From an uncultured Gemmataceae bacterium (lineage in GTDB: Bacteria; Planctomycetota; Planctomycetia; Gemmatales; Gemmataceae): a DNA stretch of 64,000 bases. Below the pieces are notes generated by a model. The model worked only from the letters and a program-made list of their open reading frames with translations, searched no databases and was not told the DNA's origin. Location of the stretch: contig CAWFFC010000026.1 in the NCBI GenBank assembly GCA_963815035.1, positions 97,587-161,586 of the forward strand, written 5' to 3'. The position numbers and the translations under genes were made by a program. Below, one piece after another: positions 1 through 64,000 of the stretch (within the stretch, counting starts at the first letter, position 1; each line of letters opens with the position of its first letter).

Positions 1-2543
1 TCCCTGATCGATTTGATAAATCAAGTCGCCAAGCTTGATCGGGTCGCCCTGAACGGCCAGGCCGAGCGTTTGCTGCCAGCGAATCTCGCCGGACTTGGCA
101 TCGACCGCCGTCGCCAACCAGGCCGGCGGCGACGTGGTCTGCGTCACCACGAACAGGGTCTTGCGATCGTCGCTGACTTGCGCCGCATGCAAGGGCGTTC
201 CCAGTTTCAAAGGAGCGGGCCAACGCAGCGCCAGCCGCCTTCCCTCTTTTCGGTCGAAACCCATGGTTTCGTAGATCAACTCGCCATGTGCGATGTACCA
301 AAAATCATTTTCTTCCGCGTGCACCACCAGTCCGCGGCCCTCGCGAACGCTGCCCTCCTTTGGCTGCTCCATGATCAATGAAAACATCGCCGGATCCTGA
401 TTGTCCTTTTGATTGATTCCCAACAAGGCGAAGGCGCCAGCGTCCGTCACGACCGCGATTTTTTCCTGATCGCAAACCGGCGGGAACCAGGACCAGCCGG
501 GCAACGGCGCCTCGACGCCGGGAATCGCCCGGGCAGTCTGGTCGAGTTTGCCGGGAATTTCGAAGGAACGCAATTTCATGGCGTTGAAGCCGTCGCTCAC
601 CGGCAGGATCAAATAGGAAATTCCGACCGGCTGTCCGGCGTCGTCCACACCGCCGACGACGACCGGCTCGCCGCGAAGCGACCCGGGCCCGTGATTGGTC
701 GCCAGCATCGCCACCATCGCCAGCGGTTGCTCTTGCCGGGTGTCGAGGACATAAACGTTTTGACTGTCCGCGGGCAGGAAAATCAGGCCCGACGATTCCT
801 GCTTGGCCGCGCCGGGGCCGAGTCGCTGGCCGACCGAAATCTGGCCCCGGATGCTGCCATCGCTCGACTCCATCACCACGACCGTTCCGTTGTCATCGGT
901 CAGCGGCACGTAAAGCCGACGCTCCATGTAGATTGGTTGTCCGCGGATCGGGAAGGGAAGTTCCTGATGCCAAACAAATTTGCCGGTAAAGGCCTCGCGG
1001 GCGATCAGACCCTGGCCATTCGGCGTGGGCGCCAGGACCGTCTCGGGCGTGCGGCCGGCGGCCGGAATTCGCAGCGGCAATCCGGCCGAATCGATGCCGA
1101 TTCGGGTGGCCCAGAGGATCTTGCCGCGCGATTGCGACAGCGCATAAAGCACTCCGCGCGACGCGGCGAACACCACCTTGTTGTCGTCCACCTTGGCGTC
1201 GGCATTCGCGCCGATCAGCAACGAAACCAGTCCAGCGACCGGCTCCGACTTCGGCGGAACGTCGGCCGCCACAAACACGATCCGCGCGAATTTTCGCCTC
1301 CGCGCTGTCGAATCGGTCGATCACTTCCGGCTTCGAACCGTAGCCCAGACGATTGGCATTGGTTCTCAAAACGGTCAATTTCGCCGGGTTCAATTCCTTG
1401 GCCAGATCGGCGTCGAGTTCGGAGATGAAGTCTCGATACTTCTCGCCCTCCTCGATCGCGTCATTCAACTTGGCATATTCCTGCGACAATTCGGCCGGAA
1501 CCGACGGTTGGATATTCGGTGGGGAATATCGGTTGATATAAGCCTGCGTCTCGACTGCCTTTTTGTAATCGCGTCGCGCCGCCACAAAGTCCTTTTCCGC
1601 GCCGGCAATGTCCTTCTTGGCGTCACGAATCTGATCCTCGGCGATGCGAATCAGTGCATTACGAATCTCGTCCTGCCGCTCGGTGACCGCGCTTTTGTTC
1701 GGGTCCTCGCTCTTGTCGAAGCTGATCAAATACGTGGTGAAATCGTTGAGGCGCTTGCTCGCCTCGTCGCTCGGATTGGTCGCGTTTTCCATGGCCCGGC
1801 AGAAATCGCGGAGCAACCGGTATTTGCTGAGGTCCTTGCTGTTTGGATAGCCCTTCAGCAGATCATCGTACTGTTGGGAGGCCTGCCGATATTTCTTGCC
1901 GCTGATCAATTCATTGGCTTCCTTTGCCAACTCGGTTTCCCGGCGTTTGTGGCTTTGTTTGTAAACCAGTAATCCGGCGATCATGCCGACGACGACTAGA
2001 ATCAGCATCCCCACGATGGCGACTGGAATCCAGCGGCGCTTGGGCCGGTGGTAGCCATGCAAGTACGAGTCGTAGTCGGCGCCGGCGTCGTCCGCCTCGG
2101 TGACCTCGTAAACCTCCTCGACGATCTCGGCCTCGGCCGGGAGGGTGTAGTCGTCGCCGTTGGTGATCTGCGGCGCCAGGCCCATAAACGCCAGGACCTC
2201 GTCGGCGCTGGCGCGATCCTCGGCGGCCGCGGTGGGCTGTTCAATCGGCCGCGACGCGGCGGGCTGCCGTACGGGCGGGGGCGGCATTTTTGACCAGTCC
2301 GCCTCAGGTGACGCTTCCATTCGCGCCGGCGTCACTTCTTCCACATCGTTTTCGAACGTGGGCGCCCGGCGATCCCGCGGAGTGTTTTTCACTGCGCACC
2401 GGCGCGTCCGCGACCCCGGGGGCCTCCCGAACCTCAAAAACCTCGCGGCATGCCTTATTCGTGCAACGAATTCGTTGGCCGATCAGGGCGGAATCAAATT
2501 GATAACGATTCTGGCACTTCGGGCACAGAGCATTGATCTGCAC
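1..2543 (-). CDS. Membrane-anchored PQQ-like beta-propeller (BamB-like) protein with an N-terminal MJ0042-type zinc ribbon; the C-terminus runs off the left edge. Two apparent frameshifts, near 1270 and 2420, so it may be a pseudogene
   Basis: ORF 2304..2543(-) starts MQINALCPKCQNRYQF..RCTNKACREVF, a C-x2-C...C-x4-C zinc ribbon. ORF 893..2437(-) has an acidic linker, a TM helix (WIPVAIVGMLILVVVGMIAGLLVY) and a helical region. A manual reverse translation of 1..1290 in a third frame gives a coherent propeller sequence (..VVFAASRGVLYALSQSRGKILWAT..AVDAKSGEIRWQQTLGLAVQGD..) with no stop before position 1. The opposite-strand ORFs 13..381 and 409..1428 are R-rich junk. Confidence 0.55.
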
Positions 2544-2662
2544 GGCGGCGTCTCGTCAACGGAAAAAATTGGGCCGATAGCTACATTCTGCCTCTTGGAA
2601 TCAACGCTGACAAGTGTTGAAGCCATTTCATTCTCGGTCGCCCGAATCGGCCCGCCATCAAT

Positions 2663-3097
2663 TCAGCGCGCCGGCTTGTTTTCAACTCGCCAAGTCACTG
2701 CCTTCGGAATCACAAATGCTCGCACGTGCCCGCGAAGATCTTTGGTCAAACCGTGTTGAAAGTGAAACACGATCACCTCGCCGTTGTCGCCCCGTTCGAC
2801 CGACGGAATCAGTTTGTCGCCTCCCGACCCGGACCAGGCGAAGTAGAGCACTTTCTGCGTCGCGAAGTCGGCATCGGTCTTGATGCGGTCGCGCGCTTCC
2901 TTGTTGGCAACCGCCTTGTCCAACTCGTCGAGGCTGGTGATCACCGCCGGACGTTCGACTCGCCCCCGAGGCCGCCCAAACTTCAAGCCTTTGAAATCGA
3001 TTTCCTTCACGTGCGTCTTGTCTTCATTCTTCGAATCGTCGGCCAGAATCGCGAGCGGCATCGCGGCCGCGAGAATGACAACCATCGCCATTCGCAT
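2663..3097 (-). CDS. Secreted hypothetical protein (signal peptide MRMAMVVILAAAMPLAILA)
   Basis: 144-aa ORF with a clean N-terminal signal peptide and protein-like composition; the overlapping opposite-strand ORFs are R/S-rich. Confidence 0.55.
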   Translation of the reverse strand: MRMAMVVILAAAMPLAILADDSKNEDKTHVKEIDFKGLKFGRPRGRVERPAVITSLDELDKAVANKEARDRIKTDADFATQKVLYFAWSGSGGDKLIPSVERGDNGEVIVFHFQHGLTKDLRGHVRAFVIPKAVTWRVENKPAR

Positions 3098-3198
3098 GAT
3101 TGGATCTCCGCTGGTGGAATCAATCGGGACTTAAAAATGGCCCTCCGTTGACTATTCTAACCCGGTTGTTCACGGAACGCGTCCCTGGGAATCATCAA

Positions 3199-4454
3199 AT
3201 GAATGCCAGTCGATTGAAAGGCCGGACCATTGCCTTCGCGGCGTCCGGCGGACTCGATAGCTGCACCATAACCAAATGGCTCAGCGAACTCGGGGTCCAG
3301 GTCGCCTGTTTCACCGCCGACCTCGCCCAGCCCGACGAAACCGATTTCGACGACGTTCGCAAGCGCATGTTGGCGTGCGGGGCCGTCGAATTCGTTCGTG
3401 TTCCCCTACAAGACGCCATCGCCGAGGCCGGTCTGGAAGTGATTCAGGCCCAGGCCTGCTATGAGGGCCGCTACTGGAACACGACCGGCATCGCCCGGCA
3501 CGTGCTCGTGGCCGGCACGATCCCCGAAATGCGCAAGCGCGAAATTGTCGGTCTTCAGCCACGGCGCCACCGGCCGAGGCAACGATCAGGTCCGCTTCCA
3601 GCTCGCCACCAACATGCTCGCGCCGGATTTCGAGGTCTACGCTCCGTGGCGGGACGAGGAATTCCTCAACCGCTTTCGCGGTCGCAAGGAGATGATCGAA
3701 TACTGCCAATCCTATAAGCTGCCGATCAAGGCAACGCTCAACTCGCCCTATTCCACCGATGCGAACCTGTTGGGGCTAACTCACGAGGCGGGCAAGCTCG
3801 AATCGCTCGACACGCCGCCCCTATTCATCACGCCCGGCATGGGGGTGCATGCCCACGACGCCCCGGACAAACATGAAAAAGTGACCGTGCGCTTTGAACA
3901 CGGCCGGCCCGTCGCCATCAATGGCGAAAATGTCAACGCCCACCAGGCGATCAGTCGCGCCAACCAGATCGGCGGCCGTCACGGCATCGGCATCGGCTAT
4001 CACCTGGTCGAAAACCGTTTCGTCGGCATCAAATCCCGCGGTGTTTATGAGGCGCCCGGCATGGAATTGCTCGGCTCCTGCTACGCCTACTTGCTCCAGT
4101 TGATTTTGGATCGACGCGCCCGCGAGTTTTTCGATCAACTGTCGCTGCTGATCGCCAAGCAAATCTATCAGGGCTACTTTTTCGATTTTTGCTCGCGCAT
4201 GGCGCGAGGCCCTGCGGCCGGTCACCGAGCTAGTCACGGGCGTCGTCGTCGTGAGCCTGCACAAGGGGAATGTGATTTTCGCCTCGGCGAAAGACGTGCC
4301 GCACTCGTTGTACTCGGAGGCGAACGCCTCGATGGAGGCGATCGGCGAATTCAACCATGCCGATTCGGAAGGCTTGCTGCGCATGCTCGGCGTCAGCGCC
4401 CGAGCCCTGGCCGCGGCGGGACAGATCAAACCGCCGCAGGCAACCTGGGGATAG
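3199..4454 (+). CDS. argG: Argininosuccinate synthase (E. coli-type ArgG), interrupted by two frameshifts (~3545 and ~4185)
   Basis: KGRTIAFAASGGLDSC..ADLAQPDE (N-type ATP pyrophosphatase motif). Continues in another frame with HGATGRGNDQVRFQ..LTHEAG..NRFVGIKSRGVYEAPG, then in a third frame RPVTELVTGVVVVSLHKGNV... Segments come from ORFs 3100..3717, 3461..4981 and 4251..4454. Confidence 0.85.
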
Positions 4455-4525
4455 AAAACCTCGTTCACGGTTCGCGCCCGCTGGCCAAACGCCCGCGAAA
4501 CGCAAACGTGGCAAGATCCATATTG

Positions 4526-5941
4526 CTAGGCCAGCCCCAGCCTCATCCCTGCGTCCGGCAGCAGCACCTCGTCAAAACCCACTCCCCTCAGCGCCTCGGC
4601 CATCGCTTCCGAGCGCCGGTTTTCGCCGTGCACCAGGCAGACACGTTTCACTTTGCCGATGAGCGGTTTGAGATAGGCCAGAAAATCTTCTTGGTCGGCG
4701 TGGCCGGAGAAGCCGTCAAGATGAACGATCTCGGCCCACTTGTTCCACTCCTTTCCATGGAAGCGAATGGTAGGGCCGGTATCGAGCATTCGCCGGCCAG
4801 CTGTACCATACGCCTGATAACTCACCAGCACGACGCTGCAGCGCGGATCGTCGATATGGTGCTTAAGATGCTGCACGATTCGGCCCGCCTCGCACATGCC
4901 GCTCGCCGCCACGATGATTCCCGGCCCGGAGCGGGCGCTGATTTGCTGGCTCTCCTCGTACGAGCGAACGTACCGGACTAGCGGTCCCCCGAGATACTCG
5001 GGATCTTGATCCAGCGCACGAACCGCCGCCGGGTCCAAGGCCTCGGGATGTTCGCGGTAAACGTCGGCGATGTGGGCCGCCAGCGGGCTGTCGACGACGA
5101 TCGTCTGCCGGGGAATCCGGCCGTCGCGAATTGCTTCGCAAAGAAAGTGCACCACCAGTTGCGTTCTCCCGAGGCTGAAGGCAGGGATGAGAACCTTGCC
5201 GCCGCGCTCAAATGTCCGTTGAACCACGTCGACCAGCCGCTGCGACGTCCGTTCGATCGGCTCGTGCACATGCCCGCCGTATGTGCTCTCGCAAAGGATC
5301 GTGTGGGCAGGCGGAATGGTCGAGGTAGGGCGTAGAATCGGCATTTGGCGGCGGCCGACATCACCGGTGAAGGTGAGCGACCCGGCGCCGGCTAAGTTCA
5401 GGTGCACGATGGCTGAGCCGATGATGTGGCCCGCTTCGTGAAGCGTCAAGAAAATGCCCGGCAGAATTTCCCGGCGTTGATTGCACAACAGTCCGACGGC
5501 CTGGGATGCCGCGTCCTCGGCGTCGCCGCGCGTGTAGAGCGGTTGCTGCCACGGCTCGCGGAAGCGCCGCTCGATGTTGGCGTGCGCCGCGTCTTCTTCC
5601 TGAATTCGCGCGGAATCCTCGAGCATGATGCTGATCAGGTCGCGCGTCGCCGGCGTGCAGTAAATCGGTCCGCGAAAGCCCTGCCGCACCAACGATGGCA
5701 AATTGCCGCAATGGTCGACGTGGGCGTGGCTAAGAACGACCGCGTCGATTTGATGCGCATGAAAAGGGAAGCGGCTGTTTCGCCGCCGCGCGTCCTCGGA
5801 TCGCCCCTGCGTCAGACCGCAATCGAGGAGGATTCGTCGCCCCTCGGCTTCGATTAGATGCATCGAACCGGTGATCGAACGAGCGGCGCCCCAGAACGTG
5901 ATCGTTGCCGTCGTTTTCGGCACATCAAGCGAATCTCCCAT
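4526..5941 (-). CDS. MBL-fold metallo-hydrolase with a beta-CASP / RNA-metabolising domain (RNase J-like)
   Basis: Intact 471-aa ORF with the HAHVDHCG metallo-beta-lactamase motif and a C-terminal beta-CASP-like region (..GFSGHAD..). Confidence 0.85.
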   Translation of the reverse strand: MGDSLDVPKTTATITFWGAARSITGSMHLIEAEGRRILLDCGLTQGRSEDARRRNSRFPFHAHQIDAVVLSHAHVDHCGNLPSLVRQGFRGPIYCTPATRDLISIMLEDSARIQEEDAAHANIERRFREPWQQPLYTRGDAEDAASQAVGLLCNQRREILPGIFLTLHEAGHIIGSAIVHLNLAGAGSLTFTGDVGRRQMPILRPTSTIPPAHTILCESTYGGHVHEPIERTSQRLVDVVQRTFERGGKVLIPAFSLGRTQLVVHFLCEAIRDGRIPRQTIVVDSPLAAHIADVYREHPEALDPAAVRALDQDPEYLGGPLVRYVRSYEESQQISARSGPGIIVAASGMCEAGRIVQHLKHHIDDPRCSVVLVSYQAYGTAGRRMLDTGPTIRFHGKEWNKWAEIVHLDGFSGHADQEDFLAYLKPLIGKVKRVCLVHGENRRSEAMAEALRGVGFDEVLLPDAGMRLGLA

Positions 5942-6066
5942 ATCTCGATTATAACGACATCATTGCGCCTGGCGACCAAGTCGCGCCTGGTCCGCGAATC
6001 AATCAAGGCCATAATGCACAGCGAGAGGAAAGCTTGCTGCATCGACGCGAAACGGAGACCTAAGAA

Positions 6067-6888
6067 ATGCGAACTCGAGTAACACCCTGGGTTTTGAGCA
6101 GCGTGGTGGCGCTGGCGGCCACATTGCCGGCGATGGCGAAACTGGAAATCACCGACATTAAGGCCGTCCACGGACCGCTTGGCCCCGAACGCCCGGACCA
6201 AACCAAGCTCGAGGTCTATCCCGGTGAAGAGTTATATTTCAGGTACAAGATCAATGGCGTCGGCGCCGACGAGAAGGGAAACCTCAGCGGCAGCCTCCAA
6301 GTGAAAGTTTTCGATAGCGAAGGCAAGGTTCGGCTCGATCAACCGACGCCGATGCGGGGAATGCTTGCGTTGGGCGGCTCGACGCTTCCGGGCACGGTGC
6401 GCTTTGGCTTCGAACCCAACGTCAAACCGGGAAAATACAAAGTCGTGCTCGTGGTCAACGACAAGCTTCGTGAGGAAACCGCCCGCTTCGAGCGCGAAGT
6501 GACGGTGAAACCGACCGCCTTCGCCGTCATCAATTCGAATTTCTTCTTCGACAAGGACGGCAAAATTCCGGCGCCGGCCGGCGGATACCTCGGCCAGACG
6601 CTTTTTTTTCGCCTGAATGTCATCGGTTTCGACAAGAGCGATAAAAAGATTCGGACGAAAATGACCATGCAGTTCCTGGACAAAAACGGCCGTGAACTGT
6701 TGCCGCAAGCGGTTCACGCACTGATTTCCATCGACAAACCGGAGCAAGTCGAAAAAATCAACTTGCTTACATTCAACGGCAACATTTCGCTGAACCGGGT
6801 CGGGGAATACACCATGCGCATGGTGTTCGATGACGAGCTAGCGAACAAGAAAACGACGTTTGATGCCAAACTCAATGTTCGCGAGTAA
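6067..6888 (+). CDS. Secreted hypothetical protein made of two tandem ~120-aa beta-sandwich-like repeats
   Basis: Signal peptide MRTRVTPWVLSSVVALAATLPAMA. Internal duplication (..KVFDSEGKV..GKYKVVLVVNDKLREE.. and ..FLDKNGRELL..GEYTMRMVFDDELANKK..). Confidence 0.65.
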   Translation: MRTRVTPWVLSSVVALAATLPAMAKLEITDIKAVHGPLGPERPDQTKLEVYPGEELYFRYKINGVGADEKGNLSGSLQVKVFDSEGKVRLDQPTPMRGMLALGGSTLPGTVRFGFEPNVKPGKYKVVLVVNDKLREETARFEREVTVKPTAFAVINSNFFFDKDGKIPAPAGGYLGQTLFFRLNVIGFDKSDKKIRTKMTMQFLDKNGRELLPQAVHALISIDKPEQVEKINLLTFNGNISLNRVGEYTMRMVFDDELANKKTTFDAKLNVRE

Positions 6889-6889
6889 G

Positions 6890-7858
6890 TCAGGCGGCGC
6901 GCGAGCGCATTGAGGCGATTTCCAACACCGTCAATTCGCGGATCAACTCGGCGCTATGCGGCCGATTGGCCGGATGGCGAGCCAGCAACCGCCGCAGCAG
7001 TCGCGGCAGCGCCGGCGGCCACGGCCCCATCTGGTCGCGGAGGTCGGCGGGCCGATTCTTCAGGTGCGCTCGCAGCGTTTCGGCCATCGCCGCCGCTTCA
7101 AAGGGTAACTCGCCGGTGAGCAATTCGTAGATCATCACGCCGAGGCTGAAGAGGTCGGCGCGGCCGTCGGCGTTCGCATTCAGGTCGCAGATTTCCGGGG
7201 CGAGATAATTCGCCGTGCCCAGGATCAGCCCGCGTTCAAGAAACTCCGCGTTTTCGCCAGGCCGGTGCGCGAAACCCAAGTCGATAAGCACCGCCGCCCC
7301 GGCGCCGGTCAGCCGCACGTTATCGGGCTTCACGTCGCCATGCACGAAACCGGCCAAGTGCAGCGCCGAAAGCGCTTCGGCGACTTGCCGGGCAATCCAT
7401 ATCGCCGAATTGACGCTCAGCCGATATTCACGACGCAGCCGCGCCCGCAACGACTCGCCGGGCAGTAAATCCATGGCCAGGAAGTAGGGCCGCTCGTGCG
7501 TGTGATTGTCGCGAACGCGAATGAGATGCGGATGGGCGACGGACGTGGCGACTAGCGCTTCGCGCTGTAGCAGCGTCAACGCCGACTTGGAATATCCTGA
7601 ATCGCGTCGCGGCAACTTCACCGCGACCCGCCGCCCCGCAAAATCAATTCCGGACCAGACGACCGTGAACGGTCCACCGCCGAGCGGCTCAATCATTTCA
7701 TAGCCGGGAATGCGCGGCAACGGTTCCATATCGGAACAATCGGCATAACCGCGCCAGAAGTTTAATTGCTTGCGACGGGGGGAGTTTGCTCCGCGAAAGC
7801 ACTGCTTGGCCGCCAGCGACGCTTTTGAATAATGGCGGAATCGACCATAGCCGGCCAA
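6890..7858 (-). CDS. Ser/Thr protein kinase (non-RD, HGDVKPDN), catalytic domain only; the true start is probably near 7729
   Basis: YEMIEPLGGGPFTVVWSG..VAVK (Gly loop and VAIK-like), HGDVKPDN, DLGFA, APE motifs; no C-terminal extension. Confidence 0.8.
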   Translation of the reverse strand: MAGYGRFRHYSKASLAAKQCFRGANSPRRKQLNFWRGYADCSDMEPLPRIPGYEMIEPLGGGPFTVVWSGIDFAGRRVAVKLPRRDSGYSKSALTLLQREALVATSVAHPHLIRVRDNHTHERPYFLAMDLLPGESLRARLRREYRLSVNSAIWIARQVAEALSALHLAGFVHGDVKPDNVRLTGAGAAVLIDLGFAHRPGENAEFLERGLILGTANYLAPEICDLNANADGRADLFSLGVMIYELLTGELPFEAAAMAETLRAHLKNRPADLRDQMGPWPPALPRLLRRLLARHPANRPHSAELIRELTVLEIASMRSRAA

Positions 7859-8192
7859 GCAGTGGCAATCCGGAGTTCACGGCAGCATCGATCCAGCATC
7901 GATCCAACATCGATCCAACATCGATTGCCACTGCTTGGCCGCGCGTCCGGGCTTCGCTAGTCATCAAGAGACTTGCCACGCGGCCAAGCAGTGCTGTCAG
8001 AACACTAATCTTGCGACGGAGAGTGGCGTAGTCGCTCCGCGAAAGCACTGCTAGGCCGCCAGCGATGCTTTTGAACAATGGCGAATCGACCGAATTCACG
8101 TCAGCATCGATTGCCACTGCTTGGCCGCGCGTCCTGACTTCACCGCCCATCAATGACTTACCACGCGGCCAAGCAGTGCCGTCAGAACTCGA
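7766..8192. repeat. Tandem array of ~185-245-bp repeat units, each carrying inverted copies of the core GCACTGCTTGGCCGC / GCGGCCAAGCAGTGC plus an 11-bp microsatellite (CATCGATCCAA x3); MITE/REP-like
   Basis: Units start at 7766 and 8009, with a partial third unit at 8193. The core motif occurs 7 times here and twice more at 59528/59584. The overlapping 195-aa ORF 7698..8285(-) has internal repeats that simply mirror the DNA repeats. Confidence 0.8.
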
Positions 8193-8218
8193 ATCTTGCG
8201 ACGGGGGAGTCGCGTAGG

Positions 8219-8289
8219 GTGGGTCGAGCATGGATGCGAGGCCCACCGGTCGGCATGGTGGGCCTCGCATCCATGCTCGACCCACCCTA
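8219..8289. terminator. Perfect 31-bp-stem GC-rich hairpin immediately 3' of the nucleoside symporter gene
   Basis: GGGTGGGTCGAGCATGGATGCGAGGCCCACC-ggtcggcat-GGTGGGCCTCGCATCCATGCTCGACCCACCC. Confidence 0.5.
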
Positions 8290-8306
8290 CGCTTGTCTAC
8301 GGTGTG

Positions 8307-9641
8307 TCACACCGGCACGTCGGAATCCTTCTTTTTCGGCGGGTGGAAAAACAAGAGCAGAATCAATGCCGCGATCAATGCCATCCCCGCCGGGAACAGA
8401 AACCAAGTTCGAAACTGCTCCTTCGGCGTGCCCTCGGGGAAGAACTTGCTGATTTGCCCGCACAAAAAGTTCCCCATCAGCGGCCCGGCGCCGAGAATCA
8501 GCATGTTGAAGAGCCCCTGCGCGCTGGAGCGAATGTCTTTGGGAAAGAACTCATCGACGAAGATGTAAACCGTGGCAAAGAAAAACGCGTAGCAAATGCC
8601 ATGCACCATATTGACGGCGACCGCCGGGGCGACCGCCGGGAAGAAAGCGAAAATAGTAAAGCGCGCCGCGTGTCCGAGAATCCCGATCACCATTGTCAGC
8701 CGCCAGCCAAGCGACTTCAAAACGTAGCCGAGCACGGCCATGGTTAGAATCTCGGCGATCTGGCCGACGCTCATTGCGGGCATGATCCAGTTGCCCGGCA
8801 CTCCCGCGGCTTTTTCCAGATAACTTCCGGTCCAGTAGAAATACATTTGAAGAATCGTGGCGTCAAAAAAAGTCACGATGAAGAGCACGAGCACGAACGG
8901 ATGGCGAAGCAGCGATAAGGCCTCGGCCCACGCCAACTTTGCTCCGCCCGATTGGCTGGCCGGCTTCGGTGGGACGTTCGGCAATGTCAAGGCAACGAGC
9001 GACAGAAGCAGCGACGCGGCGCCCGCGGCGATGAAGGTGTAACTGGTTGCATGGCGAAGTTCGTCGCCTTTCAGGGAACTGCCCAACGCATCGCCAAGCC
9101 ACTTGACGACGCCAACGTCCGCCATTTTTGGAACGTGGTCCCAGTCGACGAGAACGAACACCATTGGCCATGCCGCCGCGATCCAGCCGATCGTGCCCCA
9201 CATTCGCAGCGGACCGAATTCCTTGGCCGGGTCCTTCAAATTCGCAAACGCAATCGAATTCACGATTGACATGGTCGGCACGTAAAAAAGCGTGTGCAGA
9301 GCCATCAGGCCGAAGAAGGCCCAAAAACTTGCGCTGGCCGCTCCCTCCGGCTTCTTGACCCAGAAGAGGCCAAGAATCGCCAAGCCGCCGATGAATTGGC
9401 TGAATGACAAGAATTTCTGCGCCGCGAAATTTCGATCGGCGAACTGATTGCTGAAAAACATCGCGATCAAGGCCGATACGTTGAACGCCGACAGGATGGC
9501 GAACTGCTCCGTGCCGTCAAATCCCAGGCTCGGCAGGTAGCCGAAGATCAACGGGAACCACGCCCCCCAAACAAAGAATTCCAAAAACATCATCATCGAC
9601 AGGCGCGTCTTCAGCAGCGGCAGATCTTCGTTCGCGGACAT
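8307..9641 (-). CDS. MFS nucleoside:H+ symporter (NupG/XapB family)
   Basis: Intact 444-aa ORF with 12 predicted TM helices; the N-terminal MMFLEFFVWGAWFPLIFGYL is typical of the Nuc_H_symport family. Confidence 0.8.
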   Translation of the reverse strand: MSANEDLPLLKTRLSMMMFLEFFVWGAWFPLIFGYLPSLGFDGTEQFAILSAFNVSALIAMFFSNQFADRNFAAQKFLSFSQFIGGLAILGLFWVKKPEGAASASFWAFFGLMALHTLFYVPTMSIVNSIAFANLKDPAKEFGPLRMWGTIGWIAAAWPMVFVLVDWDHVPKMADVGVVKWLGDALGSSLKGDELRHATSYTFIAAGAASLLLSLVALTLPNVPPKPASQSGGAKLAWAEALSLLRHPFVLVLFIVTFFDATILQMYFYWTGSYLEKAAGVPGNWIMPAMSVGQIAEILTMAVLGYVLKSLGWRLTMVIGILGHAARFTIFAFFPAVAPAVAVNMVHGICYAFFFATVYIFVDEFFPKDIRSSAQGLFNMLILGAGPLMGNFLCGQISKFFPEGTPKEQFRTWFLFPAGMALIAALILLLFFHPPKKKDSDVPV

Positions 9642-9719
9642 GGAATCGACTCCGGGAAATATCAGCAGGGAGCGTGAAAGTGAATGTAAAGGGCGAGAGG
9701 CCGCGGGGCAAATGGAAAA

Positions 9720-11681
9720 TCACGCCACTTCGCCTTTGAGGCGGCGCACCCGGCGGCGCGGCTTGGGCCGGACCGAGAACTCCTCGCGCCACACCCGCAC
9801 CCGTTCCATGAAGCCGACGCGCCATTCCGAGTTCTTGATGAACCACCAGGGCACGCCCAGAAAGACGCCGGCCAGCACGATGCACGAGGCGATGATCGCG
9901 ACGATTTTCCAGTTCACCAGGCTGCGGGCCAGCCCCGCCGTCTGCGTTCCCAGCAAGTTGTCGGCCTCGGAGAGCATCAGGAACATCATGTACACGAGCA
10001 GGCCGACAATCAAGGTGATCGGGGTCGTGACCAGCCACAGCACCAGTCCGCCGAGATAGCCGAGGCCGAGCGTCGCCAGCAGGCTGCGCCACGAGGTGCT
10101 AAAACGCGCCGAGCACCAGATCCCCGCCGCGCCCATGTAGAACAGGGCGACGGTCGTCACCACCGACGTGAGCAGCGTCAGAAACAGCGGCACCGCGCCC
10201 AGAAGCAACGCGCCCACCATCGTGCCGAGCGAGACGGCGAAAAAGACCCAAAAGGTGACGAACGAATCGAGCCGATTGCGAAACAGCACGGCGAGCACCG
10301 CGACGCTCACGCCCACGCCCATCATCAGCGCCCAGCCGCCCGGCGGCCCGACGATCGCCGCCAGCGCCAACGCCGGAATCATGTAGGCGAGCACATAGGG
10401 CACCGCGGCGCCGAGGATGCCCCAGAGTTTCTTGCGGATCAACTGCTGCGTCGCCAGCGGCGTGAGCAACAGCGCTTCCCAGGTCTGCTTTTCGCGCTCG
10501 CCGGATATCGTGCCCGAGCAGCGAATGCCGACCACCAGGCAGGCCAAGACGAGGACAATGCCGCCCAGGAGGAAAAACGCCGATTCCTTGCCGTTCAGTT
10601 TGTCATCCATTTTGGCAACGTCGAGGGTGACAATCCAGGTGGCGACATCGCGGAACGATTCGCCGCAAATCAGAGACAAGAGCGAGATGACCAGAAACAC
10701 CGTCAGGATGGTAATGCCCGGCAATGCAAACCACCGGGGCATGGTCCGCAGAATCGCCAGCGGCGCGATGCCGTCGACGTGCCGTTCCTTCCACAACAGC
10801 GGCTCGTCCTGGATGGCGGCGCGCTGGGGCACGATCCATTCGCCGATGTTGCGCGCGCCGCTATGCTCGAGTTGCCGCATATACGCGCCGCGCAACCGCC
10901 ACACTCCCACGGCGAAGCAGGTCAGGCCGACGACGCCATACGCGATCCAGGAACCGATCAGGAAGGCAAAGAGTTCGCGGGCCTCGACGCCGTACATGGC
11001 CGGCAGCGCCACATGCTTGGGATCGAAATAGGACATCAGCCGGCCCACGCCGGCAAAGGCGGGACCGAGTCCGCCCAGCGCCGTCAGGCCGAACCAAGCC
11101 AGAAAAATGATTCCACCGATCGCGAAGAAGCCGATCACCGCGTCGCGCGTCTGCCGGCACCAGACCGACAGCAACAGGCTCGCCGAGCCGATGGCGAACA
11201 ACGGGCCCAACAGACTTAGACATACGGCCAGCAGCGACACCGGCGTGAACCCCGCCCACACGCCGATGAAGCAGACGAACGGCAGAGTCGTGAGCAGGAG
11301 GATGACCACCTCGAATCCGCGCCCGAGCAATTTGCCGATCAGAATTTCCCAGGAGGTCAGGTCGGCGGCGAAGAGGTACAGCAGCGTGCCGCGGGTCTTT
11401 TCATCCGTCACCGCGCCGGCGGTGAACACCGGCGTCGCAAGCAAAATAATCAAAAATTGTTGGTTCAGTACCCAGTTGACGAAGCCCACGGCAAACTTGT
11501 TGGCGGCGGTCGTCGCCAGCATTCCCGTTTGAGCGACGCTCTCGTCAACTTCCTGGCGGTAGCCGATGTAGAAAAAAATCAGTTGCAGCAGCAGCAGTCC
11601 GCCCACAAACCAGCGCAGGCCGTATTGCCTCCCGCGCCGGCCGCCCAGCAGCATCTCCAGTTGAAAGATCGGACCGAGCAT
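9720..11681 (-). CDS. ABC-2 type transporter permease with duplicated/fused membrane domains; the ORF extends to 11858 and the start is uncertain
   Basis: Polytopic membrane protein with ABC-2 permease-like segments (..LLYLFAADLTSWEILIGKLLGRGFEVVILLLTTLPF..); no frameshift. Confidence 0.65.
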   Translation of the reverse strand: MLGPIFQLEMLLGGRRGRQYGLRWFVGGLLLLQLIFFYIGYRQEVDESVAQTGMLATTAANKFAVGFVNWVLNQQFLIILLATPVFTAGAVTDEKTRGTLLYLFAADLTSWEILIGKLLGRGFEVVILLLTTLPFVCFIGVWAGFTPVSLLAVCLSLLGPLFAIGSASLLLSVWCRQTRDAVIGFFAIGGIIFLAWFGLTALGGLGPAFAGVGRLMSYFDPKHVALPAMYGVEARELFAFLIGSWIAYGVVGLTCFAVGVWRLRGAYMRQLEHSGARNIGEWIVPQRAAIQDEPLLWKERHVDGIAPLAILRTMPRWFALPGITILTVFLVISLLSLICGESFRDVATWIVTLDVAKMDDKLNGKESAFFLLGGIVLVLACLVVGIRCSGTISGEREKQTWEALLLTPLATQQLIRKKLWGILGAAVPYVLAYMIPALALAAIVGPPGGWALMMGVGVSVAVLAVLFRNRLDSFVTFWVFFAVSLGTMVGALLLGAVPLFLTLLTSVVTTVALFYMGAAGIWCSARFSTSWRSLLATLGLGYLGGLVLWLVTTPITLIVGLLVYMMFLMLSEADNLLGTQTAGLARSLVNWKIVAIIASCIVLAGVFLGVPWWFIKNSEWRVGFMERVRVWREEFSVRPKPRRRVRRLKGEVA

Positions 11682-11947
11682 GCCCGTGCTTCCTTCGTCG
11701 CCTCGATGTATCGAGCATGGTAGGATACGCGAACGATTCTCGCAAGTAATCGCGCTTTGATTCGAGAAAACTTGACGCGCGAGAGTCAAGCGGAGCTCGA
11801 AAATTCGCAGCGCGTGCGAACTTGGCTGAAAAAAAAGTCGGCTATTCGCTCTTGACATCCGACCTCAAACCTGCGACGGATGGATAGTAGAGAAGTGATG
11901 CGCTCGACATCGCTACCGGGAGGCTCGCTCGATCGGCATGTCAGCGA

Positions 11948-12283
11948 ATGATTGCGATCGAGGCGGGAGGAACGAACATGCTGCACTTTTCTTGCGACCT
12001 GTGTGGAAAGGAACTTCTGCCACAGGCCGACCGGCGCTTCGTGGTCAAAATTGAAGTCTTCGCGGCCTACGACCCCAACGAATTGACCGAGGACGACCTC
12101 GCGGACGATCAATTGGAATCGCTCAGCGAGATCCTCGAAGAACTCGAGGAAACCGGCGACGAACCTGACCTGGCCCCGGCCTACAAGCAACTCCGATTCG
12201 ATCTGTGCCCGGCGTGCCACCAAAAATTCTTGCGCGACCCGCTGAACAAAGACGCGATCAAATTCGATTTCAGCGAGAATTGA
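11948..12283 (+). CDS. Small acidic zinc-ribbon protein (C-x2-C...C-x2-C)
   Basis: SCDLCGK...CPACHQ with an acidic central region; the opposite-strand ORF 11786..12448 looks spurious. Confidence 0.5.
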   Translation: MIAIEAGGTNMLHFSCDLCGKELLPQADRRFVVKIEVFAAYDPNELTEDDLADDQLESLSEILEELEETGDEPDLAPAYKQLRFDLCPACHQKFLRDPLNKDAIKFDFSEN

Positions 12284-12327
12284 TTCGGTATTCGAAGACT
12301 TGATGACGTGCTGCCGCGCGACATTCC

Positions 12328-12415
12328 TGTTTAGCCGCGCAGGCCGCGGCAGCGGCGTAAGCACGCTTCGATTCAAAACGCGCTGCGCCGCTACCGCGGC
12401 CTGCGCGGCTAAACA
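12328..12415. terminator. 30-bp-stem hairpin (one mismatch) between two convergent genes
   Basis: TGTTTAGCCGCGCAGGCCGCGGCAGCGGCG..loop..CGCCGCTACCGCGGCCTGCGCGGCTAAACA. Confidence 0.5.
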
Positions 12416-12475
12416 CAATTGGCTAAATACGATCCCAGCGCACGTCAAACATCCAACCCGAGCGCGCCTGCCAAC

Positions 12476-13489
12476 TCACGGCCATTCGACCTTCTCGCCG
12501 CCGTTGCGGGTCGCGATTGCACGCCAGAACCGCTCGGGCGTGGCTCGCTCAAAACGGTGGACGCTCCCGTCGGCCATTAACACATTCGTCTCCTCGCGTT
12601 GACCGCGTCGAATCTCGTACCATTTCGGCGGGCCAAAAATCCCTCCCACCGGCGGCAGCGGCATGTTCGGATCGTATTCCCATTCGTCAGGCTTGGTCCA
12701 TGGTACGGCGTCGCCGGCTTCCAGGGCGATCATCGTATCGCTGAGTCCATCCTTGATGTCGTTGAACGTAATTCCATCGCGTTCGAACGAGGTGCCGGGG
12801 CCGGTGACAAAACGATAAAAGGTCATGCTCGATCGTTTGGATTTGTCGCGTGACGAACGGTAAACCGCGGGCATCTGATCGAGTAGCGTCAGATTCGATG
12901 GGCTGTTCCACGGCTCATCGAAACGAAAGCGGTCATAGAGTTGCTGCTCTCCAAGGTACGGGAGCAGCGTCACACGTATGCTCAGTAGGGGGTTTCCATC
13001 GCGATCGCGGATCGCGGATGGCAGCTTTTTGTTTGCGCTATGAAAATCGTGAATTGCTCCCGCGATTTGCTTGAGGTTGTTCGACGATTTCATGCTATCC
13101 ACGGCGGGTTGGATCGTGGGAATCGCCAAAACGCAGAGGATCGCACAAGCCAAGGAGAAAGCACCCATGGCCATGCCTGTCACGGCATGCGAAGCTCCTT
13201 CACGTCCGGTGCTGCGCAAGACGCTAAGCCCAACACCTCCCATGACGATAGCCGCGAGACTGGCGAAAACGGCGACCGGCAGCAAGAACAGGCCAATCAC
13301 GACATTGGCGAGCAACAACGATAACGCCAGCAGCACCGAAATGAATGCTACTGCGCCAAACTGAGCGCCCAATTTTGCAAAGACGTTCTTCAGTCGAGGA
13401 TTGGACATGAGGGCTCGATTCTCAAGGACTTGCTTGAGTCTCGCCGCGCCATCCAGGCGCGTCAAGAACAAAGCGCCCGTTCGCGCCAT
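12476..13489 (-). CDS. DUF1559-family protein with an atypical polytopic N-terminus (3-4 TM helices) in place of the usual prepilin-type leader
   Basis: ..SSNNLKQIAGAIHDFHS..LLPYLGEQQLYDRFRFDEPW..VLMADGSVHRF.. parallels the canonical DUF1559 protein at 43587 ([47 protein letters not shown]). Confidence 0.7.
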   Translation of the reverse strand: MARTGALFLTRLDGAARLKQVLENRALMSNPRLKNVFAKLGAQFGAVAFISVLLALSLLLANVVIGLFLLPVAVFASLAAIVMGGVGLSVLRSTGREGASHAVTGMAMGAFSLACAILCVLAIPTIQPAVDSMKSSNNLKQIAGAIHDFHSANKKLPSAIRDRDGNPLLSIRVTLLPYLGEQQLYDRFRFDEPWNSPSNLTLLDQMPAVYRSSRDKSKRSSMTFYRFVTGPGTSFERDGITFNDIKDGLSDTMIALEAGDAVPWTKPDEWEYDPNMPLPPVGGIFGPPKWYEIRRGQREETNVLMADGSVHRFERATPERFWRAIATRNGGEKVEWP

Positions 13490-13644
13490 TGTAAACTAAT
13501 GTTCACTATGTTGACCAACATACTTGAAGGCCGCCGAGGGTGGTACGCGCGCACGGCTGGCGCCCTTTGGCGCCCTTTGCGTTTTCCCAGCGAATGAAAG
13601 CGGTTTCGATGACGATCGAATTTGAAGAGCGCCAAGACACGCCG

Positions 13645-13960
13645 CCTCAGGCATACAATCGATAATCGATTCCCGGGAAGATATTGTGCTGGCTCTCGAT
13701 CTCGGCGAGCCAGGATTCGTCGATCCGCTCGTTCTTGATCTGTTCGTAGAGCGCATTGAAGTTGGCCACATGCGTGATCGTGCGTTTGACCGCGTATTCG
13801 ACCATGGTGCCGGTCTTCAAGATGAAGGCCCAATCGGACGACTGGGCGAGCAGTAGTTCGCAGGCGGCCTGGCGAGCACTCGGCAGCCGCGCCGGCGGGG
13901 AAGTCGCCGGCGACTTTTGACGACGGAAGGCACGATGCCAGCCGTCTCGGGCGGATTCAT
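13645..13960 (-). pseudogene. Gene remnant: the C-terminal ~100 codons of a GH57-like (alpha-glucan branching enzyme family) protein, with no start codon, abutting the nadE stop
   Basis: A manual reverse translation gives ..ARQAACELLLAQSSDWAFILKTGTMVEYAVKRTITHVANFNALYEQIKNERIDESWLAEIESQHNIFPGIDYRLYA*. The frame opens just after an in-frame TGA inside the nadE 3' end. Confidence 0.35.
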
Positions 13961-15980
13961 CCCACTTGCTTCAACCAAATCGCAGCCTCCGCATCGCTGG
14001 GCATGCGCCAGTCGCCGCGGGGGGAGAGACTCACGGAGCCGACCTTGGGGCCGTCGGGCAGGCACGAGCGCTTGAATTGGTTGGCGAAGAAGCGCGTCAG
14101 AAAGACTTTGAGCCATTTTTGAATTTCGTCGCGGGAATAGTCGCGGTCGAATTTCGCCTGTTCGGCCAGGTAGAGGATCTTTTCCGGCGGCGAGGCGTAG
14201 CGCAGGAAATGGAACAAGAAAAAGTCGTGCAGCTCGTAGGGGCCGATGCTCGATTCGGTGCATTGAGCCTCGCCTTGAGCACCGGCCGGCAGCAATTCGG
14301 GAGAAATCGGGGTGTCGACGATATCGAGCAGCGTTCGCCGCGCGTCGCCCTTGAATTCGTTTTCCGCCGCCCAGCGGACCAGGAACTTCACCAGTGTCTT
14401 GGGAATGCTGACGTTGGGGTTATACATGCTCATGTGGTCGCCGTTGTAGGTGGACCAGCCAAGCGCGAGTTCGGAGACGTCGCCGGTGCCGACGACGAAG
14501 CCAGCGTTCATGAGCAGGTTCGTTCGCATGCGGGCCTGAACATTTTCGAACACCAGATCCTGGCGGCCGTCGGGGGACAGATCGCCCAGCTTGCGCGTCA
14601 GGCTTTCCACGTCCAAATTCGTCAGATCGATGCCAAATGGGCGATGGCCGAGCGCCCGCATTTCCTCCAGGCAAAGCGAGCGAATATCGGATTCACGCGC
14701 CGTGGCGCCGAGTTGGCGCATCAGGTCGCGGGCGTTCTTCAATGTGCGCGGCGTGGTGCCGAAGCCGGGCATGGTGAAGGCGTTGATCTTGGTTCGCGGC
14801 ATCTCGATCGCATCGCAAGTGCGGCAAGCGACCAAGAGCGCGAGAGTCGAATCGAGGCCGCCGGAGACGCCGATGGCGATGGCGGGTTTGCCGATGTGTT
14901 CGAGCCGTTTGGCCAACCCGCTGACTTGGGTTAGAAAGATTTCCTCGCAACGATCGCGAAGCTGATCCGGTCCCGCGGGCACAAAGGGATGCGCTTCGAC
15001 GATTCGCAGCAGTTTCTCCGCGGCGCTCGCCGATCCGGTGAAGAAGCCGAGCTTGCCGCCGCCCGTGCCGAATTGGATCCGATTGTATTCGCGTTTCATG
15101 CCGGGTTGCGACAGGGCATCGGAAAAGCTGCCGGTGCGCAGCCGGTCGATTCGCAGCCGGTCCATATCGACATCGGAAATGACAAGTTGATCCTCGCGCA
15201 CAAACCGTTTCGATTCGGCGAGGATGGCGCCATTTTCCGCGATGAGGCAGTGTCCGCCGTAGACGATATCGGTGGTGGATTCATCGACGCCGCACGAGCA
15301 ATAGACATAACCCGCCATGCACCGGCCCGATTGGTTGCCGATCAGTTGCCGGCGATAGGCGGCCTTGCCGATGATGTCGTTCGAGGCGGACAGGTTCAGC
15401 AGGATCGTCGCCCCGTTCAGCGCCTGGTGGCTGCTGGGTGGAATCGGCGTCCAGACGTCTTCGCAGACTTCGACGCCGACGGTCACACCCGGCGCGTCAC
15501 TCGCCTCGAACAGAATCTCCGTGCCGAAGGGGATCGAGCGATCGTCGATTTGAATGGTCTTGCTTCGGGCATTCGCCGCGGGACTGAACCAGCGGTCCTC
15601 GTAAAACTCCTTATAGTTGGGGAGATACGATTTTGGAATCAGGGCCAGCAGTTTGCCGCGATGGAGCACCGCGGCGCAGTTGAAGAGTTGATCGTCGTGT
15701 TGGATGGGCACGCCGACAACCGCCAGGCCGGAGAAGATTGAACCGGTGGCGCGCGTCACGGCCGCGAGCGCGTCGCGAGCGGCCGTCAAGGCGCCGATTG
15801 ATGGAAGAGATCGCCGCAGGTGTAGCCGGTGAGGCAGAGCTCGGGAAAAGTCAGCACGCGGACGCCTTGATCTTGCGCTTGTCGCATCAAGGCGATAATC
15901 CGCTCGACGTTGAAATCGCAGCCGGCGACTTTCAGCCGCGGAATGGCGGCGGCGACTCGCAAGAAACCGTGAAAGAGCAT
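13957..15980 (-). CDS. nadE: Glutamine-dependent NAD+ synthetase (nitrilase domain plus NAD synthetase domain), one frameshift near 15786
   Basis: N-terminal piece ORF 15786..15980 (RVAAAIPRLKVAGCDFNVERII..VLTFPELCLTGYTCGDLF) plus ORF 13957..16017 (..VCEDVWTP..; PAIAIGVSGGLDSTLALLVA P-loop-like SGGxDS motif). Confidence 0.85.
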
Positions 15981-16094
15981 GGCAGCCTCGACAGGACATG
16001 GCCCGACAGCCGGGCAAGCGCTCGATTTACTGCCAATATATCAGCAAGCAACGGCGATTCGATCCAAGCCCGATCGACGAAAGGAACTCACGCG

Positions 16095-17087
16095 TTGCCA
16101 GCAACCGACCGAACGATCCGACTTGACGATCCGATTCTGGCGTACATTCGCGAGGATTTTGCTTCGTTGCGACCGGCAATGACGGTCAGTGAAGCGCTCG
16201 CCGCGATTCGCTCGCATGGCCTCGGCGAGCGAATCATTTATTTTTACGTTGCCGATGATGACGATCGTCTAGTGGGCGTGGTGCCGACGCGGCGGCTGCT
16301 CACGGCCGCGGTCGACGCACCTGTCGCCGACATCATGATCGCGAAGGTCATCGCGATTCCTCACACGGCCACCCTCGCCGAGGCCTGTGAGTTTTTCGTG
16401 CTGCACAAGTTCCTGGCCTTCCCCGTGGTCGACGAAAACCGCGTCGTGCGCGGCATTGTCGATGTCGAACTTTACACCAAGGAACTTTTCGATCTGGCGG
16501 ACGTGGAACAGGCGCCGGACACGCTGTTCGAGTCGCTGGGCTTCCATATTTCGCAATTGCGCGGAGCCTCGCCGCTGCGATCGTTTCGCTTTCGTTTCCC
16601 CTGGCTGCTGGCGACGATCGCCGGCGGCACGCTTTGCGCGATCCTGACCAGCGTCTTTGAAACCACGCTCGCCAAGAGCCTGGTGTTGGCCTTTTTTCTG
16701 GCGCTCGTGCTCGGTCTGGCGGAGAGCATCAGCATTCAATCGTTAACGTTGACAATTCAGGCCTTGCGCTCGTCACGTCCGAGTTTGCGCGGCTATCTGC
16801 GAGCCTTGCGTCGTGAAATGCTCGCCGCGATCCTGCTGGGCATCGGTTGCGGTTCGCTCGTTGGCATCATTGTCTTCGTCTGGCACAGTGCCGGCCGAGC
16901 GGGTCTGGCCATTGGATCGGGGATTTTCCTCGCCGCCATCTTCGCCTGCGGATTCGGCGTCACGGTGCCGACGCTGTTGCATGCGCTGAAGCTCGATCCC
17001 AAAGTCGCCGCCGGGCCGATCGTGCTGGCATTGACCGATATTTGCACGCTTCTCTTCTATTTCACGCTGGCAGCGCTCATCTTGTAG
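16095..17087 (+). CDS. mgtE: Magnesium transporter MgtE (CBS pair plus MgtE TM domain); the start is uncertain (TTG at 16095 or ATG at 16179)
   Basis: ..ERIIYFYVADDDDRLVGVVPTRRLL.. CBS region and the C-terminal ..LAESISIQSLTLTIQAL.. MgtE membrane domain; the upstream part of ORF 15738..17087 is antisense to nadE. Confidence 0.8.
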   Translation: MPATDRTIRLDDPILAYIREDFASLRPAMTVSEALAAIRSHGLGERIIYFYVADDDDRLVGVVPTRRLLTAAVDAPVADIMIAKVIAIPHTATLAEACEFFVLHKFLAFPVVDENRVVRGIVDVELYTKELFDLADVEQAPDTLFESLGFHISQLRGASPLRSFRFRFPWLLATIAGGTLCAILTSVFETTLAKSLVLAFFLALVLGLAESISIQSLTLTIQALRSSRPSLRGYLRALRREMLAAILLGIGCGSLVGIIVFVWHSAGRAGLAIGSGIFLAAIFACGFGVTVPTLLHALKLDPKVAAGPIVLALTDICTLLFYFTLAALIL

Positions 17088-17145
17088 CGACTCGCTCGGC
17101 CCAAAATCGCCTGGTCTTCCATCGCGCCCAACTCGTGAACAAACT

Positions 17146-20100
17146 CTACTCCCCCGCGGCGGGCTCGATCTGAATCGAAAGCGGCTCGATCCATTGCTTG
17201 GCGTCGCTGGTGTAGTAGAGATAGGCCCGGCTGGCTGGCCCGCGATATTCGCCAGGGATGTCGGCGAGCAGGTCAATCGCCAGGTCCAATTTGGCGCCCG
17301 GCTTCGAGCGCTCGCCAGTAGAGCACCAGTTCCCGGCCGCGAATTTCGAAGAAGCTGATATCGCCCGGCAGCAACTCGCCGTTATCGGCCTTTCGCAAGG
17401 TGGCCATTTCCTTCAGTTGCTTCATGTCCTCGGGCACTTTCAGCCCTGCGGGCAAGCCGATCACGGCGACAGTCATCGGCTGGCCCTTGTCCTGGCTCAG
17501 GTTTTCGAGCGACACGTTGAGCCGCACGCCATCGCCCTCGCGGACCTGCCGCTTGTTCAGCTTGGTCGAAAGTTTAACGGCACATTTGTCGGAACTGTTG
17601 GGCGTAATCGCCGAGTAACTCCACCCGATCGTGTAGGGGTACTTGTTCTTGCCAATCAATTCGAGCTTCAACGAGTTCTTGCCCGTTTTCATGAACTGTT
17701 CCGAGTTCTTCACTAGGATCGTGACTGGTTCCTGTCTGCCGGCCGGGAAGGGCATTTGTTCGACAACCTTCCCATTGATTGCAAGGACGAGCACGCCCGC
17801 TTCGGCGGTCTGCTTGCTGGCTTTGGTGTATGCGATCAGCGCCTTGAGCGCCATGATGGTCGATTGCGTCGAACCGAAGCCCCCGTAACCGCCGCGCTGC
17901 TTGTTGATCCACTTCACGGCCTTTTGCAGGCATTGGGTGAATTCCGCCGGCCGGTTCGCCTTCATCCAGCCGAGCATGGCCAGGGCGGTGGTTTCGATTT
18001 GCAGATCGCGGCCGCCGGAGCGGGTGATGCTGGTCTCGGCGCCGGTGAGGCCGCCATCCTCGACTTGCTTGTCGCGAACGCGCTTGAGCAATTCGACGGC
18101 TTGTTTGGCCCGATCGGCCCCATTGCTGTTGAGCAGGGCGTTCGCCAAAAGCGACAGGAAATAAGGATCGGTCGAGTTCGAATGTTCGTGAAGGAGCTTG
18201 TCGATATCCTTGGTCATGTCCTCCTTGCCGGTCTCGGTCAGGGCCCAGACGATGTAGGCGTCGGTGATGTGCTGCGGGGCGCCGCCAAACGAATCGAGCG
18301 CCCGCGGGTTTCGCTCGAAGCCGCCCTCGGGCTTGTGCCGGCTGAGTAAGTACTTTCGTGTCCGTTCGAGCATCTGCTGATCAACCGGATGGACCTGGGC
18401 CATGTCCTTGAACTGCAAAAGGCCATAGGCGGTGAGCGCTTCGTGCGGCGGGGCCATGCCGCCAAACCACTCGTAGCCCTGACGTCCGCCGCCCTGCTTC
18501 TGGCATTCGAACGATGTGAGCCGTTGATAACCGCGGTCCAGCAATTCGCTGGCGCCTGCGCCGCCTGTTTCGCTTCCTTGGTTTCCTGGCCCGATTCCTT
18601 GATGTAATTCAGAATCAGCGTGTTGGGATAATTCGTGGTCGAAGTCTGTTCGAAGCAGCCATAGGGCTCGCGCAATAGGCTTTCCAAGCCCTTTTGCAAA
18701 TCGGCGAGGGTTGATGGGTAGATGCTCGCCCAAACGCTTAAGGAACCTTTCACGTAATCCTTGGGCAGGATCATTTCGTTCTCAGCCACTTTTTCGAGCA
18801 GATCGCTGGCTTGGCCGACATACGGGAAGCCATCGGGCACGATCTTGATCGGCGCGTGACCTGGTCCTCGGCGAACGGTTCGCTTCGGCCGAGAATCGTC
18901 AAGCCTCCGTCGCCTTCGATCAGTGATGGCTGCAATTGGATCACGCGCCGGGTTCGTTTGTTCGGCGGCAGCACGATCGAAGCGGCGGCGCTGCCGCTGA
19001 CAAGGTTGAAGCCTCTCGGCTGCACGGTGACGTTCGCCGCACGTTGCTCGTCCGAATCGTTGGTGATCAGCACCGGGATCGACAGCTTGTCGCCCGCGGT
19101 GACCTCGGCGGGAAGCTTGGCTTCCAGTCCAAACGGCTTGCGCACTTCGAGAATGTGCGTGTCGGCGCCGAGCCGGCCTTCGAGCGTATGCCCCGCGACC
19201 AATACGCGATACTTGGTGATCGAGTCAGAAACATTGAAGCTGATTTTCCCCACGCCAGTTTTGTCGAGAATCAGGGCGGGGTTCCAATAGACGGTCTCGG
19301 CGAAATCGCTACGCTGGCCGGAATTACGTTCGGTATTGATGTGAGCATATTCGCGAACAATGAACGGCTCGGGGGCGGGCATTGACTTGGCATTGCCAAA
19401 TCCGGCTCCGCGGCCGCGGAATCCGCCTCCGGGCAACCCCTGAGCGGGACCGCCGATTCCGCCGCCGCCGAATCCGCCCGCCCGAAGGGGGCGCCGGGCG
19501 CGGGCAAAGCGCCGCCCCGATTAATCCCGCCCATCACGCCACCCTGGGCGAATCGCCGATCTTGGAAACGACCATTGGCTAGTCCGCCCTTGGCTTCATT
19601 CAATTTCCGTTCGAATTCGGCTTCGGCAGCCTGCCGTTGCATAAGCTGCTTGTCTTGCTCACGAAGTCCTAGGGCTTTCTTGGCCATCGCCTCTGGCCTG
19701 ACAAACATTAGACGATTTTCATTCGCACGACGCAGACGATCGATTCCTTGCTCCTGTTTCTCATCAAGGTTGAAGGCACGCGGGAAATTGTCCCGCTTTC
19801 CGGCGGCCTCATTGGGCTTGCCCGGCGCGTTCGTGGGCGCCGCCTGCGCATCCAAAGCGGCCTTGTCCCGGCGCGGTTCCGGCGCAGCCGGTGCGAGTGG
19901 GGCGGCGCCAAGTCCGCCACCTATGCCCCGGCCTCGTAGCTTTCCATCCTTAGCGCCATCGAATTTCGCCGCTGCCTCAGGCAGACCCTCGGCCTCTTTG
20001 CGAAAGTCATTCGGAACGGCCATCGGCGCCGCCGCGCCTTCGACCAACCGATTGCTCTGGCCCGACTTCAAGAAGGCATCGTTTTTCGCGATAAGTTTCC

Positions 20101-23100
20101 CATTGGAGTCGTTGCTCGAAATGGCAAAGCCGATCAGCAGCAGAGCGCCGACGGTGATCGAGCCAGCCGCCGTCACATAATACGGCACGCCGGCCCTCGC
20201 GCCGCGAAAGGCTCCCAGCAACAGCGACACCACGGCGAGCAAGATCGCCGCGCCTGCCAGGGTTGGCACGATGGCGGCCCGTATCCGCGAATTGACGTCG
20301 TCGTAAGGGACCAACGCCAACGCCGCGGCCTGATAATCATGTTCACGCTTCCGAATCTCGGCATCCGTTGCTTGCAATTGCTTGGGAAACTCCGAATCTT
20401 CAGCCGCCGCGAGATTCTCAGTGACCGCGTCCTTCAGCCGCTCTTCCAATTCCTTCATTTTCGGCTGAAACTCGCCTTCGATTTCCTGCTGGCGATGGGC
20501 CAGACTGCTAACCATTCTCTCGCCCGATTGTCCCATCATCACCAGGATGCGTTCGGCGTCTTCGTGGCTGCGTTGCCGGAACTTGTTCGGATCCTGTTCG
20601 GCGAATCGCCGCCAGCCTTGCGTACCGAGAAGCAGATCAAGGGCCAGCGGCGCCTTCGGATGATCGGTCAGCAGGAAGTCGGCGTATTCGAGATGCTCGG
20701 GCTTGCGCACCTCGCCGACAAACATGAAATGCGTCGGCAGCATTCGCGCCGTCTTTTCGTCGGCCATCGTGATGACGGTTTGATTCACCACCGACGCGCC
20801 GACGATGGCCTGCGCCGGCTGGCCCTTCTCGTCAGCCGCCGTGAGCGTGACGGTGGCCTTTTCGCCCGGAGCGTAGCGGCTCTTATCCGGGGTCATGGTG
20901 AATTTGACGGCTTTGCCCGATTTGCGAAACACCAGCCGCTCCGCCACCGGTGCATAAACCTGGCTGGCGGCCGGATTCCGCTGCTCAAAGACGGTGACGC
21001 GAATCACGCCGCCGATGTCGTTGGGCGGTTTCAATTCGACAATCGCGGGTTTGCCGGGCTGCGTCTGCACGCGCTGATGGTCGAGCATGCGTCCGCGGCA
21101 GTAAGCGCCGACATAGAGATTGCGAGCCGGACCGGTCGCAAAAAGTTCGGCGCGGATCGACTGGCCGGCGCTGGTGACGCCGGTCGGCACGCGCAGCACC
21201 ACGCCCTCGCTTTTCACTTCGGGCAGGGGGATCGTTTGGGAAATGCCCGCTGGTTGATCGACCTTGAAAACGTATTTTTCGCCTGCTTTGGGCGTGAATT
21301 CAAACAGACCCAGACCGTGATTGACGCCACGCTCCTTCGCATCATTGAGCGTTTCGACCTTGACGATCTCGCCGCCCTTGGCATCGAGAACGCGCCCTTT
21401 GAGTTCGGCGGGTTTGTCGAGCGGAGTCGTGGCCCGGAAGTAGACGCGGTTGGGCAGTCCGGCGACCAGGTCGCCGCCTTCGGCGAAAAACTTCACGAAC
21501 ATCTTGTTCACGATAATCGGGATCGGCTTTTGAATCGACTCGGTGGCGCCGCCATCGCTAAACGTCACCGTTAGGCTGGCCGACCCTTTGTCAATTTGCT
21601 TGGGCAGGGTGAACCGGACGCTGACCTGGCCCAAGGCGTTCGTTGCGCCATCGGCTCGTGCGGGGATCATTTTGCCATCGACGTTGGCTTCGGCGGCGAC
21701 GACCGGCCGATTCGCCAGCGGGCCTGATTCATTCCAGATCTTGCAATTGGCGACGACTTCCTCACCCGCCCCATAGGTCTTCTTGTGAAAATCCAGTTCC
21801 TTGTTAATCCGGTCGGGCGTGTACTTGTTGACGATGAACTTGCGCTTTTCTTCGGCGAAGCGGTTGTTCAATTCGCGCACGCTGAGCGTATATTCGCCGC
21901 CCGGGAAATCGGGGGCGTCCGGCAGTCGATACGCGCCGGCGCCAATGCCTCGGATGGGCTTGCCGTCCGGGCCGAGAATCGGCTTCGGCGCCTGGCCGGG
22001 GGCCTCTTGCACGCGCGGCTGAGTCGCGCCGGCCATCGAAAAGATCTGTGCCCCCTGCGGATTCGTGATCCGGTATTCGGCGTGGAAATCCTCGGCCGGC
22101 GGCTGCAGCGTGCCGCGATTGAGCGTCAGCGACCGGAAGTAAACTGTTTCGCCCGGCTTGTACATCGGCTTGTCGGTCGTCAACTCGGTGACATAGCGAG
22201 GCGCGGCCCACGACAGCCGCACGTTTTTCAATTCGCTGGGAATTCGGCCTTCCGACGAAGCGCTGACCTCGAGCGACAAATCGGCGTTCGACTTGAACGA
22301 CAGGCTTGGGGGCAAATTGACCTGATACATCCCCTCGCTATGGAAATCATCCTGCCAAACGACGTGATTTTGACCGTCCATGAGTTTAAAGGTAATTCGC
22401 GACGAGACCGTCGAACCATCGGTCACGCGTTTCGTGGTGACGTGGAACGAATTCGGGGCGCCCGGTTGAATCGCCGGCGGGCCGGTCACTTCCAGCAGCA
22501 AGCGATTGTCCCGAATCTGCTTCATGGCCGCCGCCATCGTCTCGTCGTGCTTTTGTTGAAGTTGGCGGATCTGGCCGGCGACGTCCTCGACCTTGGCGCC
22601 GGCGGCCGCCACCTTCGCCTTGTGCTCGGCCAGCAGTTTTTGGTGTTCGTCGGTGGCCCGGCCCAGCTCGACATCCGCGGCGGCAGCCACACTCCGAGCA
22701 TGCACGTATCCCGAAACATGCTTCGCGGTGGGATACGATAGAACGCCGGCGGTCAAGAGGGCGCAGATTGCCGCCGCCCATCGAACAATGGTTCGCATCG
22801 ATCGTTTCGGCGCCTGGGCTGGCGCGGCGGAAATCGGCTGGACTGCAGCCTTTTCGGCGCTGCCGGGCGGTTCGAACCGGACCGTGGGAAACTCGATCCG
22901 CGCGGCCGCGGCGAGCAACTCGCGGGCGCGATCCAGTTCCAGCCGCGCTTCCGGATGCGCCGAAACATACGCCTCGATCTCGGCGACATCCGGCGCATCG
23001 GCCAGTTCGTACAGGTAGTCGAGCAACAGTTCGCGGAAGCGTTCGTGACTGATCATGACCAACTCCAACCCGATTCTTCCATCTTCGTGGTCGACTCGCT

Positions 23101-23116
23101 CCGCAAGTCGCTGCAA
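17146..23116 (-). CDS. Giant ECF anti-sigma-like N-terminus fused to an alpha-2-macroglobulin-like protein (MG domains, thioester GCFEQ, receptor-binding C-terminus), with at least 4 frameshifts; it could also be two adjacent genes
   Basis: ORF 19271..23116: cytoplasmic anti-sigma-like segment, TM, MG2-like domains (YKPGETVYF..), then a ~350-aa hydrophobic/low-complexity insert. ORF 18771..19436: MG domain. ORF 18238..18840: ..REPYGCFEQTSTTNYPN.. thioester. ORF 17273..18733: TED domain. A manually found C-terminal frame ..AKLDLAIDLLADIPGEYRGPASRAYLYYTSDAKQWIEPLSIQIEP.. ends at 17146. Confidence 0.6.
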
Positions 23117-23145
23117 TCAACTCGCGGAGCGAGTTGATTGCAGTA

Positions 23146-23700
23146 TCAAGCCAATACCTTTTTCAATTTCTGCAAGGCCGACCGCATTTGTGTCTTGACG
23201 GTGCCGACCGGGCTCTGGCGAATCTCGGCGATCTGCTCATAGGTCATTCCGCCGTTCTGCCGCAGCAGAAACACTTCTTTCTCTTCTGTCCGCAGGTCGT
23301 GGATGGCCCGCCGCAGGCGCTCGAGATCCTCGCGATTCTCCAGCGCATCGGTGGGGGCCGTTTCGCGAGTGCCCAGCATGGTTTCCTCTCCCATCAGCGG
23401 TTTGACCCGGCGATTCCACGCGGATCGTTGCATGTCTTTGGCCGTGTTCAGTCCGACTCGAAACACCCAGGCGCGCAGGTTCTGAATCTCGGCCACGCCG
23501 TCGCGGTTGCGCCAGCATTTTAGAAACGTATCCTGGGCCGCATCCTGGGCGTCGTCGCGATTGCCCAACAGAAACATGAGCGTGCTGATCAACTCGTCGC
23601 GGAACTCATTGAACGCGCGCACCAGGGTCTGCTCCGGAGTTAGCACTCCATCACAGACCGCGTCCGGTTTGACCGTCGGGATCGCGCCGAGCTTGTTCAT
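23146..23700 (-). CDS. ECF-type RNA polymerase sigma factor (sigma-70 regions 2 and 4)
   Basis: ..LVRAFNEFRDELISTLMFLLGNRDDAQDAAQDTFLKCW.. (region 2) and ..EKEVFLLRQNGGMTYEQIAEIRQSPVGTVKTQMRSALQKLK.. (region 4). Lies 29 bp upstream of the anti-sigma/A2M gene. Confidence 0.8.
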   Translation of the reverse strand: MNKLGAIPTVKPDAVCDGVLTPEQTLVRAFNEFRDELISTLMFLLGNRDDAQDAAQDTFLKCWRNRDGVAEIQNLRAWVFRVGLNTAKDMQRSAWNRRVKPLMGEETMLGTRETAPTDALENREDLERLRRAIHDLRTEEKEVFLLRQNGGMTYEQIAEIRQSPVGTVKTQMRSALQKLKKVLA

Positions 23701-23906
23701 GGCTCCAACCTTACGACGAGGACCCCCCGCGGGCCGATTGTCGATTTCGAAAAATTCCTTGGCGTTTTGGGCAAAGCGCATGCTAACCGCCGCGAGGGGG
23801 ATGGACAAGAGATTTGAGAACGAGAGTTACGGACGACGAAACCTTGTGAAGCGCGCCGCGAGGCTACGATATTTAACGTCCTGCATATTTCCCATGAGAC
23901 GAACCA

Positions 23907-24220
23907 TGAGCGAATCGAGCCAGATGGCCGAGGTATTGAGATCGTGCACGCGGAAGCAAAAAGAAGAATTGTTTGCCGCCGTCGCCCGCGAATTCTTGAG
24001 CGACGCCGATTCGCCTGTCGTGTCGCTTCGCGACGAGACCAATCAAACCGTCGCCTATCTCTTGCCAGCATGGAACTCGGCACATGAGTATGGCGCCGAC
24101 TATTCGCCTTCGTTCTTCCTGGAATTGGCTCGCCGGGCCGCTACGGCTTCGAACTCAATGTCTTGGCCAGAGTTTCAAGCTCTTCTCGACTCGGACGACG
24201 CGGCTGCACCAACAAGATGA
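23907..24220 (+). CDS. Small hypothetical protein (~104 aa)
   Basis: ATG at 23907 inside ORF 23507..24220; the preceding part of that ORF is antisense to the sigma factor gene. Confidence 0.4.
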
Positions 24221-24667
24221 TTATCTCGCAACTCCCCAGACCGATCCAGTGAAGCGCTCGCCAGCCAGGTTGACGCACCGTGTAGATCAGAAACATTCCC
24301 GCGGTAGGCGATTCCCAAACGAATAACGGCGGTCGCCAATTCTTAACCGGCTCAGCATTCGCCGGCCTTCCTTCGCTAGCTCGCAACTCTTTTCGGCAAT
24401 TTCGAAGTACTGAGCGGCGTGTCGTCTGCGCTCGTGAGGATCGGCCGACAATCCTCTGCGCCAGGACGCGAATGCGTCCCGCGCACCGACATGCACTTTG
24501 ACGTCGACTTTCATTCCTTGCCCCCAGGTCGTCCTGCCGAGTGGCAATGACTCTATCTGCGATCGACGCTTCGAGCAAGTAGTAAGCGGTCCGTGGCAGC
24601 CGGATTGCTACAATGCCAAAAAGCGGATTGCCAAGATCATCCGGCCCCATTTTCCCTTGAACCAGGG

Positions 24668-25550
24668 ATGGAAATGCGGACCCGCAGAAACCAGGTGCTC
24701 GCCAAACCCGCCGACACGAATGTGCCCGCCGATACGGGTCCGTGGGAAGAGGCGCTGGGACCAACTTTCGGATAAGGCTCGCGGCGAGTACCTGCGGGTT
24801 GCGCCGCAATTGCTGCCGGGTTTCCAGTACTTTTACTTCTCCGGCCCGAGGATCAACGAGCGGCTGCTCGCGGAACTTCAATCCGCCGGACTCATCGAAC
24901 CGCGCACGGCATTGAAGGGAGGCGCCGCCTACGCCATTCCAGGCGAAGCCGTGCCTTTTGCCCAGAAAATCAGTTCCTTGAGATATCAGCACCCATTGAC
25001 ACTCGAATCCAATTCCTTGTCCGAGTTTCTCACGATCGACGTCCAGATGTCGCGACAGCGGTACCGAGCGCTGGTCGAATTGGCGAGGAAATCATCGTTC
25101 AAGGCGCGGACGACCGAATTGCTGCTCACACAATTGATTCCCAATCCCCGCTGGCATGAACTGGTGCTCGACGACTTGCAGCGCCACCCCGTCGCCGTGC
25201 GACTGATTGAAATGTTCCGCGAGCGCCAGGCGCCGATGCACAAAGCCGAGGTTCCAGGCCACCTCCGCGAATGGCCGGCCAGTATGGTGCGCACCGTGCT
25301 CGACGGTCTCATATACCGGCTGGTGCTCGTTGAAGAATTATCAAAGCAGTCGCGTCGCCTAGTCGTCGGCATGCCCAAGGCCGCGCGCGATCAATGGGGA
25401 AAATTCAAGGCCTGGCCCGCCGAGCGGCCTGCCATGTCGGCCGCGCCCCATCCCGCACAGGTTGGTCCGGCCAATGGCTTCCTGGTCGCCGATCTTCGGG
25501 CCACGTTGATCGAATTGTTGCGGCTTCCGGCGCCTGAAGGCGAACAATGA
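24668..25550 (+). CDS. Hypothetical protein, one frameshift near 24770; possibly the N-terminal part of a single ~700-aa protein that continues into the 25609 ORF
   Basis: MEMRTRRNQVLAKP.. continues in the frame of ORF 24498..25550 (..GEYLRVAPQLLPGFQYFYFSGPRINERLLAELQ..). Confidence 0.4.
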
Positions 25551-25608
25551 TGTTTACGTCAAGGAAATCCCTCGCTTTGCTTCGGTACTAACGCCGCTGC
25601 CCGACTGG

Positions 25609-26781
25609 TTGACCGGCCAAGAGCATTCCGACTCGACCGGGCGAGCATTGACTGCGCTCACGCGTCTGTTCAGTCTTGAATTCGCCGAAGGTCGCGATCG
25701 CGATGGCGTCACCGAAATGCAGGTGACCCGCGCCGGCCAGGATTGGCTCGGCAAGCCGACGGAAGAGCAATACGCGGTTATCGCCAGGTTCTTTAGCGAC
25801 TCGAGTGTGCGGTCCAGTCGTTATTATCCATTGCACGGCGACAACGATTTCATGGTCAGCAGCGTGATCTCAGTCCCGGTCAACGACCGCAGGAAGCCGC
25901 CCAACTTTTGGAACCTGAAGCCCGAGGACATCAAGCCCATGCGGCAGGCGTTCGCGCGCTGCTTCGATGAGTTGCCGATCGGCGAGTTCTATCCGCTCGC
26001 CGATTTCGTCGCTCATGCGTGCCACGGAACCAACAATCCCCTGCGCCTCGGCCGCGACGACGGCGAGTATGAAGTGGTGTCGGACGATCGGCCCGTCTCG
26101 CCATTTCCGGAAGTGCTCGATCCGTTGGCCGCGAATGCCCTCAAGAAACTGATCCTGGAACGGCTCATACCGTTCGGCGGCGTGCAGGGCGGCTGGGACG
26201 GCCGCCGACTTTTAATTGCGCGCCAGCCGCTGTGCGACCTGTATTTCGGCCGCCCGTCGGCGAAGCCGCGATTGATCACGGCCGCCGATGCCGGTAAAGT
26301 CGTCGTGCAACCCGATTTCTCCATCTTGATCATCGGCGAGAACCCGGCGTCCGCGGCTGAATTGGCCCCGTTTTGCGAGCGCAAACCGGGTTCTGCCAGC
26401 CACGGTACGCTGCACTTCGTCCTGACCAAGTCGTCGGTCGTGCGCGCGGCCATGGCCGGCATTTCCGCCCGGGAGATCCTGGCCCGATTGGAACGCCATT
26501 CGAGCGTGCCGATTCCGGGAAATGTCCGGCACGAGATCGGCGAATGGGCCGGGACGGTTTGCCACGTCAACGTCGAGCTCCGCATCCTGATTCGCTGCCC
26601 GGACGCCTCGGCCGCCGTGCGCGTCGCCGGGCTGTTGGGGAAAGACGCCGAGCGAATCGGCGGAACGGCGGTCGCTGTTCCGATCGGAAGTTGGACCGCG
26701 AATGCGAAGAGAAAACTTCGCGAGGCCGGCATCGTTCTTCCGCCGGACCCCGTTCCGCAGCAGCGCCGATATCGATATTGA
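25609..26781 (+). CDS. Hypothetical protein; its C-terminal region resembles the XPB/Ssl2 N-terminal 'helicase-associated' domain (weak, from memory)
   Basis: ..HFVLTKSSVVRAAMAGISAREILARLERHSSVPIPGNVRHEIGEWAG..; the upstream in-frame sequence reads on without a stop toward the 24668 gene. Confidence 0.45.
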   Translation: MTGQEHSDSTGRALTALTRLFSLEFAEGRDRDGVTEMQVTRAGQDWLGKPTEEQYAVIARFFSDSSVRSSRYYPLHGDNDFMVSSVISVPVNDRRKPPNFWNLKPEDIKPMRQAFARCFDELPIGEFYPLADFVAHACHGTNNPLRLGRDDGEYEVVSDDRPVSPFPEVLDPLAANALKKLILERLIPFGGVQGGWDGRRLLIARQPLCDLYFGRPSAKPRLITAADAGKVVVQPDFSILIIGENPASAAELAPFCERKPGSASHGTLHFVLTKSSVVRAAMAGISAREILARLERHSSVPIPGNVRHEIGEWAGTVCHVNVELRILIRCPDASAAVRVAGLLGKDAERIGGTAVAVPIGSWTANAKRKLREAGIVLPPDPVPQQRRYRY

Positions 26782-26842
26782 TTTGCCGCCGCCTATTTGC
26801 CGGTAAATTGAATTGATCCAGTTCGCCTTGAGGAAACCGCTA

Positions 26843-30239
<3,397 letters not shown>

Positions 30240-30248
30240 TTCAGTTTG

Positions 30249-30296
30249 TTTACGTTTTGCGCTCGCTTGGCGCATTCGAGCGCGAAACGTAAACAG
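30249..30296. terminator. 18-bp-stem hairpin just after ileS
   Basis: GTTTACGTTTTGCGCTCG..CGAGCGCGAAACGTAAAC. Confidence 0.45.
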
Positions 30297-30343
30297 CGCT
30301 GATTTGCTTGAAACTCTCAGCGAAATAGTCGAAACTACTCTTC

Positions 30344-33300
30344 ATGCATCGTGAATTGTCAAACGTCGATGAGGCGCTCGCCCCGCCGCGGACCGCCGGG
30401 CTCTATCTCGTCACCGGGATTCTGGTGGCGCTGGTTGCCCGCGATCTCTGGCCCGACATCGCCAATTGGCTCAATTCGTTTGGTCTCGATCTGCCCATCT
30501 ACTCCAACGTAGCGTTTCGCCTGACCTGGAAATGGCTCGGGGCCGATTTCAGCGTTCGTTACGCGCTCATCGCCGCGGCGATCGGCTTCGTGCGCATCGC
30601 CGTCGGCTCGACCGACAACCTGCTCGAGGGCAAGGTCGGCGCCGATGTCGCCATCGCGATCGCCTGCCTGGCCGCGATCCTGATCAATGAGCCGCTGGTC
30701 GCGGCCGAGGTCGTCGTCATCGGTCTTATTGGCGAATGCCTCGAAAGTTTCACCTTCAATCGAACCCAATCGGCGATTCGCAAACTCGCCGAACTGTTTC
30801 CAATTCGCTGCTGGGTGTTGCGCGATGGGCAGGAAGCCCGCGTGCTGGTGCAGGAGGTTCAGGTCGGCGATCGGGTCGTGGTCAAGCCCGGGGCGAAAGT
30901 GCCGGTCGATGGCGTCGTCCGCGAGGGGCAGTCGGCGGTGGACGCCAGCGCGCTCACCGGCGAAAGCCTGCCGGTCGACAAGAAACCGGGCGACGAGGTG
31001 CTCGCCGGCAGCGTCAATCAATTCGGCGCGCTCACCATCGAGGCGACGCGGGTTCGCGAACAGACCGTCGCCGGCCGCGTCATGGAACTGACCGCGCAGG
31101 CGCTCAAGGAAAAGGCCCCCATCGAGCGGCAAGCCGACCAATGGGCCCGCTGTTTCCTGCCCGTGGTGCTAGGCCTCGCCGCGATCACGTTCGTCGCCAA
31201 CGTGCTTTGGTACATCGGCCCGCTTCGCGCGGTTGATATGCGGCTGAGCCTGGGCGCGGCGGCGCGGGTGAGTGTTTATCCGACGCTCGCGGTGCTGGTC
31301 GTGGCCTGCCCTTGCGCGCTGATTCTCGCCACGCCCGCGGCGGTCATCGCGGCGCTGGGCCGCCTGGCCGGCACCGGCGTGCTGCTCAAAAGCGGCGCCG
31401 CGCTCGAACGTCTCGCCGCGGTGAAGGCGTTCGCCTTCGACAAGACCGGCACTCTTACCGAGGGCAAACTGGAACTGGGTGACATTCTTACCCTGAATCC
31501 ATCGATTTCCGCCGACGAGTTGCTGCGCCTCGCCGCCAGTGCCGAGCAATCGAGCGAGCATCCGATCGCTCAAGTGATTTTGAGCGCGGCCCGGACGCGA
31601 AATCTGAACCTCGACCCGATCGAAGAATTCGTCGCCAAGCCGGGCGCGGGCGTTCAAGCACGATCAGCCGGAAAATCACTCTTCGTGGGCACGAGGCGAC
31701 TGCTCGAAGAGCAGGGGATTGCCGTTTCGCCCGAAGCCGCTGAACTTTTAAATCGACTCGAGAACGACGGTCAGACGCCGTTGCTCGTCGCCAGCGACGG
31801 AAAAATCCTCGGTGCGATCGGCGCCCGCGATCGGCTCCGCCCGGAAGCCTACGGCGTGCTGAGCGAACTTCGTGAAATCGGCATCGCCGATTTCATGCTG
31901 CTCACCGGCGACCGCGCCGCCGTCGCCAATAAGATCGCCTCCGAACTTGGTATTGGCCGAGTTCACGCTGAACTTCTCCCAGCGGAAAAAGCTCAATTCC
32001 TCGAAGGCCGAGTGCCGACAGCCTTCGTCGGCGACGGCATCAACGATGCCCCGGCCCTCGCCCGCGCGTCGGTGGGGCTGGCGATCGGCGCCGGCTCGGA
32101 CATCGCCGCCGAGGCCGGCGACATCGTGCTCATGGGCGATCCCTTGCGGCCGATGCCGCTCTTGGTTCGGTTGTCACGGCGAACCGTCGAAATCATTCGC
32201 CAAAACATTCTCGTGTTCGCGTTTGGCGTCAACCTCGTCGGCATCGCACTCACCGGCTGGGTATGGCCGCTGCTTTCCAAGTCGCCCGGCTGGATCGAAA
32301 AGGCCCCGCTCGCCGGCGTGATCTATCACCAGATCGGCTCGCTGCTGGTGCTCTTGAACTCGATGCGGCTGCTGACCTTTGAACGTGCCGCGATGAAAAA
32401 GTCGTCGCATCGAATGAAAAGCCTGCTGATCATGACCGACCGCTGGATCGACAAGCTCACGAATACGGATGAGCTACTGCACGATTTGGCCCATCGCTGG
32501 AAGCCGATCGCGGCGATCGTCGCGGCAATCGGGCTCATTGTCTACGCCCTCAGCGGCGTAGCCTCCGTCGGACCCGACGAGGTGGCGGTAGTGCGGCAGT
32601 TTGGCCGGCCGCTTGAAAACGACCTGGAGCCCGGTTTGCATTGGCGCTGGCCCTACCCGGTCGAGGAGGTTATTCGCATCAAACCCGCCCAGGTGCGAAC
32701 GGTCGAAGTCGGCTATCGAATCGTCCGCGAACCGTCGCTAAAGCCGGGTGAAAAGAGCACGGCGTCAACTTGGCTCAGTCAGCACGAAGGCGAGGGCGTG
32801 CTGCGACTCGCCGAGGAAGCCCAGATGCCGACCGGCGACGGCAATCTCATCGAAATTCAGGCGACGCTGCAATTCCGCGTCCGCCAGCCGCGGCGGTATC
32901 TGCTGGAGGTAAAGGATCCCGACGAAATCCTGCGCTCGTCCCTCGAGGCGGTGTTGCGCGAATCAGCCGCCGGCGAGAACTTCCTGGATCTGCTCACCCA
33001 CCGACGCGCCGATTTTCAACGCGAGGCGTTTGTGCGCTTGAAAGCGCGGTTGGAGTCGCTGGGCGATTCGAATTTGGGCGTGACGCTCGAAGGCCTGTCG
33101 CTGCGCGATTTGCATCCACCGCCTGACGTCGTCGATTCCTTTCACAAGGTCGCGCGGATGGCCGAAGAACACGACCAGCGGATCAAGGATGCCGAGGCCG
33201 ACGCGTTGCGGATGCGCCGGGCCGCCGAGGCTGAGTCGACCAAAACGGTGGACGATGCTCAGGCCGCCGCGAACAAAACCATCACCACGGCGGAAACCGA

Positions 33301-33658
33301 GCGCGGCGCCTTTCTCGCCTGGCACAAAGTGCGCAACGAACTCAGCCCCGCCGTCGAATCGCGGCTGAGGGCGGAGACTCAAAGGCGGATCGCGATGGGC
33401 GTCGATTCGACCAGCGCCATGCTCGACCTGCAGCGCCGGCGACGCGAGCAACTGGAATTGCAGAAGTTCCTGATCGATTTTCGCCTGACCTGGGATGCGC
33501 TGGCCCAGACCTTGAGCCAACGCGACAAAGTGTTCATTGATGCGGACAAACTGCCGGGCCGCCGCACGCTGATGCTCTTCGGCCCGGATCAACTCACGCC
33601 GCCGCCGATCATCCTGCCAAATCGCGGCCCGATCCCGCGCTCGGATGAAGAGCGATGA
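30344..33658 (+). CDS. P1B-type (heavy-metal) P-type ATPase without an N-terminal HMA domain, fused to a C-terminal TM anchor plus SPFH/band-7 (HflK/HflC-like) domain
   Basis: Intact 1104-aa ORF. CPC TM6 motif (VVACPCALILATPAA), DKTGTLTEG, SEHPIA, GDGINDAPAL. After ~residue 740: ..VAVVRQFGRPLENDLEPGLHWRWPYPVEEVIRIKPAQVRTVEVGYRI.. band-7 core, followed by a coiled-coil tail. Confidence 0.85.
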   Translation: MHRELSNVDEALAPPRTAGLYLVTGILVALVARDLWPDIANWLNSFGLDLPIYSNVAFRLTWKWLGADFSVRYALIAAAIGFVRIAVGSTDNLLEGKVGADVAIAIACLAAILINEPLVAAEVVVIGLIGECLESFTFNRTQSAIRKLAELFPIRCWVLRDGQEARVLVQEVQVGDRVVVKPGAKVPVDGVVREGQSAVDASALTGESLPVDKKPGDEVLAGSVNQFGALTIEATRVREQTVAGRVMELTAQALKEKAPIERQADQWARCFLPVVLGLAAITFVANVLWYIGPLRAVDMRLSLGAAARVSVYPTLAVLVVACPCALILATPAAVIAALGRLAGTGVLLKSGAALERLAAVKAFAFDKTGTLTEGKLELGDILTLNPSISADELLRLAASAEQSSEHPIAQVILSAARTRNLNLDPIEEFVAKPGAGVQARSAGKSLFVGTRRLLEEQGIAVSPEAAELLNRLENDGQTPLLVASDGKILGAIGARDRLRPEAYGVLSELREIGIADFMLLTGDRAAVANKIASELGIGRVHAELLPAEKAQFLEGRVPTAFVGDGINDAPALARASVGLAIGAGSDIAAEAGDIVLMGDPLRPMPLLVRLSRRTVEIIRQNILVFAFGVNLVGIALTGWVWPLLSKSPGWIEKAPLAGVIYHQIGSLLVLLNSMRLLTFERAAMKKSSHRMKSLLIMTDRWIDKLTNTDELLHDLAHRWKPIAAIVAAIGLIVYALSGVASVGPDEVAVVRQFGRPLENDLEPGLHWRWPYPVEEVIRIKPAQVRTVEVGYRIVREPSLKPGEKSTASTWLSQHEGEGVLRLAEEAQMPTGDGNLIEIQATLQFRVRQPRRYLLEVKDPDEILRSSLEAVLRESAAGENFLDLLTHRRADFQREAFVRLKARLESLGDSNLGVTLEGLSLRDLHPPPDVVDSFHKVARMAEEHDQRIKDAEADALRMRRAAEAESTKTVDDAQAAANKTITTAETERGAFLAWHKVRNELSPAVESRLRAETQRRIAMGVDSTSAMLDLQRRRREQLELQKFLIDFRLTWDALAQTLSQRDKVFIDADKLPGRRTLMLFGPDQLTPPPIILPNRGPIPRSDEER

Positions 33659-33670
33659 CTCGCGAAGACC

Positions 33671-33730
33671 ATGGGGACAAGCCCCGTGGCTCGTAAACTC
33701 TTGATTTGCGAGCCACGGGGCTTGTCCCCG
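33671..33730. terminator. Bidirectional perfect hairpin (21-bp stem) between two convergent genes
   Basis: GGGGACAAGCCCCGTGGCTCG-taaactcttgatttg-CGAGCCACGGGGCTTGTCCCC. Confidence 0.55.
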
Positions 33731-33742
33731 TGGAACTCATTC

Positions 33743-34321
33743 TCAATGGATGCGATACATCCCGTAGCTGAATCCAACGGTCGGGCGATACACCGGCGGC
33801 GGCACCACGACGACCGGCGGCGGCGGGGCATACGGATCGACATAGACTGCCCGCGGGCCGCGACGCAGATACATGGTGTTCTGCATCTCGGTAATCACGG
33901 CGTCGCTCACGCCATTGTCATGCAGCCAGGAGATTTGCGACGGCCCGAGATTGTAACGCGTGCCGCTCTGGCGGATCTGATTGCGGATGACCTCATCGCC
34001 AAGGCCCTTCTTGGTCATGTCGACAATGTCTTCCAATCGGAGTGTGCCTTGCACGGGTTGAGCGGCGTAGGCTTGCGCCTGCTCGATCTTCTTTTCGCGG
34101 GCATCCTCGGCGTTGCCCGTGACTCCGCCGAGCACCGCGCCGGCGGTGGCGCCGATCGCGGCGCCTTCACCTGGGTGGTGTCGATCGATCGCGGCGCCCA
34201 TCAGTCCGCCGATCACGCCGCCGCCCAGCGCGCTGCGCTGCGTGTTATTCATCGATTCGCAGCCGGACATGAACATCGTGCCGGCAATCATAACCGCGGC
34301 CATTTTCCATGTCTTGCCCAC
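33743..34321 (-). CDS. Lipoprotein with a glycine-zipper region and a Pro/Val-rich tail
   Basis: Signal peptide with lipobox (..GTMFMSGC); GGGVIGGLMGAAI.. glycine zipper; ..PPPPVVVVPPPVYRP..; the opposite-strand ORF 33671..34366 is R/H-rich. Confidence 0.6.
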   Translation of the reverse strand: MGKTWKMAAVMIAGTMFMSGCESMNNTQRSALGGGVIGGLMGAAIDRHHPGEGAAIGATAGAVLGGVTGNAEDAREKKIEQAQAYAAQPVQGTLRLEDIVDMTKKGLGDEVIRNQIRQSGTRYNLGPSQISWLHDNGVSDAVITEMQNTMYLRRGPRAVYVDPYAPPPPVVVVPPPVYRPTVGFSYGMYRIH

Positions 34322-34412
34322 GTTCCCCTCCTACCGGCGGGATCGCCGGTACAACTCGGCTCATAGCGGCGGGCCCGGCTCGATGTCAAGCGACTTCCGC
34401 CGAAGTGACCTT

Positions 34413-34490
34413 AGCCGATTTCGGTGCTGTAGCCGCCCTCTATGGGGCCGGGGCCGATTACGGTGCTGTAGCCGGCCTCTATGAGGCCGG
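34413..34490. repeat. Tandem direct repeat (2 x ~39 bp) in the upstream region of the M16 peptidase gene
   Basis: CCGATTTCGGTGCTGTAGCCGCCCTCTATGGGGCCGGGG / CCGATTACGGTGCTGTAGCCGGCCTCTATGAGGCCGGGG. Confidence 0.7.
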
Positions 34491-34739
34491 GGCCAACCGG
34501 GCTCAAAGAGCCCAGCTACAGGTGCGACACTAGATCATAAATCGGAAGGCTTTGGGCAGCGACTGCAACAATCAACGCACAAGAGCATAACCGATTCGGG
34601 AGCCTGAACTTCCGCCCCAATTCGGCAGGTTGACGCCAAAGTTACAAACCCGCCAATTTGCCCGGCTTGACGATTGAGCGTGGCGCCGCAAGGATAATAG
34701 TTTGCCTCAATCGATTTCCATTTTTCAGGAACACCCTGC

Positions 34740-37457
34740 ATGAAGTCGAAATCCCTGTTTATCGCCGCGATCGTCGTCGCGGTCGCGCCATCGCTGTCGT
34801 ACGCTCAAAAACCTACCGCCGAGAAGGTGACCTCGGTCGAGGGCATCACCGAATACAAGCTGCCCAACGGCGCCCATTTCCTACTCTTCCCCGACCCATC
34901 GCGTCCGGTGGTCACGGTCAATCTCACCGTGCTGGTCGGCTCGCGGCACGAGGGCTATGGCGAAACCGGCATGGCCCACTTGCTCGAACACATGGTCTTC
35001 AAGGGCACGCCGTTGTTTCCCGAGGTGCCCAAGTCACTGCGCGACCACGGCGCCCGCTTTAACGGCTCGACCTGGATGGACCGCACCAACTATTTCGAGA
35101 CCATGCCTGCCACGGACGAGAACCTCGAGTTCGGCATCCAACTCGAAGCCGACCGGCTGGTGAACAGCTACGTCAAGCGCGAGGACTTGATGAAGGAAAT
35201 GACCGTCGTTCGCAACGAATTCGAAATGGGCGAGAACAATCCCGAGCAGATCCTGTCGCAGCGGGTCACGTCCGCCGCCTTCGAATGGCACAACTACGGC
35301 AAATCGACCATCGGCAACCGCTCCGATATCGAGCGCGTTCCGATCGTAAACTTGCAGGCGTTCTACCGCAAGTATTACCAGTGCGACAACGTCGTGCTGG
35401 TCGTCGCCGGCAAGTTCGATGAGCAAAAAGCGATCGGCTACGTCGAGAAATATTTCGGCGCGCTGAAGCGGCCGACGCGCAAACTGGACAACACCTATAC
35501 CGAGGAACCGACTCAGGACGGCGAGCGCTCGGTCATGCTTCGGCGGGTCGGCGCTATCGCCGCGGTCGATGTCGTTTACCACATTCCCGCGGGGGCCCAT
35601 CCCGATTTCCCCGCCGTCGAAGTGCTGGCAAACGTTCTGGCGACCGGCCCTTCCAGCCGCCTTCACAAGGCCTTGATTGAAACCAAGAAGGCGTCGAGCG
35701 TGTCCGGCTACGCCTTTGGGCTGCACGATCCGGGGCTGCTTGAAGTCGGCGCCTCGTGCGAGCCGAAGAACCTCGACGCGGTCCGCAGCGCGCTGTTGGC
35801 CGAACTCGAAAGCCTGCCCGAGCAGAAGATCACCGCCGAGGAAACCGATCGTGCCCGCACGCAGTTGCTGAAGAGCCGCGAGGATCTCATGTCCGACAGC
35901 ACCCGCGTCGCCATTCAATTGAGCGAGTGGGCGTCCAAGGGCGATTGGCGGCTGTTCTTCCTGCACCGCGATCGTTTGGAGAAAGTGACGGCTGACGACG
36001 TCAACCGCGTGGCCGCTGCCTACATCAAGCCGAGCAATCGCACCGTCGGCGTGTTTATCCCGACGCCAAAACCGTTGCGGGCCTCGATTCCGGAAGTGCC
36101 CGAAATCGCGAAACTGGTCGGCAACTACAAGGGCCGCGCGGCACTGGCCAGCGGCGAGGCATTTGAACCCACGCCGGCCAACATCGATGCCCGCCTGAAG
36201 CACTCCGAGCTCGGCGCCATCAAGGTCGGCTTGCTGCAAAAGAAAACCCGCGGCGAAACCGTCAACGTGGACATCGCCTTGCGCTTTGGCAATTTGGAAT
36301 CGCTTCGCGGCAAGAAGATCGCCATCGATCTGATGGCCGACATGTTCAAACGCGGCACGAAGAAACACACCCGCCAGCAAATTCAGGACAAGCTCGACAA
36401 GCTCGGCTCACGAGTCAAGTTCGTCTCCGAAGCTGGGCTGATCATGGCCACGATTCAGGCGAAACGGTCCGGTTTGGCCGAGACGCTTGACTTGGTCACC
36501 GAAATGCTCCGCGATCCGAGCTTCCCGGAAAAAGAGTTCGACTTGCTCAAGACCGAGATGCGCGATCAGCTCGACAAACAGCGCACCGAGCCGATTTATC
36601 TGGCCTTCAAGGCGCTGCAACGGAAGTTGAACCCGTACGACAAAGAGCATCCGCTTTATGTCGGCACGATCGACGAGGACATCGAGCGAATCAACGCGAC
36701 CACGCTGGATCAGGTCAAGGAACTCTACCGGAAGCAGTTATCGGCCCAGGCGGGCGAGGTGGCGGCGATCGGTGATTTTAACGCCGAGGGCACCGTCAGG
36801 CAGTTGCAGAACCTACTCAAGGATTGGACCTGCGAGGTGAAGCATGTTCGCATTCCACGGCCGGCGCATCCGGAGGTGAAGGGCGAGCGAATCGTCATCA
36901 ACACGCCGGACAAAGCCAACGCGCTATACGCCGCGGGCATGACTTTCGAGGTCGGCGACAGCCATCCGGATTATGTCGCGCTGGATGTCGGCAACTATCT
37001 CTTCGGCGGCGGCACGCTGTCGTCGCGGCTCGGCAATCGCGTGCGACAGAAGGAAGGCCTGTCCTATGGCGTGCAGTCGGTCTTCAACGCCTCGCCGCGC
37101 GACCCCGCCGCCCGCTTCATCATGGTCGCCATCGCCAATCCGAAGAACATCGAAAAAGTTGACACGGCGATTTCCGATGAGGTCGAGAAATTTCTGGCCA
37201 ATGGTCCTTCATTGCAGGAACTGAGCGACGCGACCAAGGCCTACCTGGAATCGAAAAAGGTAGCCCGAACGCGCGATTCGGAACTGGCCATGCAAATCGT
37301 CAACGATCTCAATCTTGGCCGGCCGTTTTCCTTTTATGCCGAGCAGGAAAAGAAGGCAGCCGAGTTGGGGCCGGAGGATGTGAAGGCGGCCTTCCGCAAA
37401 CACATCGATCCGAAACGGCTGATCATCATCAAAGCCGGTGATTTCAAGGCGAAGTAA
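34740..37457 (+). CDS. Secreted M16-family (pitrilysin/insulinase-like) zinc peptidase with two tandem M16 modules
   Basis: Signal peptide MKSKSLFIAAIVVAVAPSLSYA; HxxEH zinc motif (GMAHLLEHMVFKG); intact 905-aa ORF. Confidence 0.85.
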   Translation: MKSKSLFIAAIVVAVAPSLSYAQKPTAEKVTSVEGITEYKLPNGAHFLLFPDPSRPVVTVNLTVLVGSRHEGYGETGMAHLLEHMVFKGTPLFPEVPKSLRDHGARFNGSTWMDRTNYFETMPATDENLEFGIQLEADRLVNSYVKREDLMKEMTVVRNEFEMGENNPEQILSQRVTSAAFEWHNYGKSTIGNRSDIERVPIVNLQAFYRKYYQCDNVVLVVAGKFDEQKAIGYVEKYFGALKRPTRKLDNTYTEEPTQDGERSVMLRRVGAIAAVDVVYHIPAGAHPDFPAVEVLANVLATGPSSRLHKALIETKKASSVSGYAFGLHDPGLLEVGASCEPKNLDAVRSALLAELESLPEQKITAEETDRARTQLLKSREDLMSDSTRVAIQLSEWASKGDWRLFFLHRDRLEKVTADDVNRVAAAYIKPSNRTVGVFIPTPKPLRASIPEVPEIAKLVGNYKGRAALASGEAFEPTPANIDARLKHSELGAIKVGLLQKKTRGETVNVDIALRFGNLESLRGKKIAIDLMADMFKRGTKKHTRQQIQDKLDKLGSRVKFVSEAGLIMATIQAKRSGLAETLDLVTEMLRDPSFPEKEFDLLKTEMRDQLDKQRTEPIYLAFKALQRKLNPYDKEHPLYVGTIDEDIERINATTLDQVKELYRKQLSAQAGEVAAIGDFNAEGTVRQLQNLLKDWTCEVKHVRIPRPAHPEVKGERIVINTPDKANALYAAGMTFEVGDSHPDYVALDVGNYLFGGGTLSSRLGNRVRQKEGLSYGVQSVFNASPRDPAARFIMVAIANPKNIEKVDTAISDEVEKFLANGPSLQELSDATKAYLESKKVARTRDSELAMQIVNDLNLGRPFSFYAEQEKKAAELGPEDVKAAFRKHIDPKRLIIIKAGDFKAK

Positions 37458-37833
37458 ACGAAAAAAGGCATTCTGATTCTTCGCTGAGTCCGACATCGCC
37501 GGAACATGTCGTTGCACTCAAGCGAAAAATCAGAATGTGCAACAAATCCTGGCGACCGTTTCCGATTCGAAGACCTCGTGCCGAACCTAGCGGAGAACCA
37601 TCGAACTCGACCAGCGACTTTTGTCCTACCGGCGAATGAGTCCGTGGAGCAAATGGCGGCAAGGCGTGCCATTTGCCGTCACGCGGCACATAATCGTCAG
37701 GATTATACGGCCACAGGTTTGCAGCCTGGCGACTAGCCAAGCGACAATGGCCGGTGATCCCCAAATTTCTCCGACGCCGCAGGTGTGCGACATCTCGGCT
37801 TTTTTCTCGCGGTCCCTCGAATGGAATTCACGA

Positions 37834-38718
37834 ATGGCGAGTTTTCGCGCACGATTGCTTGAATCGTTCCTTCGGACCGCGGGTCTTAAGACCTTAACGA
37901 ACACATTGTTCGATGCGCTGTTTCCGAATGACGCCAAGCACGCAAAGCCTTCGTTGCGAATGCGATTGCGCCATCGCGTTGCTACGCGGCAAATGATGGG
38001 GCGGACCGTTTACACCATAGCTCCGAAGTCCGGCGCCTCGATCGAGCATATCTATTACCTTCATGGCGGCGCCTATTACAACGGGTTTATCCCCGCGCAC
38101 TGGCACCTGCTGAACCGTCTCGTCTCCGAAACCAAGTGTACCGTCACCGCTCCCGACTTTCCATTGTCTCCAGAAGCCGGCGTCGATGACATCTTTGCCA
38201 TGGTGCTGCCGCTGTACAAAGACCTCTTAGCGCAAAAGCGAGCCGAAAACCTGACCGTGATGGGCGATTCATCCGGCGGCGGCATGGCATTGGCACTCGC
38301 CGAAAAAGCGCGGGACGCGGGCTTGCAGCAACCTCGCGATTTGGTGCTGTTGTCGCCTTGGCTGGACGTGACGATGTCGAATCCCGGCATTCTCGAAGCC
38401 GACCGCAAGGATCCCCTCCTCGGCCTCCAGGCGGTCATCAGCGCCGGCAAGAGATACGCGAAAAACGACGATCCGAAACGGCCGGACATCAGTCCGATCT
38501 ACGGCAGACTCGACGGTTTGGGTCCCATTACGCTGTTTGTTGGCACCCACGAGGTCATGTTGCCGGATTGCCGGAAACTGAAAGACATGGCTACAGCGGT
38601 TGGAATCCCGTTTGAATATCGCGAACGTACCGACATGATCCACTGCTGGATGTTGCTGAAATTGCCTGAATCGGACCAGGCACAAAGAGAAATCATCTCC
38701 ATCATTCAAAGAGCTTGA
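37834..38718 (+). CDS. Alpha/beta-hydrolase fold esterase/lipase (HSL-like, Abhydrolase_3); an alternative start lies at 37747
   Basis: HGGAY oxyanion-hole motif and GDSSGG nucleophile elbow. Confidence 0.75.
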   Translation: MASFRARLLESFLRTAGLKTLTNTLFDALFPNDAKHAKPSLRMRLRHRVATRQMMGRTVYTIAPKSGASIEHIYYLHGGAYYNGFIPAHWHLLNRLVSETKCTVTAPDFPLSPEAGVDDIFAMVLPLYKDLLAQKRAENLTVMGDSSGGGMALALAEKARDAGLQQPRDLVLLSPWLDVTMSNPGILEADRKDPLLGLQAVISAGKRYAKNDDPKRPDISPIYGRLDGLGPITLFVGTHEVMLPDCRKLKDMATAVGIPFEYRERTDMIHCWMLLKLPESDQAQREIISIIQRA

Positions 38719-39083
38719 TCGGCAAGTTCCTCACGATCCTGCGATACGCGATTATAACCGCCCAGTCGCAGCAACATCTCCATTGCCTCGGGACTCCGGT
38801 CGCCGGCCTGGACTCGCACGATGGTGCGCCCCGCCTTGAAATCGGCCTCAACGTCGCCTTCGCCGCCCAATCCCAGAAGATCGCTGAAGAAACGCGCAAC
38901 GCCGGCGACAGCGCCTTCACCTCGCTTTGTGGCAGTCTCCGATTCTCGTACCTCTTCGCTGGTAAGCTGCCTTGCGACAGCGATTTGTTCGGGTGTGAAT
39001 CCGGCAAGGTTCAGTTCGCGAATAGCGATGTCGGCCTGCTGCTTGTCGTCAAATATCGCAACTGCGGCTTGATTTAATGGCAT
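38706..39083 (-). CDS. Hypothetical protein (small, acidic; possibly a stress-protein-like domain)
   Basis: 125-aa ORF whose start overlaps the desaturase stop by 10 bp (operon-like). Confidence 0.45.
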   Translation of the reverse strand: MPLNQAAVAIFDDKQQADIAIRELNLAGFTPEQIAVARQLTSEEVRESETATKRGEGAVAGVARFFSDLLGLGGEGDVEADFKAGRTIVRVQAGDRSPEAMEMLLRLGGYNRVSQDREELADQAL

Positions 39084-40219
39084 TTGTTCGGTCTCCCAAT
39101 CGATGCGAAGAATGTCCGCTGTTTCCTTCGGCGCAACGAATACTGAGCGCCGGAGTTAGCCGGACTAACGTGATTCATTTGCGCCAAATCTTGGCCTTTC
39201 GGCAATTTCACATTCCAAACGAGCCGCACCGATTCAAGTGCGCGGATGACCCAATAACTCAGGTCGATCTCCCACCAGCGTAGGCCGTGTTTGGCTGACG
39301 TCGGGAAGGCGTGGTGATTGTTATGCCATCCCTCGCCCAAAGCGAGGATTCCGAAGATGACGTTGTTGCGACTGTTGTCGCTGCTCGGATAAGGACGCCG
39401 CCCCCACAAATGACAGGCCGAGTTAATACTGAAGGTAAGATGGTGGACCAGGAACATTCGCGCCAAGCCCCCCCAGATGAATCCCGACCACGCCGCTGCC
39501 CAGGTTGATGCCGCCAGGCCGCCAACAATCGCGGGTAGTAGCAGGCCAAGTATCACCCATACGGGAAACAAGGCGCTCGCAGTACGCAAAAGATTGCTTC
39601 GGCGGAGGTCGGCGGCCAGTCGACCGACGTCGGGCGGGTCCGGCGCAAACATCCAGCCGATGTGCGCATGCCAAACACCGCGGATCAGTCCAGCGATTCC
39701 AAATCCGCCGTGATGCGGTGAATGGGGGTCGCCCGCTCGGTCACTATGCCGGTGGTGCCGTCGGTGCGTGGCGACCCATTGCAGCAGCGATCCCTGCGCG
39801 GCCATTGAACCGAGCGCAATCAAAAGAACCTGAATGATTCGACTTGTTTGAAACGACCGATGAGTAAACAGGCGATGGAATCCGACGGTGATGCCCAACA
39901 TCGTTAATGCATACATCCCGATCAATACTGTTGGCTCCATCCAAGTCACGCCGCCTAGCGAAACCACGGCAAGCATCACTCCAAGCAAGGGCCCAATTAT
40001 TGCGACGAGATTTGCAGCTTTCAGCCACCACGGCATTGGTCTGACAGCCGCATCTGGGAGTTGGTCTGGATCGTTTGTCAAATGCAAAGACGCGATCGAT
40101 TGGCGCACGGAAATTCCATCGTGAAGAAGCGGCCGCGAACGGTCGCTACGTTCTGGTTGTTCGGCTCTCGTTGGGCTCGTGCCGGTTGGCTCGTCTTCCC
40201 GGCTGAAGCCGTTCGACAT
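39074..40219 (-). CDS. Acyl-CoA (delta-9-type) fatty acid desaturase
   Basis: Histidine boxes HRLFTHRSF, HRRHHRHSD, HNNHHAFP; 4 TM segments. Confidence 0.8.
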   Translation of the reverse strand: MSNGFSREDEPTGTSPTRAEQPERSDRSRPLLHDGISVRQSIASLHLTNDPDQLPDAAVRPMPWWLKAANLVAIIGPLLGVMLAVVSLGGVTWMEPTVLIGMYALTMLGITVGFHRLFTHRSFQTSRIIQVLLIALGSMAAQGSLLQWVATHRRHHRHSDRAGDPHSPHHGGFGIAGLIRGVWHAHIGWMFAPDPPDVGRLAADLRRSNLLRTASALFPVWVILGLLLPAIVGGLAASTWAAAWSGFIWGGLARMFLVHHLTFSINSACHLWGRRPYPSSDNSRNNVIFGILALGEGWHNNHHAFPTSAKHGLRWWEIDLSYWVIRALESVRLVWNVKLPKGQDLAQMNHVSPANSGAQYSLRRRKQRTFFASIGRPNKCH

Positions 40220-40768
40220 GGCGCGTTGTGATAACTGCCCTTCAAGCAGATTCGGTATGCAATACCCGTACCGATTTCATTTCTGAACTGCAGTTATTGC
40301 CAAGCGGACTCGTTAGCCATCCCACTTGCCGTTTGGATCGAGAGCCGTTTGAACCTGCAAATCGCGGCTTATTGCGTGACCGAGCAAATCTGCCGAATCA
40401 ACGAAATCGTTGCTGACGCAATTTCGCTGATTGCTCTAACCTGAACCGCGATTATCCCTGCGAAGATTCATTTGCGCAAGTTCATGTCGGTTGAAGGCAA
40501 GCCTCAGCTCGGCGGCCGATGTGAGGTGAACGGGAAAGATCCAGGCCTTACTCCGCCACGAGCACAATGCGGTTGGGTCTTGGATTGCCTGTTGATGATC
40601 CGATTTCAAAGTGGATCAAACGGCGAAATGCTCTGAGCCAAGTTCGTTGGATGCTTGACTCGCTGTTCTTGGCATTCGATTTGCCTCAACGGCCATCGTT
40701 CATTGGTGCGTGACCGCCAAACTTTCCGGTTCGCCTTTACCTGCCCAGACATCGATTAGGAGCCAAAA

Positions 40769-41098
40769 ATGGCAAAGCACAAAGCCGATTCAGCAAACCA
40801 TCGCGATGAGATGAACCCCGACTTGGCGACTGTAAGTGGGGTCGCGGCGGGCGCTGCCGCTGGTTCGCTGCTCGGTCCTCTCGGAGCTGCGGTCGGCGCG
40901 GTGCTCGGCGGAGTTGCCGGCAAGAATGCGGGCAAGAAGTCGACACAACGAAAACCATCGCGAAGTCCCACCAAGAAGGCGACAGGAGGGGTCAAGGCGG
41001 CTACTAAGAAAACGAAGTCCGCCGCAAAAAGAGCCACGACGTCCGCCAAGAAATCAACCGCCAAGGCGGCCAAAAGAGTTGCAGCGCGAAGGAAATGA
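40769..41098 (+). CDS. Small basic protein with a glycine zipper plus a Lys/Ala-rich histone H1-like tail
   Basis: AGGAG Shine-Dalgarno 8 nt upstream of the ATG; ..AAGSLLGPLGAAVGAVLGGVAG.. followed by KKATGGVKAATKKTKSAAKRATTSAKKSTAKAAKR. Confidence 0.6.
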   Translation: MAKHKADSANHRDEMNPDLATVSGVAAGAAAGSLLGPLGAAVGAVLGGVAGKNAGKKSTQRKPSRSPTKKATGGVKAATKKTKSAAKRATTSAKKSTAKAAKRVAARRK

Positions 41099-41233
41099 TT
41101 GGCAGCAACTTCGGCGAAAAAAAGCAAACTCTCCTCACCAATCGCCATGGTTTACTCATGAGTGACGTTCATGGGATGAATCCAAGGCGGATGATCTGCT
41201 GTAGTGCGAGGAGCGGGTGGAACCCCTTTTTCG

Positions 41234-41627
41234 TTACGACACCATCACATCCTTCACCAATTCCATGGCTTCCTGAGTGGCCTCGGCGCCCAGCGCGACC
41301 AGGGCTTTTCGCGCCGCTGCGGCGAATTGGGCGAATGCTGCGCAGATTGATGTTGGCCTGCTTGAATCGGCGCATGATTCGCGCCAGTTCGCCCGGCCGG
41401 TCCTCGACCTGAATCACGATCACATCCTCGCTGAACGCCTTCAAGCCATGGGCGGTCAGGGTGCGCAGGGCGTCGTCATATTTGTCGACGGTGAGGATTG
41501 CCACCATGCCGCCGCCGACGCTTTCGGCGGTGAGCGACTCGATATTCACCTCGGCCGCCGCGAGCGTCTCGGTGATGTCCGCCGCCAACCCCGGCCGATC
41601 CGATTCGACAATGGTGATTTGCTTCAT
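41234..41627 (-). CDS. ACT-domain regulatory protein, one frameshift near 41290
   Basis: MKQITIVESDRPGLAADITETLA.. ACT fold; an alternative frame after ..NLRSI gives a protein-like tail ..AFAQFAAAARKALVALGAEATQEAMELVKDVMVS*. Confidence 0.5.
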
Positions 41628-41786
41628 GAGTCAATCCTCCACCGACTTGAACCACAGAGTCACAGAGAACACCGAGAAAGCAAAAAGCGAAATCAAAAAA
41701 CTAAACGATGAAAAACCATTGGGATCTCGCCTATCTGAAGTCCGTTCAAATAGTTTTCTCTGTGTCCTCGGTGACTCTGTGGTGAA

Positions 41787-42924
41787 TCATTCTTGTCCGT
41801 CATGCGCCAGATCCGCCGCGAATTCGTCGATCATCACGCGCGTCACATGCGGCATCGTGATAATGTGCGCCCATTCATTGTGCACCGCCAATTGCCACTT
41901 GCGAATTAGGTTCATCGACGGCCGCTCGAATACCACGGTCACTGAATTTTCGTTTCGCCAGGGCTTCTTGGCGGCGGCCTTCAATTTCGCCATCGCGTAG
42001 TCGGCCATGTCCAGCGAGCCGCGCACCAACTTGCGGAAGCCTTCGATCCCCACGGTGCGAAACGCATACCAAAGGAAGAGCGGCGTGATGCCGTTGCGCG
42101 AGCCGGAAATCGTGGTGTCGAGCGTGCCGACATATTCGACGTGCCGGGCGATGCGCTCGACATTTTCCTTGCGCCAGCGCCACGCCGCAGGGAATCGGCG
42201 AGCCGATCATCTTGTGCCCGCTGATCGAGATCGAATCGACGCCGGCCTGAAAGTCCCACGGCGGCGGCCGATCGACAAACGGCAAGATCATGCCGCTGAG
42301 CGCCGCGTCGGCGTGAATATAGGCTTCATGAATCGCCAGGTCGCGAAAGATCGCCTGAATCCCGGCGATGTCGTCCACGGCGCCCTTCATCGTGGTGCCG
42401 ATATTGGCGAAGACGATCGGCGGCACGTCGCGATGGATCTTGATCGTCTCGCGCAGGTCCTCCAGGTCGATGCGGCCGTCCGGCCGGCTCTTGATCATAA
42501 TGTTGCGGACGTGCAGGCAGCGCAGAATCTTGTTGACCGAGTAGTGCGTGTCCTCGGAGTAGTAAACCAGCCCGTCGGGATAGAGTTCGCGGGCCAGGAA
42601 GATGCCGTACATGTTGCCTTCGGTCCCGCCGTTGGTCACGTATCCCCAGGTCGATTCCGGGTTGGCGTGCGTCAATTCGCCAAAGATCTTCACGACCTCG
42701 CGCTCGAAATCGTGAGTGTTGATCCGGATGTTGCTGGCGATGAACGGATCGCCGACATTGTTAATCGGGTACTGGAGGAAGCGAAGGAGCGGCGAGTAAT
42801 CGAACGCGGCGTTGACCGGGTAGCCGATGTAGCGATCCAAAGCCCGACCCATTGCCGCGAAACGCTCGTCCAGCCGCCGGCAATCGGACTCATCGAGCGA
42901 CGGCGATTCCCCGCCAAAGAACAT
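41787..42924 (-). CDS. PLP-dependent group II decarboxylase (histidine decarboxylase-like), one frameshift near 42180
   Basis: ..SISISGHKMIGSPIPCGVALA.. (PLP lysine), then in a shifted frame RKENVERIARHVEYVGTLDTTISGSRNGITPLFLWYA.., then the ORF 41787..42053 C-terminus. Confidence 0.75.
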
Positions 42925-42945
42925 GCCGCGTCTCCCATGCCCATC

Positions 42946-43030
42946 AGCGCAGGCTAAAGCCTGCGGCTACGACCACCCGTCGCTACGACCACCCGTCGCA
43001 ATACACCCGTAGCCGCAGGCTTTAGCCTGC
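42946..43030. repeat. 24-bp-stem hairpin whose loop contains a direct repeat (CGACCACCCGTCGC x2), lying between the hemP-like and decarboxylase genes
   Basis: CGCAGGCTAAAGCCTGCGGCTACG..loop..CGTAGCCGCAGGCTTTAGCCTGCG. Confidence 0.6.
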
Positions 43031-43078
43031 GGAGGTGTCGACGGTGAAGTCAGTTTATGGACGAGAACTTGGAAAAGG

Positions 43079-43264
43079 TCACTTCTGCAAGATGAGCCGG
43101 TTGCGGCGCGTGATGCGTAACCGATAACAAACGCCGTCATGGTCGATGCAGATTTCGCAGCGACCGCGGAAAAGCTCCTCGGCCTTGAGCACGCGCACAT
43201 CGGGGGCCGACGGTTGCAGCCGCTGGACCAGATCAAGCCGTGGTTCTTTCGATGGCTCTGCCAT
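43079..43264 (-). CDS. HemP-like hemin-uptake small protein
   Basis: 61 aa; ..LFRGRCEICIDHDGVCYRLRITRRNRLILQK matches the HemP pattern recalled from memory (..EVxIxHxGxxYRLRxTxxGKLILTK). Confidence 0.5.
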   Translation of the reverse strand: MAEPSKEPRLDLVQRLQPSAPDVRVLKAEELFRGRCEICIDHDGVCYRLRITRRNRLILQK

Positions 43265-43586
43265 GGCGGTGCCTGATGATAGTTACCCTCACGATGATGC
43301 TACATTAATGAGATCAAGTTTCAACAAAAAATAGCATGTTTCAAGTGCTGATTACTCAATTTTCTGCATGGTTTAAGCAAAAAAACTCAGCTGGAATCAT
43401 CCAGGAGCACTTGTCAGTCCATTGCTTGACCATAACTTACTTTCATATTGTTGAGACTTTGTATCATTAACAGCAATCTCAACAAACAACAAGAGGCTGC
43501 TCCGCCACCGCCGTGGGGCCGATTCCGAGCCCCGCTTCCGTTCGCAATGCACCTCGCCTTTCCCTTTTCCAGGAGGTGCGGTCATC
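43265..43586. promoter_or_regulatory. AT-rich (~35% GC) divergent intergenic region carrying promoters for the hemP-like and DUF1559 genes
   Basis: Sharp local drop in GC in an otherwise >60% GC window; AGGAGG RBS at 43571-43576. Confidence 0.4.
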
Positions 43587-44597
43587 ATGCGCGCGTTGAA
43601 CTTTCGAAAAGCGTTTACGTTGCTCGAGTTGCTGGTCGTGATCGCGATCATCGCGATCCTGATCGGCTTGCTGCTGCCCGCGGTGCAAAAAGTTCGCGAG
43701 GCGGCGGCCCGGGTCAAATGCCAGAACAATCTCAAACAAATTGGACTGGCCATTCACAATTACGAATCGGCCTATGGCACGTTGCCGCCTGCGGGACTGC
43801 TTCCGGTGGGCGGGCCGAACAACACCTGGTCGGCCACGGCCCGGCTACTGCCGATGATCGAGCAGGACAATATCGATCGCCAAATCAACTTCGACATGCC
43901 TTACTCCACGCAGCCGAATGTCTCGTCGCTGCGGATCCCGATTTACGTCTGCCCGGTCGAACAGAACGATGTGGGCAAGTTCAATTCGTCGGGCGTGCAG
44001 GTGCACTGGCCGATTAACTACGCGGCGAATCTCGGCAGTTGGATGGTGTGGAACCCGGCCAGCGGTCTGGGCGGCGACGGCGCCTTCACGCCGACGCGGC
44101 CGACCCGCATGTCCAGTTTCACCGATGGCTTGAGCAATACACTGGCGTTTTCCGAGGTGAAAGCCTATCAGTCGACGCTGAGCAAAAGCGGCATCCCGAA
44201 TGTGGCCGCGGCGCCGATCCCCGCCTCGTCCGCGGATCTGATCGCCCTGGGCGGCGCCTTGCGAATCGGCACTCCGGGCCTGGCCGGCGGCCATAGCGAA
44301 TGGGTCGACAGCAAGGTTCTCGAAACCGGCTTCACCACGGTATTTCCGCCCAACACGCCAGTGCTTTACAACAGCGGCGGTCTGGATTACGACATCGATT
44401 TCAGCAGCGCCAGCGAAGGGAATTCGGCGGGGCAATTTTCGTACGCCGCGGTTACCTCGCGCAGTTATCACAGTGGCGGCGTTAATGCCGTGCTCATGGA
44501 CGGCTCGGTGCGGTTTGTGCCCAACACGATTCATCCCGAAACCTGGCGAGCACTCGGCACCCGCGCTGGCGGGGAAGTGATTGCTGAAGGAAATTGA
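43587..44597 (+). CDS. DUF1559 family protein with a prepilin-type N-terminal cleavage/methylation leader (type II secretion pseudopilin-like)
   Basis: [34 protein letters not shown].. leader plus a C-terminal ..[10 protein letters not shown].. motif. Confidence 0.85.
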
Positions 44598-45026
44598 ACC
44601 GCAGAATTCAAAGGCAATCCTTTACCGGTGGTCTTTACCCAGAGGCGAAGCCCACCGGTCACTTCGTGAAGCAATTCACAATCGCGATAATCAGCACAAG
44701 AAAGTAACCGGTCTTTTCACAGGCGCAGCCGAAAGATGCGTCATAAGTATTTACGGGCATAGTTTTTACGTTCAAAAATGCGATGTCAACAAACTGAGCG
44801 GACCGGTTATAACCGGTTACTTTTTTTGGACGCCCATGACGGCGCCAAGGCAACGCGGATTCGAACCAGCTGCGGCGGTCCGACTTCGGCTTGCGATTTC
44901 TGCACAATCACACAAAAATCTTAAATCCCGGCTGGGGAAACACGAATAACTGTCAGCATCGGTTATTCAATCTGACGGGGCACTGGCCCGACGGACCACC
45001 CCGGAAGCTAAACCACGAGAGAGGAC

Positions 45027-45845
45027 ATGGGTATGAAGTGCTGCAAGAAGGCCTTGGTGGTAGCGGCTGTTCTGGGCGTCGGCGTTACCGCCCTTTATGC
45101 CACCCGGGTCGGCCGTATGGCCAAGAGCGAAATGACCGGTTGGTTCAAGAAACAGATTCCGCCGGAAGTGCAACTCAAGGAAGTCAAAGACCAAATCTCG
45201 CAGATGGATAAGGACATTGACAAAGGCTGGACCCCGATCGCCATTTACGAGCGTGAGATCGCCGAGCTGCGAACGGATCTGGAATCGAAACAGCGCCAGG
45301 TGGCCACGCTTGAAAAGAAACTCGGGGAAGCCGCCGACAAACTCGACAAGAGCATTCAAAATGTCAAACTCAGCGGCCCCGCCGAGACCAAAATGCTGAA
45401 GTCGCTGAATAATCAGACCAATCTGTATGTCGCGCTGAAGAGGGAAGTGGCCTCGAAGGACAAGCTGCTGTCGGCTCGTGAGCAGAAGCTTGAGGCGGCC
45501 CGGAACCGCCAAAAGGCGCTAATCGAAGCGAAGAGTCGCCTGATGGCCGAAGTGGCCCAGATGGAAGCCGATCTGGAAGTGCTGCGGTGGCAGCAGACCG
45601 AAAGCAAGCTTCCGGCCGGCGACAATTCGCGCCTGGATGACATCAAGGAAAAGATGCGCGACCTGCAGAACCAGATCACCGATCAGAAGCGGATTCTGGA
45701 ACTGAAGCAGCAGTACAACCCGAATACGGACGTTGAGGATGCGGCCCCGGCGAGCGACCTCGGCGATTCGCGGGAAGTCGTGCTGAAGAAGGTTCGCGAG
45801 GCCCTCGGCGTCAACGACCCGCACGTGGCCTCGAAGAATAAGTAG
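45027..45845 (+). CDS. Membrane-anchored coiled-coil protein (hypothetical)
   Basis: N-terminal hydrophobic anchor followed by ~230 aa of heptad-rich K/E/Q sequence. Confidence 0.55.
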   Translation: MGMKCCKKALVVAAVLGVGVTALYATRVGRMAKSEMTGWFKKQIPPEVQLKEVKDQISQMDKDIDKGWTPIAIYEREIAELRTDLESKQRQVATLEKKLGEAADKLDKSIQNVKLSGPAETKMLKSLNNQTNLYVALKREVASKDKLLSAREQKLEAARNRQKALIEAKSRLMAEVAQMEADLEVLRWQQTESKLPAGDNSRLDDIKEKMRDLQNQITDQKRILELKQQYNPNTDVEDAAPASDLGDSREVVLKKVREALGVNDPHVASKNK

Positions 45846-45867
45846 TCCGAATCGACTCCGCGATTCA

Positions 45868-45912
45868 ACCGACGAGCCGGAGGCGTGCGTTCCCCAGAAC
45901 GCTCGCTTCCGG
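45868..45912. terminator. Hairpin plus T-run after the coiled-coil protein gene
   Basis: CGAGCCGGAGGCG..CGCTTCCGGCTCG followed by ATGTGTTTTTA. Confidence 0.45.
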
Positions 45913-46077
45913 CTCGATGTGTTTTTACGGCGTTCGGCTTTCCGCTGGTGGCCAAATACCAAACTAATCTCCGGCACTTTGATAAACTACTCACATGGGC
46001 TCAATGCCGATCGCCGAGAGCCGAACAGTACATAGCAGAACGCTGATTGCCGAAAGCCGATAGCCGAAAGCCGATCC

Positions 46078-47439
46078 ATGTTTGGCGCCGCTTGGTTGAC
46101 GTTGCGACAAGTCCGGGAAGCCCTGCGGTCAGGGCGGCTCGAGGAAGCTAGCCGTTTGTTGGGCGAGCGCGGCGTGCGCGGCCACAAGCGTGCGTTCGCA
46201 CTTCAACAAGAGGTCATTCGCGGATTCGTCGAACGGGCCGAGCGGAATTTGCGGGCCGATGCGATTCCCGCCGCTTGGGAAGATGTGCGCAAGGCCGAAC
46301 TCCTGTCGCCGAATGACCCGACCATTGAGCGGTTTCGCCAGCGCTTGTTGAGCCTCGGGCGAGCGGAGGCGAAGGCCGCGCTGGAGGCGGGCCGGCCGGG
46401 ACGCGCCGCCGAGGCGGTCGCCCGAATTCGCGACCGCGGCGCCCGGCAGGCCGAGCTGCACCCATTCGACGAGGCGGCGCGCAACTGGCTCTTGGCCCGC
46501 GAATCGGCCGACGCGGGAGAGTTTGCCCTGGCGCTGAAAAACCTCGACGGCATCCAGGGGCTCATGCCGCCGCCCACGACCGGTTTGGACGATTTTCGCA
46601 ATCAACTGCTCGAACGCCAGGAATCATATCAGCAGGGAATGATGAAGTTGCACGAGGCGATGCAACAGCGACAGTGGCGCGAAACGGTCATGCACGCCGA
46701 GCAGGTGCTGAAAGCCGCGCCGCAATGCGGCGAGGCAAGAAAGGCCCGCGCCACCGCCTGGAAAATGGTCGAACCGGAAACGACCTTGCCCGGCGAAAAC
46801 CGGAATTCCAGCGTCGAATTCGTGCTCCCCGCCGAGGAACCGCGCGAATCGCTTCGCCGCCTGCTGCTCTGGATCGATGGCGTGGGCGGCTATCTCATCT
46901 GCCTGACCAACCGCGTGACCTTGGGCCAGGCCACCGGCGACGCCCCCGTCGATGTGCCCCTGCTGGCCGATGTTTCCCGCATGCACGCCACCCTTAGCCG
47001 CGATTCCGAAGGCTACTTGATCGAGGCCGCCCGGCCGGTGCTGGTCAACGGCCAGTCGCAAACACGAGCCACGCTCCACCCAGGCGACCGGGTCACGCTC
47101 GGAACCTCGTGCCAATTCCTGTTTCAGAAGCCGGTGCCGATTAGCAGCAGCGCCAAACTGGAAATGGTCAGCGGCCATCGCCTGCCGCTCTCGGTCGGCG
47201 CGGTGCTGCTGATGGCGGATTCATTGGTGCTGGGCGGCGGCTCGCAGGTTCACGTGCCGATTCCCGATCGAAGCGAATCATTGGTGCTCTTTCGGCACAA
47301 GGACGGGCTTGGCCTGCGCTGCCCGGGCGATTTCACGATTGACGGCAAGCGCTGCAAGGACAAGGGCGTGCTCGGCATTCAAGCCGCGGCCCAGGGGCCG
47401 GATTTTGCACTGGCCATTGAGCCGGCTGGTAGGATTTAG
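46078..47439 (+). CDS. FHA-domain protein (helical N-terminal region plus an FHA phosphopeptide-binding domain)
   Basis: ..LLLWIDGVGGYLICLTNRVTLGQATGDAPVDVPLLADVSRMHATLSRDSEGYLIEAARPVLVNGQ.. FHA core. Confidence 0.7.
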   Translation: MFGAAWLTLRQVREALRSGRLEEASRLLGERGVRGHKRAFALQQEVIRGFVERAERNLRADAIPAAWEDVRKAELLSPNDPTIERFRQRLLSLGRAEAKAALEAGRPGRAAEAVARIRDRGARQAELHPFDEAARNWLLARESADAGEFALALKNLDGIQGLMPPPTTGLDDFRNQLLERQESYQQGMMKLHEAMQQRQWRETVMHAEQVLKAAPQCGEARKARATAWKMVEPETTLPGENRNSSVEFVLPAEEPRESLRRLLLWIDGVGGYLICLTNRVTLGQATGDAPVDVPLLADVSRMHATLSRDSEGYLIEAARPVLVNGQSQTRATLHPGDRVTLGTSCQFLFQKPVPISSSAKLEMVSGHRLPLSVGAVLLMADSLVLGGGSQVHVPIPDRSESLVLFRHKDGLGLRCPGDFTIDGKRCKDKGVLGIQAAAQGPDFALAIEPAGRI

Positions 47440-47606
47440 CCGTCAATGGGCTCGACGTCGCGGAGCGCGTCGGCTTCTCTATGTGCTTGCTCCGGTTGAG
47501 TTCCCCGAAACGCGCTTCAATCTAAAGATTTCGCCGCCTCGAACGAATTACTTTTCACAGTGCCAAAGCGACGGAAAATCGAACCACTGACAACGGACGA
47601 CCTGTC

Positions 47607-49218
47607 ATGAAGTTCACCTATAGCACCGGGCAGCGACCGCTGGACGGATACACCATCAAGCGCGGCGTGGGCAAGGGCGGCTTCGGCGAAGTCTACTTCG
47701 CATTGAGCGACGGCGGCAAGGAAGTGGCGCTCAAACTGCTGCGCGGCGACCAGGCCGATATCGAATTGCGCGGCATCCGCCAGTGCCTCAACCTTAAACA
47801 TCAAAATCTCGTCTCCCTTTATGATGTGAAGGCCGATCTTCATGGCGAACCCTGGATCGTCATGGAATATGTCGCCGGCGAGACGCTCAATGCCATTCTC
47901 AATCGCCATCCCAAGGGCCTGCCGATCGAGCTGATCCAGTCGTGGTTCCCGGCGCTGTGCCGCGCGGTCGGTTATTTGCACGATCATGGAATCGTCCACC
48001 GCGATTTGAAACCGGCCAACATCTTTCTTGAACAGGGCCTTCTCAAAGTCGGCGATTACGGCTTGAGCAAGAGCATGAGTTCGAGCCATCGCTCGGCCCA
48101 AACTTGCAGCGTGGGCACGGTCCACTACATGGCCCCCGAAATCGCTTCGGGCAATTACGACAAGTCGGTGGACATTTATGCGTTGGGCGTGTTGCTGTAC
48201 GAGATGCTGACCGGCGCAGCTGCCGTTCGACGGCGAGTCGGCCCAGGAAGTGATGATGAAGCATTTGATGTCGTTGCCGGATTTGAATAAGGTGCCGACG
48301 CCGTTCAAACCGGTGCTGGCGAAAGCCCTGGCGAAGGACCCACAACATCGCCATCAGACCGCCGCCGAACTGGTCAAAGACGTCGAGACGATCTTCGGCG
48401 AAGCCGTCCCCGCCACTCCCAAGCCAGCGCCGCCAAAACTTGAGGCAAAACCAGTTTCCAAGCCATTCGAGAGGCCGCGCATCCCGCAGGCGATTCCGGT
48501 CGCTCGCCCGGTCGGCAAGGCGGTCGAAATTCCGTTGAATCGATTCCCGCACAAGCCGGTCCAACCCGAACCGTTGTCCGTCGTTCCCGCGATTCCATTT
48601 CGCGTCAAGATCGCCGAACTCGCCGGATCGATGACGTTGTCGGTGGTGTTCGCGGCGGTTGCCACAACCCTGCTGGCTGCACTTCGCCTAAGCACCGACT
48701 GGACCGCCATTGGCACCCTGTTCTTCCTCACCGTCGCGGTTTGCTGGGCGGTCTTGATTCCATCGAAGTTCTGGGCGGGCAAGACCAAGGACGAGTCGGC
48801 GCGCCGATTGACGCTGATGGCCGGCGGAGCGCTGATCGGGCTTGGAGCCCTGTGGCTGGACGGCTGGTCGCCTGACCTTCCCAGTCTAGGCGACGGACCG
48901 ACGCACGCCGTTTCGACTACGCTGTCCGCGGAAAATGTCATCCCGATCGGCGCCGGCTATGTGGCGTACTTCGGCCTGGTCCTGGGTCTGCTGCGGTGGT
49001 GGAAAGTGTCCGATCGCCGCCGCGACTCCTGGTTCAGCTTTTTCCCGGTGTTGGCGACCGGCATCTGGTCCGCGGTGTTATTGCCGCTGTGGCCCTGGTC
49101 GGAACGGCCGTATGGAATCGCGGCGCTAGTGATGGCGTCCATGATTGTGCAGTGGGTGAGTCCGTGGCAGGCGCCGCCGCCGCCCGCGCCGCGAAAATTG
49201 AAACTGCGTCGAGCCTGA
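47607..49218 (+). CDS. Ser/Thr protein kinase (RD-type) with a C-terminal multi-TM region; one frameshift near 48215
   Basis: [34 protein letters not shown] in ORF 47607..48290; continues as ..[17 protein letters not shown].. in ORF 48250..49218, which has 4-5 TM helices. Confidence 0.8.
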
Positions 49219-49254
49219 TCGAGTTGATCAATCCTCCGGCAAGGGCCGCGACGA

Positions 49255-49998
49255 TTGTGGAGTTTTGCCATGCGTGCTTCGTTGATAGTCGGCTTTGTGG
49301 TAATCGCTCTGGTCGGGCTGTCGCTACGGCATCGGGATGACGCGCGCCGTCGCGCCCCCCACGGAGTCAATGCTCGCCAACAGGTTGAAAGCAAGCCGTC
49401 GAAACGCCGAGGCTCCAAGCAGGCCGCGGCGAAGGCCCCCAAAGCGCCGGAGCAACCGGCCGAACCCAAGGCGCCTGAGGTGGAAATCGCGCCGATCACT
49501 CGGAGTTCCGATTCGAGCAAGGCAATCTGGAGCAAGGAAGTTCGAGGCGAACCGCGTGCGAGCATTCAAGCCGCGCGGCAAAGCGCCCTGGAGACCGCCG
49601 CTGAGAAACTGGATGGATACTTGAAAGAAAACTACCCGGTTTTTGAGTGGACGCCGACGCCGAAATTCATCGCCGATCAGAAAATGATCGTTCACGAAAA
49701 TCAAGAAGAACAAAGGCTCATCGACCAGGAAGCGCCGATCATGTACACCCAGACGCTCACCATCGAACTGCGGGATTCGCAGTTGAAGGCGGCGTTTGAG
49801 GAAAATCACCACGAGCGCGTGCAAACGCGGCTGTGGCAGGCCGGCCGCGGACTCGGCGGTCTGCTGATCGTCCTGCTCGCCATCGTCGGCTACGTCCGTC
49901 TGGACGATTGGACCAAGGGCTATATCTCATTGCCGCTGAAGCTAACGGCGGCCGCGCTGGCTGTCGCCGGACCAGCCGCGCTCTGGTTCCTCATCTAG
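49255..49998 (+). CDS. Hypothetical membrane protein (N- and C-terminal TM helices, basic low-complexity linker)
   Basis: 247-aa ORF, no recognisable domains. Confidence 0.5.
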   Translation: MWSFAMRASLIVGFVVIALVGLSLRHRDDARRRAPHGVNARQQVESKPSKRRGSKQAAAKAPKAPEQPAEPKAPEVEIAPITRSSDSSKAIWSKEVRGEPRASIQAARQSALETAAEKLDGYLKENYPVFEWTPTPKFIADQKMIVHENQEEQRLIDQEAPIMYTQTLTIELRDSQLKAAFEENHHERVQTRLWQAGRGLGGLLIVLLAIVGYVRLDDWTKGYISLPLKLTAAALAVAGPAALWFLI

Positions 49999-50111
49999 CG
50001 CGAATTAAACTTCGTTCGACGGAGCCTGTTGCCCCCGCGCTGCGAAAAAGCGTATATTATGGGATGAACGGTCTGGCTGTACGCCGAGGGCCGTGAGCCG
50101 ATGGCCGGAAA

Positions 50112-50758
50112 ATGTCTTCAGAAAGCGACCGGCTGCTGATTCAGGGCATTCGCAACGGCGACCCCGGGGCGTGGGAGCAACTCATTGCCCGCTACGAAGG
50201 CCGCCTGCTTGCGTTCGCGCGTCAGCGCCTCCAGGACCGCAGCCTCAGTGAAGACGTCGTGCAGGACACGTTTGTCGGCTTTCTCACCAGCTTGCCGAAT
50301 TTCGACGATCGCCGGGAATTGCAGACCTATCTGTTCACAATCGCCGCCTACAAAATTACCGATCAGCTTCGCCGCAGCAGTCGTCGTCCGCATTATTCCC
50401 ACGGCGAGGCCAACGACGACATGCTCAACCACCAGCTCGATGCCCGCCAGGGAACCGCATCGAGCGCGGCCCGCAGCGTCGAGCAACGCGAACTCGAGCA
50501 GACGGCGATCTCCCGCGCTTTGGGCCAACTCGTTCAGAAATGCGCGCCGACGGCGACTACCAGCGCTTGAAGGTGATGGAACTTCTCTTGTGCCGCGGCT
50601 GGCCCAATCGCGACGTCGCCAAGTATCTCAAGGTGAGCGAACAGCAGATTGCGAATATTCGCTTCGCGGCAATGAAAAAAGTCGCGGAGCACGTTCGCGC
50701 TGCCGGTCTGCCCGTCGAGGTCTTTCCCGAACTCTACGAAGTCGAAAACACCAAGTAG
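50112..50758 (+). CDS. ECF/sigma-70 family RNA polymerase sigma factor, one frameshift near 50540
   Basis: ..RLLAFARQRLQDRSLSEDVVQDTFVGF.. (region 2) and, in the shifted frame, ..WPNRDVAKYLKVSEQQIANIRFAAMKKV.. (region 4 HTH). Confidence 0.7.
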
Positions 50759-50764
50759 CCTGCA

Positions 50765-52223
50765 TCATTTCGCCAACTCGCGCTCCGTCCGTTCGATCAA
50801 TTCCCTCACCGGCCATTCACGGCTCCCGGCGGTCAGGCGTTCGTCGTCCTGGAGCCATTGCCGAACCTTTTTCTCGGCAGCTACGGCGGCGCTGTGGCTC
50901 TTGCCGCCAAAAAACTTGCTGATCTCGCCGAACGACGCCGCCGTGTGCTTGCGGCTCAGATAAATCGCCAGCATGCCGCGGATGGCTCACGGCCCAGCTG
51001 CGCTCCTTGCCCTGCAACGTGCCGGCGGGCAATTGCAACACCTGACGCACCGCCGCATCCACATCGACCAGGCGAACCACGCGTACGGCGTGTCGCAGCA
51101 AGTCGCCCAGCGCTTCGCGCGCCAACTCGCGATCGATCGCCCGCCCGGTGACCCGGCTGAAATGCCGCAGCGAATGAATCGCCCCCTCCAGTTCGCGGAC
51201 GTTGCCGCGCAAATGTTCGGCCAAATAGGCCAACACATCGTCCGCCAGCGGGGCGGCCCCGTTCGCCGACGATTTGGTTCGCAGCAGCAATTGTCGCGAC
51301 TCGCCGTCGGGCGGTTGCAAGCCCCAAATCGCGCCGCCCAGCAGCCGGTCCATCAGTTCCGGCCCGAAATCATCATTGAGCCGCGGATGGCAGTCGCAGC
51401 TAAGCACCAGTTGTTTCCCCTCGGCGATGAGCGCGTCGAATGTGTGCAGGAATTCCTCCTGCGTCGCCCGTTTCCGCGCCAGGAAATGCAAATCGTCGAG
51501 CAACAACACGTCGCCGGAACGGAAATACTTGCGGAACGCGGCCTGCTTGCCGAAGCGAATTGCCGTCACGCAGCGATTGGTGAAATCCTCGGCGGTGACA
51601 TAGATCACTTTCAGTTCGGGATAGCGCCGGCGGATGCCCGCGTAAATCCCCTCGAGCAAATGCGTCTTTCCGGTTCCCACCGGGCCGTGCAAAACGAGCG
51701 GATTCGGCCCTTGCCCCGGCTCCTCGACGACGCTCATCGCCGCGGCATACGCGACTCGATTGCACGACCCGACCACGAATTCGCCGAGGTGATGCCAGCG
51801 GCGTTTCGGAAGGTCCGGCTTGTCGGCCTTGGGCTTCGCGCTGAATAAATCGGGCGGAACTTCGGTCTTGGTTTTGGCGTTCGGTTCGGCGTCGACGGCA
51901 GCTTGCTTTTGTTCGGCCCGCAGGGCCTGGAATAATCGCGGCTCAATGCGAAAACGCACCTGCACCGGCCGGTCGAACATCTCGGCGACGGTCTGGCGAA
52001 TCGGATCGCCAAGAAGTTTTTGAATCCAATTGAGGAAATGGAGATTGGGGACGCCGACGATCAGGCAATCGTCGTCCAGTTCGAAAACGGACCGGTCCTT
52101 CAGCCACAGATCGTAGCGATTCTGACCGATCCGATCGATCAGCAGCGGCGTCAGCACCGCGGCGAAATCATCCGCCGGGGCCGGATTTCCACGCTGCTCG
52201 ACGCGTTCAACTCCAAACGGCAT
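50765..52223 (-). CDS. dnaA: Chromosomal replication initiator DnaA, one frameshift near 50970
   Basis: AAA+ Walker A LVLHGPVGTGKTHLL, ..VLLLDDLHFL.., sensor ..SCDCHP..; domain IV HTH in ORF 50765..50974 (MLAIYLSRKHTAASFGEISKFFGGKSHSAAV). Confidence 0.85.
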
Positions 52224-52558
52224 CGGCACGGAGCATCCCCTCTTGCGCACCTTGCAAAGGGCGAGCGATGATCGCGCAAGAGAGGTCGATTAGATGCCGA
52301 GGAGCGGAAGGGAGTCCGTTCCGGCGGCGAAAACTCGGAGAAGCGATCCTATTGCGGCGCGCGGCCGAATGCCAGAGCAGTTTTCTCGAAATCCTCACAC
52401 AGGCAACGACCTGCCCAGGCGCGATCCGCCAAAAGCGCGGCCGACGCCGCGCCAGTGCATCGGGAAAAGCAGGCGAATTCGTCGCCTTGCGCGGTTGCGA
52501 CTAAAAATCTCAGCTGCGATCAAGTTCCGCACTCAAGTCAACCGCAGCTGGGGAGACG

Positions 52559-54134
52559 TCACTTTTTCGGCGCCGGTTTCGGTTGTGTCACCATTTCCCA
52601 GTCGTCGGTGCGGAACGGCGATGTCGGCAGTCCGGCCTTGTTCCACAAGTTGGTTTCCGGGAAATTGTTCCAGCCGAATCGTACCGCCTTGGGCTCCTTG
52701 ACCTTCGGGCTAAACACGGTCACCGAGTTCTTTCCATTGATGATCGCATACGCCGGGACAAACTTTTTGTCGGCGCCGGCGATGGTGAAACCGGTCAGTT
52801 TCTGGCCGCGAAGCGCAAGTCCGCCATCGACATGATTAAACGTCAAATTCACGTGGTCGCCGGCGACGCGCATCGATCTGTAGATTGGTCCGGAATACTC
52901 GATCGGCTGCTCGTACGCGATGCCAAGCGCCAACAGCGCAAGGCGGCGCCGACCGGTTCTTTCTGCTTGGGGTGAATGTCGGTGCGATCGCCCACGTCGG
53001 TGATGACCGCCATACCGGTTTTCGGCAACGACAGGGTCATCAATTGCGCTTCGCGCAATTCGGGCCAGGTCTGCTCGTTGGGCACGCCCCAGGGCGCCAG
53101 TTGCACGAACAGGAACGGAAAATCGCTGCCCCAACGCTTGCGCCAGTCCTTGATCATGGTGGGGAACAGGGTCCGATATTCGTATGCCTTGCCTGCGTTC
53201 GATTCGCCCTGGTACCAGATCGCTCCGGCAATTCCATAGGGAATCAGCGGCGAAATCATCGCGTTGTAAAGCGTGCTTGGCGACCACGGAGACGTCGCGG
53301 GATTCGGCAGCGGATAGGGTCGATAGGGAACCGGCTTGCCGGCGGCCTTCGCCTCCGCCGCGGCCTTCTCCCACTTCGCCAGATCGTCCTTGAATTTTGC
53401 CTTCGCCTTCTCCGGATCGTAATTCTTGATCGCGTTTGCAAGCACTTGATTGTAATAACCCAGCGTCGGTTCGTTCTCGAGTGCTTCCTGGCTGGTCCAA
53501 GCTTCGGCCGGCGTGCCGCCCCACGACGTGTGAATGATTCCGACCGGCACTTTCAACGCTTCGCGCAAGTGCTTCCCGAAGTAATAGGCCACGGCGGAAA
53601 AATTGATCGCCGACTGCGGCGTGCATTCCTGCCACTTCGGCCGACTGACGATCGACGTTAGCGGCGTGGGCGCGGCCACGTTCGGCACCGTGTACAGTCT
53701 GAGCAGTGGATCGTTCGCCGCCGCGGCTGCCTTTTCGCCATCCTGGGTGTAGCGCAGGGCCATTTGCATGTTCGACTGGCCGCTGGCAATCCAAACCTCG
53801 CCAATCAGCACGTCGTGAATTGTGACCGAGTTTTTCCCCAAGAACGTGAGCGTGAGCGGATGGGCCGCGCCGGGTTTCGCGATCTGCTTGGGAAGCCGCA
53901 CCATCCATCGGCCCTTGCCGTCGGCGATCGTCCGATCCTGAGCCTTGACATGATCGCCTTCGAGAATGACTTGGACTCGCTCGCCCGGCTCGGCAGTGCC
54001 CCAGACCGGGATCTCACTGTTGGCCTGCAGCACGACATGATCGGTAAAGAGCACATGCGGAGTCACGTCCGCGCGCGCACCGCGACCGGCGACAACAGCC
54101 CGGCCGCGAGAATGATCGCGATTTTGATGTTCAT
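52559..54134 (-). CDS. Sialate O-acetylesterase-like SGNH hydrolase, two frameshifts (inside the signal peptide and near 52930)
   Basis: Hallmark ..EVWIASGQSNMQ.. motif and the C-terminal ..KLTGFTIAGADKKFVPAYAIINGKNSVTVFS.. domain. Confidence 0.75.
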
Positions 54135-54266
54135 GGATGAGAGTCCTGAAGATTGGGGGGCGGGTGCAAAACCCCAATGTACCACGTTCGCCGCTCATGC
54201 CAAGCGCCGGAATTCGTAAAATCATGCTGCGAATCGCGAGCTTCTCCGCATCGCACGGAGCCTCTT

Positions 54267-54893
54267 ATGCCCAAGACTTCGAAATCGATCTATGGTGTTC
54301 ATCCCAGCGTGAAAATGGTCGCTGACTGGATTGACTCACTGAAAGCCAAAACCGGCAGAACGCTGCAGGAATGGCTGGCCGTCCTCGAGAAGGATGGTCC
54401 CGAGGACGAAAAAGCCCGCCGCGACTGGCTCAAGTCGGAGCACGGCTTCGGCGCCAACGCCGCCTGGTGGATCGCGGAACGCGCCGATGGAAAGGGCTGG
54501 GAAGACGGCGACCCGGACAAGTATCTCGCTCAGGCAGAGATCTTCGTTCGCGATCAGTACGCCGGCGGCAAATCCGACCTGAAGCCCCTTCACGAGGTCC
54601 TGCTGTCGGCCGCCGCCGAGCTGGGCGACGATGTCAAAGCTTGCCCGTGCAAAACCATGGTCCCGCTCTACCGAAATCATGTGTTTGCCGAAATCAAACC
54701 AGCGACGAAAACCCGCATCGACTTCGGCCTGGCCCTTGCCAAGTTCACCGGCAAGATTCCCGCGCGATTGATCGACACCGGCGGCAAGGAAAAGAAAGAC
54801 CGCATTACGCACCGGATCCCCGTCTCGACCAAGGCCGACATCGATGCTGAGTTGAAAAAGTGGTTGAAAATCGCTTATGAATTGGATGCCTGA
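54267..54893 (+). CDS. DUF4287/DUF5655 domain protein
   Basis: MPKTSKSIYGVHPSVKMVADWIDSLKAKTGRTLQEWL.. matches the DUF4287 N-terminus. Confidence 0.65.
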   Translation: MPKTSKSIYGVHPSVKMVADWIDSLKAKTGRTLQEWLAVLEKDGPEDEKARRDWLKSEHGFGANAAWWIAERADGKGWEDGDPDKYLAQAEIFVRDQYAGGKSDLKPLHEVLLSAAAELGDDVKACPCKTMVPLYRNHVFAEIKPATKTRIDFGLALAKFTGKIPARLIDTGGKEKKDRITHRIPVSTKADIDAELKKWLKIAYELDA

Positions 54894-54925
54894 CGCGGCT
54901 TGCAGCGTTGCAGATTGAGTTACCG

Positions 54926-57332
<2,407 letters not shown>

Positions 57333-57345
57333 AGGCTCTAAAACA

Positions 57346-57412
57346 ATGAGGAACGCAGGAAGACAGGAACAATAAAGCTGCTATTTTTTCCTGTGTTCCT
57401 GCCTTCCTCATT
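57346..57412. terminator. Imperfect hairpin with a T-run between the convergent eno and sulfotransferase genes
   Basis: ATGAGGAACGCAGGAAGACAGGAACA..TATTTTTTCC..TGTTCCTGCCTTCCTCAT. Confidence 0.4.
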
Positions 57413-57429
57413 CATTCTTTTCAGGCGCT

Positions 57430-58617
57430 CTATGGCATTGGATCATCTTCGGGTTGGCTAAGCGCTCGTGGGTCGATCGCATATCCCCACGCTTCGAAGT
57501 TTCGCCGCCAGGCCTGCGCGACCTTCTGGCGCGTTTCCGCCTTCAAAGGCGAGTACTCGTTCTTGCGATAATTCTTCAATGAAGTCACATACTTCGCGAG
57601 CGGCTGGCGAATCGGCTCGAAGCCATTCAAGTCCAGCGCCTCATACAGGCGTTCCATTTGCCGCATCGGGTCGCGGGCCAAATCGGTGAAGCGGATGTCG
57701 TAAAATCTCCCCTGGGGAATCAGCGACTTCTGCTCGAAAAACGCGTCATACATGTCGCGATAATGTCGCAGGATCCGCTCGTCGAGATTTTCCGAGTGTG
57801 ATCGCTGCAGGCCAATCATATCCGCCATCACTTCGTACAGATGCCGACTCGATTGAAAGACCTTGTACGGGTCGCGATGAATATGCACGAAGCGGGCGTC
57901 GGGGAACATCTCCAACAGCAACTTAATCCGCGCCGTGTGCGGTGGCGATTTCAGCACCATCGGCTTGCCATGCGCCAGGGTCATCCGCTTCATGAACCAG
58001 ACGAAGCCCGCCTGCCAGCGTTCGACTTCGTCGCCTGGGACATCGCGAAAGGTCAAGTATTTTTCAAACTGTTCGGCTCGCCGCGAAAACATGAAGCCGA
58101 AGTATGGCGACATGCCCGTGATCATCAGCAGCGCCAGTTCATCCTCGACCGGCTCATTGGGCCCCATCGGCATCGAATCGACAATCCGTCTTTGCGGCAT
58201 GAGCGAGCCGGAAAGGCGCTTTCCAATCGGCCCAAATACGCCAAAGGTGAATGGGTTATAGGCCTGAAACGTGCTCAGCGAGCCTAACCGATGATCGACC
58301 GAAAGCAGGTTTTGCAAAAGCGTCGTGCCGCTTCGATAATGGCCCAGCACAAACACCGGCGGCGGAATCGCGACCGAATCAAGTTGCGACCCGAGCTTGC
58401 GCGTCTCCCGCCGGCTCATGATCGATGTCAGCGAACTGCAAACCAGATTCAACGCGACCTTCGGCCAAAACTCCGGATCGACATCGAACTGCACGCCGCG
58501 CATGAACTGCCACCAGTCGCGCACGCCGCACCCGCCAACGGCGGACAAAGCCGGGTGACGAAGTAGGTTTTCAACTTCTCCGCGCCCGCCGGCCGCGGCA
58601 CGTGATTCTGAGGCATG
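57430..58617 (-). CDS. Sulfotransferase family protein, one frameshift near 58550
   Basis: 5'-PSB motif ..VLGHYRSGTTLLQNLL..; the ATG at 58617 (MPQNHVPRPAGAEKLKTYFVTR..) joins the main ORF after a shift. Confidence 0.7.
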   Translation of the reverse strand, partial: HASESRAAAGGRGEVENLLRHPALSAVGGCGVRDWWQFMRGVQFDVDPEFWPKVALNLVCSSLTSIMSRRETRKLGSQLDSVAIPPPVFVLGHYRSGTTLLQNLLSVDHRLGSLSTFQAYNPFTFGVFGPIGKRLSGSLMPQRRIVDSMPMGPNEPVEDELALLMITGMSPYFGFMFSRRAEQFEKYLTFRDVPGDEVERWQAGFVWFMKRMTLAHGKPMVLKSPPHTARIKLLLEMFPDARFVHIHRDPYKVFQSSRHLYEVMADMIGLQRSHSENLDERILRHYRDMYDAFFEQKSLIPQGRFYDIRFTDLARDPMRQMERLYEALDLNGFEPIRQPLAKYVTSLKNYRKNEYSPLKAETRQKVAQAWRRNFEAWGYAIDPRALSQPEDDPMP

Positions 58618-58723
58618 GGAGGGGATCCTCAGAGGAGATGGGCCTGTTTTATGTTCTACCAGATTCGGCCGACACGAAACTACGGACGCCTGGGTGGCCC
58701 TCGCATCCTACTCGACTCGGAGT

Positions 58724-59126
58724 TTACGCAGGGAACAATTCATCGTTGATTAACAGTTGACGAAGTTCGACTCGCAGCGGATCATTGATCCGAAGCAGAT
58801 TAATCGTGACCCGACCGATGGCAGTGCGCCCGATCAGACACGGGCCATTCCATCGAAAATGACGAACCCAGCTGTGCCGTCGCGGATGGAACAGCGGAGT
58901 AAGTTTGCCTCCTTGCTTCTCTAGACTTGCGAGATCCGAGCCTTTGAATGAGTTTGCAATGGAAACAACTGAGCGCGAGATTGCTGGCGATCGTTTTGCC
59001 GCCATGTTTCCTGGCAATGATGTGATCGATTTCAAATGGAATCTCATCGCACTCCTGCGGAATTCGGCAATACTCGCAACAGTCGCCGGCACGTAGCCGG
59101 ACCAGTCGCGTTAGCGCTGCATCCAT
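58724..59126 (-). CDS. HNH endonuclease, one frameshift near 58920
   Basis: ..CCEYCRIPQECDEIPFEIDHIIARKHGG..NLALSCFHC.. (HNH) continues in the frame of ORF 58724..59092 (..TPLFHPRRHSWVRHFRWNGPCLIGRTAIGRVTINLLRIN..). Confidence 0.7.
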
Positions 59127-59133
59127 GAGCTGC

Positions 59134-59436
59134 CTACGAAGAAACTCGTTTGCCGGACTTCATCCGTAGCGTTCGTCGGGCGTTCGCTTTCAGGATTGAT
59201 AGCAACGTGCCGGCCTTTGCGTAAGCCTGCAACTCCTGCTTTTCCTCGGCAGACAGATCGTCGGCCTGATTGCGCGTTACAAGTTCGTGTATCCGTGTCT
59301 TGTCGCCTTCGCTGAATTCGCGATTGAGTATGTAGCGAGCCAACAAGGGCGGCATCGTTCCGTTGTTGTCGCCCAAAATGCGTGCCAGGATTTGAATCTC
59401 ACTTGCGACGTTGAGGTCGACGGCCGGTGATTTCAT
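59134..59436 (-). CDS. Hypothetical ~100-aa protein immediately upstream of the HNH endonuclease gene
   Basis: MKSPAVDLNVASEIQILARILGDNNGTMPPLLARYILNREFSEGDKTRIHELV..; the N-terminal extension of ORF 59134..59619 runs through the repeat element and is not credible. Confidence 0.45.
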   Translation of the reverse strand: MKSPAVDLNVASEIQILARILGDNNGTMPPLLARYILNREFSEGDKTRIHELVTRNQADDLSAEEKQELQAYAKAGTLLSILKANARRTLRMKSGKRVSS

Positions 59437-59520
59437 CGTTCGCCTCCGCTTGCTTGCCATGCCTATCATAGGGCCAAGGCGACGCGCATGTCGAGAGTCG
59501 TTCAGGAACCCGCACTTGTG

Positions 59521-59600
59521 TCGTATTGCCACTGCTTGGTCGCCTTCGAGAGCTTCGCCATCAATCCCAACCGTCGCTGGCGGCCAAGCAGTGCCATCGC
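59521..59600. repeat. Dispersed copy (inverted) of the CACTGCTTGGCCG palindromic element seen in the tandem array at 7766-8192
   Basis: ATTGCCACTGCTTGGTCGCC..CGTCGCTGGCGGCCAAGCAGTGCC is the reverse complement of GGCACTGCTTGGCCGCCAGCGACG..CCAAGCAGTGGCAAT at 7796-7870. Confidence 0.75.
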
Positions 59601-59858
59601 GCCCGCAAGAAATCTGCACTTGCGGGCCAGCGACTGGCGATTATCGTGATGCCCGGCTCACTGAGGCTCGCAGCGCCGCGAAGGACTTGTGAACTTCTCC
59701 AGCTCCGTTTTTAGTCGGTCGGCGTCCTTATTGCGGATCGCAGTTTGCACTTCCTGAAGTGCTTCCTTCGCCGAGCGGCTAGATTTGCGCAATGGTACGC
59801 CCTTTGCTTGCGGTATATCGGCATCACGACTGTTCGCCCGGTCGAATGGCAATGGGGA

Positions 59859-60203
59859 ATGGACATGGCTCATCATCAATATCAATCGTGTATCGAGGCC
59901 TGTGTACGTTGCGCCGAGGAGTGCGAGCATTGTGCTGACGCCTGCTTGGGCGAAACCGATGTCAAGAAAATGGCCGAGTGCATCCGGTTGGATCGCGACT
60001 GCGCGGAAATCTGCTGGATGGCGTCGGCGTTCATGAGCCGAGGGTCGCAGTTCGCCGCCGACGTTTGTCGCATTTGCGCTGAGATTTGCGAAGCGTGCGG
60101 CGATGAGTGCGCCAAGCATCCGATGGAGCATTGTCGGCGTTGCGCGGACGCCTGCCGGAAATGCGCCGAGGAGTGCCGCAACATGGCGGGAGCCGCCGTC
60201 TGA
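59859..60203 (+). CDS. Cys-rich four-helix-bundle copper-binding protein (DUF326/YhjQ family)
   Basis: Four repeats of the C-x3-C-x2-C-x3-C type (CIEACVRCAEECEHCADAC.., CRICAEICEACGDECAKH.., CRRCADACRKCAEEC..). Confidence 0.8.
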   Translation: MDMAHHQYQSCIEACVRCAEECEHCADACLGETDVKKMAECIRLDRDCAEICWMASAFMSRGSQFAADVCRICAEICEACGDECAKHPMEHCRRCADACRKCAEECRNMAGAAV

Positions 60204-60458
60204 ATCGTCCCGTTGTTCACCATTCGGCGCCGCTGTCCGGTTGCAATTCACCGCGTCCGGGCAACGGCACTTCGAACCCGTTTCAGCCAGTGCATTTCTG
60301 ATCTGATGAGATTGCAATGATTAGTGTTCAAGCGTATAATATTTGAGAAAACGAGCGATCAGGTTGTGCGCTCGTCTTGGAGGCATTGAGTCATGAACTC
60401 AGTATGGCCTGTGATCTGTGGTTGTTGTTCGATCGGCGCCAACAACACACCAACAAAG

Positions 60459-60590
60459 CGGACAAACCGGACAAGGTTTTCGATGTTCGGGAATTCGGCG
60501 CGCAACCGCCTGGAAGAACAAGCGCTTGCGTCAAAAGCAGGTCATCCAATTGACATCGGCGATGTCCGCTTTTGTCCGGTTTTTGGCGGC
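60459..60590. promoter_or_regulatory. Candidate operator: two direct 10-bp motif copies (AAAGCGGACA, AAACCGGACA) and, ~100 bp downstream, their two reverse complements (TGTCCGCTTT, TGTCCGGTTT)
   Basis: Lies in the 500-bp intergenic region upstream of the acyltransferase gene; the arrangement fits paired protein-binding sites better than a simple hairpin. Confidence 0.35.
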
Positions 60591-60706
60591 GCAAGTTCGG
60601 CATCAAATTCGCATTATTCACTTGTGTGGGCGCGGCAACGGACTTGCCGGCGCGTGCTATGATTGAATAGCGGCTGTCAGAATTACGGCCGCCGATTGAG
60701 AGAACC

Positions 60707-61858
60707 ATGAAGGCCCGGCCCGACGAATTCCTGAACCACATGCCCGCGACGGCGTTCGCCTTCCGCGGCTACAACATCGAAAATCTTGGCCGCACGCCCG
60801 AACTGCTCGATCACCCGGTTTATGGCCCAACCGTTGAATCGGCCCTTCGCGAAGGCGCCGAAGTTTGCGGCAAAGTCATCGGCCGCCCGGTTGATCTGGT
60901 TTCGCGTATTCGCAATCGAATCGAGACTCGCGACCTCTCGACCTATGCCGAGGATGTTGCTCTCATCGTCAGCGTCGAACTCGCTCAAATGCGATTGCTC
61001 AAGGAGCGGTTCGGCGTCTCGTTGCCGGGCGCGGCTGGCTTTTGGCTACAGCCTGGGCGAGGCCGCCGCGCTAGTTGCCTCGGGCATGTACGAGATGAAA
61101 GATCTCCTCAAGGTGCCCTTGGCCCTGGCGGAGGATTCGGTCGCGTTGGCGCAAGATGTGGCCATGGGCGTGCTGTTTTGCGCGGGCCGGCGCTGGACAT
61201 GGCCGACATCAAACGTGCCTGCGTGGAAATCAGCCAGCGCGGCGACGGGGTCATTGGTGTATCGTCAGTTCTCTCGCCCAACTGCGTGCTGCTCTTGGGC
61301 CAAAACGGCACGGTGGACCAATTCAAAGCTTCAATGCCGGATTGGCTGCCGCGCGCGGCCAACCTCCGCAAGAATCCGCACCGCTGGCCGCCGTTGCATA
61401 CGCCGATCACCTGGCAACGATCGATCCCGAATCGCGCCGCGGTGATGTTGCAGACGATCCCCGGCGGCCTGACCGCGCCGCCGCTGCCCATCCTTTCGAG
61501 CGTCACCGGCAAGGCGAGTTACACCGCCGAGAATAGTCGCGAGTTGATCCACAAGTGGGTCGATCACCCGCAGCAGCTCTGGACTCAGATGGTGGAAGTG
61601 CTTGAATCGGGTGTGCGGACGGTCGTCCATGTTGGGCCGCTGCCCAATTTGATTCCCGCCACATTTAAGCGGCTGAGCGACGATGTTTGCGGGCAATTGA
61701 ACGGCCGCTCGCCGAGGCGCTTCGGCCTGCGGATCGCCTCGCGCATGGTGCGGCGGAAATGGCTATCGCGAATGCTTCCTTCGGCCGCAATCCTGCTGCG
61801 AGCCCCGCTGCTCAATCACGTCATTTTGGAAGACTGGTTGCTGGACCAGAAGTCATGA
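60707..61858 (+). CDS. Malonyl-CoA:ACP transacylase-like acyltransferase (FabD/AT-domain fold), about two frameshifts
   Basis: A shifted frame (ORF 60786..61445) contains the ..AFGYSLGEAAALVASG.. GxSxG acyltransferase motif; N- and C-terminal parts are in the 60707..61858 frame. Confidence 0.5.
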   Translation: MKARPDEFLNHMPATAFAFRGYNIENLGRTPELLDHPVYGPTVESALREGAEVCGKVIGRPVDLVSRIRNRIETRDLSTYAEDVALIVSVELAQMRLLKERFGVSLPGAAGFWLQPGRGRRASCLGHVRDERSPQGALGPGGGFGRVGARCGHGRAVLRGPALDMADIKRACVEISQRGDGVIGVSSVLSPNCVLLLGQNGTVDQFKASMPDWLPRAANLRKNPHRWPPLHTPITWQRSIPNRAAVMLQTIPGGLTAPPLPILSSVTGKASYTAENSRELIHKWVDHPQQLWTQMVEVLESGVRTVVHVGPLPNLIPATFKRLSDDVCGQLNGRSPRRFGLRIASRMVRRKWLSRMLPSAAILLRAPLLNHVILEDWLLDQKS

Positions 61859-61859
61859 C

Positions 61860-62816
61860 TCATTTCGATGGATCGAACAGCAACGGAAAAAACCTTCCGC
61901 CCATCGGTTGACCGGCGGGAATCGCATCGACGCCCTTCAGCAAGGGTTGGTTCAAATCGGATTTGACCCCGTCGCGAAAAGCGTTGATGACGGTGGCTCG
62001 TCGAGGGCGATCGGTTGAATTCGCGAACGAGCCGTGAACCATCAATGGATGATGGAATGACGCTTCGCCTTTCTTCAACTCAATCGCGACCGGTTTGAAG
62101 TGGGCTTGTTGTTCGGGGGAAAGGACTGTTTGAATCGCATTCATGTCGCCAGCCAGGCCGGTGATCGGCAGCAGCTCCCAGCGATGGCTTCCCGGCACAT
62201 AGTGGACGCAGCCATTCTCCTTGGTCGAATCGTCGAGCCCGATCCAGCAGGTAATATGAGCCATCGGCTTGGTGCGGGTCCAGTAGGAGTAATCCTGATG
62301 CCAGGCGACCACGCCGCCATGCTTGGCCGGTTTGCAGAAGAGTTGATCGTGCCAGAAGCGGACCGCGCCGGCAAGAAGTTGGCTCGCGGCCACGGTAAAG
62401 GCAGGGTGCCAAAGGAGATCGTGAAAGCCCGGCGTGATTCGCCAAGCGCCAAGGGCATGAAACAGCACCCGCGAAGGATCGGGCGATTCGTTGGTGTGAT
62501 ATTCGTGAAATAGTTCGTTGCCGGGGTGTTTGGGATCGAAGAGCCCATCGAGCTCGCCGCGAAGTTGTTCGATTTGGGCGCCATCGAGAATGCGAACGCC
62601 GGCCAGGTAGCCATGTTCGTGATAGAAGGCAACCTGCTCGTCGGTCAAACGGAATCTGTCCCATTCGTCGCGGCTGGATGGACGCGGAACGAAATTCGTG
62701 ATGGGATGCGAGTGCTGGGAAAGGTCCTGAATCATGGCGATACCAATACTGACCGGCGAGACGGCGGCTTTGTTTCCGCGGGGTTCCGGCGGGACAAGCC
62801 CGCCGGCTCGATTCAT
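61860..62816 (-). CDS. Phytanoyl-CoA dioxygenase (PhyH) family Fe(II)/2-oxoglutarate oxygenase
   Basis: ..WHQDYSYW.. and ..HYVPGSHRW.. His-x-Asp...His facial triad context. Confidence 0.7.
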
Positions 62817-62833
62817 TGTGGGTATCGTATGAA

Positions 62834-63610
62834 TCAGACATCACGGCGGGCAAAACCGGCCAGGCCGATGAGCGCGAGGATGCAGGACGCGGCCGCTGTC
62901 ACGCCGAGGACGTTCGCGACCAGCACCGAGTCGTATTCGCCCATGAACATGGTCGGGAGCAGGCGAAGGATCCGATCGGGCGTCGGATACGACTTGGGCA
63001 ACAATTCCATGAGCAGCCCGCCGCCATAAAGCCCGACCCAAAGCATGGTCATGCTGACGCGCGTGCTCGGGCAAAGCGCGCTGAGCGTAACGCCGCCGGA
63101 AATGACGACCATCAACATCGAGACGATCAAGACCAGCGCGATCAGACTCCCAACAAGTGTCAGATTATCGTGCAGTAGGAATCGGCTGGCGAGCAGCATC
63201 GCCACGCCCAATACGAACACGGTGCCAAGGACGCTCGCCAGCCGGGCATGCCATTTGGCGAGAAAATATTGGTAGCGGCTGATGCCACGGCTGAGAACGG
63301 AATCGGCGAGGGTGCCGCGCTCGGCGGAAATGCTGCCGACGCTCAAGGCCGCGATCACGGCAACGCTGCCGCCCATCACGACCCAGCGAATGAGATCGGC
63401 GGTGACATCCGAAGCGTGCACCATGAACCCGCCTTCGCGGACGGCCCCCATGCGATAGGTGAGATAACCAAATGCTGCCAAAAACATCGCCAGCACCCAG
63501 AGCCGATAGCCCCAGTTGCGGAAGGTTTGGCGAATGTCGGTTTGAAATACCGCGACGTAAGGCAGCCAGCGGCGATATCGCAGGACAGTTGCAACGGCGG
63601 GTGCATTCAT
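62834..63610 (-). CDS. ABC-2 type transporter permease
   Basis: 258-aa ORF with 6 TM helices, downstream of an ABC ATPase. Confidence 0.6.
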
Positions 63611-63627
63611 GGCAGGAGTCTGCGGGT

Positions 63628-64000
63628 TTAGGCGGCTTCCGCGCCCGTGTAAAGTCGCGTGAAGCCGCGCGATTCCTCGGTTTCCACCAGGTCCAAGTAG
63701 GCTTGCTCGGTCTGCTGGCCAACGCTGCGGATGCTAACCAGCGACACTTTGTTATCGGCGAGCGTGACGAATACGTTCGCGAGCGCCGTGCAGTTCGCGA
63801 CGTCGGGATGCAGAAGCAGTTCGAGCCGGCGTTGTTTCAAGTGCACGGTTTTGAATTCGCTCATGGTCTTGATGACCTGCACCGCCTTGGTGATCGTCTT
63901 TTGGTCTCCTTCGAGATCGAGTTCGTAGTGATTCTTGCGGATGCGGCCTTTGAGTTCCGAGAGCGAACCGCAAAAAATCATCTGCCCGTGATGCAGCACG
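63628..64000 (-). CDS. ABC transporter ATP-binding protein (C-terminal part only; continues past the right edge)
   Basis: ..SGGQRQR-like region is off-window; the visible tail ..VLHHGQMIFCGSLSELK.. is a typical ABC ATPase C-terminus. Confidence 0.65.
   Translation of the reverse strand, partial: VLHHGQMIFCGSLSELKGRIRKNHYELDLEGDQKTITKAVQVIKTMSEFKTVHLKQRRLELLLHPDVANCTALANVFVTLADNKVSLVSIRSVGQQTEQAYLDLVETEESRGFTRLYTGAEAA

What the first reader, a model, noticed from the sequence alone, without database searches (positions are those of the whole stretch)
7766..8192. Tandem array of a MITE/REP-like structured repeat with a CACTGCTTGGCCG palindromic core
Two and a half tandem units (~185-245 bp) lie between a kinase gene and a transporter gene. 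Each unit contains two inverted pairs of GCACTGCTTGGCCGC/GCGGCCAAGCAGTGC, so each can fold into two stem-loops. One unit also carries a CATCGATCCAA microsatellite. The spurious 195-aa ORF across the region shows matching peptide repeats. An inverted copy of the same element is at 59521-59600. The family therefore looks mobile or amplifiable. It may be a non-autonomous element, a regulatory RNA family or a protein-binding array.
Basis: seen in the sequence. Interest (0 to 1): 0.55.

Follow-up and report, generated by a model that had tools for sequence, protein, structure and literature searches.

The report
Planctomycete REP hairpin cluster (RAYT-associated)
The repeat array is a cluster of small hairpin-forming "REP" elements, the kind copied around bacterial genomes by a domesticated transposase (RAYT); this family is specific to planctomycetes and apparently undescribed, but the type of element is well known.

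Summary
The 577-bp spacer between a nucleoside transporter gene and a Ser/Thr kinase gene (both on the minus strand) holds four intact hairpins and one half hairpin. All have the arms CACTGCTTGGCCG/CGGCCAAGCAGTG. A fifth intact copy lies at 59.5 kb. Oriented by a 6-nt 5' "foot" (GATTGC), all copies align over the loop too, so the unit is one oriented element of about 80 nt. In the array it forms head-to-head pairs, and one pair has been duplicated in tandem.

The same spacer is 33-83 bp with no hairpin in four more distant relatives, and 311 bp with one pair in the closest relative. The array is therefore a recent gain followed by local amplification, and the 195-aa ORF across it is spurious.

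The same foot and basal stem (GTGTGC-CACTGCTT) occur in Gemmataceae and Planctomycetaceae genomes and in 63 metagenome contigs. They flank, on both sides, genes that pass NCBIfam's cut-off for REP-associated tyrosine transposase. This held in 3 loci found through the repeat and in 5 of 5 loci found through the protein.

It is a REP/BIME-like cluster of a RAYT-linked planctomycete family: a new member of a known kind. No RAYT gene lies in this window, and mobilisation by RAYT is inferred, not shown.

The parts
7730..8306 (.). Whole intergenic spacer (577 bp) between the transporter stop codon (8307-8309, minus strand) and the kinase start codon (7729-7727, minus strand). It is expanded by repeat elements.
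   Evidence: ORFs and Pfam. The same spacer is 311 bp in L072, 73 bp in L073-75, about 83 bp in L076/77 and 33 bp in L078.
7795..7870 (-). REP copy 'B', oriented on the minus strand. Foot GATTGC is at 7870-7865. Stem arms are 7864-7852 and 7812-7800, with a 39-nt loop.
   Evidence: (-22 kcal/mol, z -5.2).
7886..7925 (.). Microsatellite CATCGATCCAA x3.6 in the linker between the two feet of the head-to-head pair.
   Evidence: It is absent from the other unit and from L072.
7923..7999 (+). REP copy 'A', oriented on the plus strand. Foot GATTGC is at 7923-7928. Stem arms are 7929-7943 and 7979-7993, with a 35-nt loop.
   Evidence: (-25.4 kcal/mol, z -5.4).
8036..8100 (-). Truncated 'B' copy. The loop remnant and one arm (8046-8058, CACTGCTAGGCCG) remain. 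A deletion of about 59 nt removed the foot-side arm and part of the linker.
8109..8184 (+). REP copy 'A' of the second unit. Foot GATTGC is at 8109-8114. Stem arms are 8115-8129 and 8164-8178.
   Evidence: (-24 kcal/mol, z -5.9).
7769..7781 (.). Unit-boundary direct repeat CTTGCGACGG(G/A)G. It is also at 8010-8022 and 8195-8207 and marks the edges of the tandem duplication.
   Evidence: (family D6).
8212..8292 (.). Neighbouring element of a different family: a 36-bp perfect inverted repeat with a 9-nt loop, each arm starting GCGTAGGG (GTAG tag). It lies just after the transporter stop codon.
   Evidence: -53.7 kcal/mol, z -14.
59523..59599 (+). Dispersed single REP copy. Foot (G)TATTGC is followed by arms 59530-59544 and 59579-59593 with one G.T pair. 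The loop is homologous to that of 'B'.

Best explanation
The array is a BIME-like cluster of REP elements from a planctomycete-specific REP family whose partner enzyme is a RAYT (REP-associated tyrosine transposase, HUH/Y1 class).

Each element is about 80 nt and oriented. It has a 6-nt 5' foot (GATTGC in this lineage, GTGTGC in most others), an invariant basal stem CACTGCTT, a variable apical stem (GGCCG...) and a 35-39-nt loop. Two copies sit head to head (feet facing) as a REPIN-like doublet.

Shown: that doublet entered the transporter-kinase spacer in the common ancestor of this genome and its closest relative. In this lineage it was then duplicated in tandem, followed by a ~59-nt deletion in one unit and a microsatellite expansion in the other.

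Inferred from what is established for E. coli TnpA-REP and from the gene-repeat association seen here: a RAYT encoded elsewhere in the genome recognises the foot plus hairpin on single-stranded DNA, and cuts and rejoins it. This would spread copies such as the one at 59.5 kb. The local growth from one doublet to two looks like ordinary slippage or unequal recombination, not transposition.

Any effect on the neighbouring genes (termination or mRNA stabilisation between transporter and kinase) is possible but untested.
For: (1) The same core as an inverted repeat occurs in 8 loci of three planctomycete genomes (Gemmataceae, Planctomycetaceae, a Schlesneria-labelled MAG) and in 63 metagenome contigs.
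(2) Genes in L036, L053 and L028 score 86.6-89.8 bits against NCBIfam NF047646 'REP-associated tyrosine transposase' (cut-off 80). Each is flanked on both sides by these hairpins. RAYT remnants abut hairpins in L055, L062, L064 and L060.
(3) Starting from the protein instead: five homologues (56-70% identity to the L036 protein) were looked up, and all five genes are flanked on both sides by hairpins with the basal stem CACTGCT(T) (or close variants such as CACTGTT); the GTGTG(C/G) foot is visible in four of the five loci, while in L079 the outer flank reads GGG (L079-L083).
(4) The only solved structure that matches is E. coli TnpA-REP, 4ER8. The HUH (PEHVH), RFWQ and EYIHxN tyrosine motifs are invariant in all 8 proteins.
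(5) Orthologous-site test: no hairpin in the spacer in L073-L078, one doublet in L072, two and a half units here. The kinase-side boundary is identical, at TTAAACTTCTGG.
(6) All 7 copies from the window and L072 align through the loop when oriented by the foot. The dispersed 59.5-kb copy was therefore copied as a whole unit.
(7) Stem changes on both sides that keep pairing: CACGGC../..GCCGTG in L072..GGACG/CGTCC.. in L028/L029/L048..TTGCCCG/CGGGCAA.. in L053/L034. That is 28 both-sided Watson-Crick cells in total, while positions 2-8 almost never vary.
(8) Tandem arrays of REP-bearing units with a 182-184-bp period flank the RAYT in L079, so arrays like this one are a normal form of the family.
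Against: No RAYT gene lies in the 64-kb window (tblastn), and the rest of the source genome could not be read. The partner enzyme in this organism is therefore unverified.

The window lineage's foot (GATTGC/TATTGC) differs at two positions from the GTGTGC foot next to the RAYT genes examined.

Copy number per genome is unknown. There are only two loci in 64 kb here, and only 6 exact hairpins in a Gemmataceae MAG whose three hit contigs alone total about 7 Mb. That is low compared with classic REP families.

The foot is not the canonical GT[AG]G, and loops of 35-73 nt are far longer than the 2-5 nt of classical REPs (criteria in PMC6006769).

The covariation tally is noisy: it also contains 82 one-sided breaks, partly from chance matches and from a fixed internal loop in L079.

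No cleavage or transposition has been demonstrated for any member.
Confidence: 0.8

Rival explanations
1. A MITE: a deletion derivative of a DDE-transposase insertion sequence. The inverted 13-mers would be terminal inverted repeats, and the element would move by cut-and-paste with target-site duplication.
For: It is short, non-coding, hairpin-forming and dispersed, and it shows presence/absence between relatives. A DDE_5 gene lies about 2.4 kb from the RAYT in L080.
Against: No target-site duplication is visible at any copy. The one recurrent neighbouring gene with a mobility function is a Y1/HUH RAYT, not a DDE enzyme. Elements have a one-sided foot plus stem, which is REP architecture, not symmetric IS ends. 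In L080/L081 the repeat shrinks to a ~30-nt palindrome with a 4-nt loop, too small for a MITE.
Confidence: 0.05
2. A transcribed cis-acting RNA element (terminator, attenuator or mRNA-stabilising hairpins) selected for its effect on the transporter and kinase genes, rather than a mobile DNA element.
For: The array lies between two co-oriented genes that are only 33-83 bp apart in relatives. The whole spacer folds strongly as RNA (-297 kcal/mol, z -12). REPs in E. coli are known to terminate transcription and stabilise mRNA (reviewed in PMC6006769).
Against: No Rfam family matches. No intrinsic-terminator signature was found. The element is absent from the orthologous spacer in four relatives, so it is not needed there. 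Copies occur in both orientations within one array. Basal stem and foot are conserved in sequence rather than only in pairing. This could still be a secondary, exapted effect.
Confidence: 0.07
3. attC-like recombination sites of an integron or similar cassette system. The hairpins would be the boundaries of mobile gene cassettes.
For: In L057, L022 and L064, two hairpins about 945 bp apart enclose small toxin-antitoxin pairs. The content differs (DUF433/DUF5615 versus PemK-type) beside a 90%-identical LssY_C gene. The 59.5-kb copy abuts a small HNH two-gene module. Planctomycete attC sites are known to be taxon-specific (PMC8352920).
Against: There are no R''/R' boxes (RYYYAAC/GTTRRRY) and no extrahelical bases; stems are perfect. 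Cassette genes lie in opposite orientation relative to the hairpins in L057 versus L064. No recurrent integrase appeared among neighbouring ORFs, whereas RAYT did. In the window the hairpins are about 65 bp apart with no cassette between them.
Confidence: 0.03
4. The array's copy number is an assembly artefact: a single doublet mis-assembled into two and a half units.
For: Repeats of this kind break or inflate short-read assemblies. Most RAYT-bearing contigs in the database are under 2 kb.
Against: The two units differ by a ~59-nt deletion, a 33-nt microsatellite expansion and scattered substitutions (85-94% identity). A collapsed or duplicated assembly would not produce these differences. An independent relative (L072) has the same doublet at the same site.
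Confidence: 0.03

Closest known systems
REP / BIME / REPIN elements with their RAYT (TnpA-REP), as in E. coli (PDB 4ER8), Pseudomonas fluorescens and Stenotrophomonas
   Same: Short extragenic hairpin with an unpaired 5' foot at one end. Copies occur in inverted pairs and in clusters. A single HUH/Y1 transposase-like gene is flanked by the same hairpins (a REPtron). Insertions are lineage-specific. Changes on both arms keep the pairing.
   Different: The foot is GTGTGC (GATTGC here), not GT[AG]G. Most copies carry a 35-73-nt loop instead of 2-5 nt. Foot and basal stem are conserved across at least two planctomycete families (Gemmataceae and Planctomycetaceae), whereas REPs are usually species-specific. 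Clusters can be regular 182-246-bp tandem arrays.
TnpAY1 subclasses 2.4 and 2.6 of Quentin et al. 2018 (PMC6006769; Bertels groups 4 and 5)
   Same: Motif pattern xHVH / WQ / YIHxNP. [quoted passage not shown]
   Different: Those subclasses were described mainly in Cyanobacteria and Bacteroidetes. The planctomycete proteins in that paper were class 3 (Y----Q motif, CnGA foot), which these are not. I did not place these proteins in that phylogeny.
MITEs such as Correia/NEMIS, ERIC and RUP
   Same: Size (65-150 bp), long hairpin potential, intergenic position.
   Different: No target-site duplication, no DDE parent IS; associated with a Y1 enzyme.

Membership tests
REP/REPIN-RAYT system | Short palindromic, hairpin-forming repeat located between genes | tested here: met
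   All window copies lie in spacers. They fold with z = -3.7 to -5.9.
REP/REPIN-RAYT system | The RAYT gene is flanked by copies of the same repeat (REPtron) | tested here: met
   Seen in L036, L053, L028 and L079-L083, 8 of 8 RAYT loci examined. Not seen in the window itself, which has no RAYT gene.
REP/REPIN-RAYT system | The partner protein is a Y1/HUH enzyme of the RAYT type (HUH motif, catalytic Tyr in YIxxNP) | tested here: met
   NCBIfam NF047646 at 86.6-89.8 bits, cut-off 80. The only PDB match is 4ER8 TnpA-REP. PEHVH, RFWQ and EYIHxN are invariant in 8 proteins.
REP/REPIN-RAYT system | Conserved 5' tetranucleotide GT[AG]G (or CGTC) at the foot of the hairpin | tested here: not met
   The foot is GTGTGC in 101 of 232 arms and GATTGC/TATTGC in the window. 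A conserved one-sided foot exists, but its sequence is not canonical.
REP/REPIN-RAYT system | Inverted doublets (REPIN/BIME) as the common arrangement | tested here: met
   Head-to-head pairs in the window and in L072. Pairs also occur in L003, L016, L020, L050 and L053.
REP/REPIN-RAYT system | Many copies per genome (tens to hundreds) | tested here: inconclusive
   Two loci in this 64-kb window. 6 exact hairpins in one Gemmataceae MAG under an exact-match scan. 14 hairpins in 20 kb of L079. No whole genome could be scanned with mismatches allowed.
REP/REPIN-RAYT system | RAYT binds and cleaves the REP on single-stranded DNA | not testable with these tools
   Needs biochemistry.
Integron attC site | R''/R' core sites RYYYAAC ... 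GTTRRRY with extrahelical bases, plus a nearby IntI gene | tested here: not met
   Neither box is present at the hairpin ends and stems are perfect. No recurrent integrase among neighbours. No attC covariance model was available to run.
MITE | Terminal inverted repeats matching a parent IS, and target-site duplications | tested here: not met
   No duplicated flanks in about 80 copies inspected. No parent IS was found.
Rfam RNA families | Score at or above a family's gathering threshold | tested here: not met
   There were no hits at the hairpins. The only matches were sub-threshold miRNA-like hits to the long palindrome.

The most novel reading that the evidence does not exclude
The foot plus basal stem (GTGTGC-CACTGCTT) and its RAYT clade may form one ancient, largely vertically inherited REP-RAYT partnership spanning several planctomycete families. 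That would be unusual, because REP sequences are normally species-specific. Its hairpins have an expandable apical part (from a 4-nt loop to 70 nt), and pairs of hairpins may bound exchangeable gene slots: different toxin-antitoxin pairs sit between hairpins beside a 90%-identical gene in L057 versus L022. This would mean the RAYT or host recombination can move REP-flanked cargo.
Probability: 0.15. Interest if true: 0.6.

Novelty: new member of a known kind. Interest (0 to 1): 0.33.

Why it matters
It explains an odd-looking array as ordinary genome furniture and removes a spurious 195-aa ORF from consideration. It also defines a REP family for Planctomycetota (foot GTGTGC, basal stem CACTGCTT) with its RAYT clade, which has 2,462 database homologues at E <= 1e-20. 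I found no description of this family in the searchable literature. It could be used to annotate planctomycete intergenic regions and to explain fragmented assemblies around these repeats. It also extends REPIN-RAYT population studies beyond Proteobacteria. The cross-family conservation of the recognition module is the one feature a specialist might find unexpected.

Tried and rejected
- Rfam on the region, on 20 related loci and on the whole window: no family at the hairpins.
- A literal search of papers for the 12-mer returned only unrelated primers.
- tRNA scan of the window: none.
- Integron attC idea, prompted by toxin-antitoxin pairs between hairpins: rejected for lack of core sites, inconsistent cassette orientation, and RAYT rather than an integrase as the recurrent neighbour.
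- tmRNA/T-loop idea, from a GGTTCGATTC flank: dropped. The flank is simply conserved sequence at orthologous RAYT-remnant loci.
- Looking up the source contig through the exact transporter protein failed twice, and the cluster carries no name. The organism is placed only as a planctomycete.
- The exact-match genome scan did not return the window's own genome, so that genome is not in the collection.
- The promoter/terminator scan gave nothing above chance.
- The covariation tally is contaminated by chance palindromes (for example L015, L037, L047, L068, L069). It is used only qualitatively.

Full report
**What is there.**
Window 7730-8306 is the spacer between a nucleoside/H+ symporter-type MFS transporter (8307-9641, minus strand) and a Ser/Thr protein kinase (6890-7729, minus strand). 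It contains inverted 13-mers CACTGCTTGGCCG / CGGCCAAGCAGTG at 7800/7852, 7929/7981 and 8115/8166. A lone arm with one mismatch sits at 8046. A further pair lies at 59530/59581. With up to two mismatches the motif occurs 12 times in the window, against 2.5 expected; no shuffle out of 100 reaches 12.

Direct repeats spaced 185-246 bp show that a two-hairpin unit is present two and a half times. The 13-mer CTTGCGACGG(G/A)G marks each unit edge. An 11-bp microsatellite sits at 7886-7925. Each hairpin folds well as single-stranded DNA (z = -3.7 to -5.9).

**The unit is one oriented element of about 80 nt.**
Each hairpin has a GATTGC (or TATTGC) 'foot' on only one side. When all copies are oriented by that foot, the five window copies, the half copy and two copies from a relative align through the loop as well (consensus ...CTTCGCCAT.AATCAA...). 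The two hairpin 'types' in the array are thus the same element in opposite orientations, arranged head to head with the feet facing across the linker. The copy at 59.5 kb is a dispersed singleton of the same element.

**It is a recent gain at this site.**
Syntenic contigs were found through homologues of the transporter. All carry the same order ABC2 membrane protein - transporter - kinase, and every contig that extends past the kinase also shows the 273-aa ORF (269 aa in L078) and the beta-CASP nuclease. The transporter-kinase spacer varies as follows:

| Contig(s) | Transporter identity to window | Spacer | Hairpins |
|---|---|---|---|
| L078 | 74% | 33 bp | none |
| L076/L077 | 79% | about 83 bp | none |
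| L073-L075 | 84% | 73 bp | none |
| L072 | 86% | 311 bp | one head-to-head doublet |
| window | - | 577 bp | two and a half units |

The kinase-side edge is the same in all, at TTAAACTTCTGGCGCGG. The L072 doublet is homologous to the window's unit. Relative to it, one window unit lost about 59 nt, including an arm, and the other gained 33 nt of microsatellite.

The simplest history is one insertion of a doublet, then a tandem duplication, then decay. The 195-aa ORF across the array has no counterpart in relatives and is spurious.

**The family is widespread in planctomycetes.**
An exact hairpin pattern found 8 loci in three genomes of the species-representative collection: a Gemmataceae MAG, a Planctomycetaceae MAG and a Schlesneria-labelled MAG. 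A slightly looser pattern found 63 metagenome contigs from soils and freshwater sediments. In those, the usual form is GTGTGC-CACTGCTTGGCCGC...loop...GCGGCCAAGCAGTG-GCACAC, with an invariant stem and a very variable loop. GTGTGC precedes CACTGCTT in 101 of 232 arms. Clusters occur elsewhere too, for example six hairpins in 1.1 kb in L028.

**It is tied to a RAYT.**
Clustering all ORFs from the fetched loci gave one recurrent neighbouring gene family with a mobility function. The others were an orthologous toxin-antitoxin pair in 4 loci and ordinary genes shared by overlapping contigs. Full copies of the recurrent family lie in L036, L053 and L028. N- or C-terminal remnants lie in L055, L062, L064 and L060. 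The full copies pass NCBIfam's equivalog cut-off for 'REP-associated tyrosine transposase' (86.6-89.8 bits against 80) and hit Pfam Y1_Tnp weakly. Each is bracketed by the hairpins.

The reverse test used five database homologues (56-70% identity; NCBI names some relatives 'REP-associated tyrosine transposase [Planctomycetota/Thermoguttaceae]'). They were located on long contigs, and all five are flanked on both sides by hairpins with the same basal stem or a close variant of it; the GTGTG(C/G) foot is visible in four of the five (L079's outer flank reads GGG). The flanking repeats take different forms:
- In L080 and L081 the repeat is a classical ~30-nt palindrome, GTGTGCCACTGCTTC-nnnn-GAAGCAGTGCC.
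- In L082 the loop is 73 nt.
- In L079 the gene sits between two tandem arrays of hairpin units with a 182-184-bp period.

The conserved module is therefore foot plus CACTGCT(T). The apical part is free to grow.

The only solved structure matching the protein is E. coli TnpA-REP (4ER8), with the HUH and tyrosine motifs aligned. PEHVH, RFWQ and EYIHxN are invariant in all eight proteins aligned.

**Structure versus sequence.**
Variant copies show changes on both arms that keep pairing: L072 position 4; L028/L029/L048 position 11; L053/L034/L079 position 10. This gives 28 such cells. Positions 2-8 hardly vary at all. That pattern fits a hairpin whose base is read in a sequence-specific way and whose top only has to pair. 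The tally is noisy and some loose metagenome hits are probably unrelated palindromes.

**How it probably works.**
From published work on E. coli TnpA-REP and IS200/IS605 enzymes (summarised in PMC6006769), a RAYT binds the hairpin on single-stranded DNA. It uses the bases at the 5' foot to position cleavage, and it can cut and rejoin. I infer the same here. That would account for the dispersed 59.5-kb copy and for the original arrival of the doublet.

The step from one doublet to two is more simply explained by slippage or unequal exchange between the many identical 13-19-nt arms. The link in this organism therefore rests on the shared repeat. The window's foot differs from GTGTGC at two positions.

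**Comparison with known systems.**
This is the REP/BIME/REPIN-RAYT kind. It departs from the textbook form in four ways:
- the foot is not GT[AG]G or CGTC;
- loops are tens of nucleotides long;
- foot and basal stem are conserved across planctomycete families, although REPs are described as species-specific (PMC6006769);
- clusters can be regular tandem arrays.

The protein motifs resemble subclasses 2.4/2.6 of Quentin et al., not the class 3 proteins that paper reports for Planctomycetes. Surveys of REPs mention Planctomycetes only in general terms. I found no description of this family.

**Alternatives.**
The following were considered and rank low, for the reasons given under the rival explanations: a DDE-type MITE, an RNA regulatory element, attC-like cassette boundaries, and an assembly artefact.

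**Verdict.**
It is a cluster of a planctomycete REP family linked to a RAYT: a new member of a known kind, of moderate-to-low interest. The cross-family conservation of the recognition module and the REP-bounded toxin-antitoxin slots are the points worth a specialist's second look.

Noticed in passing
window 8212-8292: A 36-bp perfect inverted repeat with a 9-nt loop (-53.7 kcal/mol, z -14). Each arm starts GCGTAGGG, so it carries the canonical GTAG tag. It looks like a REP doublet of a second, classical family. It is unique in the window and sits where relatives have a small terminator-like hairpin.
   Followed up: partly
window 12328-12415, 33669-33733, 41651-41783, 42948-43031, 56343-56467: Five more long intergenic inverted repeats (24-43-nt arms). 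The one at 42948-43031 again has a CGTAGCC (GTAG) end and encloses a 16-bp tandem repeat. The one at 56343-56467 is built from C and G runs. The genome seems to carry several hairpin-repeat families.
   Followed up: no
L057 9324-10335; L022 1264-2275; L064 316-1337: Two REP hairpins about 945 bp apart enclose a two-gene toxin-antitoxin pair. The pair is DUF433+DUF5615 in L057 and antitoxin+PemK/MazF in L022 and L064. In L057 and L022 the neighbouring LssY_C gene is 90% identical. A RAYT 5' remnant adjoins the slot. This may be a REP-bounded exchangeable slot.
   Followed up: partly
window 58800-59454 (minus strand): An HNH endonuclease gene (108 aa) preceded by a small 106-aa ORF lies directly beside the dispersed REP copy at 59.5 kb. 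It is a small, possibly mobile or toxin-antitoxin-like two-gene module.
   Followed up: no
L079 85-660, 9203-9823, 10625-11345: Three tandem arrays of REP-bearing units with a 182-184-bp period (92-96% matches). Two of them bracket the RAYT gene. The hairpins here carry a fixed 3-nt internal mismatch.
   Followed up: partly
L036 1120-1374: A second, partial RAYT-like reading frame (43% identity to the C-terminal half) lies just beyond the right-hand hairpin of the intact RAYT.
   Followed up: no
window 34414-34494: A 39-bp tandem repeat, 2.1 copies, 92% matches. It is probably inside a coding region and was not examined.
   Followed up: no
L050 12326-12370: An Acido-Lenti-1 sRNA match above Rfam's gathering score (44.4 bits) on a contig that also carries the REP hairpins. 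It is unrelated to the finding.
   Followed up: no

Follow-up and report, generated by a model that had tools for sequence, protein, structure and literature searches.

A pair of minus-strand genes within the 64-kb stretch of planctomycete DNA analysed here (the window) encodes an ECF sigma factor and, directly downstream, a very long predicted anti-sigma factor whose periplasmic part has the domain order of alpha-2-macroglobulin (A2M) and complement-type proteins (Table 1). A reading made from the sequence without database searches (the sequence-only reading) had set the two genes 29 bp apart, but the TTG codon 29 nt past the sigma stop is only where the mechanically called ORF begins; the start that matches the homologues is the ATG at 23056, 89 nt past the stop. 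In the window the operon is flanked by genes for MgtE, NAD synthase and a helicase-domain protein.

Table 1. Features of the sigma factor and anti-sigma/A2M fusion operon. Coordinates are window positions and residues are those of the fusion protein after repair of its frameshifts.
Feature	Residues	Coordinates	Strand	Basis or remark
Sigma gene and fusion gene pair		23700..23146 then 23056..17146	-	
ECF-type operon promoter		23711..23743	-	CAATCG-N16-TCGTCG; ends ~18 nt before sigma ATG
ECF sigma factor, 184 aa		23146..23700	-	ATG 23700; TGA 23148..23146
Perfect 15-bp inverted repeat		23111..23143	-	CTGCAATCAACTCGC tcc GCGAGTTGATTGCAG; sigma/anti-sigma spacer; read from sequence
Anti-sigma/A2M fusion gene		17146..23056	-	tblastn with P0001 and junction reading
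Five frame pieces of fusion gene		23056-19481, 19478-18852, 18849-18553, 18553-17306, 17304-17149		
Stop of fusion gene		17148..17146	-	TAG
Predicted cytoplasmic anti-sigma domain	1-55	22892..23056	-	Three-helix bundle
TM1	89-107	22736..22792	-	Hydropathy scan
Periplasmic stalk helix	108-184	22505..22735	-	AF2 helix 93-184
MG1 to first half of MG6	185-750	20807..22504	-	Pfam MG2, weak A2M_BRD
Conserved small helical domain	751-850	20507..20806	-	Short AF2 helices 759-840
Second stalk segment	851-928	20273..20506	-	AF2 helices 851-885, 889-913, 916-951; back toward membrane
TM2, basic cytoplasmic loop, TM3	929-947, 948-960, 961-979	20120..20272	-	
Low-complexity Ala/Gly/Pro-rich linker	980-1228	19374..20119	-	Candidate bait or tether; frameshift 1 (~19480, -1, Gly-rich run)
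Second half of MG6, MG7, first half of CUB	1229-1443	18730..19373	-	Pfam A2M 7e-14; frameshift 2 (~18850, -1)
Thioester domain (TED)	1444-1744	17828..18729	-	TED_complement 1.5e-33; frameshift 3 (~18553, -1)
GCFEQ		18660..18646	-	
Asp1589	1589	18295..18293	-	
Second half of CUB, MG8/receptor-binding-like domain	1745-1970	17149..17827	-	Frameshift 4 (~17305, +1)

Reading frame and sequence quality

The second gene had been described as one very long frame of ~1,950 aa broken by at least four frameshifts, and this holds up well. Alignment by tblastn with a 1,996-aa homologue (P0001) as query gives exactly four frame switches, each a single-base indel, and repair yields a protein of 1,970 aa. No in-frame stops are present in any of the correct frame pieces, and the C-terminal pieces are ~70–85% identical to P0001 (82% for the piece with most of the TED). 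The same window contains an IleRS gene (26843–30236) broken into at least seven frame pieces over 3.4 kb, and an enolase whose N and C domains do not share a frame; because such essential genes are broken too, the indels in the fusion gene are attributed to assembly errors, and the four frameshifts are a sequence-quality artefact. A decaying pseudogene with real frameshifts, from a locus that would yield no more than the sigma factor and a shortened membrane protein, is very improbable. Four frameshifts do fall within 5.9 kb, and out-of-frame tails also end some homologues in other assemblies, but there are more indels per kb in the essential genes of the window, and the lack of stops, the single-base size of every indel and the identity of the C-terminal pieces to P0001 all argue against decay.

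Because indels occur across the whole assembly, the frameshifts are uninformative as to whether the locus is one gene or two. The broken frame is also all that favours two separate genes, one for an ordinary anti-sigma factor and the next for a secreted A2M, a reading to which we assign hardly any likelihood. An unbroken ORF of 1,281 codons (23116..19274) spans the head, TM1, the MG domains, two more hydrophobic helices and the low-complexity run, so that no stop lies between the head and TM1 and the MG domains; the first frame break comes 1,190 codons in, within the linker; and the C-terminal half, lacking a separate signal peptide, relies on TM3 for its export. More than 100 homologues are continuous ORFs of 1,800–2,100 aa with the same domain order. 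We reject the two-gene reading on the window's own 1,281-codon ORF, which together with the continuous homologues bears out the single gene first proposed; a stop codon separating an anti-sigma factor from an independent A2M gene with a signal peptide was not found.

The sigma factor and its promoter

The ORF containing the sigma gene (23808..23146, 220 aa) has Pfam matches to Sigma70_r2 at residues 66–132 and Sigma70_r4_2 at 163–215, and no Pfam match to region 1 or region 3. It scores 79.9 bits against TIGR02937 (cut-off 42.9), and none of the more specific NCBIfam models exceeds its own cut-off. Called sigma genes of 184–185 aa lie directly upstream of the fusion in related loci L001–L004, L085 and L086, and tblastn identifies orthologues, mostly 54–88% identical, upstream across the family loci. 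The order of sigma, anti-sigma and A2M that the sequence-only reading suggested looking for is found in other planctomycetes: an orthologue lies 12–169 nt upstream of the fusion gene in every one of the 20 loci that allow a strict test. A looser positional criterion, applied also to loci lacking upstream DNA or having other heads, gives 55 of 84. The remaining neighbourhood differs between family loci, and no other neighbouring gene is conserved.

An ECF-type promoter, with a conserved AAC-like -35 element and a CGT-like -10 element, precedes the sigma gene, and the family consensus for this site is CAATCc-N16-TCGTCT. Of 52 loci, 48 have the pattern AA[AT]C-N15-17-CGTC ahead of the sigma gene (43 of them with N17), where shuffled sequences give an expectation of 0.64, and in the window the operon promoter has a PWM score of 27.3 bits, the runner-up in the 64 kb scoring 16.2. 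Given this conserved promoter, the operon is probably autoregulated by its own sigma factor. The 95-nt spacer between the two genes, which includes the perfect inverted repeat, has a folding energy of -41.8 kcal/mol (RNAfold); the repeat does not appear to be a conserved part of the system, because the hairpins at the same spot in other loci are unrelated.

The anti-sigma head and membrane topology

The N-terminal domain is modelled by AF2 as helices at residues 4–15, 21–33 and 35–52 with pLDDT >90. A profile of the family N-terminus matches RslA (3HUG_B, 1.9e-5), RsrA (5e-3) and RsiW (0.026), and also DdvA. Pfam zf-HC2 is matched by 22 of 29 family members; the window's own head sequence falls below the zf-HC2 threshold and has no Pfam match. 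The zinc ligands C4, H30, C34 and C37, present in 22 of the 29 aligned relatives, have been replaced in the window's clade, and where the H-x3-C-x2-C motif would stand the window reads Y-x3-H-x2-A (YVSAHPEA). Judged from these sequences the head derives from the ZAS type but is zinc-less, and its predicted role is that of an anti-sigma factor that binds and inhibits the sigma factor.

The protein had been taken to be single-pass, but three TM helices are present. TM1 is kept at about residue 90 in most homologues and lies inside a continuous model helix (AF2, residues 93–184), of which the periplasmic part, the first stalk helix, has low identity among homologues (17%). The TM2–TM3 hairpin is located ~110 aa past GWRRF in nearly every homologue, and the loop joining its helices (median 11 aa, with on average 2.7 K+R and 0.1 D+E) is predicted to be cytoplasmic because its basic charge fits the positive-inside rule. 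Homologues with a longer first stalk segment tend to have a longer second one (r = 0.89, n = 69, uncorrected for kinship). Sequence and models together predict a cytoplasmic anti-sigma domain, a TM1 that runs into a long stalk helix bearing MG1–MG6, and a chain that returns through the helical domain and stalk helices to the TM2–TM3 hairpin, re-emerges as a disordered linker of ~250 aa and ends with the remainder of MG6, MG7, CUB, TED and MG8.

The A2M body

Pfam analysis of the repaired protein identifies MG2, A2M and TED_complement, with weak matches to A2M_BRD and bMG10 (0.029). The several MG domains noted from the sequence are supported both by MG2 and by fold, since Foldseek aligns ~640–650 columns with the entire beta chains of C3, C5 and C4 (E 1e-27, target TM 0.54–0.57). 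MG6 is split, and the bait position within it is occupied by the helical domain, the stalk, the TM hairpin and a disordered linker of 135–312 aa. The helical domain holds a conserved LDLLLGTQGWRRFAEQ motif in which most positions are invariant, and its mean pairwise identity of 60% is second only to that of the TED. The linker is the converse, with 19% identity, an A+G+P content of 42% (26.5% overall), and a pLDDT of ~30 for the equivalent segment in a homologue model. The MG6–MG7 interval that holds it corresponds to CD109 residues 581–662 in the profile alignment, the site of the CD109 bait, and the earlier placing of a hydrophobic, low-complexity segment where a bait would be agrees with profile and fold, which put it at the position of the A2M bait and the C3 ANA domain.

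For the second half of MG6, MG7 and the first half of CUB, the PDB profile match runs from profile position 1185 onward, and the homologue model has beta domains. Conservation in the family peaks in the TED (63.5% identity), which matches CD109 (1.7e-24) and A2M (1e-18) by phmmer. GCFEQ aligns with the GCGEQ of CD109 and A2M, and Asp1589 aligns with the His of CD109 and the Asn of human A2M. The sequence-only reading had singled out GCFEQ as non-canonical; the motif is indeed there, but it is no oddity of this protein, as all 106 TED-bearing homologues have this CxEQ form. Its suggestion of a receptor-binding-like C-terminus stands as to fold and the weak bMG10 match, and PF17973 is on record for several homologues in this domain, but Pfam A2M_recep has no match. 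The model of the C-terminal half is that of a homologue, P0243, in which CUB and TED are present and the C-terminal beta domain has pLDDT 85–97. It aligns over ~765 columns with native A2ML1, CD109 and A2M at an rmsd of 6–7 Å, and its TMq is 0.50 to native forms and 0.21–0.29 to activated forms, suggesting that in this homologue the half is folded as a native, unfired A2M. From sequence and model the A2M machinery looks intact, a thioester bond between Cys1468 and Gln1471 and protease trapping are predicted, and protease sensing is plausible.

Alternative heads and short forms

At least 732 cluster representatives (hairpin region, clusters at 50% identity) belong to the family, which occupies at least 564 loci among species-representative genomes, mostly of Gemmatales. 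The same three-TM A2M body also occurs with a second kind of head, anti-sigma-like and encoded behind a TIGR02989 sigma factor, and, in P0100 and P0114, with a zf-HC2 and Ser/Thr kinase head; the sigma gene directly upstream of each of these two has a Sigma70_r2 match only. Because these other sigma-linked heads sit on the same body, the A2M portion appears to be a modular sensor.

Natural short forms end just past MG6 and lack MG7-CUB-TED-MG8. One of these, P0008, comes from at least two samples, and its locus shares synteny with that of a full-length form. The existence of such forms implies that the thioester half is dispensable for whatever role the N-terminal unit has. Since they keep the head, MG1–MG6, hairpin and linker, this unit may sense alone, which bears on whether the cue is a protease at all. 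The ectodomain could instead respond to another cue, for example damage to the envelope or outer membrane, a surface or a macromolecule that binds it, with the MG ring as a binding scaffold and the thioester tagging a target or the cell's own wall as complement does. The helical domain, well conserved and without counterpart in A2M bait regions, would suit such a role, and the closest solved relatives include TEPs that are not inhibitors (C3, C4 and TEP1). However, a hypervariable disordered linker at the bait position is a hallmark of protease baits, and the C-terminal half is predicted to adopt the native, thioester-shielded A2M arrangement. The residue at the His position reportedly bears on hydroxyl tagging in C4A and C4B, and the Asp aligned there speaks against C3-like tagging of hydroxyls. 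On balance we think a non-protease cue unlikely.

A proposed sensing mechanism

We propose that the locus is a two-gene ECF module in which a three-pass anti-sigma factor carries a complete A2M/complement-type periplasmic sensor that converts protease attack into transcription, and we hold this to have a slightly better than even chance of being correct. The bait would be the disordered linker, perhaps together with other segments of the insert that separates the MG6 halves. A protease reaching the periplasm would cut this bait, the body would undergo an A2M-type rearrangement, and the thioester would capture the protease by amine attack, with Asp in place of the catalytic His of C3 at this step. 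The rearrangement could alter the seating of the TM2–TM3 hairpin and stalk against TM1 and so release the sigma factor, which would drive its own operon along with whatever other promoters are of this type; in the kinase-headed paralogues the same change would switch the fused Ser/Thr kinase instead. As a cut in the linker leaves the periplasmic domain attached to TM1 unshortened, a classical site-1/site-2 route would be indirect, and a conformational route is assumed.

The size of the output is a separate matter. The trap may be a membrane-anchored protective inhibitor like ECAM/YfhM, with a head that reports its consumption and a sigma factor that replenishes its own operon and does little else. 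Apart from that of the operon itself, the 64-kb window has no strong promoter site, no further neighbouring gene is conserved, and where flanks were scanned, across ~0.9 Mb of related loci, extra sites of this type are few, one of them preceding another A2M paralogue. However, one precedes a secreted VIT-vWA protein, and the kinase-headed paralogues suggest wider signalling. Such homeostatic feedback differs from the protease-sensing module proposed above by output size only, and we consider it rather unlikely.

A broader form of the protease-sensing proposal is that the thioester protein has become a planctomycete transmembrane receptor, in which firing of the trap, through a cut in the bait and exposure of the thioester, is relayed by a co-evolving helical stalk and a membrane bundle of three helices to interchangeable cytoplasmic outputs, namely the two types of anti-sigma head and the Ser/Thr kinase. 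This we put forward tentatively, as somewhat less than an even prospect. If true, it would be the first prokaryotic thioester-protein signal transducer and the first A2M with a membrane-crossing bait region; we know of no other A2M whose bait region contains a membrane hairpin.

The stimulus of most ECF sigma factors is, to our knowledge, not known. The A2M trigger is well understood in animals and enterobacteria, proceeding by cleavage, conformational collapse and covalent capture, and an A2M sensor domain thus offers a concrete and testable input for an ECF sigma factor. We found no description in the literature of a sigma factor paired with an anti-sigma/A2M fusion, in keeping with the initial impression that the system had not been described, and the proposal, if right, would make the fusion the first member of the A2M family to be linked to gene regulation.

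Comparison with known systems

The sigma factor, with regions 2 and 4 only and an anti-sigma gene directly downstream, resembles those of the SigL-RslA, SigR-RsrA and SigW-RsiW pairs. The fusion shares with ZAS (zf-HC2, class I) systems an N-terminal helical anti-sigma domain followed by a TM helix, and an ECF-type promoter that is probably autoregulatory. Its family has the ZAS-like consensus C-x25-H-x3-C-x2-C, although the window's clade is without these ligands. It departs from ZAS anti-sigma factors in crossing the membrane three times and in having an extracytoplasmic part of ~1,850 aa rather than a small domain; for a part of this size, site-2 cleavage of the usual size-gated kind is difficult to invoke.

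Pairings of ECF sigma factors with Ser/Thr kinases are known in the planctomycete ECF-STK groups and in the Vibrio EcfP/PknT type. P0100 and P0114, with a kinase head and a sigma gene upstream, resemble these, and the window's copy has an anti-sigma head instead; no A2M ectodomain on a described ECF-paired Ser/Thr kinase was found in the literature searched. One body with three cytoplasmic heads would be the mark of a general-purpose periplasmic sensor of Planctomycetes.

Like E. coli ECAM/YfhM and Salmonella A2M, the fusion protein has a periplasmic MG ring, CUB, a TED with CxEQ and a C-terminal MG domain, and it shares with A2Ms of this type inner-membrane anchoring and a presumed defence against proteases entering the periplasm. 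Unlike ECAM/YfhM it is held by TM helices and not by lipid, without signal peptide or lipobox, has a TM hairpin and long linker in place of a short bait, and is fused to a signalling head. No pbpC partner is present among the genes adjoining the operon.

The best sequence and fold matches are to CD109, A2M, A2ML1, TEP1 and C3/C4, with the same order of MG1–MG6, CUB, TED and MG8, and the break between the beta-like and alpha-like parts of the fusion falls at the C3 processing site and ANA domain and at the A2M bait point. As with CD109, the protein is membrane-anchored. It differs from these eukaryotic thioester proteins in being bacterial, in having GCFEQ rather than GCGEQ and Asp at the C3 His position, in its signalling head, and in the insert between the MG6 halves that dips through the membrane; a C345C domain is absent from the fusion protein and an ANA domain was not detected in it. 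The family profile matches CD109 at 3e-55 and the solved bacterial A2Ms at 3e-7 and 2e-4. The family is thus nearer to CD109, A2M and C3 than to the solved enterobacterial A2Ms, which could bear on the origin of animal thioester proteins.

The fusion gene and its reading frame

On the minus strand of the window the ORF listing and a three-frame translation show an ECF sigma factor ORF, with Pfam matches to Sigma70_r2 and r4_2, followed by a 1,281-codon ORF and then by three more long open segments in other frames that reach position 17149. The best relative, P0001 (1,996 aa), covers the locus end to end in five frame pieces by tblastn. Reading of the frame junctions places 1-nt deletions at about 19480, 18850 and 18553 and a 1-nt insertion at about 17305, in agreement with the sequence-only reading of one very long frame with at least four frameshifts, and the repaired fusion protein is 1,970 aa long. 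A stop codon separating an anti-sigma factor from an independent A2M gene was also considered, and no internal stop is present in any of the correct frames.

The same assembly splits the isoleucyl-tRNA synthetase gene (IleRS) into at least seven frame pieces relative to an intact 1,149-aa ortholog, and the N and C domains of enolase fall in different frames. Because the assembly breaks these essential genes more often than the fusion gene, a pseudogene call is unsupported and, with IleRS and enolase as badly broken, we discount it. Sequencing error, not biology, is the best reading of the frameshifts; with roughly one indel per 0.5–1.5 kb of the assembly, any frameshift in the window is to be distrusted.

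Coordinates of the locus, its flanks and related loci
Feature	Sequence	Coordinates	Strand	Remark
ECF sigma ORF	window	23808..23146	-	gene 23700..23146
1,281-codon ORF	window	23116..19274	-	
Fusion gene	window	23056..17146	-	stop TAG 17148..17146
Operon promoter site	window	23743..23711	-	27.3 bits
Intergenic inverted repeat	window	23111-23143	-	
Gly/Phe/Arg-rich run	window	19374-19520	-	end of linker
NAD synthase	window	within 13957-17087	-	flanking gene, unrelated
MgtE magnesium transporter	window	within 13957-17087	+	convergent with fusion gene
Two ORFs 5' of sigma gene	window	24498-26781	+	one with Helicase_C_3 domain; unrelated flank
IleRS	window	26843-30236	+	
Enolase	window	55507-57332	+	
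Short-form P0008 locus	L085	7001-11107		seen in several samples
Short-form P0008 locus	L086	1360-5466		seen in several samples
Second-subfamily gene	L027	3345-9685		
Second-subfamily gene	L045	2394-9046		
Promoter motif near A2M paralog	L035	2889-2921	+	21.4 bits
Second promoter-motif copy	L062	3245-3277	-	26.7 bits

Domains and relatives

The HMM search suggested in the sequence-only reading returned Pfam matches to MG2, A2M and TED, and a weak match to A2M_BRD, in the pieces of the fusion gene. With the 1,281-aa piece 183 relatives were retrieved from a collection of 5.8 billion proteins, most of them single proteins of 1,800–2,100 aa with PF01835, PF00207 and PF07678; PF13490 (the zf-HC2 anti-sigma motif) is present as well in about one in three. 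A search with just the membrane hairpin region returns 732 cluster representatives (50% identity), 377 of them at E <= 1e-10. Mean pairwise identity is 63.5% in the TED, 60% in the helical domain, about 45% in the MG domains, 38.5% in the cytoplasmic N-terminal head, 19% in the disordered linker and 17% in the stalk segments. Database labels of the members are 'alpha-2-macroglobulin family protein', 'anti-sigma factor RsiW' or hypothetical.

The consensus of 29 aligned N-termini is C4...H30-x3-C34-x2-C37, and all four ligands are replaced in the window and its six closest relatives. A head profile matches the solved anti-sigma factors RslA (1.9e-5), RsrA, DdvA and RsiW, and 22 of the 29 N-termini have a Pfam zf-HC2 match. 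From these profile matches and the replaced ligands the head is predicted to be a ZAS-derived anti-sigma domain, zinc-free in the window's clade.

Linkage to the sigma factor and a shared promoter motif

A 184-aa sigma gene lies directly 5' of the genes for P0001 and two further homologues, P0006 and P0064, and no other neighbour is common to the three. A scan of one genome per species identifies at least 564 loci. Most belong to Gemmataceae/Gemmatales, among them the cultured Limnoglobus roseus PX52 (locus L080; NZ_CP042425, about 3.433 Mb) and Gemmata algarum, whose cultured strain JC673 carries the second head type described below; some come from Pirellulales, Thermoguttaceae and Isosphaerales-like MAGs. 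The order sigma, anti-sigma and A2M, which the sequence-only reading had proposed seeking in other planctomycetes, does recur: 55 of 84 loci encode an ortholog of the window's sigma factor (mostly 54–88% identical) upstream and on the same strand, and in a strict test it lies 12–169 nt upstream in 20/20 loci.

Of 52 loci, 48 have the motif AA[AT]C-N15-17-CGTC 5' of the sigma gene at a constant spacing from the ATG, and 43 of these have N17; shuffles give 0.64. The promoter consensus is CAATCc-N16-TCGTCT. There is no second strong site in the 64-kb window. Scans of the locus for sigma-70 promoters and terminators gave results at or below chance, and PADLOC defence models gave no match. At L035 the motif is located about 45 nt upstream of an A2M paralog with a different head and no adjoining sigma gene, a single case, which hints at further A2M paralogs among the targets of the sigma factor. 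At one locus only, L062, a second copy faces away from the sigma gene and points to the gene of a secreted protein. On sequence inspection that protein has VIT and von Willebrand A domains; it resembles inter-alpha-trypsin-inhibitor heavy chains.

The 95-nt spacer between the sigma and fusion genes (-41.8 kcal/mol) contains a perfect 15-bp inverted repeat with a 3-nt loop, beginning 2 nt past the sigma stop, and an overlapping alternative stem. Unrelated palindromes, sometimes of 30 bp, are at the same spot in L026, L019 and L016. Other loci have unrelated hairpins or none, which rules out a conserved regulatory element; the palindromes may be species-specific palindromic elements, or hairpins tuning the sigma to anti-sigma ratio.

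Membrane topology and the N-terminal half

The sequence-only reading had a single-pass protein, but hydropathy scans reveal three TM helices (residues 89-107, 929-947 and 961-979). In 120 relatives TM1 is positioned near residue 90, and almost all have the TM2-TM3 hairpin ~110 residues past an invariant GWRRF motif. The hairpin loop (median 11 aa, K+R 2.7, D+E 0.1) is short and basic, and the positive-inside rule therefore predicts a cytoplasmic location.

An AlphaFold model of residues 1-1000 of the fusion protein, from a 39-sequence alignment, has a mean pLDDT of 82.9. It contains a three-helix bundle (residues 4-52, pLDDT above 90), one unbroken helix (93-184) comprising TM1 and a periplasmic helix of ~75 residues, beta-sandwich domains spanning 186-750, a small helical domain (759-840) carrying the conserved LDLLLGTQGWRRFAEQ motif, and long helices at 851-885, 889-913, 916-951 and 957-984, with TM2 and TM3 within the last two. 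Foldseek aligns the beta part with the whole C3, C5 and C4 beta chains (about 640-650 columns, E 1e-27, target TM 0.54-0.57); since the match is to entire beta chains, we assign it as MG1-MG5 plus the first half of MG6 and the linker. The lengths of the two stalk segments co-vary among 69 proteins (r = 0.89, a statistic inflated by relatedness), which is consistent with a paired stalk.

The bait position and the C-terminal half

A profile built from 22 family members was searched against PDB sequences, and from position 1185 onward it matches CD109 (3e-55), A2M (1e-45), A2ML1, TEP1, C4 and C3, with E. coli YfhM at only 3e-7 and Salmonella A2M at 2e-4. Profile positions 760-1185, containing the helical domain, stalk, hairpin and linker, correspond to CD109 residues 581-662, the bait between MG6 and MG7; the hydrophobic, low-complexity segment that had been placed at the bait position is the hairpin plus linker. 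At the sequence level MG7-CUB-TED matches animal CD109, A2M and A2ML1 with E values of 1e-45 to 1e-55; the solved enterobacterial A2Ms, at 1e-4 to 1e-7, are far more distant.

In the window, and at the equivalent position in P0001, the linker closes with 40-80 residues rich in Gly, Phe and Arg (GGFGGGGIGG...GGGFRGRGAGFG), directly ahead of the second half of MG6; this run contains the first frameshift. Its GC-rich repeats may account for frameshift truncations at this point in several database homologues (P0081, P0098).

The C-terminal half was modelled on P0243, a 1,116-aa homologous fragment from MG6 to a natural C-terminus. pLDDT is 85-97 over MG7, CUB, the alpha-alpha TED and the last beta domain, and around 30 in the linker. 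Native A2ML1, CD109, A2M and Salmonella A2M give the best superpositions of the model, covering about 765 columns at an rmsd of 6-7 A with TMq about 0.5. For induced A2M, C3b and trypsin-activated ECAM the fit is poor, with TMq of 0.21-0.29. The non-canonical GCFEQ of the thioester domain, picked out in the sequence-only reading, aligns with GCGEQ of CD109 and A2M and is present in all 106 TED-bearing relatives. Where CD109 has His (VIH) and human A2M has Asn, the aligned residue here is an Asp (in RALDSF), and the [AG]LD.FG motif around it occurs in 94 of the 106. In C4A/C4B, Asp or Asn at this position reportedly gives direct reaction with amines, as opposed to His-catalysed reaction with hydroxyls.

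Interchangeable heads and short forms

The same three-TM A2M body carries another helical N-terminus in a second subfamily (L027, L029, L045). There the gene start overlaps the stop codon of another type of ECF sigma gene (TIGR02989, 145.7 bits; cut-off 124.55), and the head weakly matches an NCBIfam anti-sigma model. The homologues P0100 and P0114 have a zf-HC2-like motif and a Ser/Thr kinase ahead of TM1, with a sigma gene directly 5'. Further heads occur without an adjoining sigma gene, and several MAGs encode two or more paralogs (L017/L062, L035/L042, L008/L077). The three-TM A2M body is a module joined to at least three sigma-linked outputs, and this combination is the strongest argument that the body is a sensor.

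In the natural short forms P0008, P0078 and P0101 the protein stops just past the second half of MG6, and MG7-CUB-TED-MG8 is missing. The genes at the P0008 locus (IleRS, sigma gene, fusion gene, PanB and FGGY kinase) show synteny with L002, a locus that has the full-length form.

A proposed mechanism and comparison with known systems

To accompany the established architecture, topology signals, sigma linkage, promoter motif and native-like model, we propose that the disordered linker acts as a bait or tether, that its cleavage would trigger A2M rearrangement and thioester firing, and that a changed arrangement of hairpin and stalk with respect to TM1 could then release the sigma factor or switch the kinase. 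The natural short forms without a TED count against a simple version of this mechanism, as does the geometry of the linker: a cut there would leave the TM1-attached domain unshortened, so classical regulated intramembrane proteolysis would not follow automatically.

The sequence-only reading did not recall such a system, and a full-text literature search, with key planctomycete ECF surveys outside its reach, likewise found no description of an anti-sigma/A2M fusion; the main text of the ECF reclassification paper does not mention MG2 or A2M. Both halves of the module are of known types, one an ECF sigma/ZAS anti-sigma pair and the other a member of the A2M/TEP superfamily. Neither type is known to include their fusion, a membrane hairpin inside the bait position, or an A2M body that is used again with other heads.

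What the first reader, a model, noticed from the sequence alone, without database searches (positions are those of the whole stretch)
30344..33658. P1B-type ATPase fused to a C-terminal SPFH/band-7 (HflK/HflC-like) domain
This is a single intact 1104-aa ORF. Residues 1-~700 are a heavy-metal-type P-type ATPase (CPC, DKTGT, HP, GDGINDAP) with no N-terminal HMA/CxxC metal-binding domain. After one further TM helix comes a complete band-7/SPFH core (VAVVRQFGRPLENDLEPGLHWRWPYPVEE..) and a long coiled-coil tail. SPFH proteins normally act as separate scaffolds for membrane microdomains or proteases. A covalent fusion to a transporter is not a standard architecture, and it suggests self-scaffolding or regulated clustering of the pump. 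The neighbouring lipoprotein and M16 peptidase genes may be functionally linked.
Basis: partly seen in the sequence, partly recalled or inferred. Interest (0 to 1): 0.6.

Follow-up and report, generated by a model that had tools for sequence, protein, structure and literature searches.

The report
Metal pump fused to HflK scaffold
One intact gene encodes a heavy-metal P-type ATPase joined through an extra membrane helix to a complete HflK-type scaffold protein. The fusion is conserved in hundreds of Planctomycetota and Acidobacteriota lineages, usually next to HflC and HflK partner genes, which suggests that metal exporters are built-in subunits of SPFH membrane cages.

Summary
Window 30344-33658 (+) is one intact 1104-aa ORF. 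It contains a complete P1B-type ATPase (aa 1-~680, all catalytic motifs, CPC, no HMA domain), a cytoplasmic linker, a ninth TM helix and a full HflK-like SPFH protein.

It is not a missed stop. More than 240 clusters at 90% identity carry the same architecture in Gemmatales, Isosphaerales, Planctomycetaceae and Acidobacteriota, and every segment is under purifying selection.

The conserved context is different. In about 70% of Gemmatales loci and most others examined, the fusion is followed by an hflC-like gene and usually a second hflK-like gene. The window's own clade lacks these next to the gene.

The closest SPFH relatives include CDF metal exporters fused to HflK in the same three-gene module. 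The metal site (CPC, invariant N, H-Q/E-x-x-S) fits neither the CopA nor the ZntA signature, and its M6 motif resembles P1B-4.

Best reading: a divalent-metal exporter built in as a subunit of an HflK/HflC-type periplasmic scaffold. I found no paper describing it. The closest unfused analogue is the Zur-regulated hmtA-PA2437-PA2439 cluster of P. aeruginosa.

The parts
30344..33658 (+). Whole fusion gene, 1104 aa plus stop codon
   Evidence: It is a single ORF, and the best 120 clusters at 90% identity show the same three-domain architecture.
30344..30379 (+). Conserved N-terminal segment MHRE..(H).D..F (aa 1-12). It is cytoplasmic and is a possible short His-containing metal-binding or regulatory tail that stands in for an HMA domain.
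   Evidence: M1, H2, R3, E4 and F12 are at least 90% conserved in alignment A3. 130 of 257 full-length relatives start with MHRE, and divergent members have His-rich N-termini. The function is inferred.
30395..30790 (+). TM helices MA, MB, M1 and M2 (aa 18-149)
   Evidence: Hydropathy and AF2 helices 18-44, 73-94, 100-113 and 117-149. E122 in M2 is conserved in 234 of 258 sequences.
30794..31369 (+). Actuator domain plus M3-M4 (Pfam E1-E2_ATPase, aa 151-342), including TGES at 205-208
   Evidence: G206 and E207 are invariant, 258 of 258.
31307..31315 (+). CPC metal-binding motif in M4 (aa 322-324)
   Evidence: C322 and C324 are invariant, 258 of 258.
31421..32068 (+). P and N domains (Pfam Hydrolase, aa 360-575), with the phosphorylated Asp in D366-KTGT, HP at 406-407 and GDGINDAP at 563-570
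   Evidence: DKTGT, H406, G563, G565, N567 and D568 are invariant, 258 of 258.
32153..32377 (+). M5-M6 (aa 604-678) with metal-site residues Q620, N621, N630, H662, Q663 and S666. In Gemmataceae there is also a Trp-rich periplasmic M5-M6 loop.
   Evidence: N630 and H662 are invariant, 258 of 258. Position 663 is Q in 237 and E in 21. S666 is present in 253. M6 aligns with the HEGST motif of the P1B-4 pump sCoaT, 7qbz.
32378..32497 (+). Cytoplasmic helical linker (aa 679-718), rich in K/R, with H713 and H717 conserved within Gemmataceae
   Evidence: AF2 helices 681-717. H713 is invariant and H717 at least 90% conserved in A3, but neither is conserved outside Gemmataceae. This is the least constrained segment, with dN/dS 0.36-0.45.
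32498..32563 (+). Ninth TM helix (aa 719-740). It corresponds to the signal-anchor helix of HflK.
   Evidence: Hydropathy peak at 722-740, H = 2.43. It aligns with the E. coli HflK TM helix.
32564..33205 (+). SPFH/Band_7 domain (aa 741-954), predicted to be periplasmic
   Evidence: Pfam E = 2e-23. E. coli HflK 7vhp/7vhq, E = 6e-19. dN/dS is 0.13-0.31, similar to the ATPase part.
32702..32806 (+). Insertion of about 35 residues in SPFH1 (aa 787-821) that carries the W810-x3-H814 motif and is specific to the transporter-fused subfamily
   Evidence: It is absent from E. coli HflK and from the operon's second HflK, and present in both ATPase-fused and metagenomic CDF-fused forms. W is present in 257 and H in 256 of 258 sequences. 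It starts next to the residues that align with the E. coli HflK FtsH-contact residues R141/E142. pLDDT is low over 797-816.
33122..33517 (+). Coiled-coil region (aa 927-1058), including an insert of about 40 aa specific to Gemmataceae
   Evidence: AF2 helices 927-998, 1002-1017 and 1022-1058. Alignment to the E. coli HflK CC region.
33518..33655 (+). C-terminal segment 'DKVFIDADKLPGRRTLMLFGPDQL' (aa 1059-1104). It aligns with the HflK C-terminal segment 'RKVLVNDKGGNLMVLPLDQ'.
   Evidence: Alignment. D1066 is present in 237, G1072 in 225 and R1074 in 220 of 258 sequences. A role in closing an oligomer is inferred from HflK/C structures.

Best explanation
The gene encodes a catalytically competent P1B-type transition-metal pump. 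Its cytoplasmic C-terminus runs through a roughly 40-residue linker and a ninth TM helix into a full-length HflK paralogue (SPFH1/2, coiled coils, C-terminal segment) that lies in the periplasm.

Shown:
- The domain content, the intact motifs and purifying selection on both halves.
- Conservation of the fusion across two phyla.
- Frequent operon linkage to an HflC-like and a second HflK-like gene.
- A parallel family in which a CDF metal exporter occupies the same N-terminal position in the same three-gene module.

Inferred:
- The HflK moiety co-assembles with HflC and HflK paralogues into an HflK/C-type ring or cage. In this genome the partners would be encoded elsewhere, or the protein would assemble with itself.
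- The pump is therefore a covalently tethered subunit or client of an SPFH membrane microdomain. This would cluster several pumps and place them next to whatever the cage encloses, which by analogy is FtsH.
- Transport is most likely export of a divalent metal (Zn2+, Co2+, Fe2+ or Cd2+ type) from cytoplasm to periplasm, not Cu+.
- The subfamily-specific periplasmic loop (W810, H814) and H924 on the SPFH domain may contact the pump's exit side, FtsH or the exported metal.
For: Architecture and integrity. Foldseek top hits are LpCopA, ZntA (TM-score 0.87 on the target) and sCoaT.

The fusion is real and conserved:
- All of the best 120 clusters carry the three domains.
- 115 of the 120 best clusters in the search started from P0211 carry them, and the other five look like fragments. 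They come from Acidobacteriota, Isosphaeraceae (including cultured Tautonia sociabilis) and Planctomycetaceae.
- 146 matches were found in a collection of one genome per species.
- dN/dS is 0.13-0.33 in the ATPase, SPFH and coiled-coil parts.
- In 258 full-length members CPC, DKTGT, N630 and H662 are invariant.

HflK identity:
- The best PDB hit is E. coli HflK, covering TM, SPFH and CC.
- It clusters with HflK, while gene 2 of the operon clusters with HflC.
- The C-terminal segment aligns with HflK.

Partner genes:
- Of 54 Gemmatales loci with at least 2.5 kb downstream, 37 have an hflC-like gene. In 36 of these it starts 3-440 bp after the fusion and in one it starts 1.4 kb after. 29 also have a second hflK-like gene.
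- The gene 2 proteins tested pass the HflC equivalog cut-off (153-170 bits against 134).
- The same triad occurs in Tautonia, Bryobacteraceae and other loci.
- Eight loci have only fusion plus hflC, which mimics the canonical hflK-hflC pair.

Module logic:
- Among the 150 closest representatives at 50% identity of the SPFH part, 70 are ATPase fusions and 12 are CDF (PF01545)::SPFH fusions.
- The CDF fusions sit in the same K-C-K triad.
- Their CDF parts have an HxxxD + HxxxD site.

Metal site: CPC; 'VN' in M5 instead of the CopA 'YN' or the ZntA 'K'; H-Q/E-x-x-S in M6, aligned with HEGST of the P1B-4 pump 7qbz.

Precedents:
- In P. aeruginosa a P1B ATPase (HmtA) is co-regulated with three HflK/C-family genes in one Zur-controlled cluster (PMC4542158, PMC8531726, PMC11761036).
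- The P-type ATPase MgtA is a known FtsH substrate, and FtsH docks on HflK only (PMC13220708).
Against: - No hflC or hflK partner lies within the 64-kb window. The window's nearest relatives (L001-L003) and the Gemmata species also lack adjacent partners. For this gene, hetero-assembly therefore rests on partners encoded elsewhere, which could not be checked.
- No physical evidence of oligomerisation exists. Only a monomer model could be made.
- The HflK equivalog score is below its cut-off.
- The E. coli HflK FtsH-contact site (R141/E142) is disrupted by the 35-residue insertion. FtsH binding may have been lost or changed.
- Twelve pumps of about 5 nm each on one 24-mer ring is a tight fit, so the stoichiometry is unknown.
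- Metal identity and transport direction rest on motifs and analogy only. HmtA, the only experimentally studied pump linked to HflK/C genes, was reported to be an importer, and its sequence could not be obtained for comparison.
Confidence: 0.6

Rival explanations
1. Homo-oligomeric self-scaffold. The fused SPFH and coiled-coil tail makes rings of the fusion protein alone. It clusters pumps without HflC, a second HflK or FtsH.
For: The window and 17 of 54 Gemmatales loci have no adjacent SPFH partners. P0139 is also solitary. From my own knowledge, other SPFH proteins such as stomatin, QmcA and the flotillin-like proteins form homo-oligomeric cages. The Gemmataceae fusions have an extra coiled-coil insert of about 40 aa.
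Against: The majority arrangement in every lineage examined is the three-gene K-C-K module, with overlapping or closely spaced genes. The moiety is HflK-like, and E. coli HflK and HflC depend on each other for stability (stated in PMC13220708). Partners could simply be encoded elsewhere in this genome.
Confidence: 0.2
2. A tether for turnover control. The HflK moiety exists mainly to hold the pump beside FtsH, so that pump abundance is set by regulated proteolysis. The pump is a permanent FtsH substrate or client rather than a scaffolded machine.
For: FtsH binds HflK/C through HflK only. HflK/C is proposed to raise the local substrate concentration around FtsH. The P-type ATPase MgtA is a known FtsH substrate (PMC13220708). 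R864, which aligns with the FtsH-contact residue R185 of HflK, is conserved.
Against: The R141/E142-equivalent site is interrupted by the insertion. No ftsH gene is linked in the window or in any of the loci whose gene content was examined. A covalent fusion would also drag the scaffold subunit itself into degradation.
Confidence: 0.25
3. An HmtA-like importer. The pump brings Zn/Cu into the cytoplasm under metal limitation, and the SPFH proteins are part of an uptake complex.
For: The only studied case of a P1B ATPase linked to three HflK/C-family genes is the Zur-regulated hmtA cluster. It is induced by Zn depletion, and HmtA expression raises cellular Zn and Cu.
Against: The same module slot is filled by CDF transporters, which are exporters from the cytoplasm (established knowledge of the family). 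The import claim for HmtA is itself described as needing confirmation (PMC10393844). Homology of this pump to HmtA could not be tested. The Aquibium module sits among metal-resistance genes, including a ZntA-type pump and PCuAC.
Confidence: 0.12
4. An ordinary Cu+-exporting CopA (the JGI label) that happens to carry an accessory domain.
For: JGI names most members 'Cu+-exporting ATPase'. The best PDB sequence hit is A. fulgidus CopA. TIGR01511 (Cu) is just above its cut-off, 401 against 397. The CPC motif is present.
Against: The CopA signature residues are missing. M5 has V-N rather than Y-N, and M6 has H662...S666 where CopA has M...S. No HMA domain is present. No CopZ, CsoR or CueR gene is nearby. 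UniRef labels the Tautonia member 'P-type Zn(2+) transporter' and NCBI labels another member 'cadmium-translocating', so the labels are inconsistent.
Confidence: 0.1
5. An artefact: two adjacent genes joined by a sequencing error or a missed stop codon.
For: The window does contain genes broken by frameshifts (ileS; possibly alpha-2-macroglobulin). Local indel errors or pseudogenes therefore exist in this sequence.
Against: The same continuous architecture is found in more than 240 independent clusters from many assemblies and two phyla. The linker and TM9 are colinear in all of them. No stand-alone counterpart of the junction was found.
Confidence: 0.01

Closest known systems
E. coli HflK/HflC-FtsH complex (PDB 7vhp, 7wi3, 9cz1/9cz2)
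   Same: The C-terminal 390 residues align with HflK from the signal-anchor helix through SPFH1/2 and the coiled coil to the C-terminal segment. The topology is N-in/C-out. In relatives an HflC equivalog is encoded immediately downstream.
   Different: The disordered 79-residue cytoplasmic N-tail of HflK is replaced by a 680-residue metal pump. A 35-residue W/H-bearing insertion sits at the position of the FtsH-contact residues R141/E142. The module has three SPFH genes (K-C-K), not two. The HflK equivalog score is not reached. FtsH association is untested.
P. aeruginosa Zur-regulated cluster PA2439 (HflK family)-PA2438 (HflC)-PA2437 (HflC family)-PA2436-PA2435 (HmtA, P1B ATPase)-PA2434
   Same: A P1B-type ATPase is genetically coupled to three HflK/C-family genes and co-regulated with them by a metal sensor (PMC4542158 Table 2; PMC8531726 EMSA; PMC11761036 proteomics). 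This is the unfused counterpart of the module.
   Different: The proteins are separate. HmtA was reported to be a Zn/Cu importer induced by Zn limitation. Sequence-level relatedness to the window protein (metal-site motifs, W-x3-H loop) could not be tested, because no Pseudomonas sequence was reachable with the tools.
CDF::HflK fusions (found here; annotated only as 'HflK' in NCBI), e.g. Ca. Tritonobacter lacicola MDP8248239.1, Aquibium oceanicum plasmid WP_072608301.1, Rhizobium sp. AN80A
   Same: The design is the same: a metal exporter, one TM helix and an HflK-like SPFH protein, followed by HflC-like and HflK-like genes. The metagenomic PVC/WOR-3 forms share the W-x3-H insertion and the 'VHPP' histidine.
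   Different: The transporter is a proton-coupled CDF with an HD-HD site and no cytoplasmic C-terminal domain. The Aquibium/Rhizobium/Chloroflexi type lacks the W-x3-H loop and adds a PpiD-like rotamase gene.
P1B-4 ATPases (sCoaT 7qbz; PfeT/CtpD/PmtA Fe2+/Co2+ exporters)
   Same: M6 motif H-(E/Q)-x-x-(S/T), with the His at the position of the CopA Met and the ZntA Asp. There is no HMA domain.
   Different: M4 is CPC, not SPC. The protein has 8 TM helices (MA and MB present) rather than 6. The SPFH extension is present.
Mycobacterial PacL-Ctp 'effluxosomes' (PMC13460109)
   Same: P1B ATPases depend on a dedicated single-pass membrane scaffold, which stabilises them and clusters them into dynamic membrane platforms. 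The functional logic is the same: pump plus scaffold.
   Different: PacL (DUF1490) is small and cytoplasm-facing, binds the pump's N-terminal MBD and is unrelated to SPFH. It is not fused. No DUF1490 is present here.

Membership tests
P-type ATPase, subclass P1B (heavy-metal pumps) | Phosphorylation motif DKTGT, A-domain TGES, GDGxNDxP hinge and HP in the N domain | tested here: met
   All are present. D366-KTGT, G206, E207, H406, G563, G565, N567 and D568 are invariant in 258 homologues. TIGR01525 scores 555.8 bits against a cut-off of 346.
P-type ATPase, subclass P1B (heavy-metal pumps) | CPx/xPC motif in M4 and the 8-TM topology MA, MB, M1-M6 | tested here: met
   CPC at 322-324. There are eight helices before residue 680. 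Foldseek gives a TM-score of 0.77-0.87 (on the target) to LpCopA, ZntA and sCoaT.
P1B-1 (CopA, Cu+/Ag+) | M5 'YN' and M6 'MxxxS' ligands, usually with an N-terminal HMA/CxxC domain | tested here: not met
   M5 has V629-N630. M6 has H662 at the Met position. No HMA domain is present.
P1B-2 (ZntA/CadA, Zn2+/Cd2+/Pb2+) | M5 Lys and M6 Asp (DxG) | tested here: not met
   There is no Lys at the M5 position and H662 replaces the Asp. Compare the genuine ZntA-type pump on the Aquibium plasmid, which has '...LGLKAVF...ADTGATVLV'.
P1B-4 (Co2+/Fe2+/Zn2+ exporters) | M4 SPC, M6 HEGxT, only 6 TM helices | tested here: inconclusive
   M6 H-Q/E-x-x-S aligns with HEGST of 7qbz. However, M4 is CPC and the MA/MB helices are present. 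It works like P1B-4 at M6, but membership is not established.
SPFH / Band 7 superfamily | Match to the Band_7 profile above the gathering score, alpha/beta SPFH core followed by a coiled coil | tested here: met
   PF01145 scores 83.7 bits against 23.6. The AF2 model shows the strand/helix core at 739-924 and a long helix at 927-998.
HflK (FtsH protease activity modulator) | Score above the TIGR01933 equivalog cut-off | tested here: not met
   110.7 bits (114.8 for the isolated C-terminal part) against a cut-off of 159.4.
HflK (FtsH protease activity modulator) | Closer to HflK than to HflC, with a single N-terminal signal-anchor helix and the SPFH domain in the periplasm | tested here: met
   The best PDB hits are HflK chains. 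It lies in the HflK clade of the NJ tree. The topology follows from the pump's cytoplasmic C-terminus plus one TM helix and a K/R-rich linker on the cytoplasmic side. Topology is inferred, not measured.
HflK (FtsH protease activity modulator) | Adjacent hflC partner gene | tested here: not met
   None is present in the 64-kb window. The feature is met in 37 of 54 related Gemmatales loci and in most loci from other lineages.
HflK (FtsH protease activity modulator) | Binds the FtsH periplasmic domain (E. coli residues R141, E142 and R185) and modulates proteolysis | tested here: inconclusive
   R185 aligns with the conserved R864. R141/E142 align with R785/T786 at the edge of a 35-residue insertion. 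Binding itself is not testable with these tools.
PacL/DUF1490 effluxosome scaffold | DUF1490 protein encoded upstream of the pump | tested here: not met
   No DUF1490 hit was found in the fusion or in the neighbouring genes scanned.

The most novel reading that the evidence does not exclude
The SPFH triad forms a closed periplasmic dome, and the tethered exporters (P1B ATPase or CDF) pump metal into or next to it. This would create a confined periplasmic compartment that receives metal.

In this reading the subfamily-specific Trp/His loop (W810, H814) and H924 line that compartment. They bind or sense the exported ion, either for metallation of enclosed clients, for buffering, or for feedback on the pump.

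If so, the module would be a new functional class of SPFH assembly, with a defined transported cargo. It would also be the first natural case where the client of an SPFH cage is identified by covalent fusion.
Probability: 0.12. Interest if true: 0.9.

Novelty: new variant of a known kind. Interest (0 to 1): 0.68.

Why it matters
SPFH cages (HflK/C, prohibitin, flotillin, stomatin, erlin) now have structures. What they enclose, and why, is still largely open. The literature read here states that how HflK/C contributes to substrate recruitment 'remains open' (PMC13220708).

A conserved covalent fusion names a client outright: transition-metal exporters. Two unrelated transporter families (P1B ATPase and CDF) occupy the same slot in the same HflK-HflC-HflK module across at least six phyla or candidate phyla, including Planctomycetota, Acidobacteriota, Auribacterota, WOR-3, Pseudomonadota and Chloroflexota. 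This argues for a functional coupling between HflK/C-type scaffolds and metal efflux rather than an accident.

It offers a possible rationale for the unexplained co-regulation of HmtA with three HflK/C genes in the P. aeruginosa Zur regulon, if the two systems prove related. It also parallels the PacL effluxosome concept from mycobacteria.

Cultured hosts exist (Tautonia sociabilis, Gemmata species, Rhizobium sp. AN80A, Aquibium oceanicum), so the idea can be tested directly.

There is a practical point too. Databases label family members inconsistently as 'Cu+-exporting ATPase', 'cadmium-translocating ATPase', 'P-type Zn(2+) transporter' or just 'HflK', so the architecture is hidden from annotation-based surveys.

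Tried and rejected
1. Functional link to the neighbouring genes. tblastn of 20 window proteins against 80 related loci found no synteny for the IleRS fragment, the Gly-zipper protein or the M16 peptidase. Rejected.

2. Other conserved neighbours in Gemmatales loci (WD40, DUF1501, PSCyt2/PSD1, ABC-2, AMP-binding, FG-GAP, HD-GAF). These are common planctomycete paralogue families seen in at most 15 of 80 loci and are not specific.

3. A linked ftsH, metal regulator or chaperone. None was found in the window or consistently in related loci. Only one CDF locus has fur-feoAB upstream.

4. Obtaining P. aeruginosa HmtA/PA2437-2439 sequences for a direct comparison. This failed:
- the plasmid collection holds no Pseudomonas chromosome;
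- the last protein search, started from the Aquibium HflC, returned no Pseudomonas entry;
- Lewinson 2009 and Smith 2014 are not held.

5. Plasmid-borne hflK hits (Tistrella, Vibrio, Chondrinema). These are ordinary hflK-hflC pairs with no transporter.

6. PDB match for the C-terminal 73 residues alone. None was found, so the resemblance to the HflK C-terminus rests on the MAFFT alignment.

7. A stand-alone member of the W-x3-H subfamily (P0265). Its contig is only 1 kb, so it cannot be told apart from a truncated fusion.

8. Promoter and terminator scan around the gene. Nothing was found above the shuffled expectation.

9. The first search for related loci attempt with a 12-sequence alignment failed for lack of a conserved stretch. 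It was repeated with 5 sequences.

10. Looking up the window protein's own contig. It is not on record, so the rest of this genome could not be searched for hflC and hflK.

Full report
OBSERVATION

Window 30344-33658 (+) is one ATG-initiated ORF of 1104 codons with no internal stop. Pfam finds E1-E2_ATPase (aa 151-342, E = 9.6e-53), Hydrolase (aa 360-575, E = 5e-27) and Band_7/SPFH (aa 741-954, E = 2e-23), all far above their gathering scores.

NCBIfam gives the generic heavy-metal P1B model TIGR01525 at 555.8 bits (cut-off 346) over aa 101-676. It gives hflK (TIGR01933) at 110.7 bits over aa 741-992, below that equivalog's cut-off of 159.4. No HMA domain is detected. TGES, CPC, DKTGT, HP and GDGINDAP are all present.

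Hydropathy and an AlphaFold2 model built on 117 homologues (mean pLDDT 84.4) agree on the layout:
- eight ATPase TM helices;
- a helical, K/R-rich linker (681-717);
- a ninth TM helix (719-736/740);
- an alpha/beta SPFH core;
- a 72-residue helix (927-998), two further helices up to residue 1058, and a short C-terminal segment.

Foldseek places the N-terminal two thirds with LpCopA, ZntA (TM-score 0.87 on the target) and the P1B-4 pump sCoaT. By sequence, the C-terminal 415 residues hit only E. coli HflK in the PDB (E = 6e-19), from the signal-anchor helix through the coiled coil.

NOT AN ARTEFACT

A search of 5.8 billion proteins returned 120 best clusters (54-83% identity, nearly all 1050-1154 aa). 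Every one carries the three domains.

A second search, started from a divergent member (P0211, 31% identical in the SPFH part), returned 120 clusters. 115 of them carry all three domains, and the other five (632-792 aa) look like fragments. They include Acidobacteriota (Bryobacterales, Acidobacteriaceae), Isosphaeraceae (cultured Tautonia sociabilis) and Planctomycetaceae. One cluster member is labelled Ca. Aminicenantes.

A scan of one genome per species found 146 matches. The best 80 are all Gemmatales apart from a few oddly labelled MAGs.

In 258 full-length members, C322, C324, D366-KTGT, N630, H662, H924 and P925 are invariant. Against four relatives, dN/dS is 0.14-0.24 for the ATPase, 0.13-0.31 for the SPFH core and 0.28-0.33 for the coiled coil. 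dS is near saturation, so these values are rough, but no part is decaying.

This matters because the window does contain broken genes (see the end of this report). The fusion is not one of them.

TOPOLOGY

In every P-type ATPase the A, P and N domains are cytoplasmic, and in P1B pumps the chain ends in the cytoplasm after M6 (established knowledge, consistent with the structures matched). One further TM helix therefore puts residues after about 740 outside the cytoplasm. The nine K/R residues in the 43-residue linker agree with the positive-inside rule. This is the N-in/C-out topology of HflK. It is inferred, not measured.

CONTEXT

The window's own neighbours do not travel with the gene. None of 20 flanking window proteins is syntenic in 80 related loci.
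- Upstream is an IleRS gene split over at least four reading frames.
- Downstream, the '+' ORF 33671-34366 is spurious. The real gene is a minus-strand Gly-zipper protein at 33743-34321.
- A two-unit M16 peptidase follows.
- The window holds no second SPFH gene. No FtsH or metal-regulator domain was found in any of the window ORFs scanned.

Clustering all neighbours of the 80 loci showed one conserved partner set. Of 54 Gemmatales loci with at least 2.5 kb of downstream sequence:
- 37 have an hflC-like gene, starting 3-440 bp after the fusion in 36 of them and 1.4 kb after in one;
- 29 of those also have a further hflK-like gene;
- 8 have the fusion plus hflC only, which mimics a canonical hflK-hflC pair;
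- 17 have neither.

The window's nearest relatives (L001-L003) and the Gemmata species fall in the last group.

Both gene 2 proteins tested pass the HflC equivalog cut-off (153-170 bits against 134). Gene 3 scores as HflK, below the cut-off. A rough NJ tree puts gene 2 with E. coli HflC, and puts the fused domain and gene 3 with E. coli HflK.

The same triad follows the fusion in Tautonia sociabilis with overlapping stop and start codons, in a Bryobacteraceae MAG and in other divergent loci. One divergent member is solitary.

A SECOND TRANSPORTER IN THE SAME SLOT

An exhaustive HMMER search of 1.84 billion representatives with aa 690-1104 gave 145 hits at E <= 1e-30. Of the best 150:
- 70 carry the ATPase;
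- 12 carry a Cation_efflux (CDF, PF01545) domain in front of the SPFH part;
- 67 show the SPFH part only, and many of these look like fragments of fusions;
- one has an unrelated N-terminal region.

The named CDF::HflK fusions (about 550-610 aa) come from Ca. Tritonobacter (Auribacterota), Ca. Alcyoniella and WOR-3. They sit in the same arrangement: fusion, then Band_7 of about 295 aa, then Band_7 of about 325 aa. One of them lies directly downstream of fur-feoA-feoB.

A related but probably independent version lacks the W-x3-H loop and adds a PpiD-like rotamase gene. It occurs in three places:
- on a conjugative plasmid of Aquibium oceanicum, next to a ZntA-type pump, PCuAC and an Nramp transporter;
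- in the Rhizobium sp. AN80A chromosome;
- on a metagenomic contig that carries an HflC cluster named Caldilinea sp. by NCBI (Chloroflexi).

The HflC proteins of this version are 62-95% identical across these phyla.

The CDF parts have HxxxD in TM2 and HxxxD in TM5 in most of the 12 sequences aligned, and they lack the usual cytoplasmic C-terminal domain. From established knowledge of CDFs, an HD-HD site is typical of Zn2+-type exporters.

WHAT THE PUMP CARRIES

The ligand positions are CPC (M4), V-N (M5) and H-Q/E-x-x-S (M6). They are conserved in even the most divergent fusions. CopA would have Y-N and M...S. ZntA would have K and D, as the Aquibium ZntA-type pump shows.

M5-M6 aligns best with sCoaT, where HEGST occupies the same positions. 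P1B-4 pumps export Fe2+/Co2+/Zn2+ and use that His as an internal counter-ion (PMC10654040).

The site is therefore a CPC/P1B-4-like hybrid in an 8-TM frame that fits none of the four classical subgroups tested (P1B-1 to P1B-4). Database labels disagree (Cu+, Cd, Zn, or simply 'HflK'). Taken together with the CDF swap, a divalent-metal exporter is the most economical reading. It remains an inference.

FEATURES SPECIFIC TO THE FUSED SPFH DOMAIN

Both the ATPase-fused and the metagenomic CDF-fused SPFH domains share two features:
- an insertion of about 35 residues in SPFH1 (window 787-821) that contains W810-x3-H814;
- a histidine in 'D(L/V)HPP' (H924).

Both are absent from E. coli HflK and from the operon's second HflK. 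In 258 sequences W810, H814 and H924 are present in 257, 256 and 258.

E. coli HflK contacts FtsH through R141, E142 and R185 (PMC13220708). In the alignment these map to R785/T786, at the very edge of the insertion, and to the conserved R864.

The insertion therefore remodels the surface that HflK uses for FtsH. It could still bind FtsH, bind the pump's periplasmic face, or bind metal. The loop has low pLDDT, and its position in an oligomer could not be computed.

MECHANISM

Best-supported reading (confidence 0.6): an active P1B exporter that is a built-in subunit of an HflK/HflC-type periplasmic assembly. The HflK moiety keeps the parts that build the E. coli cage: the signal anchor, SPFH1/2, the coiled coils and the C-terminal 'KVxID..GRRxL' segment, which aligns with the HflK C-terminus. 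Its usual genomic partners are an HflC and a second HflK. The consequence would be clustering of pumps at or in an SPFH-delimited membrane patch.

The purpose of that clustering is not settled. The candidates are stabilisation and clustering as in PacL effluxosomes (PMC13460109), FtsH-controlled turnover as for MgtA, or delivery of metal into a confined periplasmic space.

For this particular gene the partners are not adjacent.

COMPARISON WITH KNOWN SYSTEMS AND NOVELTY

Both halves belong to well-known superfamilies. The combination, the three-gene module and the parallel CDF version were not found in any paper. Seven full-text searches over 8 million articles and the 2009 survey of prokaryotic SPFH proteins mention nothing of the kind.

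The nearest described system is the Zur-controlled P. aeruginosa cluster, in which the P1B ATPase HmtA is co-expressed with three HflK/C-family proteins. I could not obtain those sequences, so homology at subfamily level is untested. HmtA's reported import direction is kept as a rival explanation.

I rate this a new variant of a known kind, with interest 0.68. It is surprising to specialists in either field. It also turns 'what are the clients of SPFH cages?' into a directly testable question in cultured bacteria.

LIMITS

- There is no experimental evidence for oligomerisation, for FtsH binding, or for metal identity and direction.
- The tree is a simple NJ tree.
- dS is saturated.
- Taxon labels are those of the depositors.
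- The rest of the source genome could not be searched.

Noticed in passing
window 26916-30239 (+): The isoleucyl-tRNA synthetase gene just upstream is broken. tblastn with E. coli IleS finds its parts in at least four successive reading-frame segments (26916-27647 frame 3, 27455-28156 frame 2, 28222-28500 frame 1, 28883-29005 frame 2, 29094-30239 frame 3). Only the C-terminal 394 aa form an ORF (Anticodon_1 + DUF5915). It is either a pseudogene or a run of indel errors in the assembly.
   Followed up: partly
window 17273-23116 (-): An alpha-2-macroglobulin-like gene appears split into two ORFs: 19271-23116 (MG2 domain, 1281 aa) and 17273-18733 (TED domain, 486 aa), with a gap of about 540 bp. 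This may be a second frameshifted gene, consistent with local sequence errors or gene decay.
   Followed up: no
window 33671-34366 (+) and 33743-34321 (-): The '+' ORF after the fusion translates to an R/H/A/G-rich sequence with no family match, and its GC3 did not reach the cut-off used to pick genes. It is probably spurious. The minus-strand ORF (192 aa, GC3 0.78) has YMGG-like Gly-zipper domains (PF13441, E = 5.6e-9).
   Followed up: partly
L081 3315-9553 (Ca. Tritonobacter lacicola contig): A CDF::HflK fusion with its two SPFH partner genes lies directly downstream of fur-feoA-feoB, all on one strand. This hints at iron (or Fur-family) control of that module.
   Followed up: no
L093 7287-16534 (Aquibium oceanicum plasmid NZ_CP018172.1); L101 and L102: A four-gene module, CDF::HflK - HflC - HflK - PpiD-like rotamase (692-742 aa), occurs on a conjugative alphaproteobacterial plasmid beside a ZntA-type pump and PCuAC, in the Rhizobium sp. 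AN80A chromosome and in Chloroflexi. The HflC proteins are 62-95% identical across phyla, which suggests horizontal spread. NCBI annotates the fusion only as 'FtsH protease activity modulator HflK'.
   Followed up: partly
proteins P0005-P0120, P0286-P0402: Annotation of one and the same architecture is inconsistent across sources: 'Cu+-exporting ATPase' (JGI); 'cation-translocating P-type ATPase family protein', 'cadmium-translocating P-type ATPase' and 'FtsH protease activity modulator HflK' (NCBI); and 'P-type Zn(2+) transporter' (UniRef, Tautonia sociabilis).
   Followed up: no
window 32240-32310 (aa 633-655 of the fusion): Gemmataceae members have a periplasmic M5-M6 loop about 10 residues longer than in other fusions, with conserved tryptophans (W639, W641, P642, W650, P655). 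It is absent from the Acidobacteriota-type fusions. It may contact the SPFH domain or the membrane interface.
   Followed up: no
window 50817-52250 (-): There is a DnaA-type ATPase-domain gene (Bac_DnaA, E = 4e-46) in the window. I did not check whether it marks a replication origin.
   Followed up: no
L095 1625-7602 (Tautonia sociabilis): Directly upstream of the Tautonia fusion-hflC-hflK triad are phage-type genes (integrase, capsid, terminase small subunit, HTH_17). The module borders a prophage remnant or mobile island there.
   Followed up: no
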